Part shown: positions 1-64,000 of the stretch, one piece after another
Position numbering within the stretch: the first letter of the stretch is position 1
Layout of the letters: each line of letters opens with the position of its first letter
Assembly: GCA_030648205.1 (NCBI GenBank)
Contig: JAUSIH010000046.1
Location: forward strand, 67,147 to 131,146
Direction of reading: 5' to 3'
Source of the DNA: Dehalococcoidia bacterium
GTDB lineage: Bacteria; Chloroflexota; Dehalococcoidia; JAUSIH01
DNA length: 64,000 nt
Position numbers and translations under genes: made by a program
Notes under the pieces: model-generated
The model's input: the letters and a program-made list of their open reading frames with translations, nothing else
What the model was told of the DNA's origin: nothing
The model's database searches: none

Positions 1-272
1 CGTTCAGCGCCAGTGAGCAGGAGCTCTTCGCGCAGAGGGGCTACACCCACGAGCCCAGGCGGTGCGCCACGTGTCGCGAGACGCGCAAGTCGGAGCGGAC
101 CGGGGATACGGGCAGCGGCGGCGGTTTCGGCGATCACCCGCGCCGCGAGATGTTTGAGGCTGTGTGCGCCAGCTGTGGACAGAAGGCCATGGTCCCGTTC
201 CAGCCCCGTGGCAACAAGCCTGTGTACTGCGGCGACTGCTACCGCAAGGTCCAGCAGTCGTCCAATCGCTAG
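1..272 (+). CDS. C-terminal fragment (5' end outside the window) of a small zinc-ribbon protein with paired CxxC...CxxC motifs (zf-trcl-like)
   Basis: Frame starting at nt 3 is open to TAG at 270-272. It translates to ...RRCATCRETRK...CASCGQKAMVPFQPRGNKPVYCGDCYRKV, i.e. two CxxC pairs typical of a probable zinc-ribbon domain. No start codon is present in the window. Confidence 0.5.
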   Translation, partial: FSASEQELFAQRGYTHEPRRCATCRETRKSERTGDTGSGGGFGDHPRREMFEAVCASCGQKAMVPFQPRGNKPVYCGDCYRKVQQSSNR

Positions 273-295
273 GATAGTCACCTGACAGGTAAGGC

Positions 296-331
296 GAGGG
301 GCTTTGTACCAACATGGCCCCTCGTTGTTTT
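296..331 (+). terminator. Rho-independent terminator candidate after the zinc-ribbon gene
   Basis: 7-bp GC stem gaggggc/gcccctc (296-302 / 317-323) with a 14-nt loop, followed by gttgtttt. Confidence 0.4.
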
Positions 332-406
332 AGGCGGCCACTCCGGGGGTTGCCCCCGCGCTCGGATTGTTCGGATGGCTTTCCCGCGACGCCTGGCGAG
401 GGTCGG

Positions 407-435
407 TTGACATCCGCTTGACCCCGGCATAGAGT
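407..435 (+). promoter_or_regulatory. Sigma70-like promoter candidate (TTGACA-17-TAGAGT) upstream of the crotonase gene
   Basis: TTGACA at 407-412, 17-nt spacer, TAGAGT at 430-435; GGAG-containing RBS before ATG 466. Confidence 0.3.
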
Positions 436-465
436 AAGGCCACACTACTGGCAAGGAGAGCAGAC

Positions 466-1245
466 ATGACCAGGAAGACCTACGACGGCCTTTTGCTGGA
501 AAAGAAAGGCCACGTCGCCGTCATCACCTTGAATCGCCCCGAGAAGCTGAACGCCCTGAACATTGATATGCGCGTGGGCCTTGCGGAGTTCTCCCGGGAG
601 CTCGAGCGGGACGTGGATGTCCGGGTGGTGGTGCTCACGGGCGCGGGACGGGCCTTTTGCTCGGGGGCCGACCTGTCGGCTCCTCCCGGAGCGTTCAAGG
701 CGGACATCGCGGAGGCGGCGGGTGCGTGGGTCGTGCCCTTGTTCAAGCTGGAGAAGCCAACCATCGCCGCAGTCAACGGCGTGGCCGCGGGGGGTGGTCT
801 CTCCGCGGCGCTTGTCTGTGACATCCGTATTGCGTCCGACCAGGCGCGCTTCACGGCGGTATGGAGCAAGCGGGGTCTGATACCTGACAGCCTGGCAAGC
901 TGGCTGCTGCCTCGTCTTGTTGGCATGTCCCATGCCTGCGAGCTGTCGTATACCGGACGCATCATTGACGCACAGGAAGCCGCGCGCATCGGCATGGTGA
1001 GCAGGGTGGTGCCCCACGACAGGCTGATGGCGGAGACGATGGCCCTCGCTGAGGAGATCAGCCAGCAGGCGCCCATTGCGCTGCGCCTGACCAAGCGCGC
1101 TTACCAGAGCGGAGCGGCGAGCAGCGCGGACGCGCAGGTATTTCACGAGTCGTCGTCCGTAGCCATCTGCCACAGCACGGAGGACTACCTGGAGGGACGC
1201 AAGGCCTTCCTTGAGAAGCGCGCTCCCGTGTTCAAAGGCAAGTAA
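466..1245 (+). CDS. Enoyl-CoA hydratase/isomerase (crotonase) family protein
   Basis: N-terminus GHVAVITLNRPEKLNALN and a GAGRAFCSGADL oxyanion-hole motif; 259 aa. Confidence 0.85.
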   Translation: MTRKTYDGLLLEKKGHVAVITLNRPEKLNALNIDMRVGLAEFSRELERDVDVRVVVLTGAGRAFCSGADLSAPPGAFKADIAEAAGAWVVPLFKLEKPTIAAVNGVAAGGGLSAALVCDIRIASDQARFTAVWSKRGLIPDSLASWLLPRLVGMSHACELSYTGRIIDAQEAARIGMVSRVVPHDRLMAETMALAEEISQQAPIALRLTKRAYQSGAASSADAQVFHESSSVAICHSTEDYLEGRKAFLEKRAPVFKGK

Positions 1246-1260
1246 TGCCTGCGGGCTGGC

Positions 1261-2976
<1,716 letters not shown>

Positions 2977-2985
2977 GGCGTGGGC

Positions 2986-3594
2986 CTAGCCTTGGGCCTT
3001 GTTAATGGACTCCAGGCCCCAGCCCGCCGCCCACTTGTTCCAATAGGCGTCGCTTATGGCGCCGCTGACGCGCAGGAAGGCGTCCTTGACGCCCTGGCTC
3101 TTGATCTCAAAGAGCTTGAACCGCACCTCAAGCTCGAAGGTCACTTTGCGGCCTGACCCGTCCGAAGTGTTCTCCAGACGGCGCGCGATGTGGTTCAGGT
3201 GCTCGCGCGATATTTCGAACTCCCAGAAAAGGTGGAATGCCTGCTTCGGCTGGACTGAGAGGTCAATGATGTTCAGGTAGTATGTGACGCCGCCGGGAAG
3301 GGCGGGCGAGTTGAAGCTCTTTCCTTCGCTCCGGCTGACGCCGACGGTCATCTCGTAGTAGCCGGCGCTCATGAAAATGAATTCGTCGAAGACCTTGAGC
3401 AGGCCGGAGCCGGGCAGTAGGTTGATCTGCTCGTCCGTGCTGTTGCGGATGACCACGCTGGCCTGGATGCGTGGCTTGTTGAAGGGGGGCAGCGCCTCCA
3501 CGGCGATATTCTCTACCGCTAGATAGGGCATCAGCTCCATGGCCGGGCGTGCATCCTCGGGCGGCTTCTGGTCCTGCCGGGGCGCCTGCTCCAC
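2986..3594 (-). CDS. Hypothetical protein with no recognisable domain, lying between mutL and the TolB/PQQ gene
   Basis: 202-aa ORF; GC visibly lower (about 58%) than its neighbours; start codon uncertain (several in-frame Met). Confidence 0.45.
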   Translation of the reverse strand: MEQAPRQDQKPPEDARPAMELMPYLAVENIAVEALPPFNKPRIQASVVIRNSTDEQINLLPGSGLLKVFDEFIFMSAGYYEMTVGVSRSEGKSFNSPALPGGVTYYLNIIDLSVQPKQAFHLFWEFEISREHLNHIARRLENTSDGSGRKVTFELEVRFKLFEIKSQGVKDAFLRVSGAISDAYWNKWAAGWGLESINKAQG

Positions 3595-3848
3595 GACTGC
3601 CTCCTCATGCTGACATCAAGTTTTGCGCTTCGCCTTCTCTGGTGTGCCAACATCATAGGCTACGTAGGCGAGAGGGTCAATCGGGGCGCGGTCAGGCGGG
3701 CTTGCTGGCGGCCATCGGATGCAGGATGCAATCCAAGGCTGGTTATAATTCGTACCTCTTTATAACACAGGTCCGCCGCCTGTCCAGGCCGGGCGTTGCG
3801 CGGCAGGCCCGTCGGTTACAATAGCGTGGGGACCAGGGAGGGAGTGCG

Positions 3849-6071
3849 ATGCGTTATCCGCTGGGACGCGCGGGAAGGCCGTTCCTTGCCGCCCTCGCTA
3901 TCGTCGCGGTCGCCCTCGTCGGGCTGACGCCGCGCTCCGCGAGTGCGCTCCCCGCCGCGCTCATCGCGTTCGTGTCCTCCCGCGACGGCAACAGCGAAAT
4001 CTACGTTGCACGGGCCGATGGCGCGGGAGCGACCCGCCTGACATCCAACCCCGGCTGGGACTGGCAGCCCGCGTGGTCGCCGGACGGCGCGCGCCTCGCG
4101 TTCACCTCCCGCGTGGACGGCAACACCGACATTTACACCGTTCGCGCCTCTGATTTGGGCATGACGCGCCTGACCACGGACTCCGCCGATGACCGTGATC
4201 CCGCGTGGTCGCCGGATGGCAAGCGCATTGTGTTTGTCTCGCGACGCGACGGCAATCCTGAGATATACGTCATGAACACGGACGGCTCGGGGCAGACGCG
4301 CCTGACGAACAACCCTGCCTGGGACTGGAACCCCGTCTGGTCTCCCGACGGCCAGCGCCTCGCTTTTATGTCGTACCGCGACAACAGTTATGAGATTTAC
4401 GTGATGCGAGCGGACGGGACGGGGTTGGCCCGCGTCACGACCAACCCGGGTGGGCACCTTGCGCCGGCGTGGTCGCCGGATGGAGCGCGCATCGCCTACG
4501 TGACGGAGAAAGGGCGAACCGCCAGCCTGTGGGTGGTCAACGTGACCACACTGGAGGCGCGGATGCTGGCGTCGCCGGGGGAGAAGGTCAAGCAGGCGGC
4601 ATGGTCTCCGGACGGGAAGCTCCTGGCGATCACCGCGCTCGAAGGATGTCCCGGGACCGAGTGCTACGATGCCCTGTACCTTGTCAACGACGATGGCTCC
4701 GGTCTCCGGTATCTGAACATGTTTCCCCCTGCCGACGGCGAGCTGGCCTGGTCGCCCGACGGCCTCTGGCTCGCGTACACCACGTCGGGTGGCGCGGCAC
4801 AGGCATACCAGGTCTGGATTCGAGAGATAGGCGGGTCCGGCCAGTCCGTCCCGTTCCTGGACGGAGAGTCACCGGTCTGGCAGCCAGCCGCGGGCGCTCT
4901 GTGGCCGACTCCCACGCCGACTCCGGTCGCGCCAACTCCCACCGCCACGCCGACGCCGACTCCTATGCCCACGCCCGCCGGTGCGACACCTACTCCAACC
5001 GCCACTCCCGGACGCAGGACGGTGGGCCTGACGTACCTGTTCTGGCCCATGTACCGCCGCGACGCTCAGCATACGGCGCGGCACCTGTATTTGGGGCCTC
5101 AGGCCCCCGCGCTCAAGTGGGCCTTCGGCACGTTGAACGTTATCCAGTCCTCGCCAGCCATAGGGCCGGACGGAACCATCTACGTCGGCTCCAACGACAA
5201 CAGGCTCTACGCCCTCAGTCCCGGCGGCGTCCTCAAGTGGAGCTTCCCCACGGGGAACTGGGTATGGTCATCCCCGGCCATCGGGGTTGATGGCACTGTC
5301 TACGTCGGGTCTTTCGACAAAAAGCTCTACGCCGTCGCGTCCAACGGCCTCTTGAGATGGAGCTTCCCCACGGGGGATATCGTGTACTCTTCTCCGGCCA
5401 TCGGCGCGGACGGCACCGTCTACGTAGGGTCGAACGACCACAACCTCTACGCTGTCAACCCGAACGGCTCCCTCAAGTGGAGCTTCGGCACCGGCAGCAT
5501 CATCCACTCATCGCCCGCCATCGGATTCGACGGCGCCATCTACGTCGGCTCTTTCGACAAGAAGCTGTATGCCGTCAATGCGGACGGCTCCCTCAAGTGG
5601 AGCTTTACGACGGGCGGCGCCATCCAGTCGTCTCCCACCATTGGAGAGGGGGGCGCCGTGTACGTGGGGTCCACGGACGGAAATCTCTACGCCATCAACG
5701 CGGACGGCTCCCTAAAGTGGAGTTTTCCGGTCGGCGCCGCTATCCAGTCTTCGCCTGCCATCGGAGCGGACGGCAACATCTACGTGGGGGCGGATGACCG
5801 TAACCTCTACGCGGTCAGCTCGAGCGGTGCGCTCAATTGGAGCCTCTCCGTCGGCAGTATCATCTCCGCGTCCCCCGCCGTTGGAGCGGACGGCACCATC
5901 TACGTCCACTCCATTGACCACAAGCTCTACGCCGTGCGGCCGGACGGCTCTCTCAGATGGGGCTTCACAGCAGGAGCGGGGATTGTAACCGTGTCCTCTC
6001 CGGCGATCGGCGCCGACAACATCCTGTACGTGGGGTCGGGGGACGGAAAGCTCTACGCCATCGGGCCGTAG
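3849..6071 (+). CDS. Secreted multi-propeller protein: TolB-like PD40 repeats, Pro/Thr-rich linker, then about 9 PQQ-like beta-propeller repeats
   Basis: Signal peptide (LAALAIVAVALVGL...ASA). Repeated DGxxxIYV...PAWSPDG units (PD40). Linker PTPTPTPVAPTPTATPTPTPMPTP. Repeated LYAV...G.LKWSF.TG..I.SSPAIG.DGT(I/V)YVGS units (PQQ/BamB-like). AGGGAGGG RBS precedes the ATG. Confidence 0.8.
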   Translation: MRYPLGRAGRPFLAALAIVAVALVGLTPRSASALPAALIAFVSSRDGNSEIYVARADGAGATRLTSNPGWDWQPAWSPDGARLAFTSRVDGNTDIYTVRASDLGMTRLTTDSADDRDPAWSPDGKRIVFVSRRDGNPEIYVMNTDGSGQTRLTNNPAWDWNPVWSPDGQRLAFMSYRDNSYEIYVMRADGTGLARVTTNPGGHLAPAWSPDGARIAYVTEKGRTASLWVVNVTTLEARMLASPGEKVKQAAWSPDGKLLAITALEGCPGTECYDALYLVNDDGSGLRYLNMFPPADGELAWSPDGLWLAYTTSGGAAQAYQVWIREIGGSGQSVPFLDGESPVWQPAAGALWPTPTPTPVAPTPTATPTPTPMPTPAGATPTPTATPGRRTVGLTYLFWPMYRRDAQHTARHLYLGPQAPALKWAFGTLNVIQSSPAIGPDGTIYVGSNDNRLYALSPGGVLKWSFPTGNWVWSSPAIGVDGTVYVGSFDKKLYAVASNGLLRWSFPTGDIVYSSPAIGADGTVYVGSNDHNLYAVNPNGSLKWSFGTGSIIHSSPAIGFDGAIYVGSFDKKLYAVNADGSLKWSFTTGGAIQSSPTIGEGGAVYVGSTDGNLYAINADGSLKWSFPVGAAIQSSPAIGADGNIYVGADDRNLYAVSSSGALNWSLSVGSIISASPAVGADGTIYVHSIDHKLYAVRPDGSLRWGFTAGAGIVTVSSPAIGADNILYVGSGDGKLYAIGP

Positions 6072-6072
6072 C

Positions 6073-8670
6073 TTAGTGTGCGGCCTGGCCGCCTTCACCC
6101 TTCGCCTTCCGTTGTAGCTCGTAGAGCCTGGTCAACGCCTCCAGAGGCGTCAGCCCGTTCACGTCCAGGGCCAGCAGTTCCTCCAGCCAGGGCGGCGTCT
6201 TGCCGAAGAGCGGCATCTGCTCCCCTTCCGTGGAAGGGTCGGCGCGGGGGGCGGAGCGTCCACGCCGCCAGTCGGACTGGGCGCGGCCATCGGCGCTCTC
6301 CAGTTCCGCGAGCACCTCGCGCGCCCGGTGGACCACGGGGCGCGGAAGCCCGGCGAGCTGCGCCACATGAATGCCGTAGCTCTTGTCCGCGCCGCCCGGC
6401 GCGATGCGGTGCAGGAACACCACGTCTCCACCCTCCTCCGCGACGGCTACGTTGTAGTTACGCACGCGGGGCAGGTAGCGGGCCATCTCCACCAGTTCAT
6501 GGTAGTGCGTGGCGAAGAGGGTGCGGGCGCCCAGGCGCGGGTGATTGTGGATGTACTCGATGACGGCGCGGGCGATGGCCATGCCGTCGTACGTGCTGGT
6601 GCCGCGTCCTATCTCGTCAAGAATCAGCAGCGAGCGGGACGTGGCGTTGTGCAGAATGTGGGCCGTCTCGATCATCTCCACCATGAACGTGGACTGGCCC
6701 GTCGCCAGGTCGTCCTGGAGTCCCACGCGGGTGAATATGCGGTCCACGAGGCCGACGGTGGCGGCCTGCGCCGGGACGAAGCCGCCCATCTGGGCCATGA
6801 GGACGATAAGCGCCGCCTGGCGCAGGAAAGTGGACTTGCCCGCCATGTTGGGGCCGGTGAGGACGACCACCTGGGCGTCCTTGCAGGAAAGGAGAGTATC
6901 GTTGGGCACGAACTCTCCCCCGGACAGGAAGCGCTCTACGATTGGATGGCGCCCCGCCTTGATGTCCAGCGTATCGCCGTCCGTGAGGGTGGGACGCACG
7001 TAGTTGTAGCGCGCCGCGGCCTCCGCCAGCGCGGAGAGCGCATCGGCGTGGGCGAGGGCGTCGGCGGTGTCCAGGATGCGGTCGGCCATGGCCGCCACCT
7101 GGGCGCAGACCTGCCGGAACAGCGCGGCCTCCATCTCGGCGATGCGCTCCTGGGCGTTCAGCACCAGGGACTCGTACTCCTTCAGCTCCGGCGTGTAGTA
7201 GCGCTCGGCCCCGGAGAGCGTCTGCTTGCGGATATAGGTCGCCGGGACCAGCGCCAGGTGGGGCGTCGTCACCTCGATGTAGTAGCCGAAGACCCTGTTG
7301 TAGCCCACCTTCAGGCTTTTGATGCCTGTGTGCTCGCGCTCGGTCTTCTCCAGTGAGGCGATGTAGTCGCGGGCGTTGCGGGACGCCGAGCGCACCTGGT
7401 CCAGCTCCGGCGAGAACTCCTGGCGGATGACGCCGCCGTCGCTCAGCAGGGCCGGCGGGTCCTCGACGATGGCGTAGGCGATAAGCTCGACGGCGTCGGG
7501 GCACGCGTCCAGCCGCTCCACGAGCCAGGCCGGGGCGCTCTCCAGCGCCTGCCGGACGGGCGGCGCCGTCTCCAGGCTGCGGCGCAGGGCCGCCATGTCC
7601 CGCGGCGACGCGGCGCCCGCGCGGACGCGCACGGCCAGCCGTTCGATATCCCCCACAGTGTGTAGCATCTCCAGCACCCGCGTCCGCTGGATGGCGTGAG
7701 CGTGCAGCCATGCGACGGCCTCCTGGCGCTTCAGGAGGGGGGCCAGCTCGCGCAGGGGCTGCCCCAGCCAGCGCCGCATCAGGCGGCCGCCCATTGGAGT
7801 GCGGGTCAAGTCGAGCACCGCATACAGCGAGTGCTCCGTACCGCCGTTGCGCCCGCCCTGGAACAACTCCAGGTTTCGGCGGGTCTGGGAGTCAAGGGCC
7901 ATGTACGATTGGGGCGACACGGTGGACAGGCGATTCAGATTCGGCAGGGCCGCCTTCTGGGTCTCCGCCACGTACGCCAGGATGGCGCCCGCGGCGCGCA
8001 CCGCGCCGGCCATCCCCTCGCAACCATAGGCCTCCAGGCTGGTGGCGCCCAGGTGGCGCAGGAGCAGCGCCCGGCACTCCTCCTCGTCGAAGGTGCGCGC
8101 GTCGCGTTTCGTGACCGGCGCGCCACCCGTTGCGCCGGGCGGCGATGCGCCCTCCGGCAGCAGCACCTCGGCGGGTCGCAGCCGCTCCAACTCCAGCGCG
8201 GCGTCCTGGGGAGACAGCTCCGCGGTGGCGAACTCGCTGGTGGACAGGTCTATGTAGGCAAGACCCCATCTGTCTCCGGCGGGCGCCAGGGCCACCAGGT
8301 AGTTGTTGGCCTTCTGTTCCAGCAGGTTTGGCTCCAGCACTGTCCCTGGCGTGACCACCCGGACTACCTCGCGGTCCACCAGCCCCTTGCTGGTGGCGGG
8401 ATCGCTCATCTGCTCGCAGATGGCGACGCGGAAGCCCCGCCGGATGAGCTTGGCCAGGTATCCGTCCAGGGCGTGGTACGGGATGCCGGCCATGGGGTAG
8501 CGCTGGCCCTTGCCCAACTCCCGGCCGGTCAGGGTCAGGCCCAGTTCGCGGCTGATGGTGCGGGCGTCCTCGTCAAAGGTCTCGTAGAAGTCTCCCAGGC
8601 GGAACAGGAGCAGACAGCCGGGGTGCTGCTGCTTGGCCTGAAGGTACTGACGGCGTATGGGGGTAGACAC
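6073..8670 (-). CDS. mutS: DNA mismatch repair protein MutS
   Basis: N-terminal mismatch-binding motif LFRLGDFYETFDEDA; Walker A GPNMAGKSTFLRQ; 865 aa. Confidence 0.95.
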   Translation of the reverse strand: MSTPIRRQYLQAKQQHPGCLLLFRLGDFYETFDEDARTISRELGLTLTGRELGKGQRYPMAGIPYHALDGYLAKLIRRGFRVAICEQMSDPATSKGLVDREVVRVVTPGTVLEPNLLEQKANNYLVALAPAGDRWGLAYIDLSTSEFATAELSPQDAALELERLRPAEVLLPEGASPPGATGGAPVTKRDARTFDEEECRALLLRHLGATSLEAYGCEGMAGAVRAAGAILAYVAETQKAALPNLNRLSTVSPQSYMALDSQTRRNLELFQGGRNGGTEHSLYAVLDLTRTPMGGRLMRRWLGQPLRELAPLLKRQEAVAWLHAHAIQRTRVLEMLHTVGDIERLAVRVRAGAASPRDMAALRRSLETAPPVRQALESAPAWLVERLDACPDAVELIAYAIVEDPPALLSDGGVIRQEFSPELDQVRSASRNARDYIASLEKTEREHTGIKSLKVGYNRVFGYYIEVTTPHLALVPATYIRKQTLSGAERYYTPELKEYESLVLNAQERIAEMEAALFRQVCAQVAAMADRILDTADALAHADALSALAEAAARYNYVRPTLTDGDTLDIKAGRHPIVERFLSGGEFVPNDTLLSCKDAQVVVLTGPNMAGKSTFLRQAALIVLMAQMGGFVPAQAATVGLVDRIFTRVGLQDDLATGQSTFMVEMIETAHILHNATSRSLLILDEIGRGTSTYDGMAIARAVIEYIHNHPRLGARTLFATHYHELVEMARYLPRVRNYNVAVAEEGGDVVFLHRIAPGGADKSYGIHVAQLAGLPRPVVHRAREVLAELESADGRAQSDWRRGRSAPRADPSTEGEQMPLFGKTPPWLEELLALDVNGLTPLEALTRLYELQRKAKGEGGQAAH

Positions 8671-8758
8671 GTTCTGCCTCGCGCTCTTCTGCGCCTATTC
8701 TACCGGACAACGCGCCGCGCAGGAAGCGCGTAGCGACCCGACTCGCCCATCCTTGCTC

Positions 8759-8788
8759 TTGCGAGAGTATGGACAGCGGGAGTATGAT
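8759..8788 (+). promoter_or_regulatory. Promoter candidate for tRNA-Arg (TTGCGA-18-TATGAT)
   Basis: TTGCGA at 8759-8764, TATGAT at 8783-8788, about 17 nt upstream of the mature tRNA 5' end. Confidence 0.3.
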
Positions 8789-8805
8789 AGATAACGATTG
8801 AACGT

Positions 8806-8880
8806 GCCCCTGTAGCTCAGCGGATAGAGTACCGGCCTCCGAAGCCGGGTGCGGGCGTTCGAGTCGCCCCAGGGGTACCA
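8806..8880 (+). tRNA. tRNA-Arg (anticodon CCG)
   Basis: Hand-folded cloverleaf: acceptor stem GCCCCTG/CAGGGGT (with G1:U72 wobble); D-arm GCTC..GAGT; anticodon stem CCGGC/GCCGG with loop CTCCGAA (anticodon CCG); T-arm GGGCG-TTCGAGT-CGCCC; encoded CCA end. Confidence 0.9.
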
Positions 8881-8935
8881 TAACAAGCACTTCTCTTTTC
8901 TTGCGGGGAGGCAAGGGAGCGGAAAGGACGGCTTA

Positions 8936-9520
8936 ATGGTCCGCACCCGATTAGCTCTCCTTGAGGTACGTTGGCATGGCCGCGGAGGCCAGGGCGTGGT
9001 AACCGCCAGCGCCATGCTGGCCGACGCAGCCCTGGAAGAAGACCTCTACTTTCAGGCCTTCCCGGAGTACGGAGCGGAGCGCTCCGGAGCGCCGGTCACC
9101 GCCTACAGCCGCCTCAGCGAGTCCCCCATCAGTGTCCGCAGCCAGATTACCGAGCCCGACGTTGTCGTCGTCGTTGACCCTACGCTCCTCGGCAAAGTTG
9201 ACGTCACGCGCGGCCTCAAGCCCGAAGGCATCCTCTTAATCAATACCACGCTCTCGCCCGCGGAGGTGCGCAAGCGTCTGAACGTCCAGGGCGGGCGTGT
9301 TTTCACCGTGGACGCCACGGGCATCGCGCGGGCGACGGTGGGCCGCCCGATTCCGAATACGCCTATGCTGGGCGCTCTGCTCCGCATCACCGGCGTGGTC
9401 AGCAAAGACGCCGCGCTGCGCGCGGTACGGGGCCGTCTGGGCACACGGCTCAGTCCGGACGTCATCCAGGCGAACATCCTCGCCTTTGAACAGGCGTACG
9501 CGGGTATCCAGGAAGGGTAA
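8936..9520 (+). CDS. porG: 2-oxoacid (pyruvate/2-ketoisovalerate-type):ferredoxin oxidoreductase gamma subunit
   Basis: RWHGRGGQGVVTASAML motif typical of POR/VOR gamma subunits. Start moved to ATG 8936 (RBS GGAAAGGA) because the longer ORF overlaps the tRNA. Confidence 0.85.
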   Translation: MVRTRLALLEVRWHGRGGQGVVTASAMLADAALEEDLYFQAFPEYGAERSGAPVTAYSRLSESPISVRSQITEPDVVVVVDPTLLGKVDVTRGLKPEGILLINTTLSPAEVRKRLNVQGGRVFTVDATGIARATVGRPIPNTPMLGALLRITGVVSKDAALRAVRGRLGTRLSPDVIQANILAFEQAYAGIQEG

Positions 9521-9540
9521 GCCAGGAAAGGGGAGGGCAT

Positions 9541-9822
9541 ATGTCACAAGATTGGAGAAAAGTCGCGCCCGGCGGGACCGTCACCGAGCCGGGGAGTGCC
9601 GTGACCGTTGAGACGGGCACGTGGCGGTCCAGCAGGCCCGTCGTGGACTACGACCATTGCGTGCACTGCATGATCTGCTGGGTCTTCTGCCCGGACGACT
9701 GCTTCCAGACGGAGAACGGCAAGCTGGTCGGCGTGGACTACTTCCACTGCAAGGGCTGCGGCATCTGCGCCGTCGAGTGCCCCAAAAAGTGCATCTCCAT
9801 GCAAGAGGACGTCCTGGCGTAG
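9541..9822 (+). CDS. porD: 2-oxoacid:ferredoxin oxidoreductase delta subunit (2x[4Fe-4S] ferredoxin)
   Basis: Two Cys clusters (CVHCMICWVFCP and CKGCGICAVECP); 93 aa. Confidence 0.85.
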   Translation: MSQDWRKVAPGGTVTEPGSAVTVETGTWRSSRPVVDYDHCVHCMICWVFCPDDCFQTENGKLVGVDYFHCKGCGICAVECPKKCISMQEDVLA

Positions 9823-9844
9823 CCGTCCTCGGAAGAGGTTTTGT

Positions 9845-11071
9845 ATGACCCTCAAGGCAAGTGAGCGCCGCAGGGCCCGTTCCGCCACGGGCCGCGCCGT
9901 CGCCATCAACGGGGCGACGCTGGTGGCGCATGCCATGCGTCAGATCCATCCCGACGTGGTCGCCTGCTATCCCATCACGCCGCAGACCATCATCACGGAG
10001 ACGTTCAGCGAGTTTGTGGCGAACGGGCTGGTGCAGACGGAGTTCGTGGCGGTGGAGAGCGAGCATGCCGCCATGAGCGTGTGCATCGGCTCGGCGGCGG
10101 CGGGCGCCAGGACGCAGACCGCCACATCAGGGCCGGGCCTGGCGCTCATGTGGGAGCTGCTCTGGGTGGCCTCGGGAAGCCGCCTGCCCATCGTCATGCA
10201 CCTGTGCACCCGCGCCCTGAGCGCGCCGCTGAACATCCTCTGCGACCATAGCGACGTGATGGGCGCGCGGGACACGGGCTGGCCCATCCTCTTCAGCGAG
10301 GACGGACAGGAAGCCTACGACAACGCCATCCAGGCGGTGCGCGTCGCCGAGCACCCGGACGTGCTGCTGCCTGTCATCAGCACGCAGGACGGCTTCACCA
10401 TCACCCACGGCATCGAGCGCGCGGAGATCCTGGATGACGCTTCGGTCCGCTCCTTTGTCGGCGAGTATTCTCCGCATCGTCCTCTCCTGGACGTGGAGCA
10501 TCCGACGACCTACGGAGCGTGGGACTATCACGACTTCTATTTCGAGCACAAGCGCCAGCAGGCCGACGCCATGGAGAAGGCGCTGGGTGTCATAGAGGCG
10601 GTGGGGCAGGAGTTCGGGAAGCTGAGCGGGCGCTCCTATGGCCTGGTCCAGCCCTACCGGCTGGACGACGCGGAGTTCGCAGTGGTGGTGCTGGGGTCGG
10701 CGGCGGGCACTCTGCGGTCGGTGGTGGACGATCTGCGCTCTCGCGGGGTCAAGGCGGGCATGCTCCGGGTGCGCGTCCTTCGACCGTTCCCGACGAAGGC
10801 GGTGGCGGAGGCGCTGGCTGGAGTCAAGGTGGCGGCGGTCCTGGACAGGGCGCTCGCCTTTGGCGCGCCAGGCGGGCCGCTCTTTGAGGACGTGTGCGTG
10901 GCCCTGACGACGAATGGCGTCGGCCCGCGCCTGGTCAACTACGTGTACGGACTTGGAGGCCGGGACACCCTGCCGGCGCAATTCCTGCAGGCGTTTGAAG
11001 ACATCCGGCGCATCGCCAAGGGGGCCAGCGCTCAGCCGGTCGTGCGCTACCTGGGCCTGCGCGAGAGCTAG
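9845..11071 (+). CDS. porA: 2-oxoacid:ferredoxin oxidoreductase alpha subunit
   Basis: 408 aa with POR alpha N-terminal fold motifs (VACYPITPQT, GLALMWE). Confidence 0.9.
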   Translation: MTLKASERRRARSATGRAVAINGATLVAHAMRQIHPDVVACYPITPQTIITETFSEFVANGLVQTEFVAVESEHAAMSVCIGSAAAGARTQTATSGPGLALMWELLWVASGSRLPIVMHLCTRALSAPLNILCDHSDVMGARDTGWPILFSEDGQEAYDNAIQAVRVAEHPDVLLPVISTQDGFTITHGIERAEILDDASVRSFVGEYSPHRPLLDVEHPTTYGAWDYHDFYFEHKRQQADAMEKALGVIEAVGQEFGKLSGRSYGLVQPYRLDDAEFAVVVLGSAAGTLRSVVDDLRSRGVKAGMLRVRVLRPFPTKAVAEALAGVKVAAVLDRALAFGAPGGPLFEDVCVALTTNGVGPRLVNYVYGLGGRDTLPAQFLQAFEDIRRIAKGASAQPVVRYLGLRES

Positions 11072-11103
11072 GGTTCCGGGAACGTTCTCGGGAGGGAATA
11101 CCA

Positions 11104-12045
11104 ATGGTCAAGACGCTACGCGAGATGACGGAGCAGGCGGAGGGCCTCTCCTCCGGACACTCTTTGTGCGCTGGGTGCGCGGAGTCCATCATCGTCCGGC
11201 AGGTTCTGCACGCCGTCGGCCAGCCGGTGGTCGTCGCGTGCGCCACGGGCTGCCTGGAGATCGCCACGAGCCGCTTTCCCACCACCGCGTGGAATGTTCC
11301 CTGGATACACAGCGCCTTCGAGAACGCCGCGTCCACCATCAGCGGCGTCGAGGCGGCGTACCGCGCGCTGGTGCGCAAGGGGCGCATGCCTGAAAAGAAC
11401 ATCAAGTTCGTCGCCTTCGGAGGCGACGGCGCGACGTATGACATCGGCCTGCAGTGGCTGAGCGGAGCGCTGGAGCGGGGGCACCGCTTCATCTACATCT
11501 GCCTCAACAATGAAGGCTACATGAACACGGGCATTCAGCGGAGCGGCGCCACCATCCAGGGGACGTGGACGACGACCACGCCCGCGGGCAAGGTGGTGCC
11601 CGGCAAACCCGAATGGCGCAAGGACCTCACCGCCATCATCGCCGCGCACCACATCCCGTACGTGGCGCAGGCGGCCGCCCATGCGTGGAAGGACCTGGAG
11701 ACGAAGGTGGAGAAGGCGGCTGCGGTGGACGGCCCCGCGTTCATCAACGTTCTCTCACCGTGCACCCGCGGCTGGCGCTACGACCCCAGCAAGACGATGG
11801 AGATTTCCAAGCTGGCGGTCGAGACGCGCCTCTGGCCCCTTTTTGAGGTGGAGAACGGCGTCTGGCGGCTCACCTACAAGTCCACGGCCCCCAAGCCGGT
11901 CACCGACTGGCTCAAGTCGCAGGACCGGTTCGGCCACCTGCTGCGCCCGGAGAACGAGCACGTGGTGGAGTCCATTCAGCGCAACGTTGACAGGGAGTGG
12001 GCGTGGCTCCAGCGCCAGTGCAGCCTGGCCACCGTTACTGCTTAG
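11104..12045 (+). CDS. porB: 2-oxoacid:ferredoxin oxidoreductase beta subunit (TPP-binding)
   Basis: CAGCAESIIVRQ, GDGATYDIG TPP motif; 313 aa. Confidence 0.9.
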   Translation: MVKTLREMTEQAEGLSSGHSLCAGCAESIIVRQVLHAVGQPVVVACATGCLEIATSRFPTTAWNVPWIHSAFENAASTISGVEAAYRALVRKGRMPEKNIKFVAFGGDGATYDIGLQWLSGALERGHRFIYICLNNEGYMNTGIQRSGATIQGTWTTTTPAGKVVPGKPEWRKDLTAIIAAHHIPYVAQAAAHAWKDLETKVEKAAAVDGPAFINVLSPCTRGWRYDPSKTMEISKLAVETRLWPLFEVENGVWRLTYKSTAPKPVTDWLKSQDRFGHLLRPENEHVVESIQRNVDREWAWLQRQCSLATVTA

Positions 12046-12145
12046 GCGGTACGTTCTGTCTATAGTGGGGCCTCTCTTTCATCCCAACGGATGAAATAAC
12101 CGGACTCCAGAAAGCGCGGCTTTTGCCGTCTGGTTGATTGAAATG

Positions 12146-13198
12146 TTAGGTATTATCGGAGATTGGCGGTTTCTTTAAGCGCAGCCGTTCGAGATTCCAT
12201 TCTCTAGCAAAGAACCAGTTGTAGTGTTCAGTAATGCGCCGGTACACGCGAGTGATGGCCGCATCTAGGTCGCAGAAAAGACCGTCTATTCGCTCGTCTG
12301 TCATGGTCGGGTCAAGAGCCGCTCTGTGAATAAACTCGTGACGGCTGAGTACAAGAGACTCAAGCGACTCAAAAAGTGACCGAGATCGCCGATGATAAGG
12401 TTTTCGTAGCGCACCTGCGATATCGAGCTTCGTGTCGAGTGCCTCGAAGTGGCGGCAGACAGCCGATAATCTTTGAAATGACAAGGTCTCGGAGATTTGT
12501 TCTTCGACGGTGGATTGGCCATTTGATACAGCGAGCAGCTGTTCTCCTTGAAGGTGAATACTCTTTAGTACCGCGTCTTTTCGCGCCGAGTACCGCAGAA
12601 GAGCGATAAATGTAGATTTGAAGTAATCCTCTATGGCCGCGACAAGGAACAGCACAAGAGTATTATTGGCAAGTGTTCTCGGATCCATATTTGGGAGAAA
12701 CTCTATACCCTTCTTCCACCCGTCGGCGCTGCGGAGAGGATGGTTAGGAAAGTCGCGTGTTTCGTGATAGGTATGGGCCATAAAAAGATTGTGGCCGAAG
12801 CGATTGAATGCAAGGTAGCACCCCGACGCTGGAGCAGGAGGCGGTTCGCCTCTAGGCCTCAAATATCTCCCACGTCCTTCATCTGTTGCGAACTCGCCTC
12901 CAAACCGCTTTCGAATACCGGAAATGGTATTGTTCTGATGATTGAGGTCGAAATAGCTTCGGCGTATCGGCGTGTGAGTTTCAACTGCAAGCCTTTCTTC
13001 GTCAACACGGTAGATTGAAAGCCCGACCCCTGTCCATGATCGGTAGTCGGTGGCGTCAAACCACCGATACTCTTCGAATTGACCGTATTCCTCAGATTTC
13101 AGTGCACCGGACTTCGCATAGCCCAACAGCAGCACAAACTCACGAACGTCCTGAATACGCGTGCCTGGTGCGAGAATACTTTCGGATGAGTAGCTCAT
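12146..13198 (-). CDS. Hypothetical protein on a low-GC island; C-terminal helical region carries an HEPN-like Rx4H motif (possible Abi/defense protein)
   Basis: 350-aa ORF filling a roughly 1.2-kb stretch of markedly lower GC (about 48% vs about 67% in the flanks). C-terminal LVLSRHEFIHRAAL fits Rx4-6H. No detectable similarity to neighbouring genes. Confidence 0.6.
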   Translation of the reverse strand: MSYSSESILAPGTRIQDVREFVLLLGYAKSGALKSEEYGQFEEYRWFDATDYRSWTGVGLSIYRVDEERLAVETHTPIRRSYFDLNHQNNTISGIRKRFGGEFATDEGRGRYLRPRGEPPPAPASGCYLAFNRFGHNLFMAHTYHETRDFPNHPLRSADGWKKGIEFLPNMDPRTLANNTLVLFLVAAIEDYFKSTFIALLRYSARKDAVLKSIHLQGEQLLAVSNGQSTVEEQISETLSFQRLSAVCRHFEALDTKLDIAGALRKPYHRRSRSLFESLESLVLSRHEFIHRAALDPTMTDERIDGLFCDLDAAITRVYRRITEHYNWFFAREWNLERLRLKKPPISDNT

Positions 13199-13238
13199 GA
13201 ATTCGTTACTTATTGCGACCTACCGACTCGGATGATTT

Positions 13239-13260
13239 GGAAATCACACTGGTGATTTCC
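13239..13260. promoter_or_regulatory. Perfect 9-bp inverted repeat (GGAAATCAC-actg-GTGATTTCC) upstream of the island gene
   Basis: Palindrome in the 150-bp gap between the cofC stop and the start of the low-GC gene. Candidate operator or terminator hairpin. Confidence 0.25.
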
Positions 13261-13350
13261 TGCTGTGCCCCGAACGCCGCCATTCTAAGGCGTCCGTCAA
13301 CTCCGTGTCCACCGCCACGGTCGTGGAGCGCAGCGGGCGAACGAGAGCCG

Positions 13351-14055
13351 CTACTGCTTAGCGCGCAGGGAGAAGGGCAGCTCCGCCAGTCTCTTGGCCA
13401 GGCCAAGGCGCTCCAGCGCGGCGTAGGCCCGCGTTGTCCGCCTCGGTCGCAACGACGGGACGTTCTCATACGCCACGAACAGCCCCAGGTCGTCAGGCGT
13501 GTCCACGTCCAGCTCCAGCCGGAAATTGCGCACTGTCCTGACGGGTATGCCGCACGCGGCAGCCTCTTCCTGGTGCTCGCGGAAGCTGGTCGCGCCGAAG
13601 TGCGACCCGATGGCGTCCGGCGGGCGCCGGAGCACGGCGTTGGACCCCGTGCCGTCCCGCGAGGACACCAGCACCAGCCCCGGCTGGCCTGAGTCGGCGG
13701 CCAGCACTGACTGGACATCCTCGGGCCGGACAAGCGGCGCGTCGCCCGGGATCACCAGCATGGCCGGAATGCTCCGCTGAACGCACTGCCGCGCCGCGAA
13801 CTCCACCGCCGCGCTCTCGCCGCTGTTGCGCTCCTCCCGCCAGATCTGCGCCCCGACTGCCTGGGCCAGTGCCTCCGCCTCAGGGTCGCGGGTGATGACG
13901 GCGATGCCGTCGAGCGCCGGCGTGTTCGCCAGCGCGTCCAGCACGTCGTGCAGCATGGCGACGGCCAGTGCATGCCGCTCGTCGGGCGACAGCACGTCGG
14001 ACAGGCGGTTCTTTGCGCCCGCCAGGTCCTTGACCGGCACCACGGCCCAGATCAT
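13351..14055 (-). CDS. cofC: 2-phospho-L-lactate guanylyltransferase (F420 biosynthesis)
   Basis: MIWAVVPVKDLAGAKNRL N-terminus typical of CofC/FbiD; overlaps cofD by 4 nt. Confidence 0.85.
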   Translation of the reverse strand: MIWAVVPVKDLAGAKNRLSDVLSPDERHALAVAMLHDVLDALANTPALDGIAVITRDPEAEALAQAVGAQIWREERNSGESAAVEFAARQCVQRSIPAMLVIPGDAPLVRPEDVQSVLAADSGQPGLVLVSSRDGTGSNAVLRRPPDAIGSHFGATSFREHQEEAAACGIPVRTVRNFRLELDVDTPDDLGLFVAYENVPSLRPRRTTRAYAALERLGLAKRLAELPFSLRAKQ

Positions 14056-14990
14056 GTGTCTCGCGCCTGGGCCAGCAGGCCCAGCACCGCGTCCGCGACG
14101 CGCGCCGCGTCCTCCGGCGTGGGCATCATGGTGTCCGTGATGGCGGTGCGCACGCCCAACTCCGCGATGCGCTCTTCCAGGGCGGCGTCGCGCTGGTCAA
14201 TGACGAACCCGTCCAGGAAGTCGCTGTACAGGTGCGCGACCCCGTACGCCGACGGCTCGACGCCCTGCGCCGTCAGCATGGGCACCGAGGGGCCTTTCAC
14301 CGCCGCGCCCGCCACGATGGGGCTGACTCCCACCACCGGCGCGTCCGTCAGCCGCAGCGCTTCCCGGACGCCCGGCACGCTCAGGATGGGGCCGATGCTG
14401 ATGATCGGGTTGCTGGGGCAGACGACGATTCCCTGCGCGGCAAGGATGGCCTCGATGACGCTGGGGCCGGCGTGCGCGCCCTCGATGCCGTGCACATAGA
14501 CGCGCTGGATGGCGCCCTCGGCGTGGTCGCGGGCCAGGAACTCCTGGAGGTGCATGTCGCCGCGCTCCGTCACCACGCGCGTCTCGACCGGGCTGTCGGT
14601 CATGGGCAGGACGCGGACGGCGAGGCCCCACGCCTCGCACAGCGCGAAGGTGACCTCGGAGAGGGCATGGCCGCGGCCCAGCAGCATGGTCCTGTGGATG
14701 TGCGTGGCGAAGTCGCTGTCGCCGAGAGCGAACCACTTCTGGTGCCCCAGGCGGCCCAGGGCGCGCAGGACGTGAAAGGTGTCGCCCTTCAGTCCGTAGC
14801 CCTTCTCGTCGTCCACGGCGCCCGCCAGGGTGTAGATGATCGTGTCAATGTCGGGAGAGACGTGCAGGCCGTGGAAGACGGCGTCGTCGCCGGTGTTGAC
14901 GATGACCACCAGGTCTTCCGCCTTGACGCGGCGGAGCAGGCCCCGCAGGAACCGGGCGGCGCCCACGCCGCCCGCAAGTGCAACGAGCAT
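14052..14990 (-). CDS. cofD: LPPG:FO 2-phospho-L-lactate transferase
   Basis: CofD/UPF0052 signature (ALAGGVGAARFLRGL...VVIVNTGDDAVFHGLHVSPDIDTIIYTLAG); 312 aa. Confidence 0.9.
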   Translation of the reverse strand: MLVALAGGVGAARFLRGLLRRVKAEDLVVIVNTGDDAVFHGLHVSPDIDTIIYTLAGAVDDEKGYGLKGDTFHVLRALGRLGHQKWFALGDSDFATHIHRTMLLGRGHALSEVTFALCEAWGLAVRVLPMTDSPVETRVVTERGDMHLQEFLARDHAEGAIQRVYVHGIEGAHAGPSVIEAILAAQGIVVCPSNPIISIGPILSVPGVREALRLTDAPVVGVSPIVAGAAVKGPSVPMLTAQGVEPSAYGVAHLYSDFLDGFVIDQRDAALEERIAELGVRTAITDTMMPTPEDAARVADAVLGLLAQARDT

Positions 14991-15005
14991 GGCTTGAGAG
15001 ACTTT

Positions 15006-15476
15006 CTAGCGCCCCGATCCATCGGGGGCCAGGCGGATTTTGCTGTTGTCCCAGGTGCGCACCTTGTCCGGCGTCACCTTCAAGATGACCCAGGGGCCCG
15101 CGTAGTGGTTTCTGATTCGCTCAGGGAGGAGATGTTCGGGGCGCTTCAGTCCGGCGTACTTGCGGTTGTAGGCGGCGTCAAAGCATGCTATCTGCTCAGG
15201 GTCTTCAATGACGCTGCACCGTCCCTGGATGGCCACCCCCTTCAGTTCCTTCCACGCGTCTCCGGCTTCTACGACAACGCAGACGCGCGGTTCCCTCAGG
15301 GCGTTGCGCACTTTGGCGCCGGACTTCAGCGAGTGCATGTGAATGCAGCCGTCCTGGTAGATAAACCACATGGGGACGGAGACGGGGGAGCCGTCCTTAC
15401 GCAGGGTGGTCAGCACAAGGGTCTTCTTCTGCTGAAAGAATGCCTCTATCTCCTGGGAGTCCAGTGTAATCGCCAT
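15006..15476 (-). CDS. PPOX-class (pyridoxamine 5'-phosphate oxidase-like) probable F420-dependent oxidoreductase
   Basis: 156 aa split-barrel FMN/F420-binding family protein adjacent to cofCD. Confidence 0.7.
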   Translation of the reverse strand: MAITLDSQEIEAFFQQKKTLVLTTLRKDGSPVSVPMWFIYQDGCIHMHSLKSGAKVRNALREPRVCVVVEAGDAWKELKGVAIQGRCSVIEDPEQIACFDAAYNRKYAGLKRPEHLLPERIRNHYAGPWVILKVTPDKVRTWDNSKIRLAPDGSGR

Positions 15477-15583
15477 GCGCGCCTCCGAATGGTTTTATAC
15501 GAGAGGGAGTGACGCACGGTTGCCCGTGGTGTCCCGTCTGTTATTATAGATGGGCAGTCCGCCAGCTACAAGGAGGCGTATTC

Positions 15584-16231
15584 ATGCTTGCCTTTCTCGG
15601 AGGGACCGGCCCGGAGGGTCTGGGACTGGCCGCCCGCTTTGCGCTCGCCGGCTACGAGGTCGTTATCGGCTCGCGCTCGGAGGAGCGCGCGCGGGAGGCG
15701 GCAGAGAAGGTGCGGAAGCTCGTCCCGAAAGCCAAGGTGCGCGGCGACGGCAACGAGGGGGCGGCCCGCAAGGGCGACATCGTGTTCATCTGTGTCCCCT
15801 TTGAGGGGCATAAGGCCTTGCTGGAGTCCCTGCGCGGTGAGTTGAAGTACAAGCTGGTCATTGACGTGGCTGTGCCGCTCGCTTTCGAGAAGGGCAAGGG
15901 CGCCTGCGCCGTCCCCGTCCCGGAAGGTTCCGCCGCCGAGCAGGCCCAGGCGCTGCTGCCGCGCGCCCGAGTCATAGGCGCGTTCCACAACCTTTCGGCC
16001 AAAGAGCTGCAAGACGTGGGGCATCCCATCCCGTGCGACGTGCTGGTGTGCGGCGACGACGAGGAGTCAAAGAAACAGGTGATGGCGATGGCGCAGCAGA
16101 TGACGGGCATCCGCGCGGTGGACGCCGGACGTCTGTCTAGCGCGCGGTACGTCGAGAACTTGACCGTCATGCTCCTCTCCATCAACCGGATATACAAGGC
16201 CCAGGCGGGCATCAAGATTGTAGGTATCTAA
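15584..16231 (+). CDS. fno: NADPH-dependent F420 reductase (F420H2:NADP+ oxidoreductase)
   Basis: MLAFLGGTGPEGLGLAARFALAGYEVVIGSRS Rossmann motif typical of Fno/NpdG. Start set at ATG 15584 after an AGGAGG RBS. Confidence 0.85.
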   Translation: MLAFLGGTGPEGLGLAARFALAGYEVVIGSRSEERAREAAEKVRKLVPKAKVRGDGNEGAARKGDIVFICVPFEGHKALLESLRGELKYKLVIDVAVPLAFEKGKGACAVPVPEGSAAEQAQALLPRARVIGAFHNLSAKELQDVGHPIPCDVLVCGDDEESKKQVMAMAQQMTGIRAVDAGRLSSARYVENLTVMLLSINRIYKAQAGIKIVGI

Positions 16232-16232
16232 C

Positions 16233-16390
16233 GTCCTGTCCCTGAAGTACGCGTACTGATTCATGCATGAGAAGCTGTTCGAGGAAACGCCCCTGGACAC
16301 TTACCGTCTTTCCGGCGAAAGCCGGAATCCAGCGTTCCCTGGTGCTTCTCTGGATACCGGCGGAAGCCGGTATGACATGGAATAAGGAAC
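16233..16390. repeat. Copy 1 of a roughly 155-bp intergenic structured repeat (two GNRA-capped hairpins); inverted partner at 34121-34280
   Basis: About 90% identical to the reverse complement of 34121-34280. Contains hairpins ttccggc-GAAA-gccggaa and ataccggc-GGAA-gccggtat plus the palindrome tgcatgca. Starts 2 nt after the fno stop. Confidence 0.8.
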
Positions 16391-16432
16391 AGATTGTCGA
16401 AACGGAACGCTAACGCGAAAGGGGACCGCTCT

Positions 16433-17644
16433 ATGACTTTGCCTTTGGACGGCGTTCGCCTCATTGACATGACCAAGAACGGGCCCGGTCTGTACGCCGC
16501 CATGCTCCTCGCGGACATGGGCGCCGACGTCATCAAGGTGGAGGAGGTGGGCGAACCCACGGGGCGCCGCGCCGAGCAGGCCAAGGGCGCCGCCTCTCTG
16601 CAGACCACGATGGGCCGCTGTCCCCGGGACTCGGAGTTCTACGCGCCCAACCGGAACAAGCGCAGCATTTGCCTGAACCTCAAGGACCCGGCGGCGCGGG
16701 ACGTCTTCCTTCGTCTGGCGAAGACCAGCGACGTGGTGCTGGAGGGCTTTCGCCCCGGCGTCACCAAGCGGCTGGGCATCGGCTATGAGGCGCTGAGCCA
16801 GCTCAATCCGCGCATCATCTACTGCGCTCTCACGGGCTATGGCCAGGACGGCCCCTACCGTGACCTGGTGGGCCATGACCTGAACTATATCTCCTTCGGG
16901 GGCGCGCTTGCCATTACGGGCAAGCCGGACGAGGCGCCCACGATGCCGGGCTTTCAGTTGGGCGATTTCGGCGGGGGTGGCCTGCACGCCGTCATTGGCA
17001 TTCTGCTGGCCCTCATGGCGCGGGAGCGCACCGGACGGGGCCAGGTGGTGGACATCGCCATGACGGACGGGGTCATCTCGTTCCTGAGCACGATTGTCTC
17101 CGACTACCTGTGGGGCAAGCGTGTCATGGTGCGTGGTGGAGAGAACCTGAACGGCGGCGCGCCCTTCTACAACGTGTACGAGTGCAAGGACGGCAAGTAC
17201 CTGTCTCTGGGCATCGCCGAGCCGTGGTTCTTCGCCAACCTCTGCCGCGAACTGGGCCACGAGGAGTTTATCCCGCTTCAGCATACAACCGGCGAGCCGC
17301 GGGAGAAGATATTCCAGACCTTCCGCCAGATATTCAAGACAAAGACGCGGGACGAATGGTTCAACCAGCTATCGAAGATTGACACATGCGTGGGCAAGGT
17401 CTACACCATGGACGAGCTTGCGTCCGACCCGCACATACGGCATCGAAAGATGCTAACCGAGTTCCATGACCCCAAGCTGGGCGCTGTCCCACAGGTGGGC
17501 GTCGGCATCAAGCTGTCGGACACGCCGGGCAGCATCCGCAGCATCGCACCCAAGCAGGGCCAGCACACCGAGGAGGTCCTGCGCAGCCTGAAGTACACGC
17601 CCGAGCAAATAGCGGCAATGCGCCAGGGGGGCGCCGTCAAGTAA
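16433..17644 (+). CDS. CoA-transferase family III protein (CaiB/BaiF-like; formyl-CoA transferase / acyl-CoA racemase type)
   Basis: LDGVRLIDMT...GPDVIKVE N-terminal signature; 403 aa from ATG 16433. Confidence 0.85.
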   Translation: MTLPLDGVRLIDMTKNGPGLYAAMLLADMGADVIKVEEVGEPTGRRAEQAKGAASLQTTMGRCPRDSEFYAPNRNKRSICLNLKDPAARDVFLRLAKTSDVVLEGFRPGVTKRLGIGYEALSQLNPRIIYCALTGYGQDGPYRDLVGHDLNYISFGGALAITGKPDEAPTMPGFQLGDFGGGGLHAVIGILLALMARERTGRGQVVDIAMTDGVISFLSTIVSDYLWGKRVMVRGGENLNGGAPFYNVYECKDGKYLSLGIAEPWFFANLCRELGHEEFIPLQHTTGEPREKIFQTFRQIFKTKTRDEWFNQLSKIDTCVGKVYTMDELASDPHIRHRKMLTEFHDPKLGAVPQVGVGIKLSDTPGSIRSIAPKQGQHTEEVLRSLKYTPEQIAAMRQGGAVK

Positions 17645-17672
17645 TAGCCGCATGGCTGACTTGGCGATGCCC

Positions 17673-17701
17673 TTGACACTGGAAAGGGGGCTGAGTAGAA
17701 T
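17673..17701 (+). promoter_or_regulatory. Near-consensus sigma70-type promoter (TTGACA-17-TAGAAT) driving the first selenoprotein cassette
   Basis: TTGACA at 17673-17678, exact 17-nt spacer, TAGAAT at 17696-17701; 60 nt upstream of ATG 17761 with an AGGAAGGA RBS. Confidence 0.4.
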
Positions 17702-17760
17702 CGCCAGAGTCCCGTTAGTATTCCGCCTATCTATGCATCTTGTCGCAGGAAGGACGTCTC

Positions 17761-18849
17761 ATGAAGCAAGTCGCTGACCGGATCAATGTGACCGACCTGG
17801 ACGCAGCCGTTGAGCTGATGTTTGAGAAGCGCTGGACCGACGGCCTGCCAGCCATTCCGCCGACAGAGGCCGCGGTCGGCAGAATGCTGTCCTACATTAA
17901 GCGCTCGCCAGACGAGGTCATCGGCCCCGTGCCGCCGCGGGACGCCCCCGCGACCATCGAGAAGATTGCCATCAACTGCGTCATGGCGGGCTGCAAGCCG
18001 GAGTACATGCCCATCGTTATCGCGGGGCTGGAGGCGATGCTCGCCCCGGAGTTCAATCTGAAAGGCATACAGACGACCACGCATTGCGTGGCGCCCATGA
18101 CCATCGTCAACGGGCCGCAGATCAAGGATCTGGGGTTCCACTACGGGGACGCCGTCTTTGTGGCGGGCGCCCGTCCCAACGGGACAATCGGGCGCGCGCT
18201 GCGGCTCATCCGGTGGAACGTCGGCGGAGCGTACCCCGGCGAGACGGACCGCTCCACGATGGGACACCCGGGCGAGATATGCTTCTGCATCCCGGAGAAC
18301 GAGGATGAAAACCCCTGGGAGCCGCTCCACGTGGAGCAGGGCTTCAAGAAGGAGCAGAACGCCGTCAGCGCGTTCGGGTGCGAGTCGCCGCACCACATCA
18401 TGACCGGCCCCGGCGACGCCCACTGTATCTTGAACAGCCTGTCGGACTCCATGGCCGTGCTGGGCAACAACAACACGCACATAGGCGGGTGGATGCTCGT
18501 CGTCATCGGTCCCCGCGCGGCGGCCCACCTGGTCAAGGGAGGGTTTACATCCAAGAAGCAGGTCAAGGAGTACCTGTTTGAGAAGGCCCGTATCCCGGTA
18601 GCGAAGCTGCGTCGCGGCCCGGGCGTCGGGCGCGACCAGGCCACGGACGCTCCCACCTGGCTGCGCTGGCCCATTGACCCCGAGGACGACGACGCGCGCG
18701 TGCCGGTGGTGCGCCGACCAGAGGATTTCGTTATCATGGTTGCCGGCGGATGGGGCGCCGCCGCCGCCTTCTGCGCCATCTGCCCCGGCTGGGGCTACAT
18801 GGGAGGGCAGCTGGTGACCCGCCTTGTGACGCCGCCGGGCGGCAAATAG
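17761..18849 (+). CDS. Conserved hypothetical protein, cassette 1 large subunit; Cys motifs GCKPEY / FGCE / CPGWG
   Basis: 362 aa; about 45% identical over its length to the 19591-20658 product (shared EKRWTDGLP, N.VM.GC[KR]PEY, FGCE[SA]PH, [IV]CPGWG). No family assigned. Confidence 0.6.
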   Translation: MKQVADRINVTDLDAAVELMFEKRWTDGLPAIPPTEAAVGRMLSYIKRSPDEVIGPVPPRDAPATIEKIAINCVMAGCKPEYMPIVIAGLEAMLAPEFNLKGIQTTTHCVAPMTIVNGPQIKDLGFHYGDAVFVAGARPNGTIGRALRLIRWNVGGAYPGETDRSTMGHPGEICFCIPENEDENPWEPLHVEQGFKKEQNAVSAFGCESPHHIMTGPGDAHCILNSLSDSMAVLGNNNTHIGGWMLVVIGPRAAAHLVKGGFTSKKQVKEYLFEKARIPVAKLRRGPGVGRDQATDAPTWLRWPIDPEDDDARVPVVRRPEDFVIMVAGGWGAAAAFCAICPGWGYMGGQLVTRLVTPPGGK

Positions 18850-18903
18850 CGCGACCCGCGAACATACCAAGCGATTTACCGTCACACCTGTAAGGAGGGC
18901 ACT

Positions 18904-19476
18904 ATGAGCACTGGGGCAACGTCCAAGGGGATGGTCCTGCTGGACCCGGTAGGCTATGTCCCGGAGGAGGCGGCCAAGAAGCTGACCACCCGCCTGTCGG
19001 ACCTCACCAACAAGAAAGTGGGGTTTGTCTTTGACGGTCATTACATGGCCGAGCACTTCTGGCCGGCCATGGAAGAGGACCTGGTGAAACGGCTTCACCT
19101 GGCGGGCAAGGTCTCTCGCATCAAGCCCAACGTGGGCGCGCCCGCGCCGCAGGCGATGGTGGACGAGGTGGCCTCGCAGGTGGACATCGCCGTCACCGGG
19201 ATGGCGGCCTGAGGGAGCTGCACCAGTGGCGCCGTGCGCGACGCTGTAGCCATGGAGAGGAAGGGCATTCCCGCCGTCGTGATTGCTCACGACAGGTTCG
19301 AGAAGGCGGCCAGGGCCCAGGCGCGAATGCTGGGCATGCCCGACCTGCCCGTGATCGTCGTTCCGCAGCCCCAGTCCTGGACGACGAAGGAAGAAGAGGT
19401 CAAGAACGCCGCCGACGCCGTGGTGAAGATCCAGGCCGCGCTGCAGGCGCGGCCATCAGCTCAGCCGGCCCGTTAG
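18904..19476 (+). CDS. Putative UGSC-motif selenoprotein (in-frame TGA at 19210-19212 read as Sec); 190 aa
   Basis: The 102-codon ORF ending in TGA continues in the same frame for 87 more codons. Local context ...DIAVTGMAA-U-GSCTSGAVRDAVAMERKGIPAV.. is conserved in the paralog at 20714-21286. Small hairpin 8 nt downstream of the TGA. selB present at 32235. Strong RBS AAGGAGGG. Confidence 0.7.
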
Positions 19477-19590
19477 ACGTTGCCCGGCGGCGCGTCCCGC
19501 AAGCCCGTCGTGGTCTGACAGGTGGGCGGTAGCGCGTCTCAGTTCCGTGTCCCCGGGCGTCTGGCCCAGGGGGAGAAAAGAGGACAGGTT

Positions 19591-20658
19591 ATGGCCTTGG
19601 ACATGAAAGCCGCCCGACTTGACGTGGGCGACTACTTCGAGTGGCTGGAGATGGCCTTCGAGAAGCGCTGGACGGACGGCCTGCCCGTGGTCCCGCCCAC
19701 TCCGGAGCGCGTCCAGGCGTTCATAGACTATGTGGGACGCGACCCCTTGGATGTCGTGGGTGAGGTGCCGCCCAAGTACGGCATCGCTACCATCGAGAAG
19801 CTGGCCGTGAACGCGGTGATGGGCGGGTGCCGCCCTGAATACTTTCCCGTGGTCATCGCCGCCATTGAGGCCATGCTGGAGCCGCAGTTCAACCTGAACG
19901 GCGTCCAGACCACCACCCACAATAACGAGCCGCTCGCCATCATCAGCGGGCCCATCGTCAAGCAGATAGGATTGAACGCGCACACGCGCGCTTTTGGCTC
20001 CGGTTACCGGGCCAACGGGACCATCGGCCGGGCCATCAAGCTGGTCCAGTGGAACCTGGGAGGCAGCTATCCAGAGGAGCCGGACAAGTCCTGCTTCGCC
20101 CATCCCGGTCAGTGGACCTACGTTCTGGCGGAAAACCAGGACGCCAACCCGTGGGAGCCGCTCCACGTGACCCGTGGCTTCCCCGCGGAATCAAGCTGCG
20201 TTACGGTCTTCGGCTGCGAGGCGCCGCACAGCGTGTTCAGCTACGGCACAGCCGTCCAGGTGCTCAACGGCATCGGGCATGCCATGGCGACTCCCGCGAA
20301 CAACAACGTCCAGCTCATGGGGGAGATACTCGTCGTCCTCAATCCGTTCAACGCGGCCGCGGTGGCGGGAGAGGGCTGGAGCAAGCAAGACGCCAAGGTC
20401 TATCTATGGCAGCACGCGCGGGTGTCCCGGCGCATCCTTGATGAGTGCTCGTTCCACTGGGACTACGCCAAGCACTACTGGCCCAAGTGGATAAGCCTGG
20501 ACAACCCCAACGAGATGATCCCCCTTACTGAGCGGCCGGAGGACATTCATGTGGTTGTGGCCGGCGGGGACAAGAAGTTCTGCATGGTCTGCCCCGGCTG
20601 GGGCAAGATAGGCGGCCTGGCGGCGACCAAGGAGATCAAGCTGCCGCGCAAGAAATAG
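19591..20658 (+). CDS. Conserved hypothetical protein, cassette 2 large subunit (paralog of 17761-18849)
   Basis: 355 aa with the same conserved motifs; start ATG 19591 after GAGAAAAGAGGA. Confidence 0.6.
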   Translation: MALDMKAARLDVGDYFEWLEMAFEKRWTDGLPVVPPTPERVQAFIDYVGRDPLDVVGEVPPKYGIATIEKLAVNAVMGGCRPEYFPVVIAAIEAMLEPQFNLNGVQTTTHNNEPLAIISGPIVKQIGLNAHTRAFGSGYRANGTIGRAIKLVQWNLGGSYPEEPDKSCFAHPGQWTYVLAENQDANPWEPLHVTRGFPAESSCVTVFGCEAPHSVFSYGTAVQVLNGIGHAMATPANNNVQLMGEILVVLNPFNAAAVAGEGWSKQDAKVYLWQHARVSRRILDECSFHWDYAKHYWPKWISLDNPNEMIPLTERPEDIHVVVAGGDKKFCMVCPGWGKIGGLAATKEIKLPRKK

Positions 20659-20713
20659 GACGGACGCCGCGTTAGGCTATGGTCAACACAGACAACGCAT
20701 AAGGGAGGCGGCA

Positions 20714-21286
20714 ATGGCGACAAAAACAGCTCAGATGACGGTGCTTGATCCGGTGGGTATCACCCGCGCCGAGATGGAGAAGCGGACGGTGACGCGCCGG
20801 CTGGACGACCTGCGCGGCAAGACCATCGGCTTTGTTGACGACGGGTTTTCCGGCGCGGACTATTTCATCAAAGGCGTTCAGTCCCTCGTCGAGCAGCGCT
20901 TTCCCGGCGTCAAGACTCACTACTGGCTCAAGCCCATGATGTCGAGGCCCGCTCCGCCTCAGCTCATCGAGGAGGTGGCGCGCTCGTGCGACGCGGTAGT
21001 GGTCGGCATCTGCGCCTGAGGGTCCTGCACGTCGGGCAGTGTGCACGACACGGTGGCGCTGGAGAAGAAGGGCATACCCGCGGTGGCCGTCTCTTATACG
21101 ACGTTTGATGGCGCGGCCCGCACCCAGGCCAAGCTTATGGGCCTGCCGGACATGAAGCTCGCCGTGATTCCTTTTCCCACGCCCGTGGACCCTGAGGCGG
21201 TGAAGAAGGAGCGCGTGAACCAGCTATTCGAGATGGTGGTCAAACACCTGACGGTGGACACCGCTCCCAAAATGCCTGCGCGGTAG
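20714..21286 (+). CDS. Putative UGSC-motif selenoprotein (in-frame TGA at 21017-21019 read as Sec); 190 aa
   Basis: ...AVVVGICA-U-GSCTSGSVHDTVALEKKGIPAV.. carries the same A-U-G-S-C-T-S-G context as the paralog, with the TGA at the equivalent position. Downstream hairpin tgcac-N10-gtgca lies 7 nt after the TGA. Confidence 0.7.
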
Positions 21287-21315
21287 AGCCGCCTCGCGCC
21301 CTCAGGGGACAATAC

Positions 21316-21350
21316 AAAGCCCCTGGCCGTGGCCAGGGGCTTTGCCTTTG
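21316..21350. terminator. Bidirectional intrinsic terminator between convergent genes
   Basis: Perfect 13-bp stem aaagcccctggcc/ggccaggggcttt with a 3-nt loop, A-rich upstream and gcctttg downstream. Sits between the selenoprotein 2 stop (21286) and the permease stop (21363). Confidence 0.55.
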
Positions 21351-21362
21351 CTGGAACGATGT

Positions 21363-22286
21363 TCAGGTGGAGCCTTGGGAGCCTTTGAGTCGCGGGTCCA
21401 GGACATCCCGCAGGGCGTCGCCCAGCATGCTGAAGCCGAAGACGGTCAGGCTGAGGGCGATGCCCGGGAAAAGGGCTATCCACGGGGCCTGCTCCATCAG
21501 CTCGCGGCCCTTGCCGCTGATCATCCGGCCCCAGGACGGGTCGGGCGGCGGCACGCCAAAGCCCAGGAAGCTCAGTGAGGACTCGGCCAGGATGGCCTGT
21601 GCCCACGTCAGGCTGGCGATGACGATGAGGGGCGCGAAGGTGTTGGGCAGGAGGTGGTGCACCATGATGCGCATGCCGGAGCTGCCGATGGCCCGGGCGG
21701 CGTCTATGTAGGCGTTCTCCTTCAGGCTCAGGACCGCCGCGCGCACGACGCGGGCGTTCTTCACGCCCAGGACAAAGCCCAGGGCGATGAACAGGTTCTC
21801 CATGCTGCTGCCGAACATCATCATCAGCGTCAGCATCAGGATGAGGAAGGGGAACGCCATGATGGCGTCAACGATGCGCTGGGTCAGGGAGTCGAACGTG
21901 CCGCCCAAGTAGCCGCTGAGGATGCCGACGGCTGAGGCGATGATGGTGTTGATGACAACCGTGCCCAGGGCCACATACAGCGAGACGCGGGCGCCGAAAA
22001 GCACGCGGCTGAGTACGTCGCGGCCCTGCTCGTCGGCCCCGAACGGGTGCGCCGTTTCGGGCGGAAACAGACGCCAGTCGGCGCGCACCTGAATGGGGTC
22101 GTAGGGGGTCAGGATAGGCGCGAGGACAGCGACGAGGATGAGGAAGACGACGATGATGCCGCCGATGGCGCCGAGCGGTTTGTTCCGGATGAAGGACATG
22201 GTCCACCGCCACGAGCGTACCGTCGCCGACGGCACGGGCCGCCGCATCACCAGGACGTCTCGGGACGTTACGCCGCTTTGCTCCAT
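21363..22286 (-). CDS. ABC transporter permease (DppC/OppC family)
   Basis: N-terminal TM segment plus PFGADEQGRDVLSRVLFGARVSL and the EAA-loop region. Start may instead be an internal Met (MSFIRNK). Confidence 0.85.
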   Translation of the reverse strand: MEQSGVTSRDVLVMRRPVPSATVRSWRWTMSFIRNKPLGAIGGIIVVFLILVAVLAPILTPYDPIQVRADWRLFPPETAHPFGADEQGRDVLSRVLFGARVSLYVALGTVVINTIIASAVGILSGYLGGTFDSLTQRIVDAIMAFPFLILMLTLMMMFGSSMENLFIALGFVLGVKNARVVRAAVLSLKENAYIDAARAIGSSGMRIMVHHLLPNTFAPLIVIASLTWAQAILAESSLSFLGFGVPPPDPSWGRMISGKGRELMEQAPWIALFPGIALSLTVFGFSMLGDALRDVLDPRLKGSQGST

Positions 22287-22296
22287 GGTTTAAATC

Positions 22297-23244
22297 CTAC
22301 TTATAGCGGATGCGCGGGTCGAAGTAGGCCAGCGACATGTCCACCGCGAGGTTGATGCCCACGGTGAACGTAGCCAGCAGCAGGTTGACCGCCTGGACCG
22401 CCGGGTAGTCGCGCGCAAGGATCACGGTGTAGATATAGTGCCCCAGCCCTGGCAGCGCGAAGATAGGCTCGACGACGACGGCGCGCCCGACGAGAGACGC
22501 TATCTCAATGCCCAGGATGGTCACGACGGGGATGAGGCTGTTCTTCAACGCGTGGCGCACGAGCACTGTCCGCTCCCTCAGTCCCTTGGACCACGCCGTC
22601 CGAATGTAGTCCTGGCGGAGCACCTCCAGGAGGCTGGTGCGCATCATGCGCATGACGATGGCGCCGGTGTAGAGGCCAAGGATAACCGCTGGGAAGATGA
22701 ACTGCTGGAAGTTCTCCCAAGGCGCGTCCAAGACGCTTTCGTAGCGGAGTGGCGGTATCCAGCCGAAGGCAATGGTGAACATAAAGATGGCCATGGTGGC
22801 GAGCCAGAAGGAGGGTATGGCCAGGCCGCCAATGGCGAAGCTGCGTGTGAGGTAGTCCGCCCAGGAGTCCTGCCGGATGGCGGAGATGGTGCCGATGGGC
22901 ACGCCAATGAGCAGGGCCACCACGAGGCTCATGAGCACAAGCTCGACGGTGACCGGTATGCGCTGCTCCAGGTCCTTGATAACGGGACGGTTGCTGGACA
23001 GAGACCTGCCCAGGTCGCCCTGCAGGACGTTGCCGAACCAGACGACGTACTGGAGATGAATAGGTTGGTCCAGCCCCAGGCGGTGCAGCTCCTTTTGTAT
23101 CTCCTCCTGGCTTGCGCCTGCGTCGCCGACGAGGATGGAGACCACGCTGCCCGGAAGGAAGCGGACAAACGAGAAAACCAGGATGCTGATCAGGATGATC
23201 GTTGGCACGAGGAGCAGCAGCCGGCGGAGCAAGTACTGTTGCAT
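22297..23244 (-). CDS. ABC transporter permease (DppB/OppB family)
   Basis: MQQYLLRRLLLLVPTIILISILVF...; 315 aa BPD_transp_1-type permease. Confidence 0.85.
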   Translation of the reverse strand: MQQYLLRRLLLLVPTIILISILVFSFVRFLPGSVVSILVGDAGASQEEIQKELHRLGLDQPIHLQYVVWFGNVLQGDLGRSLSSNRPVIKDLEQRIPVTVELVLMSLVVALLIGVPIGTISAIRQDSWADYLTRSFAIGGLAIPSFWLATMAIFMFTIAFGWIPPLRYESVLDAPWENFQQFIFPAVILGLYTGAIVMRMMRTSLLEVLRQDYIRTAWSKGLRERTVLVRHALKNSLIPVVTILGIEIASLVGRAVVVEPIFALPGLGHYIYTVILARDYPAVQAVNLLLATFTVGINLAVDMSLAYFDPRIRYK

Positions 23245-23306
23245 AGCGTGTCTATAGACCCCGCAATATGTTCAAGGGCAGCCTGCTACGTGTGCCCATG
23301 CCGTCG

Positions 23307-25094
23307 TTACCGGTCAATCCAGACAGAGGCGGTGTCACCCCATCTCCGGTAGACGCTGGGCTGCACCACCACCCAGGACTGGTTCGGGAGATAGGTCTCA
23401 CGGGTGTGCAGCCACATCTGCGGGTACAGGCTCCACAGCTTCTCCTGGGCTTGCATCACGAGTTGCTTGCGCTTGGTTACATCCAACTCCTGCCGCTGGG
23501 CGTCCAGGAGTTTGTCCAGTTCAGGGTTGCTCAGCTTCTGGAAGTTCCGGCCCGCGCCCGTGTGGTGGCGCGTGAATAGCTGGGCGTCCGGCTCAACGGG
23601 CGCCGTATAGCCTCGGGTACGCAACAGGAAATCGCCCGAAGCATCTGAGTCGAACCACTGGGTCCGCTCCATCAGCTTGATGGTGGCGATGTCAATGTAG
23701 ACCTTGCGTAGCTCGGACTTGGCTATTTCCGTGGGCGTCAAGTTGATGTACGCGAAGACCTGCGTCCCTTCCGCCTCCACGACGAGAGGTTTGTCGGGGC
23801 CGTATCCGGCCTCGCGCATCAGGCGCTGTGCCTCGGCAATGTCCTTCTGGCCGTCGGGCGTATCCTTGGGCCGGAAGCCCTCGCGTTTCAGAAGCTCTTC
23901 CTCCGTCCACGTCCACCCGGGAAAGAGTCGGGGCGACATCGGCCCGCTCAGATGGCCTCCGCCGCCTATGTTAACCTTGAGCATCTCTTGCCGGTCCAGA
24001 GCCAGGAACATCGCCTTGCGGATGCGGATGTCATCAAAAGGCTTGCGGTTCACGTTGGGGATCAGGGCGAGGGGGTATGGGTCCGGCGCGGCGGTGAGCT
24101 TCATGCCCGGGTTGGTCCGCTCCAGGTCGCGCTTGGCGACGACGTCGAAGGCGGCCGCATAGCTGATAATCGAGTCCACCTTGCTCGTGCGAAACGCGGC
24201 GATCATAGTGGCGGAGTCCGGCACGATGAACATTTGAACGCCGTCCAAGTAGGGCTTGCCCGTGTTCCAGTAGTCCGGGTTGCGCACCGCCTCGGCGCCC
24301 ACGTCGCGCGTGTAGGACTTGATCATGAAGGGGCCGGTGGAGCGGGCGTTGGTCAGCGTCTTGTAAGCGTCCTCGCCGCCCAGCTTCTCCTCCACCTCCG
24401 GCGCAAGCATGAGCTGGTTTGCCGCTGGCCCGCCCTTGAGGTAGGTCAGAATGGGCGCGAAGGGAAACTTTGTCTTGACCTGAACTATATATTTGTCCGG
24501 CGCGGTGAACGTGTCCACCGGCTCAAAGTTGCTCTTCCAGAGGTACTGAGCGCCGGGGCGCCTGATGCGCTCCAGGTTCCAGACGATGTCCTGCGCGGTG
24601 AGTTCGCGGCCATTGACGGGCGGGAGGTTGTGGAACTTGACGCCCTTGCGTATGGAAAGCACGAGCGTTTGCGGGTCCTTGAACTCCCACTTTTCCGCCA
24701 GCTCCGGAATGGGTAAGCCGTCGTTGATGTTAAAGTTGACGATATAGCTGCCCAGGTAGTCCCAGAACCCGATAGTTCCGGGGGAGCGGTGCGGGTCGCT
24801 GTGCGCCTCCTCAGACGGCGCCACCATCTTCAGGACGCCGCCGCGCTTGATCTGGACCGCCGGCGCGGGCGTGGGCGCGGCGGGCCGCGCTGTCGGCGTC
24901 GGCGCGAGTGGCGGGCTTGTCGTAGGCGCTGCGGCAGGTCGCGCCTGGGTGGGCGCAGCGGCGGGAGCGGTGGTGGGATTCGGCGCCGGAACCGGCTGCG
25001 CGGCGGGGGAGCAGCTCGCGGCGACGAGAGACAGCATGGCGATTCCGTAGAGACTGTAAGCCCAAGCCTTGCGGTGGACGTTCCTGCGAGTCAT
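23307..25094 (-). CDS. ABC transporter substrate-binding lipoprotein, family 5 (peptide/nickel/opine type) with a Pro/Ala/Thr-rich linker
   Basis: Signal peptide plus lipobox (LVAASC), low-complexity PAPNPTTAPAAAPTQARPAAAPT linker, then SBP_bac_5 body; 595 aa. Confidence 0.85.
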   Translation of the reverse strand: MTRRNVHRKAWAYSLYGIAMLSLVAASCSPAAQPVPAPNPTTAPAAAPTQARPAAAPTTSPPLAPTPTARPAAPTPAPAVQIKRGGVLKMVAPSEEAHSDPHRSPGTIGFWDYLGSYIVNFNINDGLPIPELAEKWEFKDPQTLVLSIRKGVKFHNLPPVNGRELTAQDIVWNLERIRRPGAQYLWKSNFEPVDTFTAPDKYIVQVKTKFPFAPILTYLKGGPAANQLMLAPEVEEKLGGEDAYKTLTNARSTGPFMIKSYTRDVGAEAVRNPDYWNTGKPYLDGVQMFIVPDSATMIAAFRTSKVDSIISYAAAFDVVAKRDLERTNPGMKLTAAPDPYPLALIPNVNRKPFDDIRIRKAMFLALDRQEMLKVNIGGGGHLSGPMSPRLFPGWTWTEEELLKREGFRPKDTPDGQKDIAEAQRLMREAGYGPDKPLVVEAEGTQVFAYINLTPTEIAKSELRKVYIDIATIKLMERTQWFDSDASGDFLLRTRGYTAPVEPDAQLFTRHHTGAGRNFQKLSNPELDKLLDAQRQELDVTKRKQLVMQAQEKLWSLYPQMWLHTRETYLPNQSWVVVQPSVYRRWGDTASVWIDR

Positions 25095-25215
25095 GGAAAC
25101 CTCCCGTGACGTGCGAACGAGGACGATAGGCCTGTCACCACACTGGGAAATGTATGCACAGTCTAGGGGGCGAGGAAGCCGTTGTCAATCCCTGGACTGG
25201 GGGTCTGAGTACGGT

Positions 25216-25249
25216 GGTGCGGACGCTGGCCGCGGCCAGCGTCCGCACC
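25216..25249. promoter_or_regulatory. 34-bp perfect palindrome abutting a TTGACA -35 hexamer in the divergent SBP/cyclase intergenic region (candidate operator)
   Basis: ggtgcggacgctggcc-gc-ggccagcgtccgcacc (16-bp arms) at 25216-25249, immediately followed by TTGACA (25251-25256), 17 nt, TAAGGT. Lies upstream of the cyclase gene (ATG 25326) and divergent from the SBP gene (start 25094). Confidence 0.4.
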
Positions 25250-25325
25250 CTTGACAGGGGCACCCCCAGACGATAAGGTAGGGGCGCTCTGACAGCGTGT
25301 ACGTACAACTCCAGGAGGTGTCGCG

Positions 25326-26204
25326 ATGAAATCCCAGGCAGCGTTGGAAGTCAGTAACTGGGGTCGCTGGGGCCCGAACGACGAGCGAGGCACCCTCAAC
25401 TGGATCACGCCCGAGGTCATCGCCAAGGCGGCGCGGCTTGTGAAGAAGGGCAAAGTCTACAGCCTCTCCGTGGAGATTCACAAGGACACGCCCTGCGCGC
25501 CACACAAGAACACGCCCTGGAAGCAGGGCCTCGTCAGGGAAGACCACACTACCAGCGATCGGGTGGTCTTCCAGGACGTCATCATGATAAACACACACGG
25601 GGCCACCCACATGGACCCCCTGTGCCATGTCACGTACGGGCGCAAGCTGTACAACGGGTTTCCCATTGAGGGTAACGTGAGTGAGGGCGGCGCGCTGAAG
25701 TGCGGCATTGACAAGGTGGGAAGTGTGGTTGGCAGAGGCGTACTGCTGGACCTGGCCCGGCACAAGGGCGTGGACGTCGTGCCCCTGGGGTACCCCATCA
25801 CGCCCGCCGATCTGGATGGGTGCGCCCGCGCTCAGGGCGTGGAGATAGGCCAGGGCGACATCGTGCTGCTGCACACGGGCTACCTCCGCAAGTTTGAGAA
25901 GGATCGCTCGCTGTACTCCTCGGCGCCGGGCCTGGGACGGGCCTCCATCTCGTGGCTTGCGGAAAAGCGGCTGACCGCCGTGGGCGCGGACACCGTCGGT
26001 GTGGAAGTGAAGCCGCCGGAAGACCCCAGCCGTGCGCTGGTCGTGCACGAACACTTCATCCGTGACTTGGGCGGCTATCTGCTAGAGCTGTTGGACCTGG
26101 AGGAGATAGCTCGGGACAAGGTCTACGAGTTCCTGTTCGTCGCCGCGCCGCTGCGCGTCCGCAACGGCATGGGCGGCCTGATCAACCCGTTGGCGATTGT
26201 GTAG
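25326..26204 (+). CDS. Putative cyclase family protein (kynurenine formamidase-like metal hydrolase)
   Basis: NWGRWGPNDERGTLN and HxGTHxD-like HGATHMD motifs; 292 aa. Confidence 0.75.
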   Translation: MKSQAALEVSNWGRWGPNDERGTLNWITPEVIAKAARLVKKGKVYSLSVEIHKDTPCAPHKNTPWKQGLVREDHTTSDRVVFQDVIMINTHGATHMDPLCHVTYGRKLYNGFPIEGNVSEGGALKCGIDKVGSVVGRGVLLDLARHKGVDVVPLGYPITPADLDGCARAQGVEIGQGDIVLLHTGYLRKFEKDRSLYSSAPGLGRASISWLAEKRLTAVGADTVGVEVKPPEDPSRALVVHEHFIRDLGGYLLELLDLEEIARDKVYEFLFVAAPLRVRNGMGGLINPLAIV

Positions 26205-26232
26205 CACGATAGCCAGCCATAGGAGGAAACTC

Positions 26233-27963
26233 ATGTCTCTGGCCCTGCGGAAGAAACTTGGCCTCTCCGTCCTGGCGCTCGGCCTTGTCGTTGGCGCCTG
26301 CGCCCCGGCCGCCGCGCCTGTTCCGGCGGCGCCAGCCGCGCCGTCAACCGCGCCTGTGGCGCCCTCGGCGCCCGTTCCCGCAGCCCCTGTGGCTCCGGCC
26401 GCGCCACAGGCCCGCGCTACGCCGGCTCCCGCTCCCGCCGTGATTCCGACCTCGACGCCGCTGCCTCGCGCTCAGCAGGAAGGGCCGCGCCGTGGCGGCA
26501 TCCTGCTCGCCTCGAACTCCGGCGACCCCGGCCACCTTGACCCGCACCAGCGGCGGGGCATTGTGCTGCATTCTCTGAGCAACGTCATCTACACGCAGGT
26601 CGTGAAATGGGACCCGGAGAAGCCCCAGAGCGTCATGGCCGACCTGGCGGAGCGATGGGAGACCAGCCAGGACGGCACCACGTACACGTTTTACCTGCGT
26701 AAGAACGTGAAGTGGCAGGACGGCAAGCCGTTCACCTCCGCGGACGTCGTGTGGAGCCTCAACAGGCTGCGCGACGAGACATCCCCGTTCGCCGTCCTGC
26801 TCGCCGCTGTGGACAAGGTAGAGGCGGTGGACGCGTTCACTGTGCGCATCAAGACCAGGTTCATCACCGGCTCCATGCTTTACAACCTGGCGACAGGCTG
26901 GATTGTCATCGGGCCGAAGCATATCGGCGACGCGCAAGGCAACTTGCGCACCACAGCTGTCGGCACCGGGCCGTTCAAGTTCAAGAGCTTCACGCCCAAC
27001 GTGGTGTTTGAAGTGGTGCGCAACCCGGACTACTACGTGAAGGGTTCGCCCTACTTGGACGGCATCCGCACGTTCCTCATCGCGGACGCCAGCACGCGCC
27101 TAGCGGCGTTCCGCACGGGCCAGGTCAAGTGGATTGACGCGAGCGTGCCCCTCAACCCGAAGGACTCGGAGACAATCAAGAGGGCGATGCCCGGCGCGGT
27201 GGTGTACGAAATTGACCGCCTGAAGGGCAACGTCTTCTTCATGAACGCGAACCAGAAGCCGTGGAACGACGTGCGCGTCCGGCGCGCGATGTACCTCGCG
27301 TTCGACCGGCAGGGAGCCATTCAGGTGCTCGGCGCGGGCGTCGGCACGCTGCGCCTGGCCATGCTGACCGGCGACTGGGCGATGCCCTCCAGCGAGGTCG
27401 CCAAGCTGCCGGGCTTCCGCCAGCCCAAGGACGCGGACAGGGCGGAGGCGAAGAAGCTGCTGGCCGAGGCGGGCTATCCCAATGGCTTCGAGACAGTCAT
27501 TCTGACGCGTTCGGATGATCCCGCGTACGTTCGCATGGCCGAGTTCTCCGCGAACCAGCTCGGCACCATCGGCATACGCGCCCGCATAGACCCGCAGACG
27601 AGCGCAATCTACCTCGACCGTAAGGACAGGTTGCAGTACGACTCCATGGCCATCACGCCGGTGCTGGACAACTTCGACCCGGATGGCGGCTCGCGCTACT
27701 TCCGCTCGCCGAACGAGTCCGGATTCAAGGACCCGGAGATGGACCGGATATTTGACCTGCAGGCGCAGACGCTGGACACGGCCAAGCGCCGCGAATTGAC
27801 ATTGCAGTTGGAGAAGCGGGTGATGGACCAGGGCTGGTACGTCACCACGCACTGGGACACCAACTACATGTTCGGGTGGCCGGAGGTGCGGAACGCGACG
27901 CCGCGCTTCCTGGGATCCAACAGCAACGCACGTTTGCCCGAGTATATATGGCTGGCCCAGTAG
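26233..27963 (+). CDS. ABC transporter substrate-binding lipoprotein, family 5, with a Pro/Ala-rich linker
   Basis: ATG 26233 after AGGAGGA; lipobox LVVGAC; linker APAAAPVPAAPAAPSTAPVAPSAPVPAAP...; SBP_bac_5 body. Confidence 0.85.
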   Translation: MSLALRKKLGLSVLALGLVVGACAPAAAPVPAAPAAPSTAPVAPSAPVPAAPVAPAAPQARATPAPAPAVIPTSTPLPRAQQEGPRRGGILLASNSGDPGHLDPHQRRGIVLHSLSNVIYTQVVKWDPEKPQSVMADLAERWETSQDGTTYTFYLRKNVKWQDGKPFTSADVVWSLNRLRDETSPFAVLLAAVDKVEAVDAFTVRIKTRFITGSMLYNLATGWIVIGPKHIGDAQGNLRTTAVGTGPFKFKSFTPNVVFEVVRNPDYYVKGSPYLDGIRTFLIADASTRLAAFRTGQVKWIDASVPLNPKDSETIKRAMPGAVVYEIDRLKGNVFFMNANQKPWNDVRVRRAMYLAFDRQGAIQVLGAGVGTLRLAMLTGDWAMPSSEVAKLPGFRQPKDADRAEAKKLLAEAGYPNGFETVILTRSDDPAYVRMAEFSANQLGTIGIRARIDPQTSAIYLDRKDRLQYDSMAITPVLDNFDPDGGSRYFRSPNESGFKDPEMDRIFDLQAQTLDTAKRRELTLQLEKRVMDQGWYVTTHWDTNYMFGWPEVRNATPRFLGSNSNARLPEYIWLAQ

Positions 27964-27986
27964 TCCGGTAAGCAGCAGTCTGGTAA

Positions 27987-28029
27987 GATAGAGAGCGGGC
28001 GGCCCCGTCAGGGCTGCCCGCTCTCTATC
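27987..28029 (+). terminator. Strong stem-loop between the SBP and permease genes (intra-operon attenuator/terminator candidate)
   Basis: 14-bp perfect arms gatagagagcgggc / gcccgctctctatc with a 15-nt GC-rich loop, followed by tgtgt. Confidence 0.45.
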
Positions 28030-28039
28030 TGTGTAGGCT

Positions 28040-29002
28040 ATGCATCAGTACATTGCCCGGCGTTTGCTGATGTTCCTGCCCGTCCTATTCGGGGTATCCG
28101 TGCTTATCTTCCTGCTCATGCGCGTCATTCCCGGCGACGTGGCGCGCCTTCTGCTCTCCGGCGGAGGCGAGGGTGGCACGGTGAGCGAGCGGGCGGTCCA
28201 GAAGGTGCGGCAGGACCTTGGCCTGGACAAGCCGCTGCACGTGCAATACGTCAACTGGATCGCGAGCCTGGCCCGGCTGGAGGTCGGCAAGTCGTACTAC
28301 TGAGGCAGGCAGGTGCTCCTGGTGATTGCGCAGCGATTACCCCTGACCGTTGAGCTCGCGGCGTTCACTATCGTCATCGCGGTGCTGATCGCGGTGCCGC
28401 TGGGGGCGCTGGCCGCGGTGCGCCAGGATACGTGGCTGGACTACGTGCTGCGCGTCGTCAGCATCGGCGGGCTGGCCATGCCGACGTTTTGGACGGCGAC
28501 GCTCATCATCCTCGGCCTGGCGGTCATCTTCGGCGCGCTGCCTCCGCTGGGCGTCACCAGCAGCCTTTTTGACGACCCGCTGAGAACCCTGCAACAGCTT
28601 GTCTGGCCCGCGCTTGCCCTCGGCTACTACGACGCGGCGATGATCAGCCGCATGACGCGGTCGCAGATGCTGGAGGTGCTGCGGCAGGACTACGTGCGCA
28701 CGGCGTGGGCGAAGGGGCTCCGCGAGCGGATGGTCCTCGTGCGCCACGCGCTGCGCAACGCCTTGCTGCCCGTGGTCACCATCGTCGGGTTGCAGTTCGC
28801 GTACCTGCTGGGCGGGACGGTCATCATGGAGAAGATATTCTTCCTGCCGGGCATGGGCAGCGCGCTGGTTGACTCCATTATCCGGCGCGACTATCCGATG
28901 ATTGAGAACATTGTCGTGCTCTTCGCCTTCATGGTGCTGGTCATGAACCTGCTCATCGACATTCTGTATGCGTGGCTCGACCCGCGCATCCGGTACGCCT
29001 AG
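28040..29002 (+). pseudogene. DppB/OppB-family permease interrupted by a single in-frame TGA (28301-28303); otherwise intact
   Basis: 87 codons, then TGA, then 229 codons in the same frame (...LEVGKSYY*GRQVLLVIAQRLPLTVEL...). In the paralogs at 22297 and 61094 the aligned residue is Ser/Asn/Thr, so Sec is unlikely. Either a nonsense mutation or a sequencing error. Confidence 0.5.
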
Positions 29003-29008
29003 CGCGCC

Positions 29009-29914
29009 GTGAGCGACGTTCCGCGCTCCGCTGGCGCCATAGCTGTTCCGGCTGTGTTCGCGTCGCGCGGTCCGAACGTGCTGCGCGCGGCGCTCACGCT
29101 GGCGCGGAGCAAGCCTCTGGGCGCGTTCGGCGCGGTGGTGATTCTGCTTGTGCTTTTCGTCGCCATCGCCGCGCCGCTCATTGCGCCCTACGACCCGCTG
29201 GCCATGAACTTTGACGCGCCGTTCGCGCCGCCGAGCGCGCGCTTCCTGGTGGGCGCGGACGAGTTCGGGCGGGACGTGTTGAGCCGCATCATCTGGGGTT
29301 CGCGCATTTCGCTGTACGTGGGGGTCGTTTCCGTGGTGCTGGGACAGTCCATCGGCGGCGCGCTGGGAGTCGTGAGCGGCTTTATGGGCGGGAAGGTGGA
29401 CGTGCTCGTCCAGCGGTTCGTGGACATGCTCATGTCCTTCCCCATGCTCGTTCTGGCGCTGTCCATCGTCGCGGCGCTGGGGCCGTCCCCGATCAACGTG
29501 GTCCTCGCCATCTCCATCGTCCAGGTCCCGCGCTCCTCGCGCATCATCCGGTCGGCGGCGCTGCTCGTCAAGGAGATGCAGTACGTGGACGCGGGGCGCG
29601 CCATCGGCGCGTCGGGCGCGCGCATCCTGTGGCGTCACGTCCTGCCCAACTGCGTCGCGCCGTTCATCGTCATCGCCAGCACCACCATGGGCCTGGCGAT
29701 TCTCACCGAGGCGTCGCTGAGCTTCCTGGGCGTCGGGACGCCGCCGCCGGACCCGTCGTGGGGCGCAATGCTCTCCGGCACCGGTCGCTCGTACGTGGAA
29801 ATCGCGCCCTGGCTGGCGATCTTTCCCGGTCTGGCCTTGACCCTGACCGTGTTTGGCTTTAATCTACTGGGCGACGCCCTTCGCGATATCCTCGACCCGC
29901 GACTGCGCAAGTAG
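29009..29914 (+). CDS. ABC transporter permease (DppC/OppC family)
   Basis: PLGAFGAVVILLVLFVAIAAPLIAPYDP...FLVGADEFGRDVLSRIIWG; 301 aa. Confidence 0.85.
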   Translation: MSDVPRSAGAIAVPAVFASRGPNVLRAALTLARSKPLGAFGAVVILLVLFVAIAAPLIAPYDPLAMNFDAPFAPPSARFLVGADEFGRDVLSRIIWGSRISLYVGVVSVVLGQSIGGALGVVSGFMGGKVDVLVQRFVDMLMSFPMLVLALSIVAALGPSPINVVLAISIVQVPRSSRIIRSAALLVKEMQYVDAGRAIGASGARILWRHVLPNCVAPFIVIASTTMGLAILTEASLSFLGVGTPPPDPSWGAMLSGTGRSYVEIAPWLAIFPGLALTLTVFGFNLLGDALRDILDPRLRK

Positions 29915-29956
29915 GCGACGCGGGCGTGTGGACCAGGGAAACGAGAGGAGCATGCA

Positions 29957-30886
29957 ATGGCCCTTCGAGACAGCTACAAGTTCCAGTACCAGACCGACCA
30001 GACGCTGAACAAGGACTACAAGAAAGACCCGCCGCAGGTCGTCATCTACGACAATGTGACGCCGAAGATCGCGCGCATCACCTTGAACAGGCCGGAGAAA
30101 CGGAACGCCTTCAACGACCGGATGTTCTGGGATGTGCTGTCCAGTCTCCACCGCGCGTATGACGACCCCGCGGTACGAGTGATCATCATCCGCGGCAACG
30201 GTCCCGTCTTCAGCTCGGGCCATGACCTCTCAGGCCCCAAGGACGAGAAAGGTCAGCCGGAGGAGACGCCCCCTATCCCGCCGGACATCAAGCCGGTCAT
30301 GCGCGACTACTTCAACGTGGAGCGGCGGCGGTGCGGCAAGCACGAAGACCTGTTCCATTTTCCCAAGGTGACTATTGCTCAGGTCCACGGCACGTGCATG
30401 GGCGCAGGCGAGCACATCGCTTGGTCGTGCGACCTGACGGTGGCGACGGAGGACGCCCAGTTCGGGCAGGTGGGCTTTGGCCGCTTCCCCGGCGGCGCCG
30501 GACGATGGATGGGCGCGTGGCCGCTGGGATCAAATGTCTCCCGGTGCGGCACGGTGCTCGACCAGGTGTCAGGCAAGGCCGCCTATGACGCCGGCCTCAT
30601 CACCCTGGCCGTCCCGAAGGAGCGGCTGGAGCAGGAGACCCTGCGCCTTGCCCACGGGGTCGCGGAGCTGCCGCCGGATGCCCTGGCGTTGTCCAAGGAC
30701 CTCTGGGGCGGCGTGAACGATATCCAGGGTATTGGGAGGGCCTGGCGCTCCCACTACGGGTGGCACATGTGCCTTCAATTCGTGCGCTTCCCGCCCGGCG
30801 AGACCAACTTCTACAAGCTGCGTCGCGACAAGGGCCTCAAAGGCTACTTTGAGCAGCGCCGGACCGCGGCCACGCCCAAGGCCTAG
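29957..30886 (+). CDS. Divergent crotonase-fold (enoyl-CoA hydratase/isomerase family) protein
   Basis: ITLNRPEKRNAF, GNGPVFSSGHDL; shares lineage-specific motifs RDYFNVERRRC and YKLRRDKGLKGYF with the 59235-60170 paralog. Confidence 0.7.
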   Translation: MALRDSYKFQYQTDQTLNKDYKKDPPQVVIYDNVTPKIARITLNRPEKRNAFNDRMFWDVLSSLHRAYDDPAVRVIIIRGNGPVFSSGHDLSGPKDEKGQPEETPPIPPDIKPVMRDYFNVERRRCGKHEDLFHFPKVTIAQVHGTCMGAGEHIAWSCDLTVATEDAQFGQVGFGRFPGGAGRWMGAWPLGSNVSRCGTVLDQVSGKAAYDAGLITLAVPKERLEQETLRLAHGVAELPPDALALSKDLWGGVNDIQGIGRAWRSHYGWHMCLQFVRFPPGETNFYKLRRDKGLKGYFEQRRTAATPKA

Positions 30887-30898
30887 CTGAAGCAGGGG

Positions 30899-32164
30899 AT
30901 GGGAGTAGTGGTGAGGGCAACGACTTCCGCGCAAGCAGCAGCCCGCCAGCAGGCGGGGGAGACTCCGCAAGGCGGAGCCGAGGGCGTGGCCCTCTACGTC
31001 CATGTCCCCTTCTGCGCTACCAAGTGCCGCTACTGCGACTTCAACGCCTACGCCCGGATGGAGCGGCTCATCCCGGCTTTCGTGGAGGCCCTCCTGCGGG
31101 AATTGGAGGCGTGGAGCGGCATCCTGGGGCCAGTCCGCGTTCCCACCATTTTCTTTGGTGGCGGCACGCCGTCCCTGCTGCCGTCCGGGGACGTGGCCCG
31201 ATTCCTGGACGCGGCGCGTCGCGTCTTCAGCCTGGACCCCGCGGCTGAGGTCAGCCTGGAGGCCAACCCGGACGACGTCACGGAAGCCAGGCTGCGTCAA
31301 CTCCGGGAGTCCGGGGTGAACCGGCTCAGCATGGGCGTCCAGAGCTTTGACGACGGCCTGCTGCGGTCCCTTGACCGGCGTCACACCGCAGCCGAGGCGG
31401 CGGAAGCCTTTCAGATGGCGCGGGCTGCTGGCTTCGACAACATCAACCTGGACCTGATATATGGCCTGTGCGGCCAGACGCTGGCCCAGTGGGAGGCGAC
31501 GCTGGAACGCGCGGTGGCCCTGCGCCCGGAGCACCTTTCACTGTACGCTCTGACCATCGAGGAGCACACGCCGCTCTGGGACGACGTGCGCCGGGGCCGC
31601 AGTCCGGAGCCGGACCCGGACCTGGCCGCGGACATGTACGTCATGGCAGAGGACCGCCTGGCCGCCGTGGGATACCGCCACTACGAGATCTCCAACTGGG
31701 TGCTCCCTGGCCGGGCCTGCCGCCACAACCTGGTGTACTGGCGAAACCAACCCTACCTGGGACTGGGGCCCGGCGCCCACTCCCGCATTGGCGCGTATCG
31801 CTTCCATGACGTCCTCTCGCCCGCGGAGTACACGCGGCGCGCCGCCGGGCTTTCGATAGCCGCGGGGCCGCAACCGCTGAGCGCCGAAGTCGTGCGTGGC
31901 CTGCCGACTGTCGCTGGCGTGGACGAAGTGAGCGCGGCCACGGATGCGGCGGACACCCTCATCCTGGGACTGCGTCTGGACGAGGGCGTTGACGCGGGTG
32001 ATGTGGCGCGGCGTTTCCCAGACGCGGAGGTTGGTCGGTGGGACAGCGTCATCCGTGAGATGTGCGCGGCGGGCCTCCTGGAGCGCGAGGGCGGCGTCCT
32101 GCGGCTGACCCGGCGCGGACGGCTGCTGGGCAATGAGGTCTTTCTGCGCTTCCTGCCCGGCTAG
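30899..32164 (+). CDS. hemW: Radical SAM heme chaperone HemW (coproporphyrinogen III oxidase-like)
   Basis: LYVHVPFCATKCRYCDF CxxxCxxC radical-SAM motif and HemN-like C-terminal region. Start uncertain because of an N-terminal extension. Confidence 0.8.
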   Translation: MGVVVRATTSAQAAARQQAGETPQGGAEGVALYVHVPFCATKCRYCDFNAYARMERLIPAFVEALLRELEAWSGILGPVRVPTIFFGGGTPSLLPSGDVARFLDAARRVFSLDPAAEVSLEANPDDVTEARLRQLRESGVNRLSMGVQSFDDGLLRSLDRRHTAAEAAEAFQMARAAGFDNINLDLIYGLCGQTLAQWEATLERAVALRPEHLSLYALTIEEHTPLWDDVRRGRSPEPDPDLAADMYVMAEDRLAAVGYRHYEISNWVLPGRACRHNLVYWRNQPYLGLGPGAHSRIGAYRFHDVLSPAEYTRRAAGLSIAAGPQPLSAEVVRGLPTVAGVDEVSAATDAADTLILGLRLDEGVDAGDVARRFPDAEVGRWDSVIREMCAAGLLEREGGVLRLTRRGRLLGNEVFLRFLPG

Positions 32165-32234
32165 CTTCGCTCCTCCCGTCTCCGCCCATTGCCTCTGCTT
32201 CAATCACTCCGCTATACTCGATGCAGGTGAAGCT

Positions 32235-34094
32235 ATGTATGTCATCGGCACCGCCGGACACGTCGACCACGGCAAGTCCACCCTCGTCAAAGCCCTGACC
32301 GGCATTGACCCCGACCGCCTCCGCGAGGAGAAGGAGCGGGAGATGACCATTGACCTGGGCTTCGCCTGGCTGCTTTTGCCGAGCGGGGCCGAGGTCAGCG
32401 TGGTGGACGTGCCCGGCCATGAGCGCTTCGTGAAGAACATGCTGGCGGGCGTCGGAGGCATTGACCTCGCGCTGCTCATCGTCGCCGCCGACGAGGGAGT
32501 CATGCCCCAGACTCGTGAGCATCTGGCTATCCTGGACCTCTTGCGCGTGAAGCGGGGCATCGTGGTCATCACCAAGAAGGACCTGGTGGACCAGGAGTGG
32601 CTGACTCTGGTCATGTCCGACGTGCGGGAGACGCTCAAGGGGACGGCGCTGGAGGATGCGCCCATGTCCGCCGTTTCGTCGGTGACGGGCGAGGGCATCA
32701 AGGAGCTGACTCAGCTTATTGAGACGGAGCTTCAGGCCACGCCCCGTCGGCGCGACACGGGTCGTCCGCGGCTGCCCATTGACCGGGTGTTCAGCGTCGT
32801 GGGCTTCGGCACCGTGGTCACGGGTACGCTCACCGACGGTCGGCTAACCGTGGGCGAGGAGCTGGAGGTCCTCCCCAAGGGGCTGAAGGCGCGCGTCCGC
32901 GGGCTGCAGTCGCATAAGAAGAAGGTGGACGAGCTGCCGCCGGGCACCCGCGCGGCGGTCAACCTGACGGGCGTGGACGCGGACCAGTTGGCGCGCGGCG
33001 ACGTGCTGACCACGCCGGGTTGGCTGCGTCCCACCGAGGCGGCGGACGTGAAGCTGCGCATCCTGCCCAGCGCCCCCATGGCCGTCGGGCACAACGCCTC
33101 GGTCATTCTCTACATTGGCACGTCGGAGGTGCCGGCCCGGGTCCGCCTGCTGGACGCGGATGAGCTGAAGCAGGGCGAGACCTCGTGGGCGCAGGTGCAC
33201 ATGGAGAAGCCCATCGTCGCGGTCAAGGGCGACTACTTCATCATCCGCAACTCGGCGGGCACTCTCGGCGGCGGCGAGATCGTGGACCCGCACGCGCGGC
33301 GCCACCGGCGGCGCCAGCAGAGCCTCCTGGACCGGCTCACCGTGATGGAGCAGGGATCGCCGGAGGAGATAGTGCTGAAAGCGATGGAGGCGGCGGAAGG
33401 CTCCGAGGCCCGCGGCCTGGCAAGCCGCGCGAACATGGCGTGGGCGGACATCCAGGGTGTTCTCCAGACCCTTGCGGAGAGCAAGCGGGCCGTCGCGCTG
33501 GCGGAGCGAGTGAGCCAGAACACGCTGGTCTATTCAGCGCAAGGTTGGAAGTCCCTCCAGGAGAAAGCGCGACAGGTGCTGGAGCAGTACCACAGGCAGT
33601 ACCCGCTGCGCCGGGGCGCGTCCAAGGAGGAGCTGCGCAGCCGTCTGAATGTGACGGCCTCCGCCTTCGTGTCCATCCTGCGGCGCCTCCAGGCCGAGGG
33701 CGCGCTTGTGGAGGAAGGCGCCACCGTACATTTGCCCGCGCACCATGTCCGGCTCGCGCCGGAGCAGCAGGCCGCCGCCGACCGCTATCTGCGCGCCCTG
33801 ATCGAGAAGCCGTACTCGCCCTTCGGCGACGCGGCGATTGACCAGGACCTCTTGAGCGTGCTCATTGACCAGCGGAAGGTCGTCCGGTGCAGCGAGGACG
33901 TGGTGTTCGCCGCCGCGGCCTACGACGACATGGCGCGCCAGGTGGTGGAGCGCATCAAGCAGCAGGGCAAGGTCACGGTGGGCGAGATGCGGGACATGTT
34001 CAGCACGAGCCGCAAGTATGCGCTGGCGCTGGCCGAGTATCTGGACCAGCAGCACGTCACGCGCAGGGTGGGGGATGAGCGCGTCCTGCGGTAA
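32235..34094 (+). CDS. selB: Selenocysteine-specific translation elongation factor SelB
   Basis: MYVIGTAGHVDHGKSTLVKALTG G-domain, EF-Tu-like domains II/III, and a C-terminal winged-helix extension (...KYALALAEYLDQQHVTRRVGDERVLR); 620 aa from ATG 32235. Confidence 0.9.
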   Translation: MYVIGTAGHVDHGKSTLVKALTGIDPDRLREEKEREMTIDLGFAWLLLPSGAEVSVVDVPGHERFVKNMLAGVGGIDLALLIVAADEGVMPQTREHLAILDLLRVKRGIVVITKKDLVDQEWLTLVMSDVRETLKGTALEDAPMSAVSSVTGEGIKELTQLIETELQATPRRRDTGRPRLPIDRVFSVVGFGTVVTGTLTDGRLTVGEELEVLPKGLKARVRGLQSHKKKVDELPPGTRAAVNLTGVDADQLARGDVLTTPGWLRPTEAADVKLRILPSAPMAVGHNASVILYIGTSEVPARVRLLDADELKQGETSWAQVHMEKPIVAVKGDYFIIRNSAGTLGGGEIVDPHARRHRRRQQSLLDRLTVMEQGSPEEIVLKAMEAAEGSEARGLASRANMAWADIQGVLQTLAESKRAVALAERVSQNTLVYSAQGWKSLQEKARQVLEQYHRQYPLRRGASKEELRSRLNVTASAFVSILRRLQAEGALVEEGATVHLPAHHVRLAPEQQAAADRYLRALIEKPYSPFGDAAIDQDLLSVLIDQRKVVRCSEDVVFAAAAYDDMARQVVERIKQQGKVTVGEMRDMFSTSRKYALALAEYLDQQHVTRRVGDERVLR

Positions 34095-34120
34095 TCGCTA
34101 ATGTCCTGTTTTGGAAACAC

Positions 34121-34280
34121 GTTCCCTAGTCCATGTCATACCGGCGGAAGCCGGTATCCAGAGAAGCACCGGGGAACGCTGGATTCCGGCTTTCGCCGGA
34201 AAGACGGTAAGTGACCAGGGGCGTTTCCTTGAACAATTTCTCATGCATGAAACAGTATGCGTACTTCGGGGACAGGACAC
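34121..34280. repeat. Copy 2 (inverted) of the roughly 155-bp structured repeat; partner at 16233-16390
   Basis: Reverse complement aligns with copy 1 at about 90% identity. Fills the convergent gap between the selB stop (34094) and the pyrE stop (34280). Confidence 0.8.
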
Positions 34281-34969
34281 TAGGCCGGGGAGTCGCCGGG
34301 CCGCTTCTCGGCGGCGGCCTCCGCCCTGTGGGTCTCCATGTAGTCCAGGCTTTGCCGGTACTGTTCCTCGGTTATAAGCCCTTCGGCCATGTAGAAGTTG
34401 AGCATGACCTTGAGGCTGAGGAGCCGCAGGACGCCGTACCCGTGGAGCTTCAAACGCTCGATGCCCCCCTGGTCGCGGTCCACCAGCACGACGGCGTTGC
34501 GGACCCGCAGGCCGGCGGCCTCCAGGGTGCGGGTGGTCTCCAGAAGGCTTCCGCCGGTGGTCATCAGGTCGTCCACCACCAGGACGCGCTGGCCCTGCTG
34601 GAACAGCCCCTCGATGCGTGGCGCGCCGTTCTTCTGGTGGTCCGGACGGACGTACATCATAGGGACCTGCGCGTGAAGGGACAAGGCCGTGGCCAGGTGC
34701 AGCCCGCCGACGGGGACGCCGGCGACAAGCTGAAAATCAGCGCACTCAGGGCGCGCCATGAGCTGCTTGGCTCTGATGTCCTCCAGCATGATGCGGGCGA
34801 CTCGTCGGAGGACGTTTGGCTTGCTGATGAGCACACGGGGGTTGATATACACGGGCGAGTGGCGGGTCGTCCGGCCCAGGGTGAAGTCGCCGAACTGCAC
34901 GCCGCCAAGGTCGAAGAGCTCTTTGGCGATCCACAAGTTACCTGGGGGGAGAGACTTAGGAGAGGACAT
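34280..34969 (-). CDS. pyrE: Orotate phosphoribosyltransferase
   Basis: PRPP-binding motif VLVVDDLMTTGGS; 229 aa. Confidence 0.9.
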   Translation of the reverse strand: MSSPKSLPPGNLWIAKELFDLGGVQFGDFTLGRTTRHSPVYINPRVLISKPNVLRRVARIMLEDIRAKQLMARPECADFQLVAGVPVGGLHLATALSLHAQVPMMYVRPDHQKNGAPRIEGLFQQGQRVLVVDDLMTTGGSLLETTRTLEAAGLRVRNAVVLVDRDQGGIERLKLHGYGVLRLLSLKVMLNFYMAEGLITEEQYRQSLDYMETHRAEAAAEKRPGDSPA

Positions 34970-35155
34970 ATTTACTCTCTTGGTGCGAAAATCGCCACAT
35001 TGTGTATCATTCTAGCAGAGACGGGGAATGCCCAGCAAGGCGAGGCCGCGGGTATGCAAGGCCATGTCGCCCTTGTTGCGGGCGCTTCGTCCGCGCTGGT
35101 ACAATCGTGCTCTGCGTTCAGACGGGCAGGTGTGCGAGACCAAGGAGGGAGGGTC

Positions 35156-35929
35156 ATGCCGGTTGAGATAATTGCCAGCGACGCCAGCATCCCGGGCGAG
35201 GGCGGCAAGACGATGGCGGCCCACGTGGCGCGTCCCAAGGCCACCGGGAAGTACCCCGTGGTCGTGGTCATCATCGAGGCCTTCGGCCTGAACCGCCATA
35301 TTGAAGATGTGGCGGAGCGCTTCGCTCGCGAGGGCTACGTGAGCATTGCGCCGGACTTCTACTATCGGGAGGGCCACAAGGCGGCTGCGGCCTACGCCGA
35401 CCTCGTCAGCGCGCGCCGATTGATGAGCTCGATAGTGGACAGCAAGTACGCGGAGGACATGCGGCGCGTCCTGGACTTCTTGAGGGAGCAGGACTATGCG
35501 TTGGTGAGCAGGTTGGGCACCGTGGGCTTCTGCATGGGCGGGCGCCTGTCGTACCTTGCCGCTTGCCAGGCGCCGGGCGACGTGAAGGCCTGCGTGGTGT
35601 TCTATGGCGGGCGCATCGTCACGCGGGACCGCACCGCCAGCGCGCCTGTCCCGCCCGTGGAGATGACATCCAACCTCGAGGCGCCTGTCCTCGGGTTCTT
35701 CGGCGACCTGGACGCGGGCATTCCCTTGGACGATATCAAGGAGTTGGAGGCCACGCTCAAACGGCTTGGGAAATCCGGCGAGTTCCACGTGTACAAGGGG
35801 GCGCCTCACGGCTTCTTCTGCGACGAGCGCGGCACCTTCCGTCCGGAGGCGGCGAAGGACGCATGGCAACGCACGCTCGTTTTCTTCCAGAGGCACTTGA
35901 AGGCGGGAACGCCCACGGGGAGCCGTTGA
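35156..35929 (+). CDS. Dienelactone hydrolase family protein
   Basis: VVVVIIEAFGLNRHIEDVAERFAREGYVSIAPDFY and a GFCMGG nucleophile elbow. ATG 35156 after AAGGAGGGA. The long upstream ORF in the six-frame track is antisense to pyrE and is treated as an artefact. Confidence 0.8.
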   Translation: MPVEIIASDASIPGEGGKTMAAHVARPKATGKYPVVVVIIEAFGLNRHIEDVAERFAREGYVSIAPDFYYREGHKAAAAYADLVSARRLMSSIVDSKYAEDMRRVLDFLREQDYALVSRLGTVGFCMGGRLSYLAACQAPGDVKACVVFYGGRIVTRDRTASAPVPPVEMTSNLEAPVLGFFGDLDAGIPLDDIKELEATLKRLGKSGEFHVYKGAPHGFFCDERGTFRPEAAKDAWQRTLVFFQRHLKAGTPTGSR

Positions 35930-36768
35930 TGATGAAGGACGCGCGCGGGCAATCGGCCCGCCGTCCCTCAGGCGACGTGAAGGCGGCCCGAGGCCGCGAA
36001 CCTGCCGTGGCTGCCGTACCGGCGCTGCATGTTTTTGGCGTAACGGATATGCCGGAAGTCCGGTCTGGCTCCGACCTGGCCGCCTTGATCATCGAGGCGC
36101 TGGCCCGCCAGAAGACTCCGCTTCTATCCGGCGACGTGGTGGTCGTGACGCAGAAAGTGGTCTCAAAGGCGGAAGGCCAGTTGGTTAGACTTGGCGGCGT
36201 GCGTCCGTCCGCGTTTGCTCGCTATCTGGCTGGCTGGAGCGGCAAAGACGCCCGCCGAGTGGAGGTCGTGCTCCGCGAGACGCGGCGTATCGTGAAGATG
36301 GACCAGGGGCTGCTGGTCTGTGAGACGCACCACGGCCTCGTCTGCGCTGACGCGGGGGTGGACGAGTCCAACGTGCCGGGGCCCTCCGTCGTCACCCTCC
36401 TGCCCAAGGACCCGGACGCCTCCGCCCGTCGGCTGCGCGAGACCCTGGAGCGCCACTATGGCGTGCCCCTGGCAGTCGTCATCTCGGACACCTTCGGTCG
36501 GCCGTGGCGCAAGGGCATCACGAACGTGGCGATCGGCGCGAGCGGCATTCAGACGATGCGGGACTACAAGGGGGAAAAAGACCCCTCCGGCTACGTGCTG
36601 AAGGGCACGGTCATCGCCGTGGCCGACGAGCTTGCGGCTTCGGCTGAGCTGGTTATGGGGAAGCTGCAGGGTGTGCCTGTCGCCGTGGTGCGCGGGTACG
36701 ATTACGAGCGTGCGGACGGGGGCGCCAGGGAGATGGTCTGGGAGCCGGATCACGACCTTTTCAGATAG
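35929..36768 (+). CDS. cofE: Coenzyme F420-0:L-glutamate ligase (gamma-glutamyl ligase)
   Basis: CofE motifs LHVFGVTDMPEVRSGSDLAALI, VVVVTQKVVSKAEG, VCADAGVDESN. The ATGATG start overlaps the upstream stop; an internal GTG start is also possible. Confidence 0.78.
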   Translation: MMKDARGQSARRPSGDVKAARGREPAVAAVPALHVFGVTDMPEVRSGSDLAALIIEALARQKTPLLSGDVVVVTQKVVSKAEGQLVRLGGVRPSAFARYLAGWSGKDARRVEVVLRETRRIVKMDQGLLVCETHHGLVCADAGVDESNVPGPSVVTLLPKDPDASARRLRETLERHYGVPLAVVISDTFGRPWRKGITNVAIGASGIQTMRDYKGEKDPSGYVLKGTVIAVADELAASAELVMGKLQGVPVAVVRGYDYERADGGAREMVWEPDHDLFR

Positions 36769-36919
36769 CAGGCCCGCCGCGTGGTCCAGGCTCTCCGGGT
36801 ACCGCGTTGTCTCGCGGGAAGCCGGACTCGTCATGTCAGCACTTTTCGTATAACGTATAATAGGACTTGAGTACCATGCAACAGACTGCGGCATGGGAAG
36901 TCTTTAAAGGAGGGCCGTC

Positions 36920-37507
36920 ATGGATAAGCCCCTCATGTTCGTGCATGACCGGCGCATGGAAGGCGTCTGGCCTCTGATTCTAGCGCCTCTGATTGCAATT
37001 CTCATCATCGTGGCCAGCAAATCGTATGTGGTGATGGACCCCGCCATCGCGCCCATCGCCCTCGTACTGATCGCCATCCCAGGCCTCTATCGCGTTTTCT
37101 GGGGCAAATCCGAGGTTGTCGTTGACACGTCCAAAGGCGCGGTCTCGCTGCGTCAGGGACCCGGGAGGCAGGAGAAGAAGCTTGCTTCCCTCGCGGATGT
37201 CCAGCGAGCGGACGTGGCGATGGTGTACCGCGGCAAGACGCCGCTCTATCGGCCATATCTTCTGCTCAAGAACAACACACGGGTGGAGCTTATGCCCGAC
37301 TGCGACAAGATGCAGCAGTCCCATGCTCCCGCCGCTGCCGTCAACGATGCGATCAGCCTGGCGCCCGAGGTGCGGGCCAAGCTGGCGATGATGAGTCAGA
37401 AGGCCAGCGGCGGCGGCGTCTCCAGCCAGGCTGCCATCCTCTGGGTGGTTGTCATCGTGCTCGTTGTGATCACCATTGTCACGCTGGCGGTCACCACGGG
37501 GACATAG
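36920..37507 (+). CDS. Hypothetical membrane protein (two N-terminal and one C-terminal TM helices)
   Basis: 195-aa ORF with a good RBS (AAAGGAGGG) and hydrophobic segments; no known domain. Confidence 0.5.
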   Translation: MDKPLMFVHDRRMEGVWPLILAPLIAILIIVASKSYVVMDPAIAPIALVLIAIPGLYRVFWGKSEVVVDTSKGAVSLRQGPGRQEKKLASLADVQRADVAMVYRGKTPLYRPYLLLKNNTRVELMPDCDKMQQSHAPAAAVNDAISLAPEVRAKLAMMSQKASGGGVSSQAAILWVVVIVLVVITIVTLAVTTGT

Positions 37508-37574
37508 GCCCTGCCGAGAGGAAAGGTGTCCGCCCGCTGTGCCGCGAGGCGGCGAATTCCGAGAAGGCCTCGCG

Positions 37575-38663
37575 TCACACGCTGAACAGGATGTTCATCA
37601 CGTCCCCGTCCTGGGGCACGTAGGCCTTGCCCTCCAGCCGCAGCAACCCCTGTCGCTTGGCTTCGGTCAGGCCCCCGCACTTGAGCAGGGTGTCCGCAGA
37701 GATCACCTCCGCGCGGATGAAGCCTCGCTCAAGGTCCGAGTGGATTTTGCCCGCCGCCTTGGGAGCTGAGCTTCCCCGGCGGATTGTCCAGGCGCGCACC
37801 TCGTCCGGCCCCACGGTGAAGAACGAGATGTACCCCAGCAGCTCGTAGGAGAGGCGGATGGCGCGCTCCATGCCGGGCGCCTGGAGACGCATGCTCTCCC
37901 GGAACTCCGCCGCATCCGCGTCGCTCATCTGGGCCAACTCCATCTCCAGCTTGCCGCACATCAGCACGCAGGCCCGGCCCGGCCGGTTGTAGCGCGTGCG
38001 CAATTCCTTCTCCCACGCCTCGGCGCGCGCCAGGTCCTCCTCGCCGATGTTCATCACCAGCAGCAGGGGCTTGGACGTGAGGAACTGGTATGCGGTGAGC
38101 GCGCGCGCCTCGTCCTCCGTGAAGTTTTGCTCCCGCACCGGCACGTCCTTGCCGAGGGCGTCCTTTATGCGGTTCAGCAGCGCCAGCTCCCGCAACATCG
38201 CGTCCCGTTCCCCCGGCTTGGCCGGCTTGAGGCTGGCCTTCAGCCGTTCCAGCCGCTTCTCCAGAAGGGCCATGTCGGCGAAGGTCAGCTCCATGTCCAT
38301 CGTCCCGACGTCCCTGTGCATGTCCACCGAGCCTTCGAGGTGGGGCACGGTGGGATCGCCGAAGGCGCGGACGACGTGCATGATGGCGTCCACATTGGCG
38401 AGGTTGCGATAGAAGGCGCCCGTGATACCCTCGCTCTTGCCCAGGCCTTGAGGCGCCGCCGGCACTTCAGTGTACTTGACCTCCGCCGGGGTGAATTTCT
38501 TGGGGTTGAACAGGGTGGCCAGGGCGCTCAGGCGCGCGTCAGGGACCTTGGCCACGCCGACGTTGGACTGGCCTGATGCGTTGACGGCGGCGTGTCCGCG
38601 GGTCAGGGCGTTGAAAATGGTGGTCTTGCCACACTGGGGAAGTCCGATAAGTCCGATTTCCAT
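37575..38663 (-). CDS. ychF: Ribosome-binding ATPase YchF (Obg-family GTPase)
   Basis: MEIGLIGLPQCGKTTIFNALT G1 motif and a TGS C-terminal domain; 362 aa. Confidence 0.9.
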   Translation of the reverse strand: MEIGLIGLPQCGKTTIFNALTRGHAAVNASGQSNVGVAKVPDARLSALATLFNPKKFTPAEVKYTEVPAAPQGLGKSEGITGAFYRNLANVDAIMHVVRAFGDPTVPHLEGSVDMHRDVGTMDMELTFADMALLEKRLERLKASLKPAKPGERDAMLRELALLNRIKDALGKDVPVREQNFTEDEARALTAYQFLTSKPLLLVMNIGEEDLARAEAWEKELRTRYNRPGRACVLMCGKLEMELAQMSDADAAEFRESMRLQAPGMERAIRLSYELLGYISFFTVGPDEVRAWTIRRGSSAPKAAGKIHSDLERGFIRAEVISADTLLKCGGLTEAKRQGLLRLEGKAYVPQDGDVMNILFSV

Positions 38664-38773
38664 TTCCTCATCTTACCTGAAGATGGCCCTGGCTGCACGG
38701 TGCTGTGCTACAATGGCGCAGGCATTGATCTCGCCCTCTGAAACATAGCGCGGCCAAGCGGCGCAACCTTTGG

Positions 38774-39775
38774 GTGCATCAAGATATGCTCTACGTACTG
38801 CACGGCGAAGACGCGTACTCCCGGCGCCAGGCGCTGGAGGCCATCCGGACGGGACTCGGCCCGGCCGACGCTCTGATCACAAATACGACGGTGCTGGACG
38901 GCGCGAGCGTGTCCGTGTCGCAGATCAAGCAGGCGTGCGAGACTGTGCCGTTCCTGTCGTCACACCGCCTCGTGATTGTCGAGGGCCTGCTGGAGCGCTT
39001 CGAGGAGCGTAATACGGACAGGCGTCGCGGCCGGAAAGGCGGCGCATCGGCGGACTCCGCGGAGTGGGTGCCCTTCGCCGAGTACCTGCCGACCGTCCCG
39101 CCGACCACCGTGGCGGTGCTGGTGGACGGAGAGCTCAAGCGCAACCCCCTGCTTCGGGCGCTGTCCAAAGCGGCACAGGCGCAAGAGTTCCGTCCGCTGC
39201 GATTCGATGCCCTGCTGGGATGGATTGGGGAGCGCGTGGCGCACCAGGGTGGGACCATCGAGCCGCAGGCTGCCCGTCTGCTCGCCGAGCTTGTCGGCCC
39301 CGACCTGTGGCAGATTACTCAGGAGATTGACAAGCTGCTGACGTTCACGCGGGGTGACCCTGTCAGGGAAGCCGACGTGCAGGCGCTGGTGAGCAACGCC
39401 CGTGACGCGAACGTCTTCAGCCTTGTGGACGCGGTCATGGATCGGCGTTCCGCGCTGGCGCTGCGCCTGTTGGAGCATCTCCTGGGACAGGGGGAGAATC
39501 CGACCCGTCTGCTCGGCATGGTGGCCCGACAAGCGCGGCTGGTGCTTCTGGCGCAGGACCTTCAGGCGCGGAGCGTGCCCGCCGCCGACATGGGCCGTCG
39601 GCTGGGCATTCACAGCGAGTACCCATTACGCAAGACCCTGGAGCAGGCGCGCGCCGTGCCCCCGCGCCGCGCGATCGTGCTGCTCGAACGGCTGCTTGAG
39701 ACGGAGCTGGCCATGAAGACGGGGCGCCTTGACGAGGGCGCGGCGCTGCATATTCTTGTAGCGGAGTCGGCGTAG
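38774..39775 (+). CDS. holA: DNA polymerase III delta subunit (HolA-like)
   Basis: LYVLHGEDAYSRRQALEAI...LVIVEGLL pattern typical of delta-subunit N-termini. GTG start at 38774 or ATG at 38786. An extended -10 element (TGCTACAAT, 38706-38714) lies upstream. Confidence 0.7.
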   Translation: MHQDMLYVLHGEDAYSRRQALEAIRTGLGPADALITNTTVLDGASVSVSQIKQACETVPFLSSHRLVIVEGLLERFEERNTDRRRGRKGGASADSAEWVPFAEYLPTVPPTTVAVLVDGELKRNPLLRALSKAAQAQEFRPLRFDALLGWIGERVAHQGGTIEPQAARLLAELVGPDLWQITQEIDKLLTFTRGDPVREADVQALVSNARDANVFSLVDAVMDRRSALALRLLEHLLGQGENPTRLLGMVARQARLVLLAQDLQARSVPAADMGRRLGIHSEYPLRKTLEQARAVPPRRAIVLLERLLETELAMKTGRLDEGAALHILVAESA

Positions 39776-39800
39776 AAAAGGCGGTACAGCGGCGTAAGGG

Positions 39801-40787
39801 CTAGTCCCAGTCGTGCAGGACGGGGTTGTAGCACGCCGCCATGTGCCCTGGCTCCCGCTCTCTGAGGGGTGGGTGCGGGTTCAACCGGCACTCGTTGCGC
39901 GCCTTGTGACACCGGGGGATGAAGGCGCACTGGTCGGGCAGGTCCACAAGGCTGGGCGGCATCCCTGGCAGCGCGGTCAGGTGGCGGCCCGGCCTGTCCA
40001 GACGGGTCACCGCCTGGAGCAGCCCCGACGTGTAGGGATGAGCGGGCTTGTGGAAGATGCTCACCGTGTCCGCCTGCTCCACGATGTGCCCCGCGTACAT
40101 CACTGCCACCTCGTCCGCCATGCGGGCGATGACCCCCAGGTCGTGCGAGATGATGATGATGGACGAGTCGCGCTCCGCCTTCAGGCGGCGTAGCTGCGCC
40201 AATATGTCCGCCTGGAGGGTCACGTCCAGGTTGGTGGTCGCCTCGTCGGCGATGAGCACCTGAGGCTCCAGCACGAGGGCGATGGCCAGCATGATGCGCT
40301 GGCACATGCCGCCGCTGAGCTGGAACGGGTACTGATTGACGACCCGCTCAGGGTCGGCCATTCCGACGCGCTGCAGCACCTCCATGGTGAGCTTCCGGGC
40401 TTCCCGCCGGGAGACGCGGACGTGGCTGGTCACCATTTCCTCTACCTGCGCTCCCACGGGCAGGACGGGGTTCAGCCCGCTGACGGCGTCCTGAAAGACC
40501 ATGGCGATCTCCTTGCCTCGGAGCCGCCGCATCTCCTCCTTGCCCATCTTAAGCAGGTCGTGGCCGTTGAAGAATATCTGGCCCTGCGTCACGTGGCCCG
40601 GAAAGGGACGGTGAGATAGGATGGAGTGGGCGGTCATGGTCTTGCCGCAGCCGCTATCGCCCACGTTGCCTAGGATGGTCCCCCGCTTGAGCGTGAGGTT
40701 TACCCCGTTGACCGCCTTCACCACGCCCTCACGCGTGGGAAACTCGGTGTAGAGGTTGCGGACGTCCAGGACTGGTTCCACTGTCAT
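39801..40787 (-). CDS. Oligopeptide/dipeptide ABC transporter ATP-binding protein (OppD/DppD-like), not adjacent to any permease gene set
   Basis: Variant Walker A GDSGCGKT, LSGGMCQRIMLAIAL signature, and an oligopeptide-transporter C-terminal domain with Cys cluster CAFIPRCHKARNEC. Confidence 0.85.
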   Translation of the reverse strand: MTVEPVLDVRNLYTEFPTREGVVKAVNGVNLTLKRGTILGNVGDSGCGKTMTAHSILSHRPFPGHVTQGQIFFNGHDLLKMGKEEMRRLRGKEIAMVFQDAVSGLNPVLPVGAQVEEMVTSHVRVSRREARKLTMEVLQRVGMADPERVVNQYPFQLSGGMCQRIMLAIALVLEPQVLIADEATTNLDVTLQADILAQLRRLKAERDSSIIIISHDLGVIARMADEVAVMYAGHIVEQADTVSIFHKPAHPYTSGLLQAVTRLDRPGRHLTALPGMPPSLVDLPDQCAFIPRCHKARNECRLNPHPPLREREPGHMAACYNPVLHDWD

Positions 40788-40837
40788 GGCTGTATCTGCG
40801 GATGCTCTAGAACCCGTTCCAAAATTCGGCTTCAGGG

Positions 40838-40885
40838 TTCGACAAGCTCACCATGAACGGAAGAACCACCGCTGAGCTTGTCGAA
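40838..40885. promoter_or_regulatory. 13-bp perfect inverted repeat (TTCGACAAGCTCA...TGAGCTTGTCGAA) with a 22-nt loop between the PHP gene and the ATPase gene
   Basis: Located in the 142-bp gap between two co-directional minus-strand genes. Terminator or regulatory hairpin candidate. Confidence 0.3.
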
Positions 40886-40929
40886 GGGTGAACAGGCATT
40901 TTGAAAGGACTTCTAGCGCTCTTTTTGCA

Positions 40930-41586
40930 TTATACAGCGCCCCGCGCGTGCAGGTGGACGGGCCGGAAGCGTCCGCTCTTGAGGCAGTCGGTCAGGTCTC
41001 GCAGGCTCTCAATGCGCTGGTCGAAGTGCGTGGCGCACACCCCGATGTCTTCCGGGTCGTGCGCGTCGCTGCAACCCACGGCGGGCAGCTTCAGCTTGTG
41101 GATGACCTCCTGAGAGAAGGCGTTCTCCCGCGCGGAGCCGCGCCCGTTGTACGCCTCCGCGGCGTCCGCAATCTGGAACACAGGCTCGGCGCAGGCCCGG
41201 GCGACGCACGCGTCATGGTAGGCGGGGTCTGCGCGGGCGCTTTCTTCCAGGAAGCGACGCCGGTAGGGGTGGGCGGCGACCATTGCGCCGCCCGCCTCGT
41301 CCACCATTCGCTTGACGAAGGTGGCACGGTGCATCCCGAACACGTACCTCTCCAGGCCAAAGACAAGCAGGTGGCCTTCTTCCGTGGTGATTTCCACGCC
41401 GGGGAGGACCAGGAATCCCTCCTCCTGGCTCAGCCGGGCGATGTCGTCAGGGGGCCAGAACCAGTCGTGCTCCGTGATGCAGATGCCGTCCAGTCCCGCC
41501 TGCCGGGCGCGGCGCACCAGCTCCTGCGGGCGCAGGAAGCTGTCCCACGACAGGGGATTGGTGTGGGTGTGCAGGTCAATCAGCAT
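40930..41586 (-). CDS. PHP-domain metal-dependent phosphoesterase
   Basis: MLIDLHTHT...ICITEHD...AHP motifs characteristic of the PHP family; 218 aa. Confidence 0.8.
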   Translation of the reverse strand: MLIDLHTHTNPLSWDSFLRPQELVRRARQAGLDGICITEHDWFWPPDDIARLSQEEGFLVLPGVEITTEEGHLLVFGLERYVFGMHRATFVKRMVDEAGGAMVAAHPYRRRFLEESARADPAYHDACVARACAEPVFQIADAAEAYNGRGSARENAFSQEVIHKLKLPAVGCSDAHDPEDIGVCATHFDQRIESLRDLTDCLKSGRFRPVHLHARGAV

Positions 41587-41618
41587 GCGCGGCGCACGAC
41601 TCGGAGCTTCGCGGACTC

Positions 41619-42983
41619 CTAGGGGTATGTGAAGCGCAGGGCACTGGTTTTCTCCGTGGATGTGATGGTCGCGAGGAACTCCGCGCCCTGCTGCTGAATG
41701 GTGAAGCCGTCCGCGAGCGAGAAGCTGATGTCTATGGCGCGGCTCACCATCTGGCGTGCTCCAATCGTGCCGACGGCGATGGTCTCGGAGTCCTTGCCGT
41801 TGACCGCTATGCGCTTGCCCCGCGAGGATACTTCCAGCTTGACGCTCACGTTGTGCGCGTCTGAATCGCCGGTGTTGGTCATCTCGGCGGTCATGCGACG
41901 GCTTGTCAGGCCCGTCTCCTCCACCTTGGCGATGCGGAGCTGAAAGTCCACTGGCCGGGCTGCCGAGACTGGCGTGGTGGTTGGCACGGATGGTGGAATA
42001 GCTGGCGTGGCGGTCGGCGCGGACGGAGGGAGCGTCGGCGTAGCGCCTACGGGCGGACCTTCGAGCGGGACCGCGATGGTCACGGGTGAAGGGGAATAGT
42101 AGTCACGGAGCGTCCACGTGCGCGCCTTGGGGCTATCAGCGGGGAATGTGTCCAGCCGCGTCTGCCCGCGCATGATGTCTATCATGGTCACGCGCGACGT
42201 CGTCTCGCCGCTCAACCCCTCCAGTTTGTAGCTATAGCTGTACATGCCGAGGACGGCGGGAACGAAGGCCACGTCCAGCACGACGGCGACCGTGGCCGAC
42301 TGGCCCGCTGGCACGTCCAGACGCGCATTGCCGCTGACGCGGTCGTCGCCGCGGGCGGCGGTCGCCGTGACCGACCCTTCCACCCGGCCGTTTGTTTTGT
42401 TGGAAAGCTCCAGTCGCCAGTCCTCCGTGTAGTTGATCAAACCGCGTGGGCTGAAGAACTCCCAGTGGGCATTTCTGCCCTTGTCCGCTACCCCCATGAC
42501 GCTGGTGTCGGCGAGCGGCGTTATAGCCCCGCTTTCCTGGGCGCGCTGGACGGCGCGGATGTCCGGGGACTCCACCGCGCCGCTGATGGGCAGGTCGGCG
42601 CGGGGCGTCTGCGGGTCGTTGCTCTCCACGGTGAGGATGCCGGACAGGGATGCGGCGGCGCTCGTGTCCACGGTGAAGGGGAGCGTGACGCGGTTGCCGG
42701 GGCCGATGGTCAGCGGCAGGCTGGCTGTCACGCGCAGGGCGGGCAGAGACGAGGGGAGCGAGCGTATCACGAGATTGGCGTTTCCTCCATTGCCTATCTC
42801 CAGCGAGCCGTTCACGACGGCCAGTTGGGGAACGGCGCCCAGCGCCAGTCCGCTCCTGGGGACGAGAAGACGCGGCGCGGCGGCCTGGGCCGGCGGCGCG
42901 GCGTCCACGAGCGCGGGACGGAAGCCGCCGACAATCAGAGCAAGTGTCAGCATGGCGGCGAGGGTCAACGCCTGGCGTTTCAT
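41619..42983 (-). CDS. Secreted hypothetical protein with a signal peptide and a Pro/Thr-rich segment
   Basis: MKRQALTLAAMLTLALIVGG signal peptide; PTLPPSAPTATPAIPPSVPTTTP linker; 454 aa; no assigned family. Confidence 0.55.
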   Translation of the reverse strand: MKRQALTLAAMLTLALIVGGFRPALVDAAPPAQAAAPRLLVPRSGLALGAVPQLAVVNGSLEIGNGGNANLVIRSLPSSLPALRVTASLPLTIGPGNRVTLPFTVDTSAAASLSGILTVESNDPQTPRADLPISGAVESPDIRAVQRAQESGAITPLADTSVMGVADKGRNAHWEFFSPRGLINYTEDWRLELSNKTNGRVEGSVTATAARGDDRVSGNARLDVPAGQSATVAVVLDVAFVPAVLGMYSYSYKLEGLSGETTSRVTMIDIMRGQTRLDTFPADSPKARTWTLRDYYSPSPVTIAVPLEGPPVGATPTLPPSAPTATPAIPPSVPTTTPVSAARPVDFQLRIAKVEETGLTSRRMTAEMTNTGDSDAHNVSVKLEVSSRGKRIAVNGKDSETIAVGTIGARQMVSRAIDISFSLADGFTIQQQGAEFLATITSTEKTSALRFTYP

Positions 42984-43133
42984 GGTCTGCTCCTATACTC
43001 ACTGTTCATCGGCGCTTGCCGGCTAAAACGCATCGTATTCCGTTGGGAGATGATTTAGTGTGTCATCTTGACGCGGTACCGTCAATAGCGCATCATCGTA
43101 TGGACTAAGGATTGTGTTCCTTTTCACGTGTTG

Positions 43134-43162
43134 TTGCATTTTGCGGGGCCCCATGATATATT
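43134..43162 (+). promoter_or_regulatory. Promoter candidate for the nuo operon (TTGCAT-17-TATATT)
   Basis: Lies in the lower-GC divergent intergenic region, 30 nt upstream of the nuoA TTG start, with an AAGGAGGA RBS. Confidence 0.35.
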
Positions 43163-43191
43163 GGGTGCCCATCAGCTAAGGAGGACATAGC

Positions 43192-43563
43192 TTGCTCGCC
43201 CAGTACGGATACGTAGGTATCTTTCTGGTCATAGCCGTCCTCATCCCCACCTTCATGCTCCTTCTCTCATGGCTCATGTCGTTCGTCGGGGTCCGTCCGC
43301 AGAAGCCGTCCGTGGTCAAGAGTGAGACGTACGAGTGCGGCATGGAGACCATCGGCGGGTCATGGGTCCAGTTCAACTTTCGGTACTACTATTTCGCTCT
43401 GCTCTTCGTGATATTCGACGTCGAGACGGTCTTCCTGTACCCCTGGGCCGTGCATTTCAAGCAGCTCGCTCTGTTCGGGTTGGTGGAGATGGCCGTCTTT
43501 ATGGCAATCCTGTTGGTGGGATATCTTTACGCCTGGAAGAAGCGGGCGCTGGAGTGGAGGTAG
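43192..43563 (+). CDS. nuoA: NADH-quinone oxidoreductase subunit A
   Basis: TTG start after AAGGAGGA; conserved FRYYYFALLFVIFDVE motif. Confidence 0.9.
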   Translation: MLAQYGYVGIFLVIAVLIPTFMLLLSWLMSFVGVRPQKPSVVKSETYECGMETIGGSWVQFNFRYYYFALLFVIFDVETVFLYPWAVHFKQLALFGLVEMAVFMAILLVGYLYAWKKRALEWR

Positions 43564-43566
43564 GCA

Positions 43567-44175
43567 GTGCAGGACATAACGACTGAGGGGGGCCTGCCGC
43601 TCTATCTGACGACCCGTCACCTCGATACCGCCGAGGGCGCGGAGATCGAGAAGCTGCGGCTGACCATGCGGGAACCGCAGCCGGTCGAGGATATCCAGGT
43701 CCCCGCGGACCTGAAGCGAAACGTGCTCGTCACATCGGTGGACGCGCTGGTCAACTGGGGCCGACAGGGCGCCGTGTGGCCCGTCACCTTCGGGTTGGCC
43801 TGCTGCGCCTTTGAGATGATTGGCAGCGCCATGTCGCGCTTCGATATCGCGCGCTTCGGCATGGAGGCGTTCCGGGCGTCGCCGCGCCAGGCCGACCTCA
43901 TGATTGTGGCGGGGACAGTCACCTGGAAGATGGCTCCGCCCATCCGCCGCCTGTACGAGCAGATGGCCGAACCCAAGTGGGTCATCTCCATGGGCGTATG
44001 CGCCACCGCGGGCGGCCCGTACTTCGACTCCTACAGCGTTGTCCCCGGCGTGAACCGGATCGTCCCGGTGGACGTCTATGTCCCCGGCTGTCCGCCCCGT
44101 CCGGACGCGCTGCTGTACGGCATCATGATGCTGCACGACAAGATAAAGCGGTACTCCATAGCTCGGAAGGGCTAG
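43567..44175 (+). CDS. nuoB: NADH-quinone oxidoreductase subunit B
   Basis: GLACCAFEM...CPPRP Fe-S cluster N2 motifs; GTG start. Confidence 0.9.
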
Positions 44176-44189
44176 GAGAGCAGGCGGGA

Positions 44190-44669
44190 ATGACTCGTCA
44201 GTGGCAGGGCGCGGAGCTGGCGCGGGCCATCAGTGGCAAGCTCGCAGAGGCTGTTGTCGAGGCCAAGGACAACGCCGTGTGGGTCAAGCCCACCGGGCTG
44301 CTGGACGTGGCGAGGCTGCTGCGCGAGGGGCCGGGGCTGGAGTTCGACTTCCTGTCCTCCGTGACGGGCGTGGACTACATTGACTTCTTCGAGGTGGTGT
44401 ACCACCTGGCCTCCATCACGCTTAACCATAGCTGTATTGTCAAGGTGCGCGTCCTTGGCCGGGACGAGCCTGTCATGCCTTCCGTCTTCTCCGTGTGGCA
44501 GGGCGCCGACCTGCAGGAGCGGGAGGTCTATGACCTGGTCGGCATTCGCTTTGAGGGACATCCCAACATGAAGCGCATCATGTTGTGGGAGGGGTTCCCC
44601 GGCCACCCGCTGCGCAAGGACTTCGTCCTGGAGCGGGAAAAGGTCGAATACCCCTATCTGAGAGGATAG
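44190..44669 (+). CDS. nuoC: NADH-quinone oxidoreductase subunit C (30 kDa)
   Basis: 159 aa from ATG 44190; the upstream extension in the ORF track overlaps nuoB and is discarded. Confidence 0.85.
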
Positions 44670-44679
44670 TGACGACGCT

Positions 44680-45786
44680 GTGCCGCTGAAAAGCCAGCCC
44701 ATTATCGTTAATATCGGGCCGCAGCACCCCAGCACGCACGGGGTGTTCCGCCTGCGCGTCTCCTTCGATGGCGAGACGGTGCAGGACGTGGAGCCTGTCT
44801 TCGGCTACCTGCACCGCGGCTCGGAGAAGCTGGCCGAGGAGCGCACCTACACGCAGATCGTGACCCTGACGGACCGCCTGGACTACGTGGCCTCCATGAC
44901 CAGCAACCAGGCGTACGTCTTGGCGGTGGAGAAGCTGGCGGGCATCGAGCCGCCGGAGCGCGCCAGGTACGTCCGTGTGCTCATGGCGGAGCTGATGCGT
45001 ATCGCCAGCCACCTGATGGCGACGGGCTTCTTCGTCAACGACATCGGCGCCTTCGCGACGCCTCTCATGTACTGCTTCCGCGAGCGCGAGAAGATTCTGG
45101 ACATGTTCGAAATGTGCTGCGGCGCGCGCATCACCTACAACTACATGCGCGTGGGCGGCGTCAGCCATGACCTGCCAGAGGAGTTTTACCCCGCGCTCAG
45201 GAGCTTCATGGCGGAGATGCCCGCCCGCATTGATGAGTACGAGGAGCTGCTGACCGAAAACGAGATACTGGTGGCGCGCACGAAGAACGTGGGCGTCCTC
45301 TCGCCGCAGAAGGCCATCAACTGTTCCATCAGCGGCCCCGTGCTGCGGGCCAGCGGGGTGAAGTGGGACCTGCGCAAGGCCGATGCCTATGAGGTGTACG
45401 ACCGGATGCAGTTTGACATCCCCGTGGGCTCCGCGGGCGACTGCTACGACCGGTACAAGGTGCGTATGGAGGAGATGCGTCAGAGCCTGCGCATTGTGCA
45501 GCAGTGCCTGGAGCAGATGCCGCCCGGCCCCGTCCTGGCGCGGGCGCCGAGCTTGGTGCGCGCTCCCGCGGGCGCGGAAGCCTACGGACACATCGAGTCG
45601 CCCAAGGGCGAGCTGGGCTTCTACCTGGTCAGCGACGGCGGCATCTCCCCCTACCGGTGCAAGATACGCTCGCCGTCATTCATCAACCTGACGGCCCTGC
45701 GGGACATGCTCCTGGGGTGGAAGCTGGCCGACCTCATCGTCATTCTTGGCAGCATTGACATCAACATGGGCGAGGTGGACCGCTAG
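44680..45786 (+). CDS. nuoD: NADH-quinone oxidoreductase subunit D (49 kDa)
   Basis: [15 protein letters not shown] and the C-terminal RxPSF region; GTG start. Confidence 0.9.
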
Positions 45787-46974
45787 ATGGACGTCATCTA
45801 CAACATCTTCGCCATACTGGAAAAGGCCATTGTGGACGGCCTCACGCCGGGGCTTGGCGCTGAGGCGGCCCTGGCCGTCATGGCGTTCATCAAGATAGTC
45901 CTGGTCGCCAACGTCGGCCTGATCATGGTCATGGTCTTCATCTACATGGAGCGCAGGGTGCTCGGCCGGTTCCAGGTGCGCCTTGGCCCCAACCGCGTCG
46001 GCCCGGAAGGCATCCTCCAGCCGCTGGCGGACGCCGTGAAGATCATGATCAAGGAAGATATCATCCCAAAGGCGGCGGACCGGCTTATATTCAACATGGC
46101 GCCCATCATGGCCTTCGTGCCCATCATGCTCGTGTTCGCCGTCATCCCCTTCGGCGTCGGCGTGGCCGGCGGGCAGACGTACTACATGACGGTGGCCAAC
46201 CTGGATATCGGCATCCTGTACGTGCTAGCCGTCACGTCCCTTGGGGAGATCGCCGTTTTCATGGCGGGCTGGTCTTCCAACAACAAGTTCGCCCTGTTCG
46301 GGGCCATGCGCGCGGCTGCTCAACTGGTGAGCTACGAGATACCGCTGGTGCTCGCCGTGGTGGGTGTGGTCATCGTGACCGGCTCGCTTTCGCTGGTGAA
46401 GATTGTGGAGGCGCAGGCGGTGCCGTTCATCTTCATGCAGCCGCTGGGCTTCGTCATCTTCATCACCGCCGTCTCGGCGGAGCTGAACCGGACGCCGTTT
46501 GACCTGCTTGAGGCTGAGTCCGAGCTGGTCACCGGCTACCACATCGAATACAGCGGCATGAAGTTCGGCATGTTCTACCTGGCGGAATACCTGGCCGCCT
46601 TCGCCTTCTCCGCGGTCATCAGCACCCTTTTCCTGGGCGGCTGGATGGGGCCAGTCCTCCCCAGCTACGTCTGGCTTCTGCTCAAGGCACTGTTCGTCTT
46701 CTTCCTCTTTGTCTGGGTGCGGGCCACTCTCCCGCGCGTACGCATTGACCAGGTGATGGCGCTGGCGTGGAAGTTCCTGCTGCCTCTGGCGCTGATAAAC
46801 ATCGGAATCACCGCCGTGGAGGCGCTGCTCTGGCCGACGTTCCCGTGGTTCCTTGCCCCCGTGAACATCGGCATCGGGGGGCTGGTCACGTGGGCGCTGG
46901 CGGCGGCCTTCCGCAAAGTCTGGGAGCCTCGGTGGAAGCCGGGCCAGTTCGCGCCGACGCCGGTGGGAGGCTAG
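45787..46974 (+). CDS. nuoH: NADH-quinone oxidoreductase subunit H
   Basis: Polytopic membrane protein with a RVLGRFQVRLGPNRVGPEGILQP motif. Confidence 0.9.
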   Translation: MDVIYNIFAILEKAIVDGLTPGLGAEAALAVMAFIKIVLVANVGLIMVMVFIYMERRVLGRFQVRLGPNRVGPEGILQPLADAVKIMIKEDIIPKAADRLIFNMAPIMAFVPIMLVFAVIPFGVGVAGGQTYYMTVANLDIGILYVLAVTSLGEIAVFMAGWSSNNKFALFGAMRAAAQLVSYEIPLVLAVVGVVIVTGSLSLVKIVEAQAVPFIFMQPLGFVIFITAVSAELNRTPFDLLEAESELVTGYHIEYSGMKFGMFYLAEYLAAFAFSAVISTLFLGGWMGPVLPSYVWLLLKALFVFFLFVWVRATLPRVRIDQVMALAWKFLLPLALINIGITAVEALLWPTFPWFLAPVNIGIGGLVTWALAAAFRKVWEPRWKPGQFAPTPVGG

Positions 46975-46975
46975 C

Positions 46976-47470
46976 ATGTACGGACTGGGCATTCTGAAGG
47001 GCATGGCGGTCACCTTTCGCCACCTGTTCAAGAAGCCGATCACCGTGGAGTACCCGGAGGAGCAGGTCCCCCGCGCGGCGCGCTTCCGCGGTTACGAATT
47101 TGTCTGGTACGAGGAGCGCTGCACCGGCTGCGCGTCCTGCGCCAAGTTCTGTCCCCTGGGCATCATCCGCATCGAGACAAGCCCGGAGCAGGACCCCGGC
47201 GTGGGAGGCAAGTACAAGCTGGAGAAGTTCGATATTGACACAGGGCGCTGCATGTTCTGCGCCCTGTGCGTGGAGGCGTGTCCCTATGATGCGCTCTTCA
47301 TGGGCAGCACGTTCGAGCGCGGCAGCTACAGCCGCGCGGGGCTTGTGGTGCACAAGGAGGACCTGAACAACGGGGTCAAAAAGCCCAGCGTGTACTATCG
47401 CCCACACCTGGAGGCGGCGGGCTACCACAGCGAAAAGGAGCTTTCCGCCAAAGAGGTGGGCCGATGGTAG
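46976..47470 (+). CDS. nuoI: NADH-quinone oxidoreductase subunit I (2x[4Fe-4S])
   Basis: CTGCASCAKFCP and CMFCALCVEACP motifs. Confidence 0.9.
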   Translation: MYGLGILKGMAVTFRHLFKKPITVEYPEEQVPRAARFRGYEFVWYEERCTGCASCAKFCPLGIIRIETSPEQDPGVGGKYKLEKFDIDTGRCMFCALCVEACPYDALFMGSTFERGSYSRAGLVVHKEDLNNGVKKPSVYYRPHLEAAGYHSEKELSAKEVGRW

Positions 47471-47943
47471 CCACCCTGGCCTTCTGGCTCCTGGGTGCCA
47501 TCACCGTCATGGGCGCGCTGGCCGTCCTCTTCTTCCGCGACCTTTTCCGCGCGGCCATCGGCCTGATCTTCTCCTTTATCGGCGTGGCCGGCCTGTACAT
47601 CCTGCTGAGCGCGGACTTTCTGGCCGCGGCCCAGGTGCTCATCTACGTTGGCGCAATTGCCGTTCTACTTATCTTCGGCATCATGCTCACCCGCGAGAGC
47701 CACCGGGGAAATCCCAGCAATCGCATGGCGATTCCGGGGCTAATCGCCACGGCGGCGCTCTTCGCGGCGATGGCGTTCGTGGTCACGTCCACGCGATGGA
47801 ACATCTCGGCGCAGCCGCCGCAGGAGCCGACCACCGACGCCTTGGCCGCGGCGCTGTTCACCACCTACGTCCTGCCCTTTGAGCTGGCGTCCGTCCTGCT
47901 GCTGGTGGCCATCATTGGCGCGATAGTGCTGGTGAAGGAATAG
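47464..47943 (+). CDS. nuoJ: NADH-quinone oxidoreductase subunit J
   Basis: 159-aa hydrophobic protein overlapping nuoI by 7 nt. Confidence 0.85.
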   Translation: MVATLAFWLLGAITVMGALAVLFFRDLFRAAIGLIFSFIGVAGLYILLSADFLAAAQVLIYVGAIAVLLIFGIMLTRESHRGNPSNRMAIPGLIATAALFAAMAFVVTSTRWNISAQPPQEPTTDALAAALFTTYVLPFELASVLLLVAIIGAIVLVKE

Positions 47944-47961
47944 CGAGCGAGATACAGCGAT

Positions 47962-48273
47962 ATGCAAATTGGACTTGAGCACTTCCTTGTCCTGTCGGCG
48001 GGCCTCTTTTGCCTGGGCTTGTGGGGCGCGCTGACCAAGCGGAACGTCATTGCAATCCTGATGTGCGTGGAGATCATGTTCAACGCGGTGAACATCGCGA
48101 TGGTGGCGTTCTCCCGCTACATAGTGCCCACGCTCCTGACGGGCCAGGTGTTCGCCATCTTCATCATCACCGTGGCCGCGGCCGAGGTGGCCCTGGGCCT
48201 GGGCATCCTGCTGGCCCTGTACCGGAACCGGGAGACGGTGGACACGGCGCACATTGACCTCATGAAGGGCTAG
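47962..48273 (+). CDS. nuoK: NADH-quinone oxidoreductase subunit K
   Basis: 103 aa; LEHFLVLSAGLFCLGLWG. Confidence 0.9.
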   Translation: MQIGLEHFLVLSAGLFCLGLWGALTKRNVIAILMCVEIMFNAVNIAMVAFSRYIVPTLLTGQVFAIFIITVAAAEVALGLGILLALYRNRETVDTAHIDLMKG

Positions 48274-48315
48274 CCTCCAGGCCCCGTTAGCGACGCGTAA
48301 GGGAAGAGCACGACG

Positions 48316-48513
48316 ATGTGGATGGAGTACAAAAAGGCTCCGAACCAGATGATGGCCGAGATGTGGAAGGAACTCCTCGAGGCCGAGGGGCTTCCGTGCC
48401 GCATTCTGCCCGAAGGTGACGTCCTGAACAACTGGAGCGAGGTGTCCCGCTGGCGTGTGCTGGTGCCCCGTGGCCGCGAGCACGTAGCCGACGAGATCCT
48501 GCGGAAGGTCTAA
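48316..48513 (+). CDS. Small DUF2007-like protein inserted between nuoK and nuoL
   Basis: 65-aa ORF. AEMWKELLEAEGLPCRILP...WRVLVPRGREHVADEIL resembles the DUF2007 (putative signal-transducing, PII-like) family. Tightly packed with nuoL (ATG 48516). Confidence 0.5.
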   Translation: MWMEYKKAPNQMMAEMWKELLEAEGLPCRILPEGDVLNNWSEVSRWRVLVPRGREHVADEILRKV

Positions 48514-48515
48514 CG

Positions 48516-50510
48516 ATGTCCGAGACGCTCGGCTGGCTCATCCTGGTTCTGCCGCTGCTCGCGTTTGTCCTCACCGGCCTGGTCTTCCGGCCGCTCGTGG
48601 GCAGCCGCACGCGCGTGGCGGCGGCGCTGACCATCCTGAGCATCGGCGCGGCGTTCCTCCTGTCGGTGGTGGTCTTGCAGGCGGTGCTCCAGGCTCCCAA
48701 CCACCACATTGAGTTCAACCACGAGTGGCTGGCCGTCGGGCCGCTGACGTTGAGCGTGGGCCTGCTCTTCGACCCGCTGACGGCGGTCATGCTGATCGTC
48801 GTCTCAGGGGTCAGCCTGCTCATCCAGATTTACTCGCTGGCTTACATGAAGGAAGACCCCAGCTACGCGCGCTTCTTCGCGTACATGGCGTTGTTCACCG
48901 CTTCCATGCTGGGGCTGGTGCTTGCCAACAACCTGCTCATGGTGTACGCCTTCTGGGAGTTGGTGGGCCTGTGTTCGTACTTGCTCATCGGCTTCTGGTT
49001 CCACAAGCCCGCGGCGGCCGCGGCGGCCAAGAAGGCCTTCCTGGTCACACGTCTGGGCGACTTCGGGTTCCTGGCAGCATTGGTGTTCACCGCCGTCACC
49101 GTGGGGACGCTCAACCTGGGCGATTTGAACGGGCTGGCCGAGGCGGAGAAGATCGGCGCGGGGGCGCTGACGGTCCTGGCGCTGGGCGTCTTCGCGGGCG
49201 CCGTGGGGAAGTCCGGCCAGTTCCCGCTGCACGTCTGGCTGCCCGACGCCATGGAAGGCCCGACTCCTGTCAGCGCCCTTATCCATGCGGCCACGATGGT
49301 CGCGGCGGGCGTGTTCCTGGTCGGACGGCTGTTTCCCCTGTTCAGCCACTCGCCGGACGCAATGCAGGTCGTCGCCATCATCGGCGGGTTCACGGCCATC
49401 TTCGCCGCCAGCATGGGCCTGGTCGTGAACGACATCAAGCGGGTGATGGCCTACTCCACGGTCAGCCAGCTTGGCTACATGATGAGGTCGCTGGGCCTGG
49501 GCGGGTACGTGGCCGCCATCTTCCACCTGTTCAACCACGCCTTCTTCAAGGCGCTCCTCTTCATGGGCGCGGGCAGTGTCAGCCACACCTCCGGCGGCAC
49601 GTTCAACATGCAGTACATGGGCGGCCTGCGCAAGGCCATGCCCTGGACGTTCACCGTTCTGATGGTCGCCTCCCTCAGCCTCTCCGGCATCCCGCCCTTC
49701 TCCGGCTTCTGGAGCAAGGACGAGATACTGGCCCAGGCGTGGGCGCGGAACCCGGTCCTGTTCTGGATGGCGCTGGCCGCGGCCTTCATGACCGCGTTCT
49801 ATGTGTTCCGCATGATGTTCCTCACCTTCGCCGGTGCGTACCGCGGCGGCGCCGAGGCGGAGCAGAAGGCTGGAGCGCACCCCGCCTTGCGGGGCACGGT
49901 GGCCCAGGGCGCGCACGACGCATCCGTCCACGCATCCGCAGCGCAGGGTCACGGGGAGCGCCACGGGCTGCACGAGTCGCCGTGGGTCATGGTGGCGCCG
50001 ATGGCGCTGCTGGCCGTCCCCGCGCTGCTGTCCGGCCTGGTGAACGTGCCGTTCAGCGGCCTGGGCGTGCCCGCCCACTGGCTGGGCGACTTCATGGGCG
50101 AGAGAAAGCCGGAGGAGTTCAACGTGCAGGTCTCGCTGCTCGCGACGGTCGTCGCGCTGACGGGCATCGGGGCCGCCTACGTGGTGTACGGCGCGAAGTG
50201 GCTCAGCGCCGAGGCCTTGGGCCGCACCTTCAAGCCCGTGTATATTCTGCTCTCGCGTCGCTACTTCATTGACGACCTGTACGAGAAGGTGCTCGTGGGC
50301 GTGGTGTTCTACGGCGGGGTCTGCCGTGCCCTGGACTGGTTCGACCATACGGTCGTGGATGGCGTGGTGAACAGCGTGGGCTGGGTGGGCCGGAACACTG
50401 GCCGGGGCGTGGCGCGTATCCAGACGGGGCAGCTCCAGGCGTCCGCGGCGGGCATCACCGTCGGCCTCGTGGTCATCGTGATCGCGTACCTGCTGCTGGC
50501 GAGGCCATAA
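48516..50510 (+). CDS. nuoL: NADH-quinone oxidoreductase subunit L
   Basis: 664-aa antiporter-like subunit with the long C-terminal helix region. Confidence 0.9.
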   Translation: MSETLGWLILVLPLLAFVLTGLVFRPLVGSRTRVAAALTILSIGAAFLLSVVVLQAVLQAPNHHIEFNHEWLAVGPLTLSVGLLFDPLTAVMLIVVSGVSLLIQIYSLAYMKEDPSYARFFAYMALFTASMLGLVLANNLLMVYAFWELVGLCSYLLIGFWFHKPAAAAAAKKAFLVTRLGDFGFLAALVFTAVTVGTLNLGDLNGLAEAEKIGAGALTVLALGVFAGAVGKSGQFPLHVWLPDAMEGPTPVSALIHAATMVAAGVFLVGRLFPLFSHSPDAMQVVAIIGGFTAIFAASMGLVVNDIKRVMAYSTVSQLGYMMRSLGLGGYVAAIFHLFNHAFFKALLFMGAGSVSHTSGGTFNMQYMGGLRKAMPWTFTVLMVASLSLSGIPPFSGFWSKDEILAQAWARNPVLFWMALAAAFMTAFYVFRMMFLTFAGAYRGGAEAEQKAGAHPALRGTVAQGAHDASVHASAAQGHGERHGLHESPWVMVAPMALLAVPALLSGLVNVPFSGLGVPAHWLGDFMGERKPEEFNVQVSLLATVVALTGIGAAYVVYGAKWLSAEALGRTFKPVYILLSRRYFIDDLYEKVLVGVVFYGGVCRALDWFDHTVVDGVVNSVGWVGRNTGRGVARIQTGQLQASAAGITVGLVVIVIAYLLLARP

Positions 50511-50538
50511 CGATGTTCCGCTTGAGGAGCGTAGCCGT

Positions 50539-52005
50539 ATGACTTTCCCCTGGCTCTCGCTCATCGTCTTCCTGCCCGCCGCGGGAGCTATCGTCATCGC
50601 GGTCTTTCTGCGCGGCGTGCGGACGATCCGCTGGACGGCTGCGCTGTTCTCCGGGGCCACGCTGGTCCTGACGCTGCTGCTGGCCGCTGACTTCAATCTG
50701 GCGAATGCAACGTTGCCCCAGTACGTGGAGAAGGCCGCGTGGCTGCCGCAGCTTCACGTCCAGTACTTCCTGGGTGTGGATGGGCTGAGCGTGCCTCTGG
50801 TGGCGCTGACCGGCATCCTGGGGTTCTGCGCCGTCCTCGCTTCGTGGAGCATCACCACGCGCGTGCGGGAGTATTTCCTCTGGCTCCTCCTTCTGGAGAC
50901 CGGCGTGATGGGCGTCTTCACCTCCCTGGACTTCCTTATGTTCTTCCTGTTCTGGGAGGTGGAGCTGGTGCCCATGTACCTGCTCATCTCCATCTGGGGC
51001 ACGGGGCGCAAGGAATACTCGGCGATGAAGTTTCTCATCTACACCATCATGGGCAGCGCCTTCATGCTCGTCGGCATCCTGGCGTTGTTCTTCTCCGCCG
51101 GCACGTTCGACATGACGGAGCTGGCGAAGACGCCCCTTCAACCCGTTATCCTGAGCGCTCAGGCCATCTTCTTCCTGATATTCCTGGCGTTCGCCATCAA
51201 GCTGCCTATCTGGCCTCTGCACACATGGCTTCCCGACGCCCATACCGACGCGCCGACCGCCGTCAGCATCATGCTGGCGGGTGTCCTGCTGAAGATGGGC
51301 GGCTACGGGATGCTCCGCATCTCCCTGACTATCATGCCGGACGTGGCGAAGCAATGGGCGTGGTTCCTGGTGGCCCTGGCGGTGGTGAATATCCTTTATG
51401 GGGCCGCCGTTACCCTGCGCCAGACGGACCTCAAGAAGATGATCGCGTACTCCAGCGTGAGCCACATGGGGTACGTCCTGCTCGGTATCGCCTCGCTGGG
51501 ACAGGTGGGGCTGACCGGTGCATCGCTCCAGATGTTCACGCACGGCACCATCACGGGCCTGCTGTTCCTGATGGTGGGCGTCACCTACGAGCGGACGCAC
51601 ACCCGTCAGATACCGGAGATGGGCGGTCTGGCAAAGCGCATGCCCATCATCGCCGTGGGCTTCGTGCTGGCGGGGCTGGCATCGCTGGGACTGCCCAGCA
51701 TGAGCGGCTTCGTCGCGGAGCTGACGGTGTTCCTGGGGGCCTTCCCCATGTGGCCGGTGGCGACGGTCCTTGCGATTTTCGGCGTGGTGCTCTCCGCGGG
51801 CTACATCCTGTGGACGCTGCAGCGGGTATTCTTTGGGCCGGAGAGCGGCCATTTCCACGACCTGCGTGACGCCCGTCCCGTGGAGGTCATAGCCATCCTG
51901 ACGTTGCTGGCGCCCATCTTCCTAGTCGGCGTGTACCCGGCGGTCCTGATAAGCTACTTCAATGCAGGGGTGATGCCGATTGTCGCCCGGCTGGTCCAGA
52001 TATGA
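50539..52005 (+). CDS. nuoM: NADH-quinone oxidoreductase subunit M
   Basis: 488-aa antiporter-like subunit (WLPDAHTDAPT). Confidence 0.9.
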   Translation: MTFPWLSLIVFLPAAGAIVIAVFLRGVRTIRWTAALFSGATLVLTLLLAADFNLANATLPQYVEKAAWLPQLHVQYFLGVDGLSVPLVALTGILGFCAVLASWSITTRVREYFLWLLLLETGVMGVFTSLDFLMFFLFWEVELVPMYLLISIWGTGRKEYSAMKFLIYTIMGSAFMLVGILALFFSAGTFDMTELAKTPLQPVILSAQAIFFLIFLAFAIKLPIWPLHTWLPDAHTDAPTAVSIMLAGVLLKMGGYGMLRISLTIMPDVAKQWAWFLVALAVVNILYGAAVTLRQTDLKKMIAYSSVSHMGYVLLGIASLGQVGLTGASLQMFTHGTITGLLFLMVGVTYERTHTRQIPEMGGLAKRMPIIAVGFVLAGLASLGLPSMSGFVAELTVFLGAFPMWPVATVLAIFGVVLSAGYILWTLQRVFFGPESGHFHDLRDARPVEVIAILTLLAPIFLVGVYPAVLISYFNAGVMPIVARLVQI

Positions 52006-52481
52006 CGTTGGCTCAGGCCGTGGACAGCGCGATGGGGGTGGGCCGCATCATCGTGGCGGTGGGCGCCGTCATTGAGGATCGAAGCGGGAGCGTCCTGCTG
52101 GTGAGGCACAGGCCGGAGCGCAAGGGCTTCTGGCAGGGGCGATGGATCTGCCCCGGCGGCAAGCTGGAACTGGGTGAAGAAATCCGCGAGGGCGTCCTGC
52201 GCGAGGTGTGGGAGGAGACCCGCTTGGAGGTGGAGTTGACGGAGCCTTTGCCTCCCTTTGAGCGCATCGTGAGGGACGGGGACGGGACGGCCTTGCACGT
52301 CATCTACATAGACTACAAAGCCCGGCTGGCGGGCGGCGTCCTCCGGCCCGGCGGCGACGTGGGAGAGGCGCGATGGGCCGCGCGCGGCGAGATGCCCCTG
52401 CTGCTGCCGGAGTTGCATGAGGACACGGCGAAGCTGCTGCGCCTGGCGGGCGTGCTGCCGGCGCGGGCCGGTCGAATCTGA
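52002..52481 (+). CDS. NUDIX hydrolase inserted between nuoM and nuoN
   Basis: Nudix box GGKLELGEEIREGVLREVWEETRLEV; ATGA start/stop overlap with nuoM. Confidence 0.8.
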   Translation: MTLAQAVDSAMGVGRIIVAVGAVIEDRSGSVLLVRHRPERKGFWQGRWICPGGKLELGEEIREGVLREVWEETRLEVELTEPLPPFERIVRDGDGTALHVIYIDYKARLAGGVLRPGGDVGEARWAARGEMPLLLPELHEDTAKLLRLAGVLPARAGRI

Positions 52482-52504
52482 TACGCAGTGGGGCTGACTG
52501 ACCG

Positions 52505-53947
52505 ATGAACCTGTATTACATAAGCCCGGAACTCAGCATGATCGTGCTGGCGATTGTGGTGGTCTTGCTGGACCTGGCCGTGCAGAAGAAGGGCATCCTG
52601 ACGGCGGTCAGCGTCGTGGGCCTGGCGGTTCCCCTCTACCTCACGCTGACGCTGTCGGGCGCGGTGGCCGGAGCGGCGGGCGGCCGCGCGCTCACGTTCT
52701 CCGACATGTTCATCGTGGACTCGTACAGCCTGTTTTTCAAGGTGCTCTTCATCGCCGTCGCCGCGCTGGTTATCCTGGCCTCGCAAGACTACATGGTCAA
52801 GATGAAGCGCTTCCACGGCGAGTATCTGGCGCTCGTGCTGTTCTGCACCTCCGGATTCATGTTCCTTGCGTCCTCCGGAGAGCTCATCACCATCTATCTC
52901 TCGCTGGAGCTGACGGCGCTCTCCCTGGCCGTCCTCATCTGCTTCCTGAAGGACGGCCGCTCGACTGAGGCCAGCATCAAGTTCCTGCTGCTGAGCGCCA
53001 TCAGCTCGGCGGTGATGCTCTATGGCATGGCGCTCGTCTTCGGGCTGACGGGCACGACGAAGTTGGGGGAGATAGCCCAGAGTATCGGGAGCGTTTCCCA
53101 CATGGTCCAGCAGCCGGCGCTGCTGATGGGCGTGGTGTTCATCATAACGGGCTTCGGCTTCAAGGTGGCAAGCGTGCCGTTCCAGATGTGGGTGCCGGAC
53201 GTTTATGAGGGCGCGCCCACGCCGGTGACGGCCTTCCTCTCCGTGGCGTCCAAGGCGGCGGGATTCGCCGTGCTGCTGCGGGTGCTCTACATGGCGTTCG
53301 GCGCCGTGAGCGAGGACTGGGGTCTGCTCTTCGCGGTGCTGGCGGCTTTGTCCATGTTCCTCGGCAACCTGGTGGCCGTAGCGCAGTCGAACGTAAAGCG
53401 CATGCTGGCGTACAGCACCATCGCCCACGCGGGGTACCTGCTCATCGGCCTGGCGGCCACGTCCGCGCTGGGAACCGGCGCTGTCCTGTTCTACTTGGCG
53501 GCCTACGCTATCACCAACCTGGGCGCTTTCTTCGCGATCATAGCCATCACCAACAAGACGGGCAGCGACAACATCGCCGACTTCACGGGCATGGCCCAGC
53601 GCGCGCCGGTGCTGTCCTTCGTGCTGGCCGTATGCCTCGTGTCTCTGACGGGCGTCCCGCCCACGGCGGTATTCTGGGCCAAGATATACTTGTTCAACGC
53701 CGCCATTCAGAGCAACCTGGTGTGGCTGGTGGTCGTGGGCGTGGCGAACAGTGTCATCTCCGCCTACTTCTACATGCGTGTCATCAAGGTGATGTACCTG
53801 GGCCAACCCGCCTCCGACGAGCGCGTGCCCTCCTCTGGCGCCCTGCGGCTTGCCCTGGCCATCACGGGCATCGGCGTCATCGTCATTGGTCTGCTGCCCG
53901 CTCCTCTGCTGCGGGCCGCGGAGGTTGCTCTCACCCGCTTCCCATAG
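52505..53947 (+). CDS. nuoN: NADH-quinone oxidoreductase subunit N
   Basis: 480-aa antiporter-like subunit. Confidence 0.9.
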   Translation: MNLYYISPELSMIVLAIVVVLLDLAVQKKGILTAVSVVGLAVPLYLTLTLSGAVAGAAGGRALTFSDMFIVDSYSLFFKVLFIAVAALVILASQDYMVKMKRFHGEYLALVLFCTSGFMFLASSGELITIYLSLELTALSLAVLICFLKDGRSTEASIKFLLLSAISSAVMLYGMALVFGLTGTTKLGEIAQSIGSVSHMVQQPALLMGVVFIITGFGFKVASVPFQMWVPDVYEGAPTPVTAFLSVASKAAGFAVLLRVLYMAFGAVSEDWGLLFAVLAALSMFLGNLVAVAQSNVKRMLAYSTIAHAGYLLIGLAATSALGTGAVLFYLAAYAITNLGAFFAIIAITNKTGSDNIADFTGMAQRAPVLSFVLAVCLVSLTGVPPTAVFWAKIYLFNAAIQSNLVWLVVVGVANSVISAYFYMRVIKVMYLGQPASDERVPSSGALRLALAITGIGVIVIGLLPAPLLRAAEVALTRFP

Positions 53948-54057
53948 GCCGCTTCCGTTCCTATACTGCGACGCCTGCGGAATCCCGGTTCTGTCTGGTT
54001 TGGTGGATGCGGCGTATCCTGTCAAGACGTTTGGTGCAGGGCAGGGCTATCCAAAAC

Positions 54058-54150
54058 ATGGAGCGCCCCCTCGCCGAGGGAAGGCCTCGGTCCCTGGTGC
54101 AGATGGCGACTGGCAGCGGGAAGACCTGCATGGCCTGTCTCATTACGTCG
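54058..54150 (+). pseudogene. Relic of an SF2 helicase / restriction-enzyme gene (helicase motif I only), embedded in a 490-bp lower-GC intergenic region
   Basis: Short frame encodes MERPLAEGRPRSLVQMATGSGKTCMACLI, matching motif I (xxxMATGSGKT) of type I/III restriction R subunits and related helicases. The frame then breaks; no downstream helicase motifs. Confidence 0.3.
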
Positions 54151-54436
54151 CGGAGGACTCGTTCAACCCTGTCCTGGACCCCAAGGTCACACCCGTGCCC
54201 AAGGTGTACTACAAGAGCGAGTCGGCCCCTGAGGCAATTCGTGCGCTTGACAACGTCACACCATCGTGATAAATATGAGCGGACTCGATTCAGCCCAGGC
54301 GACAAGGAACCCGCCACCGACGGCTTCCATCGTCTGTTCAAGCGAAAAGTCCGCGAAAACGCGCTTGGCGCTCTACCAACTGGTGGCGTCTTGCTTCTCA
54401 ATCAGCCGGAGAACTGGTTTCACAGGAGGCAGACCG

Positions 54437-56206
54437 ATGACCTCTCTAGTTTCGATGACGCGAACGCTGAGCGCTTTGATCCTTGCCGCCCTTGTGGTCG
54501 CGGCCTGCGCGCCCGCCGCGTCGCCTGCTCCTTCAGCGCCGTCCCAGTCTCCCGTGGGGCCTGCCGTGGCGGCGACCCCGGCGGCAGCACCGGCGCCGAC
54601 GCGTCCCGCGGCGCAGCCTTCGCCCACGCCTGCGCCGGAGCGGCCCGCGGCTGCGGCTCCCCCTACCCCTGTCGCCGCGCGCACGGGCGAGACACCCAAA
54701 CGCGGCGGCGTGCTTACGTACTGGTCCAGAACGAGCGCGCCCACCTTTGACCCCCACCGGAACCGCCTGAGCCTGACGTACGGGGCCGGAAGTCCTATCT
54801 TTGACACCCTCGTGCGCCACTCCTTCGACGACAAGACGGTCATCCAGCCCGCGATCGCTTCGCGCTGGGAGGTGAGCGGCGACGGTACTGTGTACACTTT
54901 CTCCCTGGACCCCGCCAATCGCTGGCATGATGGGAAGTCCGTGACCGCCGAGGACGTAGTCTTCAGTCTGGAGAAGATGGTGGACAAGAACCGGGCCGTG
55001 GACACCGTCCGCCTCTTTCCCACGTTCAAGAAAGCGGAGGCTGTAAATGCCCAGACGGTGAAGGTGCAGCTCTCCAGCGCCAGTTCCAATTTCCTGAACT
55101 TTTTGACGGTAGGCTATTCCGTTGTCCTTCCCAAACACGTGGCCGGTGCAGACGTGAGCGATAAGTCCACCGCATTTCTCGTCGGGTCGGGCCCCTTCAA
55201 GCTGAAGCGGGACATCCCCGGCGTCAGCTGGGAGGTGGAACGCAATCCCAACTACCACATCCAGGGGCTCCCGTACTTGGACGGGATCAAGAACTACGTC
55301 ATCGCGGACAGGGGCACGCAGATTGCGGCCCTGGTCACCGGCCGGGTGGACATGGCCCACCCCTCAGTCGCCTACAGCGCCAAGGAGGAGATAGACGACC
55401 TGATAGCCAGCGCTCCGAAGGCGATTGTCCAGTACACGGCCTATCCCACCTTGCGGAACGTCTGGCTCAATTTCAAGACCAATGACGCTCCCTGGCGCGA
55501 CGCGCGCGTCCGCCAGGCCCTGCGCTTGGTCGTGGACCAGAAGGAGATTATCCTGGGCGCCTCGGGGAGCGAGAAGTTCGGCACCGCTGGAGGGTACGGA
55601 GCGCCGGGTACGCCGTTTGCCTTGCCGGAGGCGGATCTGAACAAGGCCCTGGGCTATGATATGCCCAACGCACAGCGGGTGCAGAAGGCTAAGGACCTCC
55701 TGAAGGAAGCAGGCTATCCAAACGGGTTCAAGGCTAAGCTCCTGGTGCGCTCCGCCAATCCTCTGTTCACTCGCGTTGCGCAAATCGTGGCGGACCAGGT
55801 CAAGCGGATAGGGGTGGAGCTGACGCTCGACCATCAAGAAGTGGCCGTCGCCTCGGGCCGCGTCCTGAAGGGGGAATTCGAGTGGTATCTGGAGGCCGTG
55901 ACCGGCACTATAGGCGACCCTGATGAGCTAATCAGCGCCTGGCGCACCGGCGAGGTGAGCAACTACGGCGGGTATACCAATCCTGCCTTCGACAAGCTCT
56001 ACGCGGAAAGCCTCCGCGTCCTGGGAGCCGAGCGGGTAGCAAAGGTGCAGGCGGCGGAGCGGGAGCTATGGAAGGATATCCCTTCTCTGGGTCTCTACTA
56101 CACCGGGTATGCCATGGCCTGGCAGCCATATGTGAAGGGGTTCCGAAACCCGGACACGTTCTACTTTTCCTGGAGCCTCTTCGACAAGGTCTGGCTGGAC
56201 AAATAA
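54437..56206 (+). CDS. ABC transporter substrate-binding lipoprotein, family 5, with a Pro/Ala/Ser-rich linker
   Basis: ATG 54437 after AGGAGG; lipobox LVVAAC; linker APAASPAPSAPSQSPVGPAVAATPAAAPAPTRPAAQPSPTPAPERP; SBP_bac_5 body. Confidence 0.85.
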   Translation: MTSLVSMTRTLSALILAALVVAACAPAASPAPSAPSQSPVGPAVAATPAAAPAPTRPAAQPSPTPAPERPAAAAPPTPVAARTGETPKRGGVLTYWSRTSAPTFDPHRNRLSLTYGAGSPIFDTLVRHSFDDKTVIQPAIASRWEVSGDGTVYTFSLDPANRWHDGKSVTAEDVVFSLEKMVDKNRAVDTVRLFPTFKKAEAVNAQTVKVQLSSASSNFLNFLTVGYSVVLPKHVAGADVSDKSTAFLVGSGPFKLKRDIPGVSWEVERNPNYHIQGLPYLDGIKNYVIADRGTQIAALVTGRVDMAHPSVAYSAKEEIDDLIASAPKAIVQYTAYPTLRNVWLNFKTNDAPWRDARVRQALRLVVDQKEIILGASGSEKFGTAGGYGAPGTPFALPEADLNKALGYDMPNAQRVQKAKDLLKEAGYPNGFKAKLLVRSANPLFTRVAQIVADQVKRIGVELTLDHQEVAVASGRVLKGEFEWYLEAVTGTIGDPDELISAWRTGEVSNYGGYTNPAFDKLYAESLRVLGAERVAKVQAAERELWKDIPSLGLYYTGYAMAWQPYVKGFRNPDTFYFSWSLFDKVWLDK

Positions 56207-56284
56207 AATCGGCCTGAGGCCTTGCTCTCCTCTGGCGGAAATGCGCCGCGTGAAGAGGACATCCCATAAGGAGAGACGAAAAAA

Positions 56285-57427
56285 ATGGACTTCGCTCTCG
56301 CGCCGGCGGACCTGGAGCTGAAGGAGCGCGTCGCCCGCTTTGCCCGCGATGTTCTGGCGCCTCTCGCTCCGGAGGCCGACGAGTCCCATCAGGTCCGGCG
56401 GGACGTGGCCCAGGCCTTGGCCCGGCAAGGGATATTCAGGTACGTCGTGCCGACGGAGCACGGCGGCGCGGGCGTCCGCGTCGTGGCCCTGTGCATCATT
56501 CGGGAAGAGCTGAGCAAGGTGTGCGACCACGCCGACCTGCTTTTCGCCATGCAGGGGCTTGGCTCCTTCCCTATCGCCCTGCACGGATCGCCCGATCTCC
56601 AGCGCCAGTATCTGCCTCGCGCCGCCTCGGGAGAGGTCCTGGCGACCTTCGCGCTGACGGAGCCTGAAGGCGGCTCGGACGTCCTGGGCATGCGGACGAC
56701 GGCGGTGCTGGCCGGGAGCGAGTGGACCATCACCGGCAGCAAGCGGTACGTGAGCGAGGCCACGGATGCCGACTTTTTCACCCTGTTCGTGAAGACAGAC
56801 CCCGATAAAGGGAGCCGCTCCCTGACGGCCTTCGTCCTGGACCGCACGATGCCGGGGGTAAAGGCCACACCTATCCGGATGGGCGCTGTGCACCCCATCG
56901 GCCAGCTTGACTTCCAGGGTTGCCGCGTACCCGACGCCCGGCGGATAGGAGAGCGGGGGCATGGCCTGCGGGTGGCCCTGGGCACTCTGGACACCTTCCG
57001 GACGACGGTCGCGGCCCACGCCGTCGGCATGGCCCAGACGGCCCTGGACCTGGCGCTGGCCTACGCTCGTCAACGCCGCGCGTTCGGCAATCCCCTAGTC
57101 GAATTCCAGGCCATTCAGTTCAAGCTGGCGGACATGGCGTGCGACGTGGATATCGCCCGCCTGGTCACCTACCGGGCCGCCTGGCTCAAGGACAGCGGGG
57201 CGCCCTCCGTAGTCAAGGAAAGCTCCATGGCTAAGCTCATCGCCACGGAGGCGGCGCAGCGTGTCGTGGACGAGTCGCTGCAAATCCACGGGGCGCGGGG
57301 CCTGGAGCAGGGGAGCGTTATTGAGCGGCTCTATCGCTCTGTCCGTGCGCCGCGCATCTACGAGGGCACCAGCGAGGTCCAGCGGTTGACCATCGCGCGG
57401 CAACTCCTGCGGGAAGTCGCGCCGTGA
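56285..57427 (+). CDS. Acyl-CoA dehydrogenase
   Basis: FALTEPEGGSDV and a C-terminal YEGTSEVQRLTIARQLL motif; 380 aa. Confidence 0.9.
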   Translation: MDFALAPADLELKERVARFARDVLAPLAPEADESHQVRRDVAQALARQGIFRYVVPTEHGGAGVRVVALCIIREELSKVCDHADLLFAMQGLGSFPIALHGSPDLQRQYLPRAASGEVLATFALTEPEGGSDVLGMRTTAVLAGSEWTITGSKRYVSEATDADFFTLFVKTDPDKGSRSLTAFVLDRTMPGVKATPIRMGAVHPIGQLDFQGCRVPDARRIGERGHGLRVALGTLDTFRTTVAAHAVGMAQTALDLALAYARQRRAFGNPLVEFQAIQFKLADMACDVDIARLVTYRAAWLKDSGAPSVVKESSMAKLIATEAAQRVVDESLQIHGARGLEQGSVIERLYRSVRAPRIYEGTSEVQRLTIARQLLREVAP

Positions 57428-58248
57428 TCGTGGACAGCCACACTCATGCCGCCCCGGACAAGATCGCCCGGGCGGTGGAGCAGGCCAGCCAGAATACACT
57501 CCAGGCCGGCGGTGTCCACCTCCATGACTCCATGACAGTGGGGGCGCTTGTAGCTGCCCTCCGGCGACACGGGATAGACCGGGCCGTGGTCTTCTGCGTG
57601 GCGGAAAAGCCCTCCGTCGTGACGAAGGCCAACGACTTCCTCTTCGGCGCCGCGGCGGAGCACCCCTTCCTGGCCGCCTGCTGCACGATTCACCCGGAAT
57701 CCGAGGATGCCGAGCGGGAGATCGCCCGCATCCGCCGACTGGGCGGATGCGGCATCAAGTTCCATCCCGTGTTTCAGAGCTTTCTGGCCGATGAGCCACG
57801 AATGCTCCGCATCTACGAACTGATGGGCGCTGACCTGGTGGCTTACTTCCACTGCGGCCACGACCCCTCCCGGCCCGGACAGGAGTCCGGGGTGACCCCG
57901 GCGCGACTGGCCCGCATCCGGGAGCTTTTCCCTCAGTTGAGGATTGTGGCGGCCCACCTGGGCGGGTACGGCATGGCCCAGGAGGTCCGGCGCTTTCTTG
58001 TGGGGAGGGACTTCTTCTTCGATACATCGTGGGTGCCCTCGGTGGCTGATCTGAACCCCCGGGAAGTCGTGGCCCTGGTTCGCGACCACGGGGTCCATCG
58101 CGTCCTTTTCGGCTCCGATTTCCCCTGGACAGACCTGACGGCCCAGTTACAGTGGGTCAGGGGCCTGTCCCTCACCGAGGAGGAGCGGGAGTTGGTCCTG
58201 GGGGGCAACGCCAGCAGGCTCTTCTGGGGACGGAGCAGCGCGGCCTGA
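57424..58248 (+). CDS. Amidohydrolase-2 family (TIM-barrel metal-dependent hydrolase) protein
   Basis: MIVDSHTHAAPD N-terminus, HCGHD, DTSW motifs; GTG start overlapping the upstream stop. Confidence 0.75.
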   Translation: MIVDSHTHAAPDKIARAVEQASQNTLQAGGVHLHDSMTVGALVAALRRHGIDRAVVFCVAEKPSVVTKANDFLFGAAAEHPFLAACCTIHPESEDAEREIARIRRLGGCGIKFHPVFQSFLADEPRMLRIYELMGADLVAYFHCGHDPSRPGQESGVTPARLARIRELFPQLRIVAAHLGGYGMAQEVRRFLVGRDFFFDTSWVPSVADLNPREVVALVRDHGVHRVLFGSDFPWTDLTAQLQWVRGLSLTEEERELVLGGNASRLFWGRSSAA

Positions 58249-58277
58249 GCTAAAGGTTCAAGTCAGGAGGAGGCATC

Positions 58278-59192
58278 ATGCCGAACTATCGAGCGCTGGA
58301 CTACGAAGTCCGGCCACCTGTCGCAAGGATTACCTTCAACCGGCCGGAGAAACTCAACGCCTTCAACAACACTCTGTTCCGGGAGCTGGTGGACGCCGTC
58401 CACGAAGCCGAGAGGGACCGCCAGGTGCGGGTCATCCACCTGCGGGGCGCGGGGACGTCCTTTTCCGCGGGAGAGGACCTGGGCACTGAGGACACGGACC
58501 AGGTCATTCCGCCCAATCCTTCAACGAAGCCCTACCTGCGGGAGGTTTTCTCGCGGCAGCAGTGCCTCCGGCAGGGCTGGCAGCACCTGTACGACTGCTA
58601 CAAGCCCATCATCGCCGAGGTCCACGGGTACTGTCTGGGATGCGCCGCGGAGCTGGTGCTCTTGTGCCACACCTCGGTAGCGGCGGAGGACGCCGTCTTC
58701 GGCACGCCGGCCCTGCGCGCGGGGTGCACACCGCCCAGCCCTCTGTGGGTTTACCGGCTGGGGGTACGGAAGGCCCAGGACATGCTCTTCACCGGGCGCT
58801 ACATCACAGGCAAGGAGGCCCAGCGCCTCGGGCTGGCGACCCTGGTAGTCCCGCGGGCCAGTCTGGAGGAGCGGGCGTTGGAGGCGGTGGACTTTGTGGC
58901 CAATGAACAGGGGCTGGGCGGCCGGGACGGCACTATTCTGGGCATCGGCGGAATCCACCCCAACTTCAACGCGCCGATGGCGCGGCGCATCACGCTGGAC
59001 GCCAACGGGCTGGCGGCCGCCTGGGGCTTTTTCTCCAACATCTCCGCCCTTAGTTCCATCCAGCGCTATGGCTTCCGCAAGGACGAGATGCGTTTCTGGG
59101 ACGTACGGGATACCGAGGGCGTGCGCGCAGCCGTGCGGCGGCGCGACGAGCCTCTCCAGAGCTATTTTCCCTTCCCTCGCCCCGCGCCCTAG
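58278..59192 (+). CDS. Enoyl-CoA hydratase/isomerase family protein
   Basis: ITFNRPEKLNAFNN, GAGTSFSAGEDL; 304 aa. Confidence 0.8.
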   Translation: MPNYRALDYEVRPPVARITFNRPEKLNAFNNTLFRELVDAVHEAERDRQVRVIHLRGAGTSFSAGEDLGTEDTDQVIPPNPSTKPYLREVFSRQQCLRQGWQHLYDCYKPIIAEVHGYCLGCAAELVLLCHTSVAAEDAVFGTPALRAGCTPPSPLWVYRLGVRKAQDMLFTGRYITGKEAQRLGLATLVVPRASLEERALEAVDFVANEQGLGGRDGTILGIGGIHPNFNAPMARRITLDANGLAAAWGFFSNISALSSIQRYGFRKDEMRFWDVRDTEGVRAAVRRRDEPLQSYFPFPRPAP

Positions 59193-59234
59193 AGATTGCA
59201 GGACGGCTGAAAGAAGCGATTAGGAGAGGAAAAC

Positions 59235-60170
59235 ATGGCCATCATCGAGCGGTATAACTTCCATTTCCAGAAGGACAACACGGCCACCATCCCGCACGAA
59301 GGCCGGAAGCTGGTCCACGCTGCCTACGAAAAGAAAGGTCCCATCGTCCACCTGACGATCAGCATGCCGGAGAGGCGCAACCCGGTCAACATGGCCACCA
59401 TGTTGGACTTCATGGCGGGCCTGCACCGGGCGCGCGAGGACGACGAGGTGCGCGTGGTGGTGGTCAAAGGCGCGGGAACGGACTTCGGGGCGGGATTCGA
59501 CATCAGCTCGCCGGCGGGGGATGAGCTCGCTCCCATCCCGCCGCAGCTTAAACCCACGGTCCGAGACTACTTCAACGTGGAGCGACGCCGCTGCGTGAAG
59601 TTCGAGGACCTGATGTATTACCCCAAGTACACCATCGCCCAGGTCCAGGGCCGCTGCATCGGCGCCAGCGAGGCCCTCGCCGCCTCCTGCGACTTCACCG
59701 TCGCGGCGGAGGACGCTACCTTCGGGCGCACCGCCCACGGCCAGCTCGTGTGGGGCATTGAGCACTGGCCCATGTGGCCCCACCTTTCGGAGAAGGTGCG
59801 CATGAACCGGCTGGAGCTGGAGCTGTCCGCGAAAGAAGCAGCGGAACTGGGCTTTGTCAACAGGGCTGTGCCCGCCGGCCAACTGGACACCGAGGTGGAG
59901 CGCTGGGCGCAGGCCCTCTGCCAGGTCCCCCGAAAGGCGGCCCTCTTGGGCAAGGAGTGGTTCGGGTCCCTGATGGATATGGCAGGCCGCAGCAGCGCCT
60001 TCCGCGCCCACTATCTGGCCCATCTGGGGCTGCAGTGGGTCCGGTTCGATCCCGACGAGATCAACATGTACAAGGTCCGCAGGGATAAAGGGCTCCGCGG
60101 GTTCTTCCAGGAGCGGGAGCGGCACGCCCTGTCGCCGCTCAAGCATCGTGAGACCGAGGAGAAGGAGTAG
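59235..60170 (+). CDS. Divergent crotonase-fold protein (paralog of 29957-30886)
   Basis: RDYFNVERRRC and YKVRRDKGLRGFF shared with the 29957 product; GAGTDFGAGFDI oxyanion region. Confidence 0.7.
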   Translation: MAIIERYNFHFQKDNTATIPHEGRKLVHAAYEKKGPIVHLTISMPERRNPVNMATMLDFMAGLHRAREDDEVRVVVVKGAGTDFGAGFDISSPAGDELAPIPPQLKPTVRDYFNVERRRCVKFEDLMYYPKYTIAQVQGRCIGASEALAASCDFTVAAEDATFGRTAHGQLVWGIEHWPMWPHLSEKVRMNRLELELSAKEAAELGFVNRAVPAGQLDTEVERWAQALCQVPRKAALLGKEWFGSLMDMAGRSSAFRAHYLAHLGLQWVRFDPDEINMYKVRRDKGLRGFFQERERHALSPLKHRETEEKE

Positions 60171-60181
60171 GAGGTAACCCG

Positions 60182-61039
60182 GTGGACCAGCAAGTTTTTA
60201 CGACCCTTCTGTACGAGCGCCATGGCGATCTGGCCCTCGTCACTTTGAACCGTCCGGAAAGAGGCAACGTGTTTGACGACGCCCTTTTCCGGGACCTGGA
60301 GGAGGCTTTCCTGCTCGCGGAGCAGGACATAGACGCGAAGGTACTTCTGCTCCGCGCCCGAGGCGCCGACTTCTGCATTGGTGACGACCTGGCGGGCCAG
60401 GGCGCCAGCGAGGTCGCCCCCGCCGATCCGTCTTACGCCGCCCCTCTCTGGGAGCGGAGCGAGCGCGAGCGGCAACGGTTACGCAGGCTGGAAGGTTTCC
60501 TCAACTTCCCCCGGCCCGTGGTGGCGCAGGTGCAGGGCAGGTGTTTCGGGACGGGCCTGCACGTAACGACCTTCTGCGACGTGGTCATCGCCGCCGAAAA
60601 CGCCCTCTTCGGCGACCCCGGCATTTTCGCGGGTCTGACGCCCAGCAACCCCCTTGTTCCTCTCCTCGTGGGCGCCAAGAAAGCGCGAGAGCTTCTGCTG
60701 GCCGGGCGGCCCTTTACCGCCGCCGAAGCCGACCAGTGGGGCCTTGTCACCACAGTGGTTCCAGCGGACCGGCTGGAGGAGACGGCGATGCGCTATGCCC
60801 GGGCCATATGCCTGGCGCCCGGCGACGCCCTGGCCTGGATGAAGGAGGCGTTCATCTCGCTTCTTGAGGCCCGAGGCGGCGGCGCAGGCTGGCGTCACGG
60901 TGTGACCTCGTCCGTCCTGGCCGACGTAGCGAGTCCTCTCGCCCAGCCCGGCGAGTTCGACTTCTGGGCCGTGCGTGGGGAGCAGGGATTGGAGGAAGCG
61001 ATGCGGCAACTGCATGCCCGTACGGAGGCCCTGCGCTAG
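60182..61039 (+). CDS. Enoyl-CoA hydratase/isomerase family protein
   Basis: LVTLNRPERGNVFDD, GADFCIGDDL; GTG start after GGAGG. Confidence 0.75.
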   Translation: MDQQVFTTLLYERHGDLALVTLNRPERGNVFDDALFRDLEEAFLLAEQDIDAKVLLLRARGADFCIGDDLAGQGASEVAPADPSYAAPLWERSERERQRLRRLEGFLNFPRPVVAQVQGRCFGTGLHVTTFCDVVIAAENALFGDPGIFAGLTPSNPLVPLLVGAKKARELLLAGRPFTAAEADQWGLVTTVVPADRLEETAMRYARAICLAPGDALAWMKEAFISLLEARGGGAGWRHGVTSSVLADVASPLAQPGEFDFWAVRGEQGLEEAMRQLHARTEALR

Positions 61040-61093
61040 CCCATAACAGGCTGTCGAGCTACGTGGCCACCAGAAGGTGAGGGGAGCGGTCTG

Positions 61094-62050
61094 GTGCGAA
61101 CCTATCTCATGACCCGCCTGGTCTGGACGGTCCCCGTGCTTATCGGGGCCGTCACCGTCATCTTTGTCATCATGCAGATTCTGCCGGGGGACGTGGCCCT
61201 AGTTATCCAGGGGGGCGACGAAGGCAGCCGGCTCTCCGCAGAGGACATGGAACGCTTGCGGACGAAAATGGGGCTTGACCGCCCCATCCACGTCCGCTAT
61301 TTGGAGTGGTTAAGCGGTGTCGCGCGGTTGGACCTGGGGGTCTCCCTGTGGACTGGCCAGCCCGTGATTCGGGAGGTGGGACTTCGCTTTCCCGTGTCCC
61401 TGCAGTTGGTGATCATGTCGGTGCTCCTCAGTGCGCTCCTGGCTATTCCCATCGGCATTTTGAGCGCGCTGAAGCAGGACAGCTTCACAGACTATGCCCT
61501 GAGAAGCCTGCTTATTGGAGGCCTCTCCATTCCTAACTTCTGGCTGGGGATGCTCGTTATCCTCGGCCTCATGTCCGCCTTCCGATGGATGCCGCCCCTG
61601 GAGTATTCCACTATCTTCACCGATCCATGGACCTCTTTCCAGCAGTTTATTTTCCCTGCCCTTGTCTTGGGGTACCGGCAGACGGCGGTGAGCGCCCGCA
61701 TGACGCGGTCCGCCATGCTGGAGGTCCTACGCGCGGACTACGTGCGGACCGCCCGGTCCAAGGGCTTGCGTGAACAAATCGTCGTCTGGCGCCACGCCTT
61801 CGGCAACGCTATCCTGCCCGTGGTGACCATATTCGGCCTGGAAATGGCCGTCCTGTTCAGCGGGGCCGTGGTCATTGAGAAGGTGTTCACGCTCCCCGGT
61901 ATGGGCAGCTTCCTGGTGGACGCCATCGCACACCGCGATGTCCCTGTGGTGCAGGCCGTGGTGGGCCTTATCGTTCTGTTTGTCGTCGCAGCCAATCTTC
62001 TTGTGGACCTGGCCTACGGCTTTTTCGACCCGCGCATACGCTATCGTTAG
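61094..62050 (+). CDS. ABC transporter permease (DppB/OppB family)
   Basis: 318 aa; paralog of 22297 and 28040. GTG start (or ATG at 61109). Confidence 0.85.
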   Translation: MRTYLMTRLVWTVPVLIGAVTVIFVIMQILPGDVALVIQGGDEGSRLSAEDMERLRTKMGLDRPIHVRYLEWLSGVARLDLGVSLWTGQPVIREVGLRFPVSLQLVIMSVLLSALLAIPIGILSALKQDSFTDYALRSLLIGGLSIPNFWLGMLVILGLMSAFRWMPPLEYSTIFTDPWTSFQQFIFPALVLGYRQTAVSARMTRSAMLEVLRADYVRTARSKGLREQIVVWRHAFGNAILPVVTIFGLEMAVLFSGAVVIEKVFTLPGMGSFLVDAIAHRDVPVVQAVVGLIVLFVVAANLLVDLAYGFFDPRIRYR

Positions 62051-62060
62051 GGGGGCATCG

Positions 62061-62951
62061 GTGGAACAGGGCTTGGCGCTGCGCTCCGCGGGGGGCGCGC
62101 GCCTGGGAAGGCAGTTCCTCCAGATCGGGCGGACGCGGCCTATGCTGCTCATGTCCGGCGTCCTCCTGTTCCTTCTGACCACCTCCGCAGTCATGGCGCC
62201 GGTCCTCAGCCCGTGGGACCCTGTCGCCACCAATATCCCGCAGCGGCTATCTGCCCCCTCGGCGTCGCATCCTTTTGGCACCGATGAGCTGGGGCGGGAC
62301 ATCCTGAGCCGGGTCCTGCACGGGGGACGGGCCAGCCTCTACGTCGGGCTGGTCTCCGTGGCGCTGGGGACCACTATGGGCGCAGTTCTGGGCGCCATCA
62401 GCGCCTACTGCGGCGGCAAGGTGGACCTTTACCTCCAGCGCCTGATGGACGTCTTTCTGGCGTTTCCCGCCCTTGTCCTGGGGCTGGTCATCCTGACGGT
62501 CCTGGGGAGTCATATCAATAACGTGGCCCTGGCCGTGGCGCTGCCGTTTGTACCCCGGACCAATCGTGTCGTGCGTTCGTCCGTGCTCAGCATCAAAACG
62601 TTCCTGTACATCGAAGCGGCGCAGACAATGGGCTGTGACATGGCGCGAATCCTCAGGGTCCACATCCTTCCCAACGCCCTGGCCCCTTATCTGGTCATTG
62701 CCACGAGTCTGCTCGGTTCCGCCATCCTGGTCGAGTCGTCCCTGAGCTTCCTGGGTCTCGGCGTGCCTCCGCCTGCGTCGTCCTGGGGACGAGGCCTTTC
62801 AGAGGCGATGCCCTTCATGCGCGGGGCGCCCTGGGCGGCCATCTTCCCCGGCCTGTTCATCAGTCTGACGGTGTACGCCGTCAATATCCTGGGCGACATC
62901 CTGCGGGACACCCTTGACCCGCGCTTGCGCGGGAGGCAGTCAAGCCCATGA
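62061..62951 (+). CDS. ABC transporter permease (DppC/OppC family)
   Basis: PFGTDELGRDILSRVLHGGRASL and the EAA region. Start chosen as GTG 62061 after GGGGGG; the upstream part of the longer ORF overlaps the previous gene in another frame. Confidence 0.8.
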   Translation: MEQGLALRSAGGARLGRQFLQIGRTRPMLLMSGVLLFLLTTSAVMAPVLSPWDPVATNIPQRLSAPSASHPFGTDELGRDILSRVLHGGRASLYVGLVSVALGTTMGAVLGAISAYCGGKVDLYLQRLMDVFLAFPALVLGLVILTVLGSHINNVALAVALPFVPRTNRVVRSSVLSIKTFLYIEAAQTMGCDMARILRVHILPNALAPYLVIATSLLGSAILVESSLSFLGLGVPPPASSWGRGLSEAMPFMRGAPWAAIFPGLFISLTVYAVNILGDILRDTLDPRLRGRQSSP

Positions 62952-63048
62952 ATTCATCGACGCTCGGGGCAGGCTTTGTCGAACCATGGGGGCGGACCAA
63001 CCGACGGTTTTCGGGATAGGCGCTTAGGAAGAAGTTTAGGACAGGTAA

Positions 63049-63831
63049 ATGTCTTACACGATGGTCACCTTTGAACGGCGCGACCGGGTGGCGTGGCTCA
63101 CGCTCAATCGGCCTCAGGCCATGAACTCTCTGCATCCGGACATGGTGGAGGAGATGCACGCGGCCCTGGATCAGGTAGCTCTGGACCAGACGCTGCGGGC
63201 GCTGATCATCTCTGGCGGCGGCGGAAAGGCGTTTTGCGCGGGGGCGGACCTCAAATTCATTGAAGCGGCCCTCCACGACCTCCGGCCTTTCAAGGCCTAC
63301 GTGCGGCGTCTCAATGAGGCTCTCTTTCGGCTGGAGGCGCTGCCCATCCCGGTCATAGCCGTGGTGCGCGGCTTCGCCCTGGCGGGTGGCCTGGAGCTGC
63401 TTCTGGCCTGCGATTACACGCTGGCTGCCGAAACCGCCAAGATAGGCGATCAGCACCTGAACTTTGCGCTTCTGCCTGGCGCGGGGTCCAGCCAGCGGCT
63501 GCCCCGGCGCATTGGCCTGCAACGCGCCCTGTACCTCATCACGACGGGCGCGCGTCTCTCCGGCAAAGAGGCCCAGGAGTGGGGTATAGTTCTGCGGGCC
63601 GTGCCCGAAGAGAGCCTTGACGCCGAGGTGGAGCGCCTGCTCGACGCGCTGCGCACGAAAAGCCGCGACGCGCTGAGCGCCGTGAAGCGCGCTGTCCGCA
63701 ACGGCCTGGAAATGCCTCTGCGCCAGGGCGTGGACTACGAGGGCGAGGTGTTGCTGGCCCACATGGAAACGTCACAGGACGTGCGACGCGGGCTGCAGGC
63801 ATTCCTTGAAAAGCGCCCTGTTTCTTTCTGA
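63049..63831 (+). CDS. Enoyl-CoA hydratase
   Basis: VAWLTLNRPQAMNSL, GGGKAFCAGADL, and a C-terminal AFLEKRPVSF. Confidence 0.85.
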   Translation: MSYTMVTFERRDRVAWLTLNRPQAMNSLHPDMVEEMHAALDQVALDQTLRALIISGGGGKAFCAGADLKFIEAALHDLRPFKAYVRRLNEALFRLEALPIPVIAVVRGFALAGGLELLLACDYTLAAETAKIGDQHLNFALLPGAGSSQRLPRRIGLQRALYLITTGARLSGKEAQEWGIVLRAVPEESLDAEVERLLDALRTKSRDALSAVKRAVRNGLEMPLRQGVDYEGEVLLAHMETSQDVRRGLQAFLEKRPVSF

Positions 63832-63840
63832 ACAGAGGGG

Positions 63841-63999
63841 TTAAGATTTGGGGGAGTCCGGGGACTTCCCCGATTCCTCCCTGAGCTTGCGGTGGAATTC
63901 CGCTTCCTGCTTCCGGATGGCCCAGAAACGCGGCTTCCGCTTCTCCAGGAAGGCCATCGCCCCCTCCTTCCCCTCGGGCATGTCGAACCAGTCGGGGTA
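63841..63999 (-). CDS. 3' end (C-terminal 52 codons) of another crotonase-family gene continuing beyond the window
   Basis: Minus-strand frame translates to ...EGAMAFLEKRKPRFWAI... (typical crotonase C-terminus) and ends at TAA (63841-63843). Confidence 0.45.
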   Translation of the reverse strand, partial: YPDWFDMPEGKEGAMAFLEKRKPRFWAIRKQEAEFHRKLREESGKSPDSPKS

Positions 64000-64000
64000 C

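Follow-up and report, generated by a model that had tools for sequence, protein, structure and literature searches.

The window, by which we mean the whole 64-kb stretch of DNA analyzed here, harbors a single open reading frame (ORF) between a POR operon on one side (porA, POR_N/PFOR_II; porB, TPP_enzyme_C) and F420 biosynthesis genes on the other (cofC and cofD), and no partner ORF is found inside the island (Table 1). An identical protein from a Dehalococcoidia metagenome-assembled genome (MAG) is annotated as hypothetical. The GC content of the ORF is 0.505 and that of the variable segment (12089-13265) is 0.501, as against 0.663 in porB, 0.709 in cofC and 0.651 in the window as a whole; at third codon positions it is 0.513 vs 0.90 in both porB and cofC. 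Positions 12000-13300 run at a GC of 0.47-0.55 vs 0.65-0.73 in the flanks, and the island is the lowest-GC 1-kb stretch of the 64 kb, ~5 standard deviations under the mean (1-kb windows, standard deviation 0.029). An earlier note, made from the sequence alone, had described a gene island between porB and cofC in which GC falls to ~48%; the flanking genes indeed encode a TPP-binding POR beta subunit and CofC and the island is the lowest kilobase, whereas the GC figure has to be raised to the value measured for the ORF.

Table 1. Features in and around the porB-cofC interval, in window positions
Feature	Position	Strand	Remarks
14-nt direct repeat, left copy	12032-12045	+	CCGTTACTGCTTAG; last codons and stop of porB
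Conserved non-coding backbone downstream of porB	12046-12087		Kept in four sister loci up to ...CAAC(G), then divergence
attC-like site	12082-12151	minus	Overlaps ORF stop, ends at backbone junction
Putative mobile unit (cassette), ~1136 nt	12088-13223	minus	25-nt leader, ORF and attC-like site
Candidate HEPN gene	12146-13198	minus	350-aa ORF, ATG start; two-domain product (TBP-like N-terminal domain and HEPN domain)
HEPN domain, residues ~122-326	12221-12835	minus	Helical insert at ~207-265
Rx4H signature, codons R286-H-E-F-I-H291	12326-12343	minus	Read from the sequence
N-terminal domain, residues 1-118	12845-13198	minus	beta-alpha-beta4-alpha-beta; TBP-like/KA1-type alpha+beta sandwich
Orphan 45-nt segment between backbone and cassette	13224-13268		In neither the sister backbones nor the other cassette copies
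Conserved non-coding backbone downstream of cofC	13269-13350		Kept in sister loci L022, L023 and L024
14-nt direct repeat, right copy	13348-13361	+	CCGCTACTGCTTAG; cofC stop (cofC on minus)

A scan of metagenome contigs with PorB returned 80 PorB loci, and cofC is adjacent only in the four closest of these, in which PorB is 97% identical, CofC is 87-88% identical and the convergent arrangement is the same. The HEPN gene that fills the interval in the window is absent from all four sister loci, where other genes take its place: a 298-aa SLFN_AlbA_2 protein matching the PADLOC candidate system PDC-S50 (E 5e-72) in two of them (L022 and L023), a type II restriction-modification pair made up of a BsuBI/PstI endonuclease and an Eco57I-type methyltransferase in the third (L024), and a 548-aa HEAT-repeat protein with an unknown 187-aa protein in the last (L025). 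The sister-locus cargoes are low in GC and no sequence is shared between cargoes, so that five backbones hold four cargoes, two of them recognizable defense systems; an empty porB-cofC site was not found among the 80 PorB loci. The earlier note had read the drop in GC as a sign of horizontal acquisition and had proposed that related strains be compared for the presence of the gene. Its reading is borne out by the four unrelated low-GC cargoes in five backbones, by the lack of the gene from loci with 97%-identical PorB, and by copies 78-79% identical in one MAG each of Syntrophales and Nitrospira, which together support horizontal acquisition of the island as a single-gene cassette, lodged between convergent porB and cofC in a slot whose content varies among strains.

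Backbone homology among the sister loci extends ~42 nt beyond the porB stop, to ...CATCCCAAC, and ~80 nt beyond the cofC stop. Further out, the slot is bracketed by a direct repeat (CCGYTACTGCTTAG, repeat family D5) whose copies are identical at 13 of 14 positions with a spacing of 1316, and both copies are kept in every sister strain whatever the cargo. The repeat would fit a history in which porB and cofC once overlapped tail to tail (expected as ...CCGYTACTGCTTAGCGCGC...) and the overlap was doubled as the slot came into being.

The limits of the mobile unit can be read from the comparison with the copies in Syntrophales (L008) and Nitrospira (L009), with which nucleotide homology covers the ORF, ~25-35 nt upstream and ~65 nt downstream, and then ends. 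The leader begins with GTAGGT (TTAGGC in L008). At the 3' end, the ORF runs into an attC-like site in which R'' is ACCTAAC, containing the TAA stop and followed by a 5-nt spacer, the L-box, in which a single base is bulged, is AAT(C)AACCAGAC / GTCCGGTTATT, and R' is GTTGGGA. The G|TT of R' coincides with the junction between cassette and backbone, and the conserved backbone beyond porB, read on the minus strand, opens with the TT of the R' core. The L-boxes of the window and L008 sites differ in a compensatory manner (AAT/ATT vs ATT/AAT; AACC/GGTT vs CAGC/GCTG). Neither this attC-like site nor the character of the gene as a cassette had been recognized in the earlier note.

The site passes a strict attC architecture scanner (RYYYAAC...GTTRRRY, paired L-box, extrahelical base), which was run with shuffled controls; a relaxed scan was discarded because shuffled sequence matched in 10-75% of trials. 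Among the loci of relatives, the strict scanner found one site directly downstream of the homolog in L004, sites on both sides of the homolog in L006, so that this gene forms a cassette by itself, next to a cassette with a TIR_2 gene, four matches on the + strand in L008 (0.4 expected), and five matches in L014 (0 expected), which was credited with three sites. A covariance model was then built from five attC candidates, leaving out the window site and the homologous site of L008. It recovered the 3' site of L008 with 20.5 bits (E 0.0095 in 0.5 Mb) and a new site upstream of the TIR cassette of L006 (E 1e-5), together with two weak matches, one where the PDC-S50 cargo of L022/L023 ends, which shares strand and junction with the window site (E 0.33), and one upstream of the L009 copy (E 0.6). 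The window site was missed by a search with default filters; with filters off, 12080-12153 is the top local match over the full length of the model, with 14.0 bits and E 0.004 for a 1.6-kb region. Scaled to the whole 64-kb window, 14 bits correspond to an E of roughly 0.2. Support for this site as an attC is thus modest. No attC was found in the more distant members of the family (L011-L021).

Isolated cassettes (SALINs) are inserted by IntI at genomic attG sites (bioRxiv 10.1101/2022.09.11.507474), and integron cassettes encode phage-defense systems (bioRxiv 10.1101/2024.07.02.601719). Judged by its sequence, the cassette in the window looks like an integron-type cassette on its own, i.e., a SALIN, a term defined by a single attC with no integrase nearby. 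It shares with SALIN/CALIN and BRiC defense cassettes a promoterless-looking ORF that is preceded by a short leader and followed by an attC-like hairpin at the 3' end, and its relatives lie in attC arrays beside TIR (ThsB-like) cassettes. It differs from them in that the leader is GTAGGT and not TTRRRY, the slot also takes attC-less cargo, the 14-nt repeat falls outside the integron model, and the host belongs to the Dehalococcoidia.

These differences bear on the alternative that the island entered in a way unrelated to integrons, for instance by homologous recombination via porB and cofC once DNA of a sister strain had been taken up, or by illegitimate insertion, with the 3' hairpin being a terminator or a product of chance. 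Against this alternative, the site has no T-tract and the terminator scan was negative for the minus strand. The site shows a complete R''-spacer-L''(bulge)...L'-spacer-R' layout in canonical orientation to the ORF and is homologous to one within the array of four attC-like sites in L008, and its junction falls at G|TT, where the PDC-S50 cargo ends too with an attC-like site of its own; in addition, the L006 and L014 relatives are bounded by high-scoring attC sites. On the other hand, the covariance score is modest and the minimum-energy fold of the window site takes an alternative stem, a crude regex check of six-frame translations of the 64 kb gave no tyrosine-recombinase signature motifs of an integrase, and integron recombination leaves the conserved 14-nt repeat at both slot edges unexplained. 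Moreover, attC was not found in two of the four slot cargoes (the restriction-modification pair of L024 and the HEAT-repeat cargo of L025), which means that the slot is not filled by integron recombination alone. Weighing these points, we regard entry unrelated to integrons as somewhat unlikely. The two routes are compatible with each other, since an integrase may have made the first capture and flanking homology the later exchange.

The AlphaFold model of the protein (pLDDT 89.8, pTM 0.85) consists of two domains, the second of which is an all-alpha up-and-down helical bundle, i.e., the HEPN fold. In a family alignment of 37 sequences, 37-79% identical to the query, the residues of the Rx4H pair in the motif LVLSRHEFIHRAAL, R286 and H291, are invariant, and R286 is mostly followed by H or N, in agreement with the classical HEPN signature of R-x4-6-H usually with N, H or D after R. 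The HEPN-like Rx4H motif on which the earlier note had based its reading thus lies in a predicted HEPN fold. Also invariant are N179, E190, F241 and Q242 in the HEPN domain, Y52, T74, R80, T91, G101, D106 and G108 in the N-terminal domain, and G126, C127, L221, E232, F251 and P267. The structural matches include 4nqf (value 9.9), TT1696 (9.7), the HEPN toxins 7ae2, 8xdj and 5yep (9.4-9.5), sacsin HEPN (9.2), Csm6 (8.3) and HepS (7.1).

HEPN_RiboL-PSP (PF18735) is the only Pfam family matched, at residues 176-297 from helix 1 to the Rx4H helix, with E 0.006 and 16.9 bits, which falls short of the gathering threshold of 28.4 bits. Although the window protein lies under this threshold, 29 of the 37 relatives match PF18735 at E<=0.1 (best 2e-6; a few carry a precomputed match), so we take it to be a divergent relative and not a clear member. 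Scans against PADLOC (PADLOC-DB v2), NCBIfam and PHROGs gave no match, and a profile search of PDB sequences gave nothing significant. The Pfam and PADLOC searches proposed in the earlier note returned a weak HEPN match below threshold and no known defense model. Homologs form 128 clusters at 90% identity, all annotated as hypothetical, and an exhaustive profile search found 475 clusters at 50% identity (E<=1e-3; 207 of them below 1e-30) among 1.8 billion representatives, which makes the family rare. Its members are nearly all 320-360 aa long and match end to end, giving a near-constant architecture; homologs with the N-terminal domain only, which would imply other fusions, were rejected as mis-called starts or frameshifted fragments.

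RiboL-PSP-HEPN is a predicted active HEPN family, distantly related to AbiD/AbiF, that is fused to endoRNase L-PSP or encoded in a ParB operon (PMC3710099). The C-terminal domain of the window protein is predicted to be a HEPN domain of this RiboL-PSP/AbiD-AbiF-related branch; its R-x4-H is invariant, and an Asn/Glu pair is conserved as well. In contrast to the described family, a Pfam search found no endoRNase L-PSP domain in the window protein, no ParB neighbor occurs in any homolog locus, and the protein adds an N-terminal TBP-like domain of its own and a helical insert of ~60 residues.

The presence of a TBP-like domain N-terminal to HEPN is a feature shared with RnlA/LsoA (RNase LS), which are HEPN toxins active against phages. 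RnlA has the architecture TBP1-TBP2-HEPN, contacts between TBP2 and HEPN stabilize its inactive resting state, and its catalysis requires canonical HEPN dimerization through RX4-6H and a conserved Glu (PMC8266594). The window protein has one TBP-like domain vs two in RnlA, its HEPN domain belongs to a different branch, no RnlB-, LsoB- or Dmd-type antitoxin gene lies beside its gene, and no RnlA match was obtained in Pfam, NCBIfam or PADLOC even at E<=10. On paper the protein resembles a shortened RnlA, without being a member of the RnlA family by sequence. With the single-gene abortive-infection proteins AbiD/AbiF (Abi_2), AbiJ, AbiU2 and AbiV it has in common a stand-alone HEPN protein of similar size with variable N-terminal domains, carriage on mobile DNA and a presumed autoinhibited RNase; it is distinguished from these by the lack of an Abi_2 or PADLOC match, and its N-terminal domain is unrelated to those of AbiJ as far as sequence searches show. 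The toxins of type II or VII HEPN/MNT pairs (SO_3166, HI0074, 7ae2) are single-domain proteins of ~130 aa that are always paired with MNT, neither of which applies to the window protein.

Beyond the Syntrophales and Nitrospira copies, distant copies occur in Dormibacterota, Acidobacteriota, Chlorobi, Verrucomicrobia, Beta- and Alphaproteobacteria, Bdellovibrionales and Ignavibacteria. The family is patchy across more than 10 phyla, the GC content of the gene is below that of its flanks in most hosts, and no homolog was found on 72,556 plasmids. Across 18 homolog-bearing loci the neighbors differ in every locus and no conserved partner gene was found, in line with the stand-alone gene without an antitoxin-like partner that the earlier note had described. 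TIR-domain genes lie directly upstream of two homologs and match ThsB-like and PDC-S66 models; they were considered as a conserved partner and rejected, as they share only the TIR domain, with 27% identity and different architectures. The L007 copy adjoins MazE-like, PIN/Phd and Mrr genes, a MazE gene is found in L006, and in L003, L011, L013 and L016 the homolog stands among housekeeping genes.

A full-length member of the family, 22-27% identical, is encoded as gp34 by the P2-like Peduoviridae prophage Escherichia phage 500465-2; hhalign aligns it to the family with a probability of 99.7%, and it retains the motif in the form RHGIVH. This E. coli prophage homolog, with accessions YP_009949290.1 / WP_216350934.1, is present in 65 of 5426 complete E. 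coli genomes, as one copy that is always annotated as hypothetical and stands as a lone accessory gene between ogr and gpD of P2-like prophages, and it has no PADLOC match. The hotspot described for P2-like phages lies elsewhere, at gpA-gpQ (PMC9122126), and neither PMC9122126 nor PMC13586616 discusses the ogr-D position.

The family is uncharacterized, and no characterized homolog was found that would tie it to RNase activity, toxicity or defense. We consider it probable, with some reservation, that the island is a single-gene, integron-type cassette in a strain-variable slot and that its two-domain HEPN product is an autoinhibited-type RNase that acts as a toxin or abortive-infection effector. 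By this proposal, the protein would dimerize via its HEPN domains, and the two together would make up a composite, metal-independent endoRNase site. The TBP-like domain at the N terminus may anchor the RNA substrate, keep the HEPN domain at rest until a trigger is received, as in RnlA, or both. Once released, the enzyme would cleave cellular or phage RNA and stop growth, which would appear as abortive-infection-type defense or as toxin behavior. The protein is most likely a stand-alone toxin or anti-phage effector, and it is a candidate for a defense or abortive-infection role because restriction-modification and PDC-S50 alleles occupy the same slot, TIR cassettes neighbor its relatives, and a homolog is an accessory gene of a prophage.

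The same co-location with restriction-modification, PDC-S50 and TIR genes and the accessory position in a prophage favor defense over a second possibility, namely an addiction or stabilization toxin of cassette arrays or islands whose antidote would be the N-terminal domain or an unrecognized small RNA or peptide. Chromosomal integron arrays hold toxin-antitoxin cassettes, toxin-antitoxin genes (MazE-like and PIN/Phd in L007, MazE in L006) stand beside some homologs, and the HEPN toxins of HEPN/MNT toxin-antitoxin pairs (7ae2, 8xdj, 5yep) are among the closest structural matches. However, the cassette holds one gene, no conserved ORF is adjacent in the 18 loci, so that the neighboring conserved antitoxin gene of a type II system is missing across loci, and the architecture is constant with no MNT partner; we therefore think an addiction role improbable. 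A non-toxic RNA-processing or RNA-binding protein, with a housekeeping, regulatory or catalytically silent HEPN domain and no role in conflict, appears very improbable, for although HEPN domains also serve in RNA maturation and as non-catalytic modules (PMC3710099) and four homologs lie among housekeeping genes, R286 and H291 are invariant along with N179 and E190, the gene is missing from sister strains, and the family is rare (475 clusters) and patchy, its GC is foreign, and unrelated lineages carry near-identical copies.

A more far-reaching form of the preferred proposal, which we offer as a speculation and consider rather unlikely in its entirety, is that the family constitutes a new type of abortive-infection system, complete in a single protein, in which the TBP-like domain would act as a sensor or anchor that silences the HEPN RNase until phage RNA or protein is met. 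Such a system would have spread over more than 10 phyla as an integron cassette and, separately, as an accessory gene of P2 prophages, and in this Dehalococcoidia lineage the porB-cofC slot would serve specifically for the docking of defense cargo, bracketed by a conserved 14-nt repeat that preserves both gene ends, with exchange only partly explained by integrons.

If the preferred reading of an RNase effector on an integron-type cassette is true, a widely dispersed and unrecognized single-gene family, detected by no current defense database, would be added to the catalog of HEPN RNase effectors, and the combination of one TBP-like and one HEPN domain would offer a simple model for the silencing of a solitary toxin. 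The locus would also be a concrete case of integron-type cassettes bringing candidate immune genes into Chloroflexota, and it shows a slot between two core genes in which near-identical strains differ by exchange of restriction-modification, PDC-S50-like and HEPN cargo. By way of the full-length homolog in P2-like E. coli prophages, the hypothesis can be put to a direct test in a standard host.

Two minor features lie between the cassette and cofC. The perfect 9-bp inverted repeat GGAAATCAC/GTGATTTCC that the earlier note had pointed out is present at 13239-13247 / 13252-13260, inside the orphan segment, which has a fold z-score of -2.8. Its special status did not hold up, as it is outside the mobile unit and the window contains five distinct 9-bp inverted repeats vs ~3 in shuffles, which is not statistically unusual; the orphan segment was also considered as a degenerate attC and rejected, since the 15-nt spacer to an R'-like box is too long. 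A promoter scan gave two sites vs 0.7 expected, and a sigma70-like match to the consensus only, TGGACA-18-TAGAAT at 13311-13282 on the minus strand, reads toward the cassette.

The F420 biosynthesis and use cluster directly adjoins the POR operon (porA, porB), and the cargo slot lies exactly between both metabolic clusters; the coordinates of the features discussed here are collected in the table below. In sister strains the slot is occupied by a restriction-modification pair, by a SLFN_AlbA_2 protein or by a HEAT-repeat gene accompanied by a second gene. The HEAT-repeat protein gives a weak PADLOC match to HEAT-ARM_XIII, and the two genes may constitute an uncharacterised two-gene system. A weak attC-like site, that is, an integron-type recombination site, follows the SLFN_AlbA_2 gene (L023:4980-5068), its end coinciding with the same backbone junction as that of the window cassette; none was detected at the restriction-modification cargo of L024.

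Features at the porB-cofC slot, elsewhere in the window and among HEPN-family relatives (L022 to L025, sister-strain loci; L102 and L103, E. coli prophage loci)
Feature	Location	Strand	Basis or remark
BsuBI/PstI-type restriction endonuclease and Eco57I-type methyltransferase	L024:5053-7490	minus	sister strain, porB-cofC slot
298-aa SLFN_AlbA_2 protein	L023:5061-5957	minus	PADLOC candidate PDC-S50, E 5e-72; same in L022
HEAT-repeat protein and 187-aa protein without family	L025:2840-4486 and 4603-5166	plus	sister strain, orientation opposite
Sigma70-like promoter match, TGGACA-18 nt-TAGAAT	window 13282-13311	minus	consensus match, 10/12
tRNA gene	window 8806-8877	plus	Rfam RF00005, 63 bits; just upstream of POR operon
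F420 cluster (cofC, cofD, PNPOx-like protein, F420-dependent NADP oxidoreductase)	window 13351-16231
Distant full-length HEPN-family member (in L102, Escherichia phage 500465-2 gp34)	L102:4959-5981; L103:6001-7023		P2-like prophages

The slot is edged by a 14-nt direct repeat, CCGYTACTGCTTAG, whose copies at window positions 12032-12045 and 13348-13361 span the stop codons of the convergent genes porB and cofC. Among the sister-strain loci compared, both copies are kept in every strain, irrespective of cargo. Integron recombination is no explanation for this repeat, which may be the scar of an ancestral tail-to-tail overlap of porB and cofC, duplicated at the opening of the slot.

Downstream of cofC, the conserved backbone contains the sigma70-like match, which is directed into the slot. 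Judged from its consensus match, this putative promoter could drive any minus-strand cassette docked there.

The locus L006, which carries a homolog of the HEPN-family gene, comprises two successive single-gene cassettes (L006:5079-7093), TIR_2 followed by the HEPN-family gene. Each is bounded by high-scoring attC-like sites that are very similar in sequence, and the attC type of a second homolog-bearing locus, L014, is the same; such a shared type is expected of a sedentary chromosomal integron array. The prophage homolog, annotated as hypothetical, is a solitary gene between ogr and gpD, a position absent from the described P2 defence hotspots, and was found in 65 of 5426 complete E. coli genomes.

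Elsewhere in the window, the tRNA gene is not next to the island. The second-lowest GC of the window (about 0.59-0.60 versus a mean of 0.65) falls at 42600-43100, inside or adjoining a 454-aa ORF on the minus strand (41619-42983).

Follow-up and report, generated by a model that had tools for sequence, protein, structure and literature searches.

The inverted pair of intergenic repeats found in this DNA (a stretch of 64,000 nt, here called the window) is best explained as two insertions of a 179-bp MITE-like mobile element that carries, nested within it, a dimer of CGTC-1 REP units. We estimate the probability of this reading at about 75%. The REP portion of the repeat was already known; the 179-bp shell that surrounds it is new and apparently represents a small family of groundwater Dehalococcoidia. 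The two repeats are referred to as copies A and B, and sequences outside the window are given by their L numbers. The features of both copies are listed in Table 1.

A repeat search of the 64-kb window identified the pair as 16228-16415 and 34096-34283, 188 nt in length with 86% complementarity. This was the longest inverted pair in the window and, among the long pairs, the one with the highest similarity. The original prediction for this DNA, made from the sequence, was of an inverted pair about 90% identical, and such a pair is real: with the loop masked, copies A and B were 88% identical over 175 comparable columns and 91% identical over the 158-nt core that had been predicted. The ends were set here from empty sites in relatives, and the element defined in that way is slightly wider than the limits proposed for the two copies (16233-16390 and 34121-34280). 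Copy A is located between the genes for F420-dependent NADP reductase (fno) and a family III CoA-transferase, which are on the same strand; copy B is located between the converging 3′ ends of selB and a gene for a pyrE-like phosphoribosyltransferase. Copy A had been thought to fill its intergenic gap exactly, but a native 19-nt spacer that includes the ribosome-binding region precedes the ATG of the CoA-transferase gene. Similarly, the palindrome given as tgcatgca is actually TCATGCATGA (16261-16270), and it was not conserved in other members of the family. Close relatives came from groundwater metagenomes, including those of the Hainich wells. Short-read contigs of SRR13727527 break off inside both copies, as expected of a repeat, which supports the presence of multiple copies in the source sample.

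Several other identities for the pair were considered and rejected: chance similarity, because a pair of 188 nt with 86% complementarity far exceeds what chance would give; a CRISPR repeat, because the units are solitary and form no array; an integron attC site, because the motifs do not match; and an intrinsic terminator, because the T tract is absent.

Table 1. Positions of the features of copies A and B in the window
Feature	Position	Strand	Remarks
Copy A, putative 179-bp MITE-like element	16232-16410	+	Not at the orthologous junction of L154, L155, L157
Left target-site repeat of copy A, TAA	16229-16231	+	Is the fno stop codon
Left terminal inverted repeat of copy A, CGTCCTGT	16232-16239	+	Pairs with 16402-16409 at 6/8 positions
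REP unit 1 of copy A	16305-16331	+	Head CGTC (16305-16308), stem TTTCCGGC/GCCGGAAT, loop GAAA, tail CCA
Dimer spacer of copy A, 19 nt	16332-16350	+	Differs by one base from that of copy B
REP unit 2 of copy A	16351-16377	-	Head TGTC (GACA at 16374-16377, +), stem ATACCGGC/GCCGGTAT, tail CCA
Right terminal inverted repeat of copy A, ACGGAACG	16402-16409	+	
Right target-site repeat of copy A, TAA	16411-16413	+	Next come the native spacer of 19 nt and, at 16433, the ATG of the CoA-transferase gene
Copy B, putative 179-bp element of the same kind	34101-34279	-	Canonical loop state; not at the orthologous junction of L152
Left target-site repeat of copy B, TAG	34280-34282	-	Is the stop codon of the pyrE-like gene
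CGTC-1 REP head-to-head dimer of copy B	34134-34206	-	Unit 1 34180-34206, spacer 34161-34179, unit 2 34134-34160, loop TTCC
Right target-site repeat of copy B, TAG	34098-34100	-	Followed by CGA and the selB stop codon (34092-34094, +)
40-aa ORF, MHEKLF...RYDMD/E, probably spurious	16263-16385 and 34126-34248		Copies A and B, respectively

Comparison with relatives that have the same gene junctions demonstrated that both copies are insertions. At the fno–CoA-transferase junction, the window has the sequence ATC TAA (179 nt) TAA CGCGAAAGG...ATG, whereas L154 and L155, in which Fno is 87% identical, have an empty site with a single triplet, ATC TAG CGCGAAAGG...ATG. The fno junction of L157 (Fno 72% identical) is likewise empty. 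At the pyrE-selB junction, the window has ...GCC TAG (179 nt) TAG CGATTACC, and the empty site in L152, whose pyrE-like protein is 86% identical, is ...GCC TGA CGATTACC. Target-site duplications, which the original prediction had suggested looking for, were therefore present at both sites, as TAA/TAA and TAG/TAG in the window and as one triplet in L154, L155 and L152.

A metagenome scan with a 20-mer spanning an arm and the first hairpin yielded three full-length relatives, arms included (L147, L148 and L149). These lie beside unrelated genes and are 83–89% identical to the window copies; L147 and L149 are one locus in two strains and are 95.4% identical to each other. In all five sequences (copies A and B and these three) the similarity begins and ends at identical bases. 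One more copy of the family was seen as the ORF P0241. Two copies were seen directly in this genome, both within the 64-kb window, and about six distinct copies in all the public data searched. There was no match to an element-specific 33-mer in a genome-contig collection, which does not have the source genome among its genomes, and no match to the element in the plasmid collection by distant blastn. The arms of the element had no match among about 145 loci from other phyla, and we conclude that they are lineage-specific. Literature searches with the peptides PAKAGIQ and PAFAGMT and the DNA motif GGAATCCAG gave only unrelated papers.

These results leave next to no weight for the view that the pair is the footprint of a local segmental duplication or a chance similarity. 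The presence of only two copies in the 64-kb window would agree with that view, and a local duplication was the outcome that the original prediction named as pointing away from a dispersed element. Relatives with the same sharp ends occur in other organisms and at unrelated loci, however, and both window sites are empty in orthologs; together these exclude a local duplication.

The triplets flanking the element are intact direct repeats in copy A (TAA/TAA), copy B (TAG/TAG) and L149 (TAG/TAG), and decayed ones in L147 (TAG/TGG) and L148 (TAG/GAG). The inverted ends, YGTCCTGT...ACAGGACR, are short (8 nt) and are paired at all eight positions in copy B and at six of eight in copy A. The length of the duplication is ambiguous, since 2, 3 and 4 bp all fit. 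If it is read as 4 bp, the target becomes YTAR (CTAA/CTAA for copy A and CTAG/TTAG for copy B), and the inverted ends are then exactly symmetrical. YTAR is the documented target of IS5 (PMC5009759). In eukaryotes, the IS5 relative Harbinger typically makes a duplication of three bases (PMC12730594), and a 2-bp TA duplication of the IS630 type may also fit the target pattern. Because the size could be anywhere from 2 to 4 bp, the duplication does not permit assignment of a transposase family.

At each of the four independent loci, an upstream gene with Pfam-supported domains (F420_oxidored; Pribosyltran; FAD_binding_2 with Succ_DH_flav_C; and MFS_1) reads into the element, and its stop codon is the left repeat. 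A rough count over the window, which has 65% G+C, gave about 873 TAR sites on both strands, of which about 40 were at predicted stops and about 163 in non-coding DNA. Finding four of four insertions at stop codons is unlikely by chance even among insertion-tolerant sites (a chance of roughly 0.2⁴). Duplication of the target leaves the upstream gene with its stop codon intact, which makes a stop codon look like a low-cost landing site; this could reflect either targeting or selection after insertion. The loci offer a clear-cut case in nature of a mobile element hitting stop codons and regenerating them, a cheap niche in compact, G+C-rich genomes. The orientation of the element relative to the upstream gene was also the same in all four loci (p ~0.125), a regularity that the mobile-element model leaves unexplained. 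Outside the window, about 2.8 kb past its end, the short-read contig L159 breaks off at its 3′ end, a single base past the TAG that terminates a short-chain dehydrogenase gene; another repeat may have inserted at a stop codon there.

The two hairpins of the repeat, TTCCGGC-GAAA-GCCGGAA and ATACCGGC-GGAA-GCCGGTAT, are present as predicted, and the hairpin motif had four matches in the window compared with 0.08 expected from shuffles. Judged by their sequence, these hairpins match the CGTC-1 REP family already described, set head to head as a dimer, and are not a new RNA. The paper of Di Nocera, De Gregorio and Rocco (2013, BMC Genomics 14:522; PMC3733652) defines a CGTC-1 unit as an unpaired CGTC or TGTC head (CCTC allowed), an 8-bp stem starting with AT, a 4-nt loop and a CCA tail. 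It also describes the units as occurring mostly in head-to-head (HH) dimers with the heads outside, and places Neisseria dRS3 and Rickettsia RPE-6 in the family. In both window copies the heads, CGTC and TGTC, are at the outer ends of a 73-nt dimer in the HH arrangement. The tail CCA comes after unit 1, and TGG stands ahead of unit 2 on the + strand. The stem of unit 2, ATACCGGC/GCCGGTAT, has the full 8-bp CGTC-1 definition, including the starting A-T residues. That of unit 1, TTTCCGGC/GCCGGAAT, has a T-T mismatch at the first position and 7 bp paired, where other loci have ATTCCGGC. The stems of the two units differ at one base pair (T-A versus A-T). Both halves of the phrase REP/MITE-like element, an option offered by the original prediction, therefore hold: the hairpins fit CGTC-1 REPs, and the whole unit, bounded by inverted ends and a target duplication, is missing from the orthologous sites of relatives and recurs in other contexts.

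Two other kinds of repeated or palindromic sequence were observed in the window. The strongest hairpins after the REP units are two perfect long palindromes, at 21315-21344 and 25216-25249, with stems of 13 and 15 bp and loops of cgtg and cgcg, respectively. At 5112-6062 there are 7–8 tandem copies of a 120-nt unit, 64–75% identical and apparently within a coding region; they look like the repeats of a beta-propeller-type protein.

The REP dimer is much more widespread than the element. The 23-mer of hairpin 1 was found in 23 viral contigs, where GTCA always stood just before it and the flanks were otherwise unrelated. A two-hairpin pattern scan, using one genome per species, found the same dimer at a minimum of 120 loci in many phyla. 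The matches listed came from Alpha-, Beta-, Gamma- and Deltaproteobacteria, Nitrospirota, Chloroflexota, Elusimicrobiota, Planctomycetota, Verrucomicrobiota, Binatia and Melainabacteria. Among them, the common form of unit 1 is (C)GTC-ATTCCGGC-GNNN-GCCGGAAT-CCAG, which is followed by a variable spacer of 8–35 nt and then by unit 2, commonly CTGG-ATACCGGC-NNNC-GCCGGTAT-GAC(G). The halves lying outside the search pattern were complementary in 72 of 120 listed matches for unit 1 and in 80 of 120 for unit 2.

A 4-nt loop flip between the copies, another feature of the original prediction, is real: at 16354-16373 and again at 34138-34157 the + strand reads ATACCGGCGGAAGCCGGTAT. Once the copies are turned the same way, the loop of unit 2 is GGAA in copy A and TTCC in copy B. 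The accompanying statement that both hairpins of each copy are capped by GNRA loops was correct for copy A; in copy B, read on the element's own strand, such a loop caps hairpin 1 only. Among the matches listed are 61 canonical dimers from elsewhere, in which G is the initial base of the first loop in 59 and C the final base of the second loop in 56. Because loop polarity is fixed in this manner, one strand of a canonical dimer normally shows GNRA followed by its complement; the TTCC of copy B is accordingly the normal state, and the GGAA of copy A is a rare, derived loop inversion. The "GNRA" loop is the ordinary loop of each REP unit as read from its own CGTC head. A single one of the 61 canonical dimers listed, at 6156-6190 of L052, has a flipped second loop (GCAG/GCAG), so that inversion also occurs outside this family.

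The orthologs L147 (GGAA) and L149 (TTCC) also differ in loop state. Together with the difference between copies A and B, this means that the loop was inverted independently at least twice. Template switching within a hairpin is a documented way for loops to be inverted (PMC8794818), and we infer that such switching, during replication, is the most likely cause of the flips described here. Fold predictions gave −8.3 to −8.9 kcal/mol for single REP hairpins as single-stranded DNA. The dimer of copy B was predicted to form one long hairpin as single-stranded DNA (−21.9 kcal/mol) and the long form as RNA (−38.9 kcal/mol); that of copy A was predicted to form two separate hairpins as single-stranded DNA (−19.1 kcal/mol) and a long form with an internal loop as RNA (−34.4 kcal/mol).

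The interior of the element varied in two further ways. L148 and L149 contain a 24-nt nested hairpin, AGCTTGCCCCGTACCCGATACGGG, inside the GAAA loop of unit 1, and L147 is precisely without it. Since L147 and L149 are orthologous, this implies that a small hairpin module was gained or lost precisely. Together with the recurrent loop inversion, it provides small, datable examples of template-switch-type change in DNA palindromes. In a strain whose pyrE-like protein is 97% identical, an element (L150 1871-2040 and L151 2434-2603) occupies the same pyrE-selB site with the same TAG repeats. Its ends, TAG CGTGGTGTCCCCGAAGT ... GTATTTCCAAAACAGAACAT TAG, are homologous to those of copy B, and its interior differs: it is a GTCATTGCGA-type dimer in which the loops of the units contain nested hairpins.

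The GNRA-capped hairpins had been taken as a sign of structure at the RNA level. A functional structured RNA could be a 3′-UTR stabilizer, an attenuator or a small RNA that is co-transcribed with the upstream gene, and some observations suit such a role: the element lies directly after a gene reading into it, in one orientation, in four of four loci; its fold clearly outdoes those of shuffled controls, with z scores of −2.6 (copy A) and −6.9 (copy B); and REPs of other bacteria are known to affect mRNA stability (background in Di Nocera et al., PMC3733652). The remaining results argue otherwise. The Rfam scan that the original prediction proposed gave no relevant match to the repeat: at gathering thresholds the whole window contained one tRNA only, and at E-values up to 10 the best scores for the two copies were 13.7 bits versus 50 for CC3552 and 21.9 versus 95 for mir-3130. 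Only one of 63 consensus pairs was compensatory and the covariation term was unfavorable (+1.72), although five sequences give this test little power. No promoter-like or terminator-like site was found by scans in or next to both copies. The upstream genes are mutually unrelated, the element is present or absent among close relatives, L150 and L151 keep the ends with the interior replaced, and the canonical dimers do not keep GNRA loops on one strand. DNA mini-hairpins of the d(GCGAAAGC) type are unusually stable, and GNRA-type loops alone are therefore no argument for RNA. We conclude that the step from GNRA-capped hairpins to an RNA-level structure fails, and we consider an RNA role for the element improbable.

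An even less probable alternative is that the element encodes a small protein of 40–48 aa. None of the five copies interrupts the frame in question, which also survives the 24-nt insertion in L148 and L149; the ORF measures 43–51 aa in L147-L149. At 65% G+C, however, long open frames are expected by chance, and the changes between copies A and B are about three synonymous to four non-synonymous, in addition to the loop flip, which alters two residues. There is no apparent Shine-Dalgarno-like sequence upstream, Pfam gave no match, and the peptide is the usual translation of the REP palindrome (P0243, P0244, P0250). A search of a representative protein library with the 40-aa frame gave only 11 matches, of which two truly belong to the family, both as clusters of one sequence; a library of representatives is unable to give a copy number. 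The 60-aa frame of copy B had no candidate in the protein database. The 40-aa ORF is probably spurious.

We return to the mobile-element reading and to the shell itself. In the 179-bp element the shell is asymmetric, with 73 nt to the left of the REP heads and 33 nt to the right. Elsewhere an identical CGTC-1 dimer was found in other, lineage-specific shells that have inverted ends of 14–18 bp, some of them with TA-containing flanks. These include shells in Planctomycetes (L071 and L119; 18-bp inverted ends, CAGGACTGCTGCAAAGTC), Binatia (L055, L069 and L076; 15-bp inverted ends), Desulfobacterales (L026, L033, L101 and L145) and Syntrophobacteraceae (L031, L093 and L143), a further deltaproteobacterial group with TA-containing flanks, and the loci L103 and L128. 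Inverted similarity from flank to flank around the dimers exceeded the 99th percentile of controls in 16 of 119 cases, in a test that is insensitive to ends of 8 nt. A few REP dimers in longer palindromes are mentioned, and not pursued, by Di Nocera et al. 2013 (PMC3733652). It is possible, though in our judgment doubtful, that CGTC-type REP dimers travel as exchangeable cargo in inverted-repeat shells or home to palindrome centers. Besides the shells of other lineages, the pyrE-selB site speaks for this, since one shell there contains two different REP dimers in strains with a 97% identical flanking protein. If so, and if the shells are recognized by transposases, this would supply a mobilization route for the CGTC REP superfamily, which is without a dedicated transposase, and would explain the identical 27-nt units in unrelated phyla.

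A second palindromic element of about 110 bp was observed in the window between two genes (40807-40916). It has CTAG at both ends, contains at its center a different widespread palindrome, GGTTCGACAAGCTCA ... TGAGCTTGTCGAAGGG, and also occurs in L001. In L153, a relative with 76% identity, just 34 nt separate these genes (PHP and ABC_tran); this suggests that the element too may be a MITE-like insertion.

The REP dimer also raises the alternative that the repeat is a REPIN-like element, moved as single-stranded DNA by an HUH/Y1 (RAYT-like) transposase that recognizes the REP hairpins, with TAR as the recognition or cleavage motif. Like a REPIN, the repeat has an inverted REP doublet at its core; the polarity of each loop is fixed relative to its own head, as expected of strand-specific recognition of DNA hairpins; and the single hairpins are predicted to be stable as single-stranded DNA, at the energies given above. 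On the other side, CGTC REPs are without an associated tyrosine transposase according to Di Nocera et al. (PMC3733652), and clustering of about 3,600 ORFs from 120 dimer loci among the matches listed revealed no recurrent transposase-like ORF. The recurrent clusters were histidine kinases, GGDEF/EAL proteins, ABC transporters and hydrolases. Moreover, the boundaries of mobility are at the inverted ends, 73 nt and 33 nt outside the REP heads, and the flanking triplet depends on the site (TAA/TAA versus TAG/TAG), like a true duplication. We consider REPIN-like movement unlikely, although it is somewhat less so than an RNA role.

For the MITE-like reading, we propose the following mechanism. A non-autonomous 179-bp element of a groundwater Dehalococcoidia lineage, with the short imperfect inverted ends 5′-YGTCCTGT ... 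ACAGGACR-3′ and a head-to-head dimer of CGTC-1 REP units in its middle, would insert at TAR sites (also readable as YTAR) and duplicate the target. In a genome of 65% G+C, the TAR sites that can be hit without damage would largely be stop codons; the upstream gene would keep its stop, and the second copy of the triplet would end up at the far end of the element. The second loop of copy A would have been inverted after the copies diverged, weakening the pairing between its two REP units. Mobilization would presumably occur in trans, by a DDE transposase of the IS5/PIF-Harbinger or IS630 type, a class that we name tentatively and at well below even odds. No transposase or autonomous element bearing such ends was found, with 64 kb of this genome available. 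The element might in addition affect the upstream mRNA. For annotation, the implication is that intergenic repeats with REP hairpins in uncultured Chloroflexota, which break short-read assemblies, should be masked as mobile DNA and not called as small ORFs or RNAs.

The element can be compared with four known systems. It resembles MITEs of the IS5/PIF-Harbinger (Tourist-like) or IS630/Tc1-mariner (Correia-like) groups in being small, in having terminal inverted repeats and no credible gene, in its TA-centered target duplication of 2–4 bp and in its presence or absence between relatives. It differs from them in having ends of only 8 nt and no known parent IS, in lying on stop codons in four of four known insertions, and in having as its interior a REP dimer that differs between strains at one site. 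REPINs and their RAYTs (Bertels and Rainey 2011) share with it the inverted REP doublet that folds as two hairpins or one long one. The heads here are CGTC/TGTC and not GTAG, however, the mobile boundaries are outside the doublet, and no RAYT is known or was found.

The element is also close to the CGTC-1 REPs as described by Di Nocera et al. (PMC3733652). The head, 4-nt loop and CCA tail are the same, the HH dimer has slightly different stems (a heterodimer), and the dimers lie downstream of genes, between co-directional or convergent ones, with no transposase known nearby. Two differences are that unit 1 has T and not A at the first stem position, and that the dimer is nested in a 179-bp repeated unit with its own ends and target duplication. 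The same paper describes CGTC-1 of H. neapolitanus, in a 41-bp palindrome, and GTAG-15 of A. variabilis, in which the dimer is likewise centered in a longer, lineage-specific repeated palindrome. Relative to these, the shell described here is longer and asymmetric (73 nt left, 33 nt right), and it has demonstrable empty sites, a TAR duplication and insertion at stop codons.

Follow-up and report, generated by a model that had tools for sequence, protein, structure and literature searches.

Two tandem gene pairs with in-frame TGA codons

The window, by which we mean the whole 64-kb stretch of DNA that was analysed, contains a block of four plus-strand genes (positions 17761-21286) that consists of two tandem pairs, each with an ORF for about 360 amino acids followed by an ORF of 190 codons with one in-frame TGA. 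The 190-codon gene of the first pair (copy 1; 18904..19476, plus strand) has an AAGGAGG ribosome-binding site 8 nt upstream of its ATG and carries the TGA as codon 103 (19210..19212, plus strand). The corresponding gene of the second pair (copy 2; 20714..21286, plus strand) carries it as codon 102 (21017..21019, plus strand). With the TGA read as U, the translated motif is A-U-G-S-C-T-S-G-A-V-R-D in copy 1 and A-U-G-S-C-T-S-G-S-V-H-D in copy 2. In a pairwise alignment the two products are 40% identical and have the stretch A-U-G-S-C-T-S-G in common. A terminator-like GC hairpin with a T-rich tail (21320..21349, plus strand) closes the block after copy 2.

Both products matched the Pfam model PF24696 "UGSC family" far above the cut-off of 25 bits (copy 1: E 3e-43, 148.3 bits, residues 12-181; copy 2: E 2.1e-42, 145.6 bits). 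The matches run across the TGA, from about residue 10 to residue 181 in both products, and the U/C-G-S-C motif sits at the conserved family position in both copies. Scores against the NCBIfam model NF041046 "UGSC family (seleno)protein" were 98.2 bits for copy 1 and 104.3 bits for copy 2, which is below the equivalog cut-off of 125. By these sequence comparisons the two copies represent divergent subtypes of the UGSC family. No relative of the UGSC protein was found among PDB sequences, and a protein homologue search with a Cys-substituted query returned nothing, probably because gene callers split the UGSC genes at the TGA.

The genes immediately 5' of copy 1 and copy 2, here called partner gene 1 (17761..18849, plus strand, 362 aa) and partner gene 2 (19591..20658, plus strand, 355 aa), encode proteins that are 44% identical to each other. 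Partner gene 1 had no match in Pfam or NCBIfam. A homologue of the partner gene adjoins the UGSC gene in 86 of 103 related loci, and this conserved gene, with no family and no clear structural relative, is the more unusual item in the neighbourhood.

Further downstream lies a selB gene (32133..34094, plus strand) for the elongation factor that is specific for selenocysteine and recognises SECIS hairpins; its product matched NCBIfam TIGR00475 (350.9 bits, cut-off 242) as well as the Pfam domains SelB-wing_2, SelB-wing_3 and Beta-barrel_SelB. A tRNA scan of the whole 64-kb window found tRNA-Arg only and no tRNA-Sec, and neither selA nor selD was found among the roughly 30 window ORFs that were scanned for protein families. 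No SECIS family of Rfam matched at the gathering score in the whole window, nor at E <= 10 in the interval 18800-21400; a covariance-model search was among the checks that the initial annotation had named. The absence of a match lowers the case for membership in one of the curated SECIS models, not that for the functional reading. Two other Rfam matches were discarded: a partial match to sX6, which covers the terminator-like hairpin only, and a match to asR3, which we attribute to chance.

Homologues and sequence types

Scans of contigs yielded 103 related loci with 107 UGSC instances, which together with the two window copies gives a set of 109. The column that corresponds to the window TGAs is occupied by TGA in 106 of these, by TGC in 2 and by TAA in 1 (locus L082). 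This column comparison, supplemented for copy 2 by the translation, suggests that the TGA of each copy is a selenocysteine (Sec) codon.

The instances were divided into three types by the residues that follow the Sec codon. Type A sequences (UGSCTSW[S/G/C][I/L/V]HD), which come from Dehalococcoidia, Binatia and Rokubacteria and have no representative in the window, usually have a perfect 7-bp hairpin, GUCGUGG-[NGUNU]-CCACGAC, at nt 15-33, where the U of the UGA is nt 1. Type B sequences (UGSCTSGSVHD), which include copy 2, have a hairpin in the same register, GUCG-G-GC [AGUGU] GC-A-CGAC; it differs from that of type A by three substitutions, two of which are compensatory at pair 21-27. Type C sequences (UGSCTSG[A/S]VRD), which include copy 1, have a hairpin at nt 16-36 that is made up of four pairs, a G.A mismatch, three pairs and the loop CGUG[C/A]. 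Covariation was tested over 77 homologues: 41 of type C and 36 of types A and B (alignment A5).

Stems forced by codons next to the TGA

The initial annotation had pointed to a SECIS-like hairpin after each TGA. Its letters are exact in both cases: the hairpin of copy 1 (19220..19237, plus strand) pairs GCAC at 19220-19223 with GTGC at 19234-19237 around CAGTGGCGCC, and that of copy 2 (21026..21045, plus strand) pairs TGCAC at 21026-21030 with GTGCA at 21041-21045 around GTCGGGCAGT. The two were described as lying at equivalent positions 7-8 nt after the TGAs; the coordinates hold as written and the stem starts count 6-7 nt. Extension with bulges, which had been proposed for both, is borne out for copy 2, where it gives a hairpin at nt 6-33 of -11.3 kcal/mol, and not for copy 1. 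Loop and position do not agree with the published bacterial SECIS model: the loops are 10 nt long at a spacing of 11 nt from the UGA, and a G occurs among the first two loop nucleotides of copy 2 only.

Folding gave no support to these hairpins. Segments of 41 and 61 nt, taken from each TGA itself or from 10 nt before it, were no more stable than dinucleotide shuffles (z -0.68 to +1.34), and the isolated stems amount to -3.9 kcal/mol in copy 1 and -5.0 kcal/mol in copy 2. We also generated 20,000 synonymous recodings of the peptides GSCTSGAVRD... and GSCTSGSVHD... using the codon frequencies of the window. The described stem was equalled or bettered in 44% of the recodings of copy 1 and 48% of those of copy 2, because the codons for Cys-Thr (UGC-AC) are complementary to those for Val-Arg/His (GUG-C). 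The initial annotation had itself cautioned that the GSCTSG codons force part of the similarity, and this caution proved justified.

Nor was there any sign of covariation. In the type C alignment the stem was paired in 97.6% of the cells, in the type A/B alignment in 74.4%, and when it was extended to nt 6-33 the values were 70-83% in the two alignments; in every case no pair had changed on both sides and the covariation equalled the shuffled mean. In 22-23 of the 36 sequences of alignment A5, namely those of type A and two outliers of type B, pairs 12-27 and 14-25 do not form, and in 5 type C homologues an AGA codon for Arg disrupts pair 11-28. These stems are a by-product of the Cys-Thr...Val codons that occupies nt 10-14 of the spacer.

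Conserved hairpins in two registers

A different hairpin is conserved in each copy, starting 5 nt further downstream. The idea of a SECIS element after each TGA is thus retained as to kind, with Sec codons, SECIS-type hairpins and a selB gene, and revised as to register; covariation across orthologs, another of the checks that had been proposed, was zero for the stems described above and present for the hairpins at nt 15-33 and nt 16-36. In each copy the conserved hairpin overlaps the one described earlier, and the two are mutually exclusive.

The hairpin of copy 1 (19225..19245, plus strand; nt 16-36; hereafter register C) has the loop C-G-U-G-C at 19233-19237. Its seven pairs are, by the last two digits of the position, A25-U45, G26-C44, U27-G43, G28-C42, C30-G40, G31-C39 and C32-G38, with one internal mismatch, G29.A41, which corresponds to G20.A32 in nucleotide numbering. 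Over the 41 type C sequences 93.0% of the cells were paired and three pairs had changed on both sides, with a covariation of 0.221 as compared to 0.071 in shuffled alignments, a value that was reached by none of 500 shuffles. One of the double changes, G22-C30 to U22-A30 or the reverse, separates 16 sequences from the others, and its 3' change is a synonymous change in an Arg codon. Another, between C17-G35 and G17-C35, involves a switch of Ser codons from UCC to AGY together with a change from Gly to Ala; copy 1 carries the second state (G17-C35). RNAalifold recovered the register C helix from the type C alignment alone. The loop reads C-G-U-G-C/A in 43 of 43 type C sequences, and all 7 pairs of copy 1 were present in only 1.2% of the synonymous recodings.

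The hairpin of copy 2 (21031..21049, plus strand; nt 15-33; register A) has the loop A-G-U-G-U at 21038-21042 and six pairs, G31-C49, U32-A48, C33-G47, G34-C46, G36-C44 and C37-G43 by the last two digits. Again there is one internal mismatch, G35.A45 (G19.A29 in nucleotide numbering), and within the loop A38 and U42 (A22 and U26) are also able to pair. Over the 36 type A/B sequences 91.3% of the cells were paired, the four pairs 15-33, 18-30, 19-29 and 21-27 had changed on both sides, and the covariation was 0.186 as compared to 0.064 in shuffled alignments, again reached by 0 of 500 shuffles. From this alignment alone RNAalifold returned the register A helix plus the 22-26 pair. All 36 loops contain GU (N-G-U-N-U in 34, G-U-G-A-U in 2), and at least 6 pairs in combination with G23U24 arose in 0.11% of the synonymous recodings of copy 2. 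Controls in which registers A and C were slid along the alignment were paired in at most 54% of the cells. Within type B alone, covariation cannot separate register A from the extended hairpin at nt 6-33; register A is preferred because of the homology with type A, the outlier loci L100 and L038/39, and the spacing rule.

In several cases the covarying bases change together with an amino acid, and the homologues share ancestry; judging from the alignments, there were perhaps roughly 7-8 independent compensatory events rather than dozens. The hairpin pattern by itself is not evidence, since a scan of the window for TGAs with a downstream 7-bp hairpin and an NGU loop gave 8 hits, no more than in shuffled sequences (8.0 +/- 2.1). 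As described by the alignments, the conserved element is a stem of 6-7 bp, interrupted once by a mismatch of two purines, that carries the 5-nt apical loop N-G-U-N-N.

Synonymous sites and cysteine forms

The synonymous codon positions single out the same segment. Among 42 distinct type C sequences the synonymous entropy was zero at codons +6, +7, +8 and +10 (GGC in 42/42, GCC in 26/26, GTG in 42/42 and GAC in 42/42), and the Ser codon at +5 is nearly fixed (TCC in 39/42, 0.44 bits). The Arg codon at +9 does vary (CGC 25, CGA 12, AGA 4, CGT 1; 1.41 bits), with a third position that covaries with nt 22. Four-fold degenerate codons (Gly/Val/Ala/Thr) that flank this segment in type C use three or four synonyms each and have entropies of 1.4-2.0 bits. 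The freezing is also seen in low-GC type C sequences of marine origin, in which the flanking codons end in A/T. In type B the entropy is zero at codons +6 to +10 and 0.59 bits at +5, and type A behaves alike. The synonymously frozen stretch, nt 16-33, thus coincides with the conserved hairpin and not with the 5' arm of the hairpin that had been proposed initially. The hairpins of both copies contain AGT, the rarest Ser codon here (11 of 413).

For the comparison of Sec and Cys forms, a tblastn search of plasmids gave 21 further homologues, of which twelve were fetched; the Sec column of these plasmid-borne genes holds Cys in 9 and TGA in 2, and the motif is missing from 1. Plasmid copies from Paracoccus versutus and Acidovorax sp. 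T1 have the TGA together with a hairpin of type A. The nine Cys forms and one from the genome scan (locus L021) make up a set of 10. Of 36 Sec forms 34 have the dinucleotide G23-U24, as against none of the 10 Cys forms (Fisher's exact test ignoring relatedness, 1.6e-8). The expectation that the Cys forms lose the stem was only partly correct: much of it persists in the plasmid Cys forms, because the Ser-Trp...His-Asp codons force 4 of the 7 pairs, and it is the GU of the loop and the third-position pairs that discriminate. In L021 the hairpin is wholly lost, with 3 of 7 pairs and the loop ACCAU. Another Cys form, L084, is of type C and retains the type C hairpin; it stands outside the set of 10 since the GU of type C is at nt 25-26, and from its sequence it looks like a recent conversion from Sec to Cys.

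Competing folds and alternative explanations

The bare conserved hairpins have energies of -7.0 and -7.2 kcal/mol. When enforced together with flanking pairs in a 60-nt RNA they reach -13.0 kcal/mol in copy 1 and -16.1 kcal/mol in copy 2, neither of which beats shuffled sequence, and in the free ensemble of the 60-nt RNA their pair probabilities are about 0.00-0.01. Folding energy alone does not single out the conserved hairpins or choose registers A and C. Each copy has alternative, mutually exclusive folds: both can form a stem between the Cys-Thr and Val codons (reaching over nt 6-33 in the case of copy 2), and copy 1 also a hairpin at 19226-19242, which we refer to as register M.

It is very improbable that the hairpins proposed initially (nt 10/11-28/29, in copy 2 extended to nt 6-33 with the loop GGGCA) are the functional SECIS elements. 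They are able to form in both copies and are well paired in type C, and in copy 2 the extended form has a loop that begins with GG and is as stable as register A, at -16.4 as compared to -16.1 kcal/mol when enforced in 60 nt. Yet their stems lack covariation in both alignments and are produced by nearly half of all synonymous recodings. The breaks at pairs 12-27 and 14-25 in most of alignment A5, and at pair 11-28 where Arg is AGA, are without consequence in the latter case. A 10-nt loop with a spacing of 11-14 nt falls outside the bSECIS model, and the frozen synonymous sites within their own "loop" (nt 15-24) are left unexplained. Their 5' arm moreover sits in the 11-nt spacer, which in E. 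coli must separate the UGA from the hairpin. In the ribosome footprint the first ~11 nt after the A-site codon lie inside the mRNA channel, and a stem that uses nt 6-14 would therefore not be expected to persist at decoding.

We also regard it as unlikely that copy 1 forms register M in place of register C and presents G25-U26 in a 3-nt loop. With -17.3 kcal/mol and a pair probability of 0.73, this hairpin (GU-G-GCGC [CGU] GCGC-G-AC, on top of an outer stem GCUGCA/UGUAGC) is the fold of lowest free energy for copy 1, 4.3 kcal/mol better than enforced register C, and its loop and spacing fall within the ranges of the bSECIS model. Across the type C homologues, however, only 57% of its cells are paired, for which reason it was rejected as the structure of the family. 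Pairs 17-33 and 18-32 are essentially confined to the window sequence, pairs 20-30 and 22-28 break in Ser variants, and the outer stem is missing from most homologues. When the 3' partners are slid by +2, which yields register C, pairing rises to 82.5% with a covariation of 0.220.

That there is no functional recoding at all, the TGAs being real stops in split or decaying genes and the conservation being due to protein constraint and codon bias, is barely conceivable. Gene callers do truncate UGSC genes, as in the case of a CDS on an Acidovorax plasmid, which stops at the TGA, the homologue L082 has TAA in the Sec column, and the hairpins are not thermodynamically exceptional. Against this, the protein family model aligns across the TGA, more than 100 diverse homologues retain the TGA and others have Cys in its place, the freezing of synonymous sites is confined to the hairpin even in the low-GC marine sequences, and selB is present; UGSC is furthermore a published selenoprotein family (PMC2398784).

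Interpretation

Taken together, we consider it probable that the block consists of two tandem modules of partner and UGSC genes in which each UGA is read as Sec with the help of a SECIS hairpin, at nt 15-33 in copy 2 and at nt 16-36 in copy 1. Both TGAs would then be Sec codons of the known UGSC selenoprotein family, a reading that draws on comparative sequence data. SelB binding and Sec insertion at these hairpins are predicted by analogy, following the paradigm of E. coli and Moorella. In such a mechanism the C-terminal winged-helix domain of the SelB encoded in the window would bind the GU of the loop and the upper stem. SelB would be held there with the UGA in the A site and the spacer of 11-12 nt in the mRNA channel, and it would deliver Sec-tRNASec in competition with release factor 2. 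Domain 4 of SelB has been found to remain on the SECIS while the UGA occupies the A site (PMC5311926).

A more elaborate scheme is that the one selB in view reads the two paralogous mRNAs in different registers (GU at nt 23-24 and at nt 25-26) and that the competing folds tune the efficiency of Sec insertion differently in the two copies, acting as a built-in switch and not as an idle consequence of codon choice; this we hold to be distinctly improbable. The biology is that of standard bacterial Sec decoding, with two new members of an already known selenoprotein family and ordinary SECIS elements.

The annotation of the block is settled as two full-length UGSC selenoproteins of 190 aa rather than four short ORFs, and exact coordinates are given for the SECIS elements, which differ from those suggested by inspection. 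There is a general trap here in that a short stem after a UGA in GC-rich coding DNA can be wholly forced by codons, and only comparative data such as covariation, frozen synonymous sites and contrasts between Sec and Cys forms tell a real element from a by-product. From the family-wide description of the hairpin (two registers, loop N-G-U-N-N) a covariance model for SECIS elements of the UGSC type could be built, given that no Rfam family matched the two elements.

Comparison with known systems

The UGSC-containing protein was described as a selenoprotein family of unknown function by Zhang and Gladyshev in 2008 (PMC2398784), having been noted already in 2007 (PMC1976440). In the GOS data it is one of the commonest selenoprotein families, represented by 255 Sec and 21 Cys forms (PMC2398784). 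The window copies resemble the family (PF24696, NF041046) in the U-G-S-C motif, in the length of about 190 aa and in that Sec is far commoner than Cys. They differ in being Gly subtypes (UGSCTSG...) and not of the Trp subtype (UGSCTSW...) found in genomes of Dehalococcoidia, Binatia and Rokubacteria. The GOS study also reported fusion or association of UGSC with an unknown domain, "Unknown_1" (PMC2398784); in the window this association takes the form of a separate, adjoining gene.

The bSECIS model used by bSECISearch calls for a loop of 3-9 nt on a stem of 4-16 bp, a G in the first two loop positions that is usually followed by G/U, as in the pattern N1-G-[G/U]-N-N2, a UGA-to-loop distance of 16-37 nt, and an MFE of at most -7.5 kcal/mol (summarised in PMC13188914). 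Both conserved hairpins are similar to this model. They have 5-nt loops (CGUGC and AGUGU) on 7 and 6 pairs at a distance of 20 nt in copy 1 and 18 nt in copy 2; the second and third loop positions are G[G/U], and A22 may pair with U26 as N1-N2 in copy 2. They lie within the ORF right after a UGA whose counterpart in homologues is a Sec or Cys codon, and they show compensatory changes. The bare hairpins, at -7.0 and -7.2 kcal/mol, are marginally weaker than the threshold, which is reached only if flanking pairs are included.

In the fdhF mRNA of E. coli, SelB binds a 17-nt hairpin at nt 15-31, 11 nt from the UGA, with G23 and U24 in the loop (PMC8659212). The window hairpins likewise lie within coding sequence directly after the UGA, and those of copy 2 and of all type A sequences also follow an 11-nt spacer, begin at nt 15 and present G23-U24 in a small apical loop. 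They differ from the fdhF element in having a stem of 6-7 bp with a 5-nt loop and no conserved lower stem that includes the UGA, and the bulged U17 is replaced by a mismatch of two purines (G19.A29 in copy 2, G20.A32 in copy 1). In copy 1 and the other type C sequences the hairpin is shifted 1-2 nt downstream relative to that of fdhF, which places the GU at nt 25-26.

Gene fusions and genomic neighbourhood of the module

Partner and UGSC sequences were found joined in one reading frame. A single fused gene on a Variovorax boronicumulans plasmid (L106, 1995-3632) is annotated as a CDS of 545 aa and represents the Cys form, and three proteins of 467 aa (P0091, P0101 and P0103) consist of the partner followed by the N-terminal part of UGSC, which stops where the TGA would stand. 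The fusions support a functional link between UGSC and its partner.

We also compared the gene neighbourhood of the module in the window with that of five homologous loci (L110, L111, L113, L109 and L114). In the window, a gene for a family III CoA-transferase (16394-17644, forward strand) is located directly upstream of the module. On haloarchaeal and Neorhizobium plasmids the module adjoins genes for CoA transferase, CoA ester lyase or malonyl-CoA functions, and in Roseovarius and Arthrobacter it adjoins trxB or trxA. This combination of CoA-related and trxB/trxA neighbours hints at a role of the module in a thiol/selenol-dependent step of acyl-CoA metabolism. Genes for the coenzyme F420 biosynthesis proteins CofC, CofD and CofE and for an F420-dependent NADP oxidoreductase are located at 13351-16231 and 35563-36768. 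The GC content is 63-67%, and the best matches to the partner gene are from Chloroflexi; together with the F420 genes, these features point to a probable origin in Chloroflexota.

Selenocysteine codons, their context and the Sec machinery

The alanine codon immediately preceding the UGA was GCC or GCT, and never GCG or GCA, in 39 type C sequences, and all four synonyms were used for nearby alanines in sequences of this type. The restriction may reflect a context effect on UGA decoding. In the window, the codon is located at 19207-19209 in copy 1 and at 21014-21016 in copy 2.

Two homologues carried exceptional codons at the Sec column: a TAA replaces the TGA in one metagenomic sequence (L082, position 534), and a second metagenomic sequence (L084, position 978) has TGC but retains the type C hairpin in its entirety. 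Possible explanations are sequencing errors, pseudogenes or a recent change from Sec to Cys.

The selB gene (32133-34094, forward strand) follows the UGSC genes at a distance of 11 kb and is flanked by a hemW-like gene (30899-32164) and a dienelactone-hydrolase gene (34211-35929). Neither selA nor selD was among the genes flanking selB in the window, and a tRNA scan of the window identified no tRNA-Sec.

Sec-form UGSC genes with a perfect type A hairpin were present on plasmids or chromids of cultured bacteria, including plasmid p2-T1 of Acidovorax sp. T1 (L112, 1929-2219) and pTAV4 of Paracoccus versutus (L105). The CDS annotated in the Acidovorax record ends at the Sec TGA, yielding a hypothetical protein of 96 aa, and the UGSC gene is thus mis-annotated.

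Similarity to PrdB

Residues 53-129 of UGSC copy 1, including the Sec region, showed a weak match (E = 8e-4) to TIGR04483, the D-proline reductase selenoprotein PrdB. As judged from this match, a distant kinship between the two families is possible; like UGSC copy 1, PrdB is a UxxC selenoprotein.
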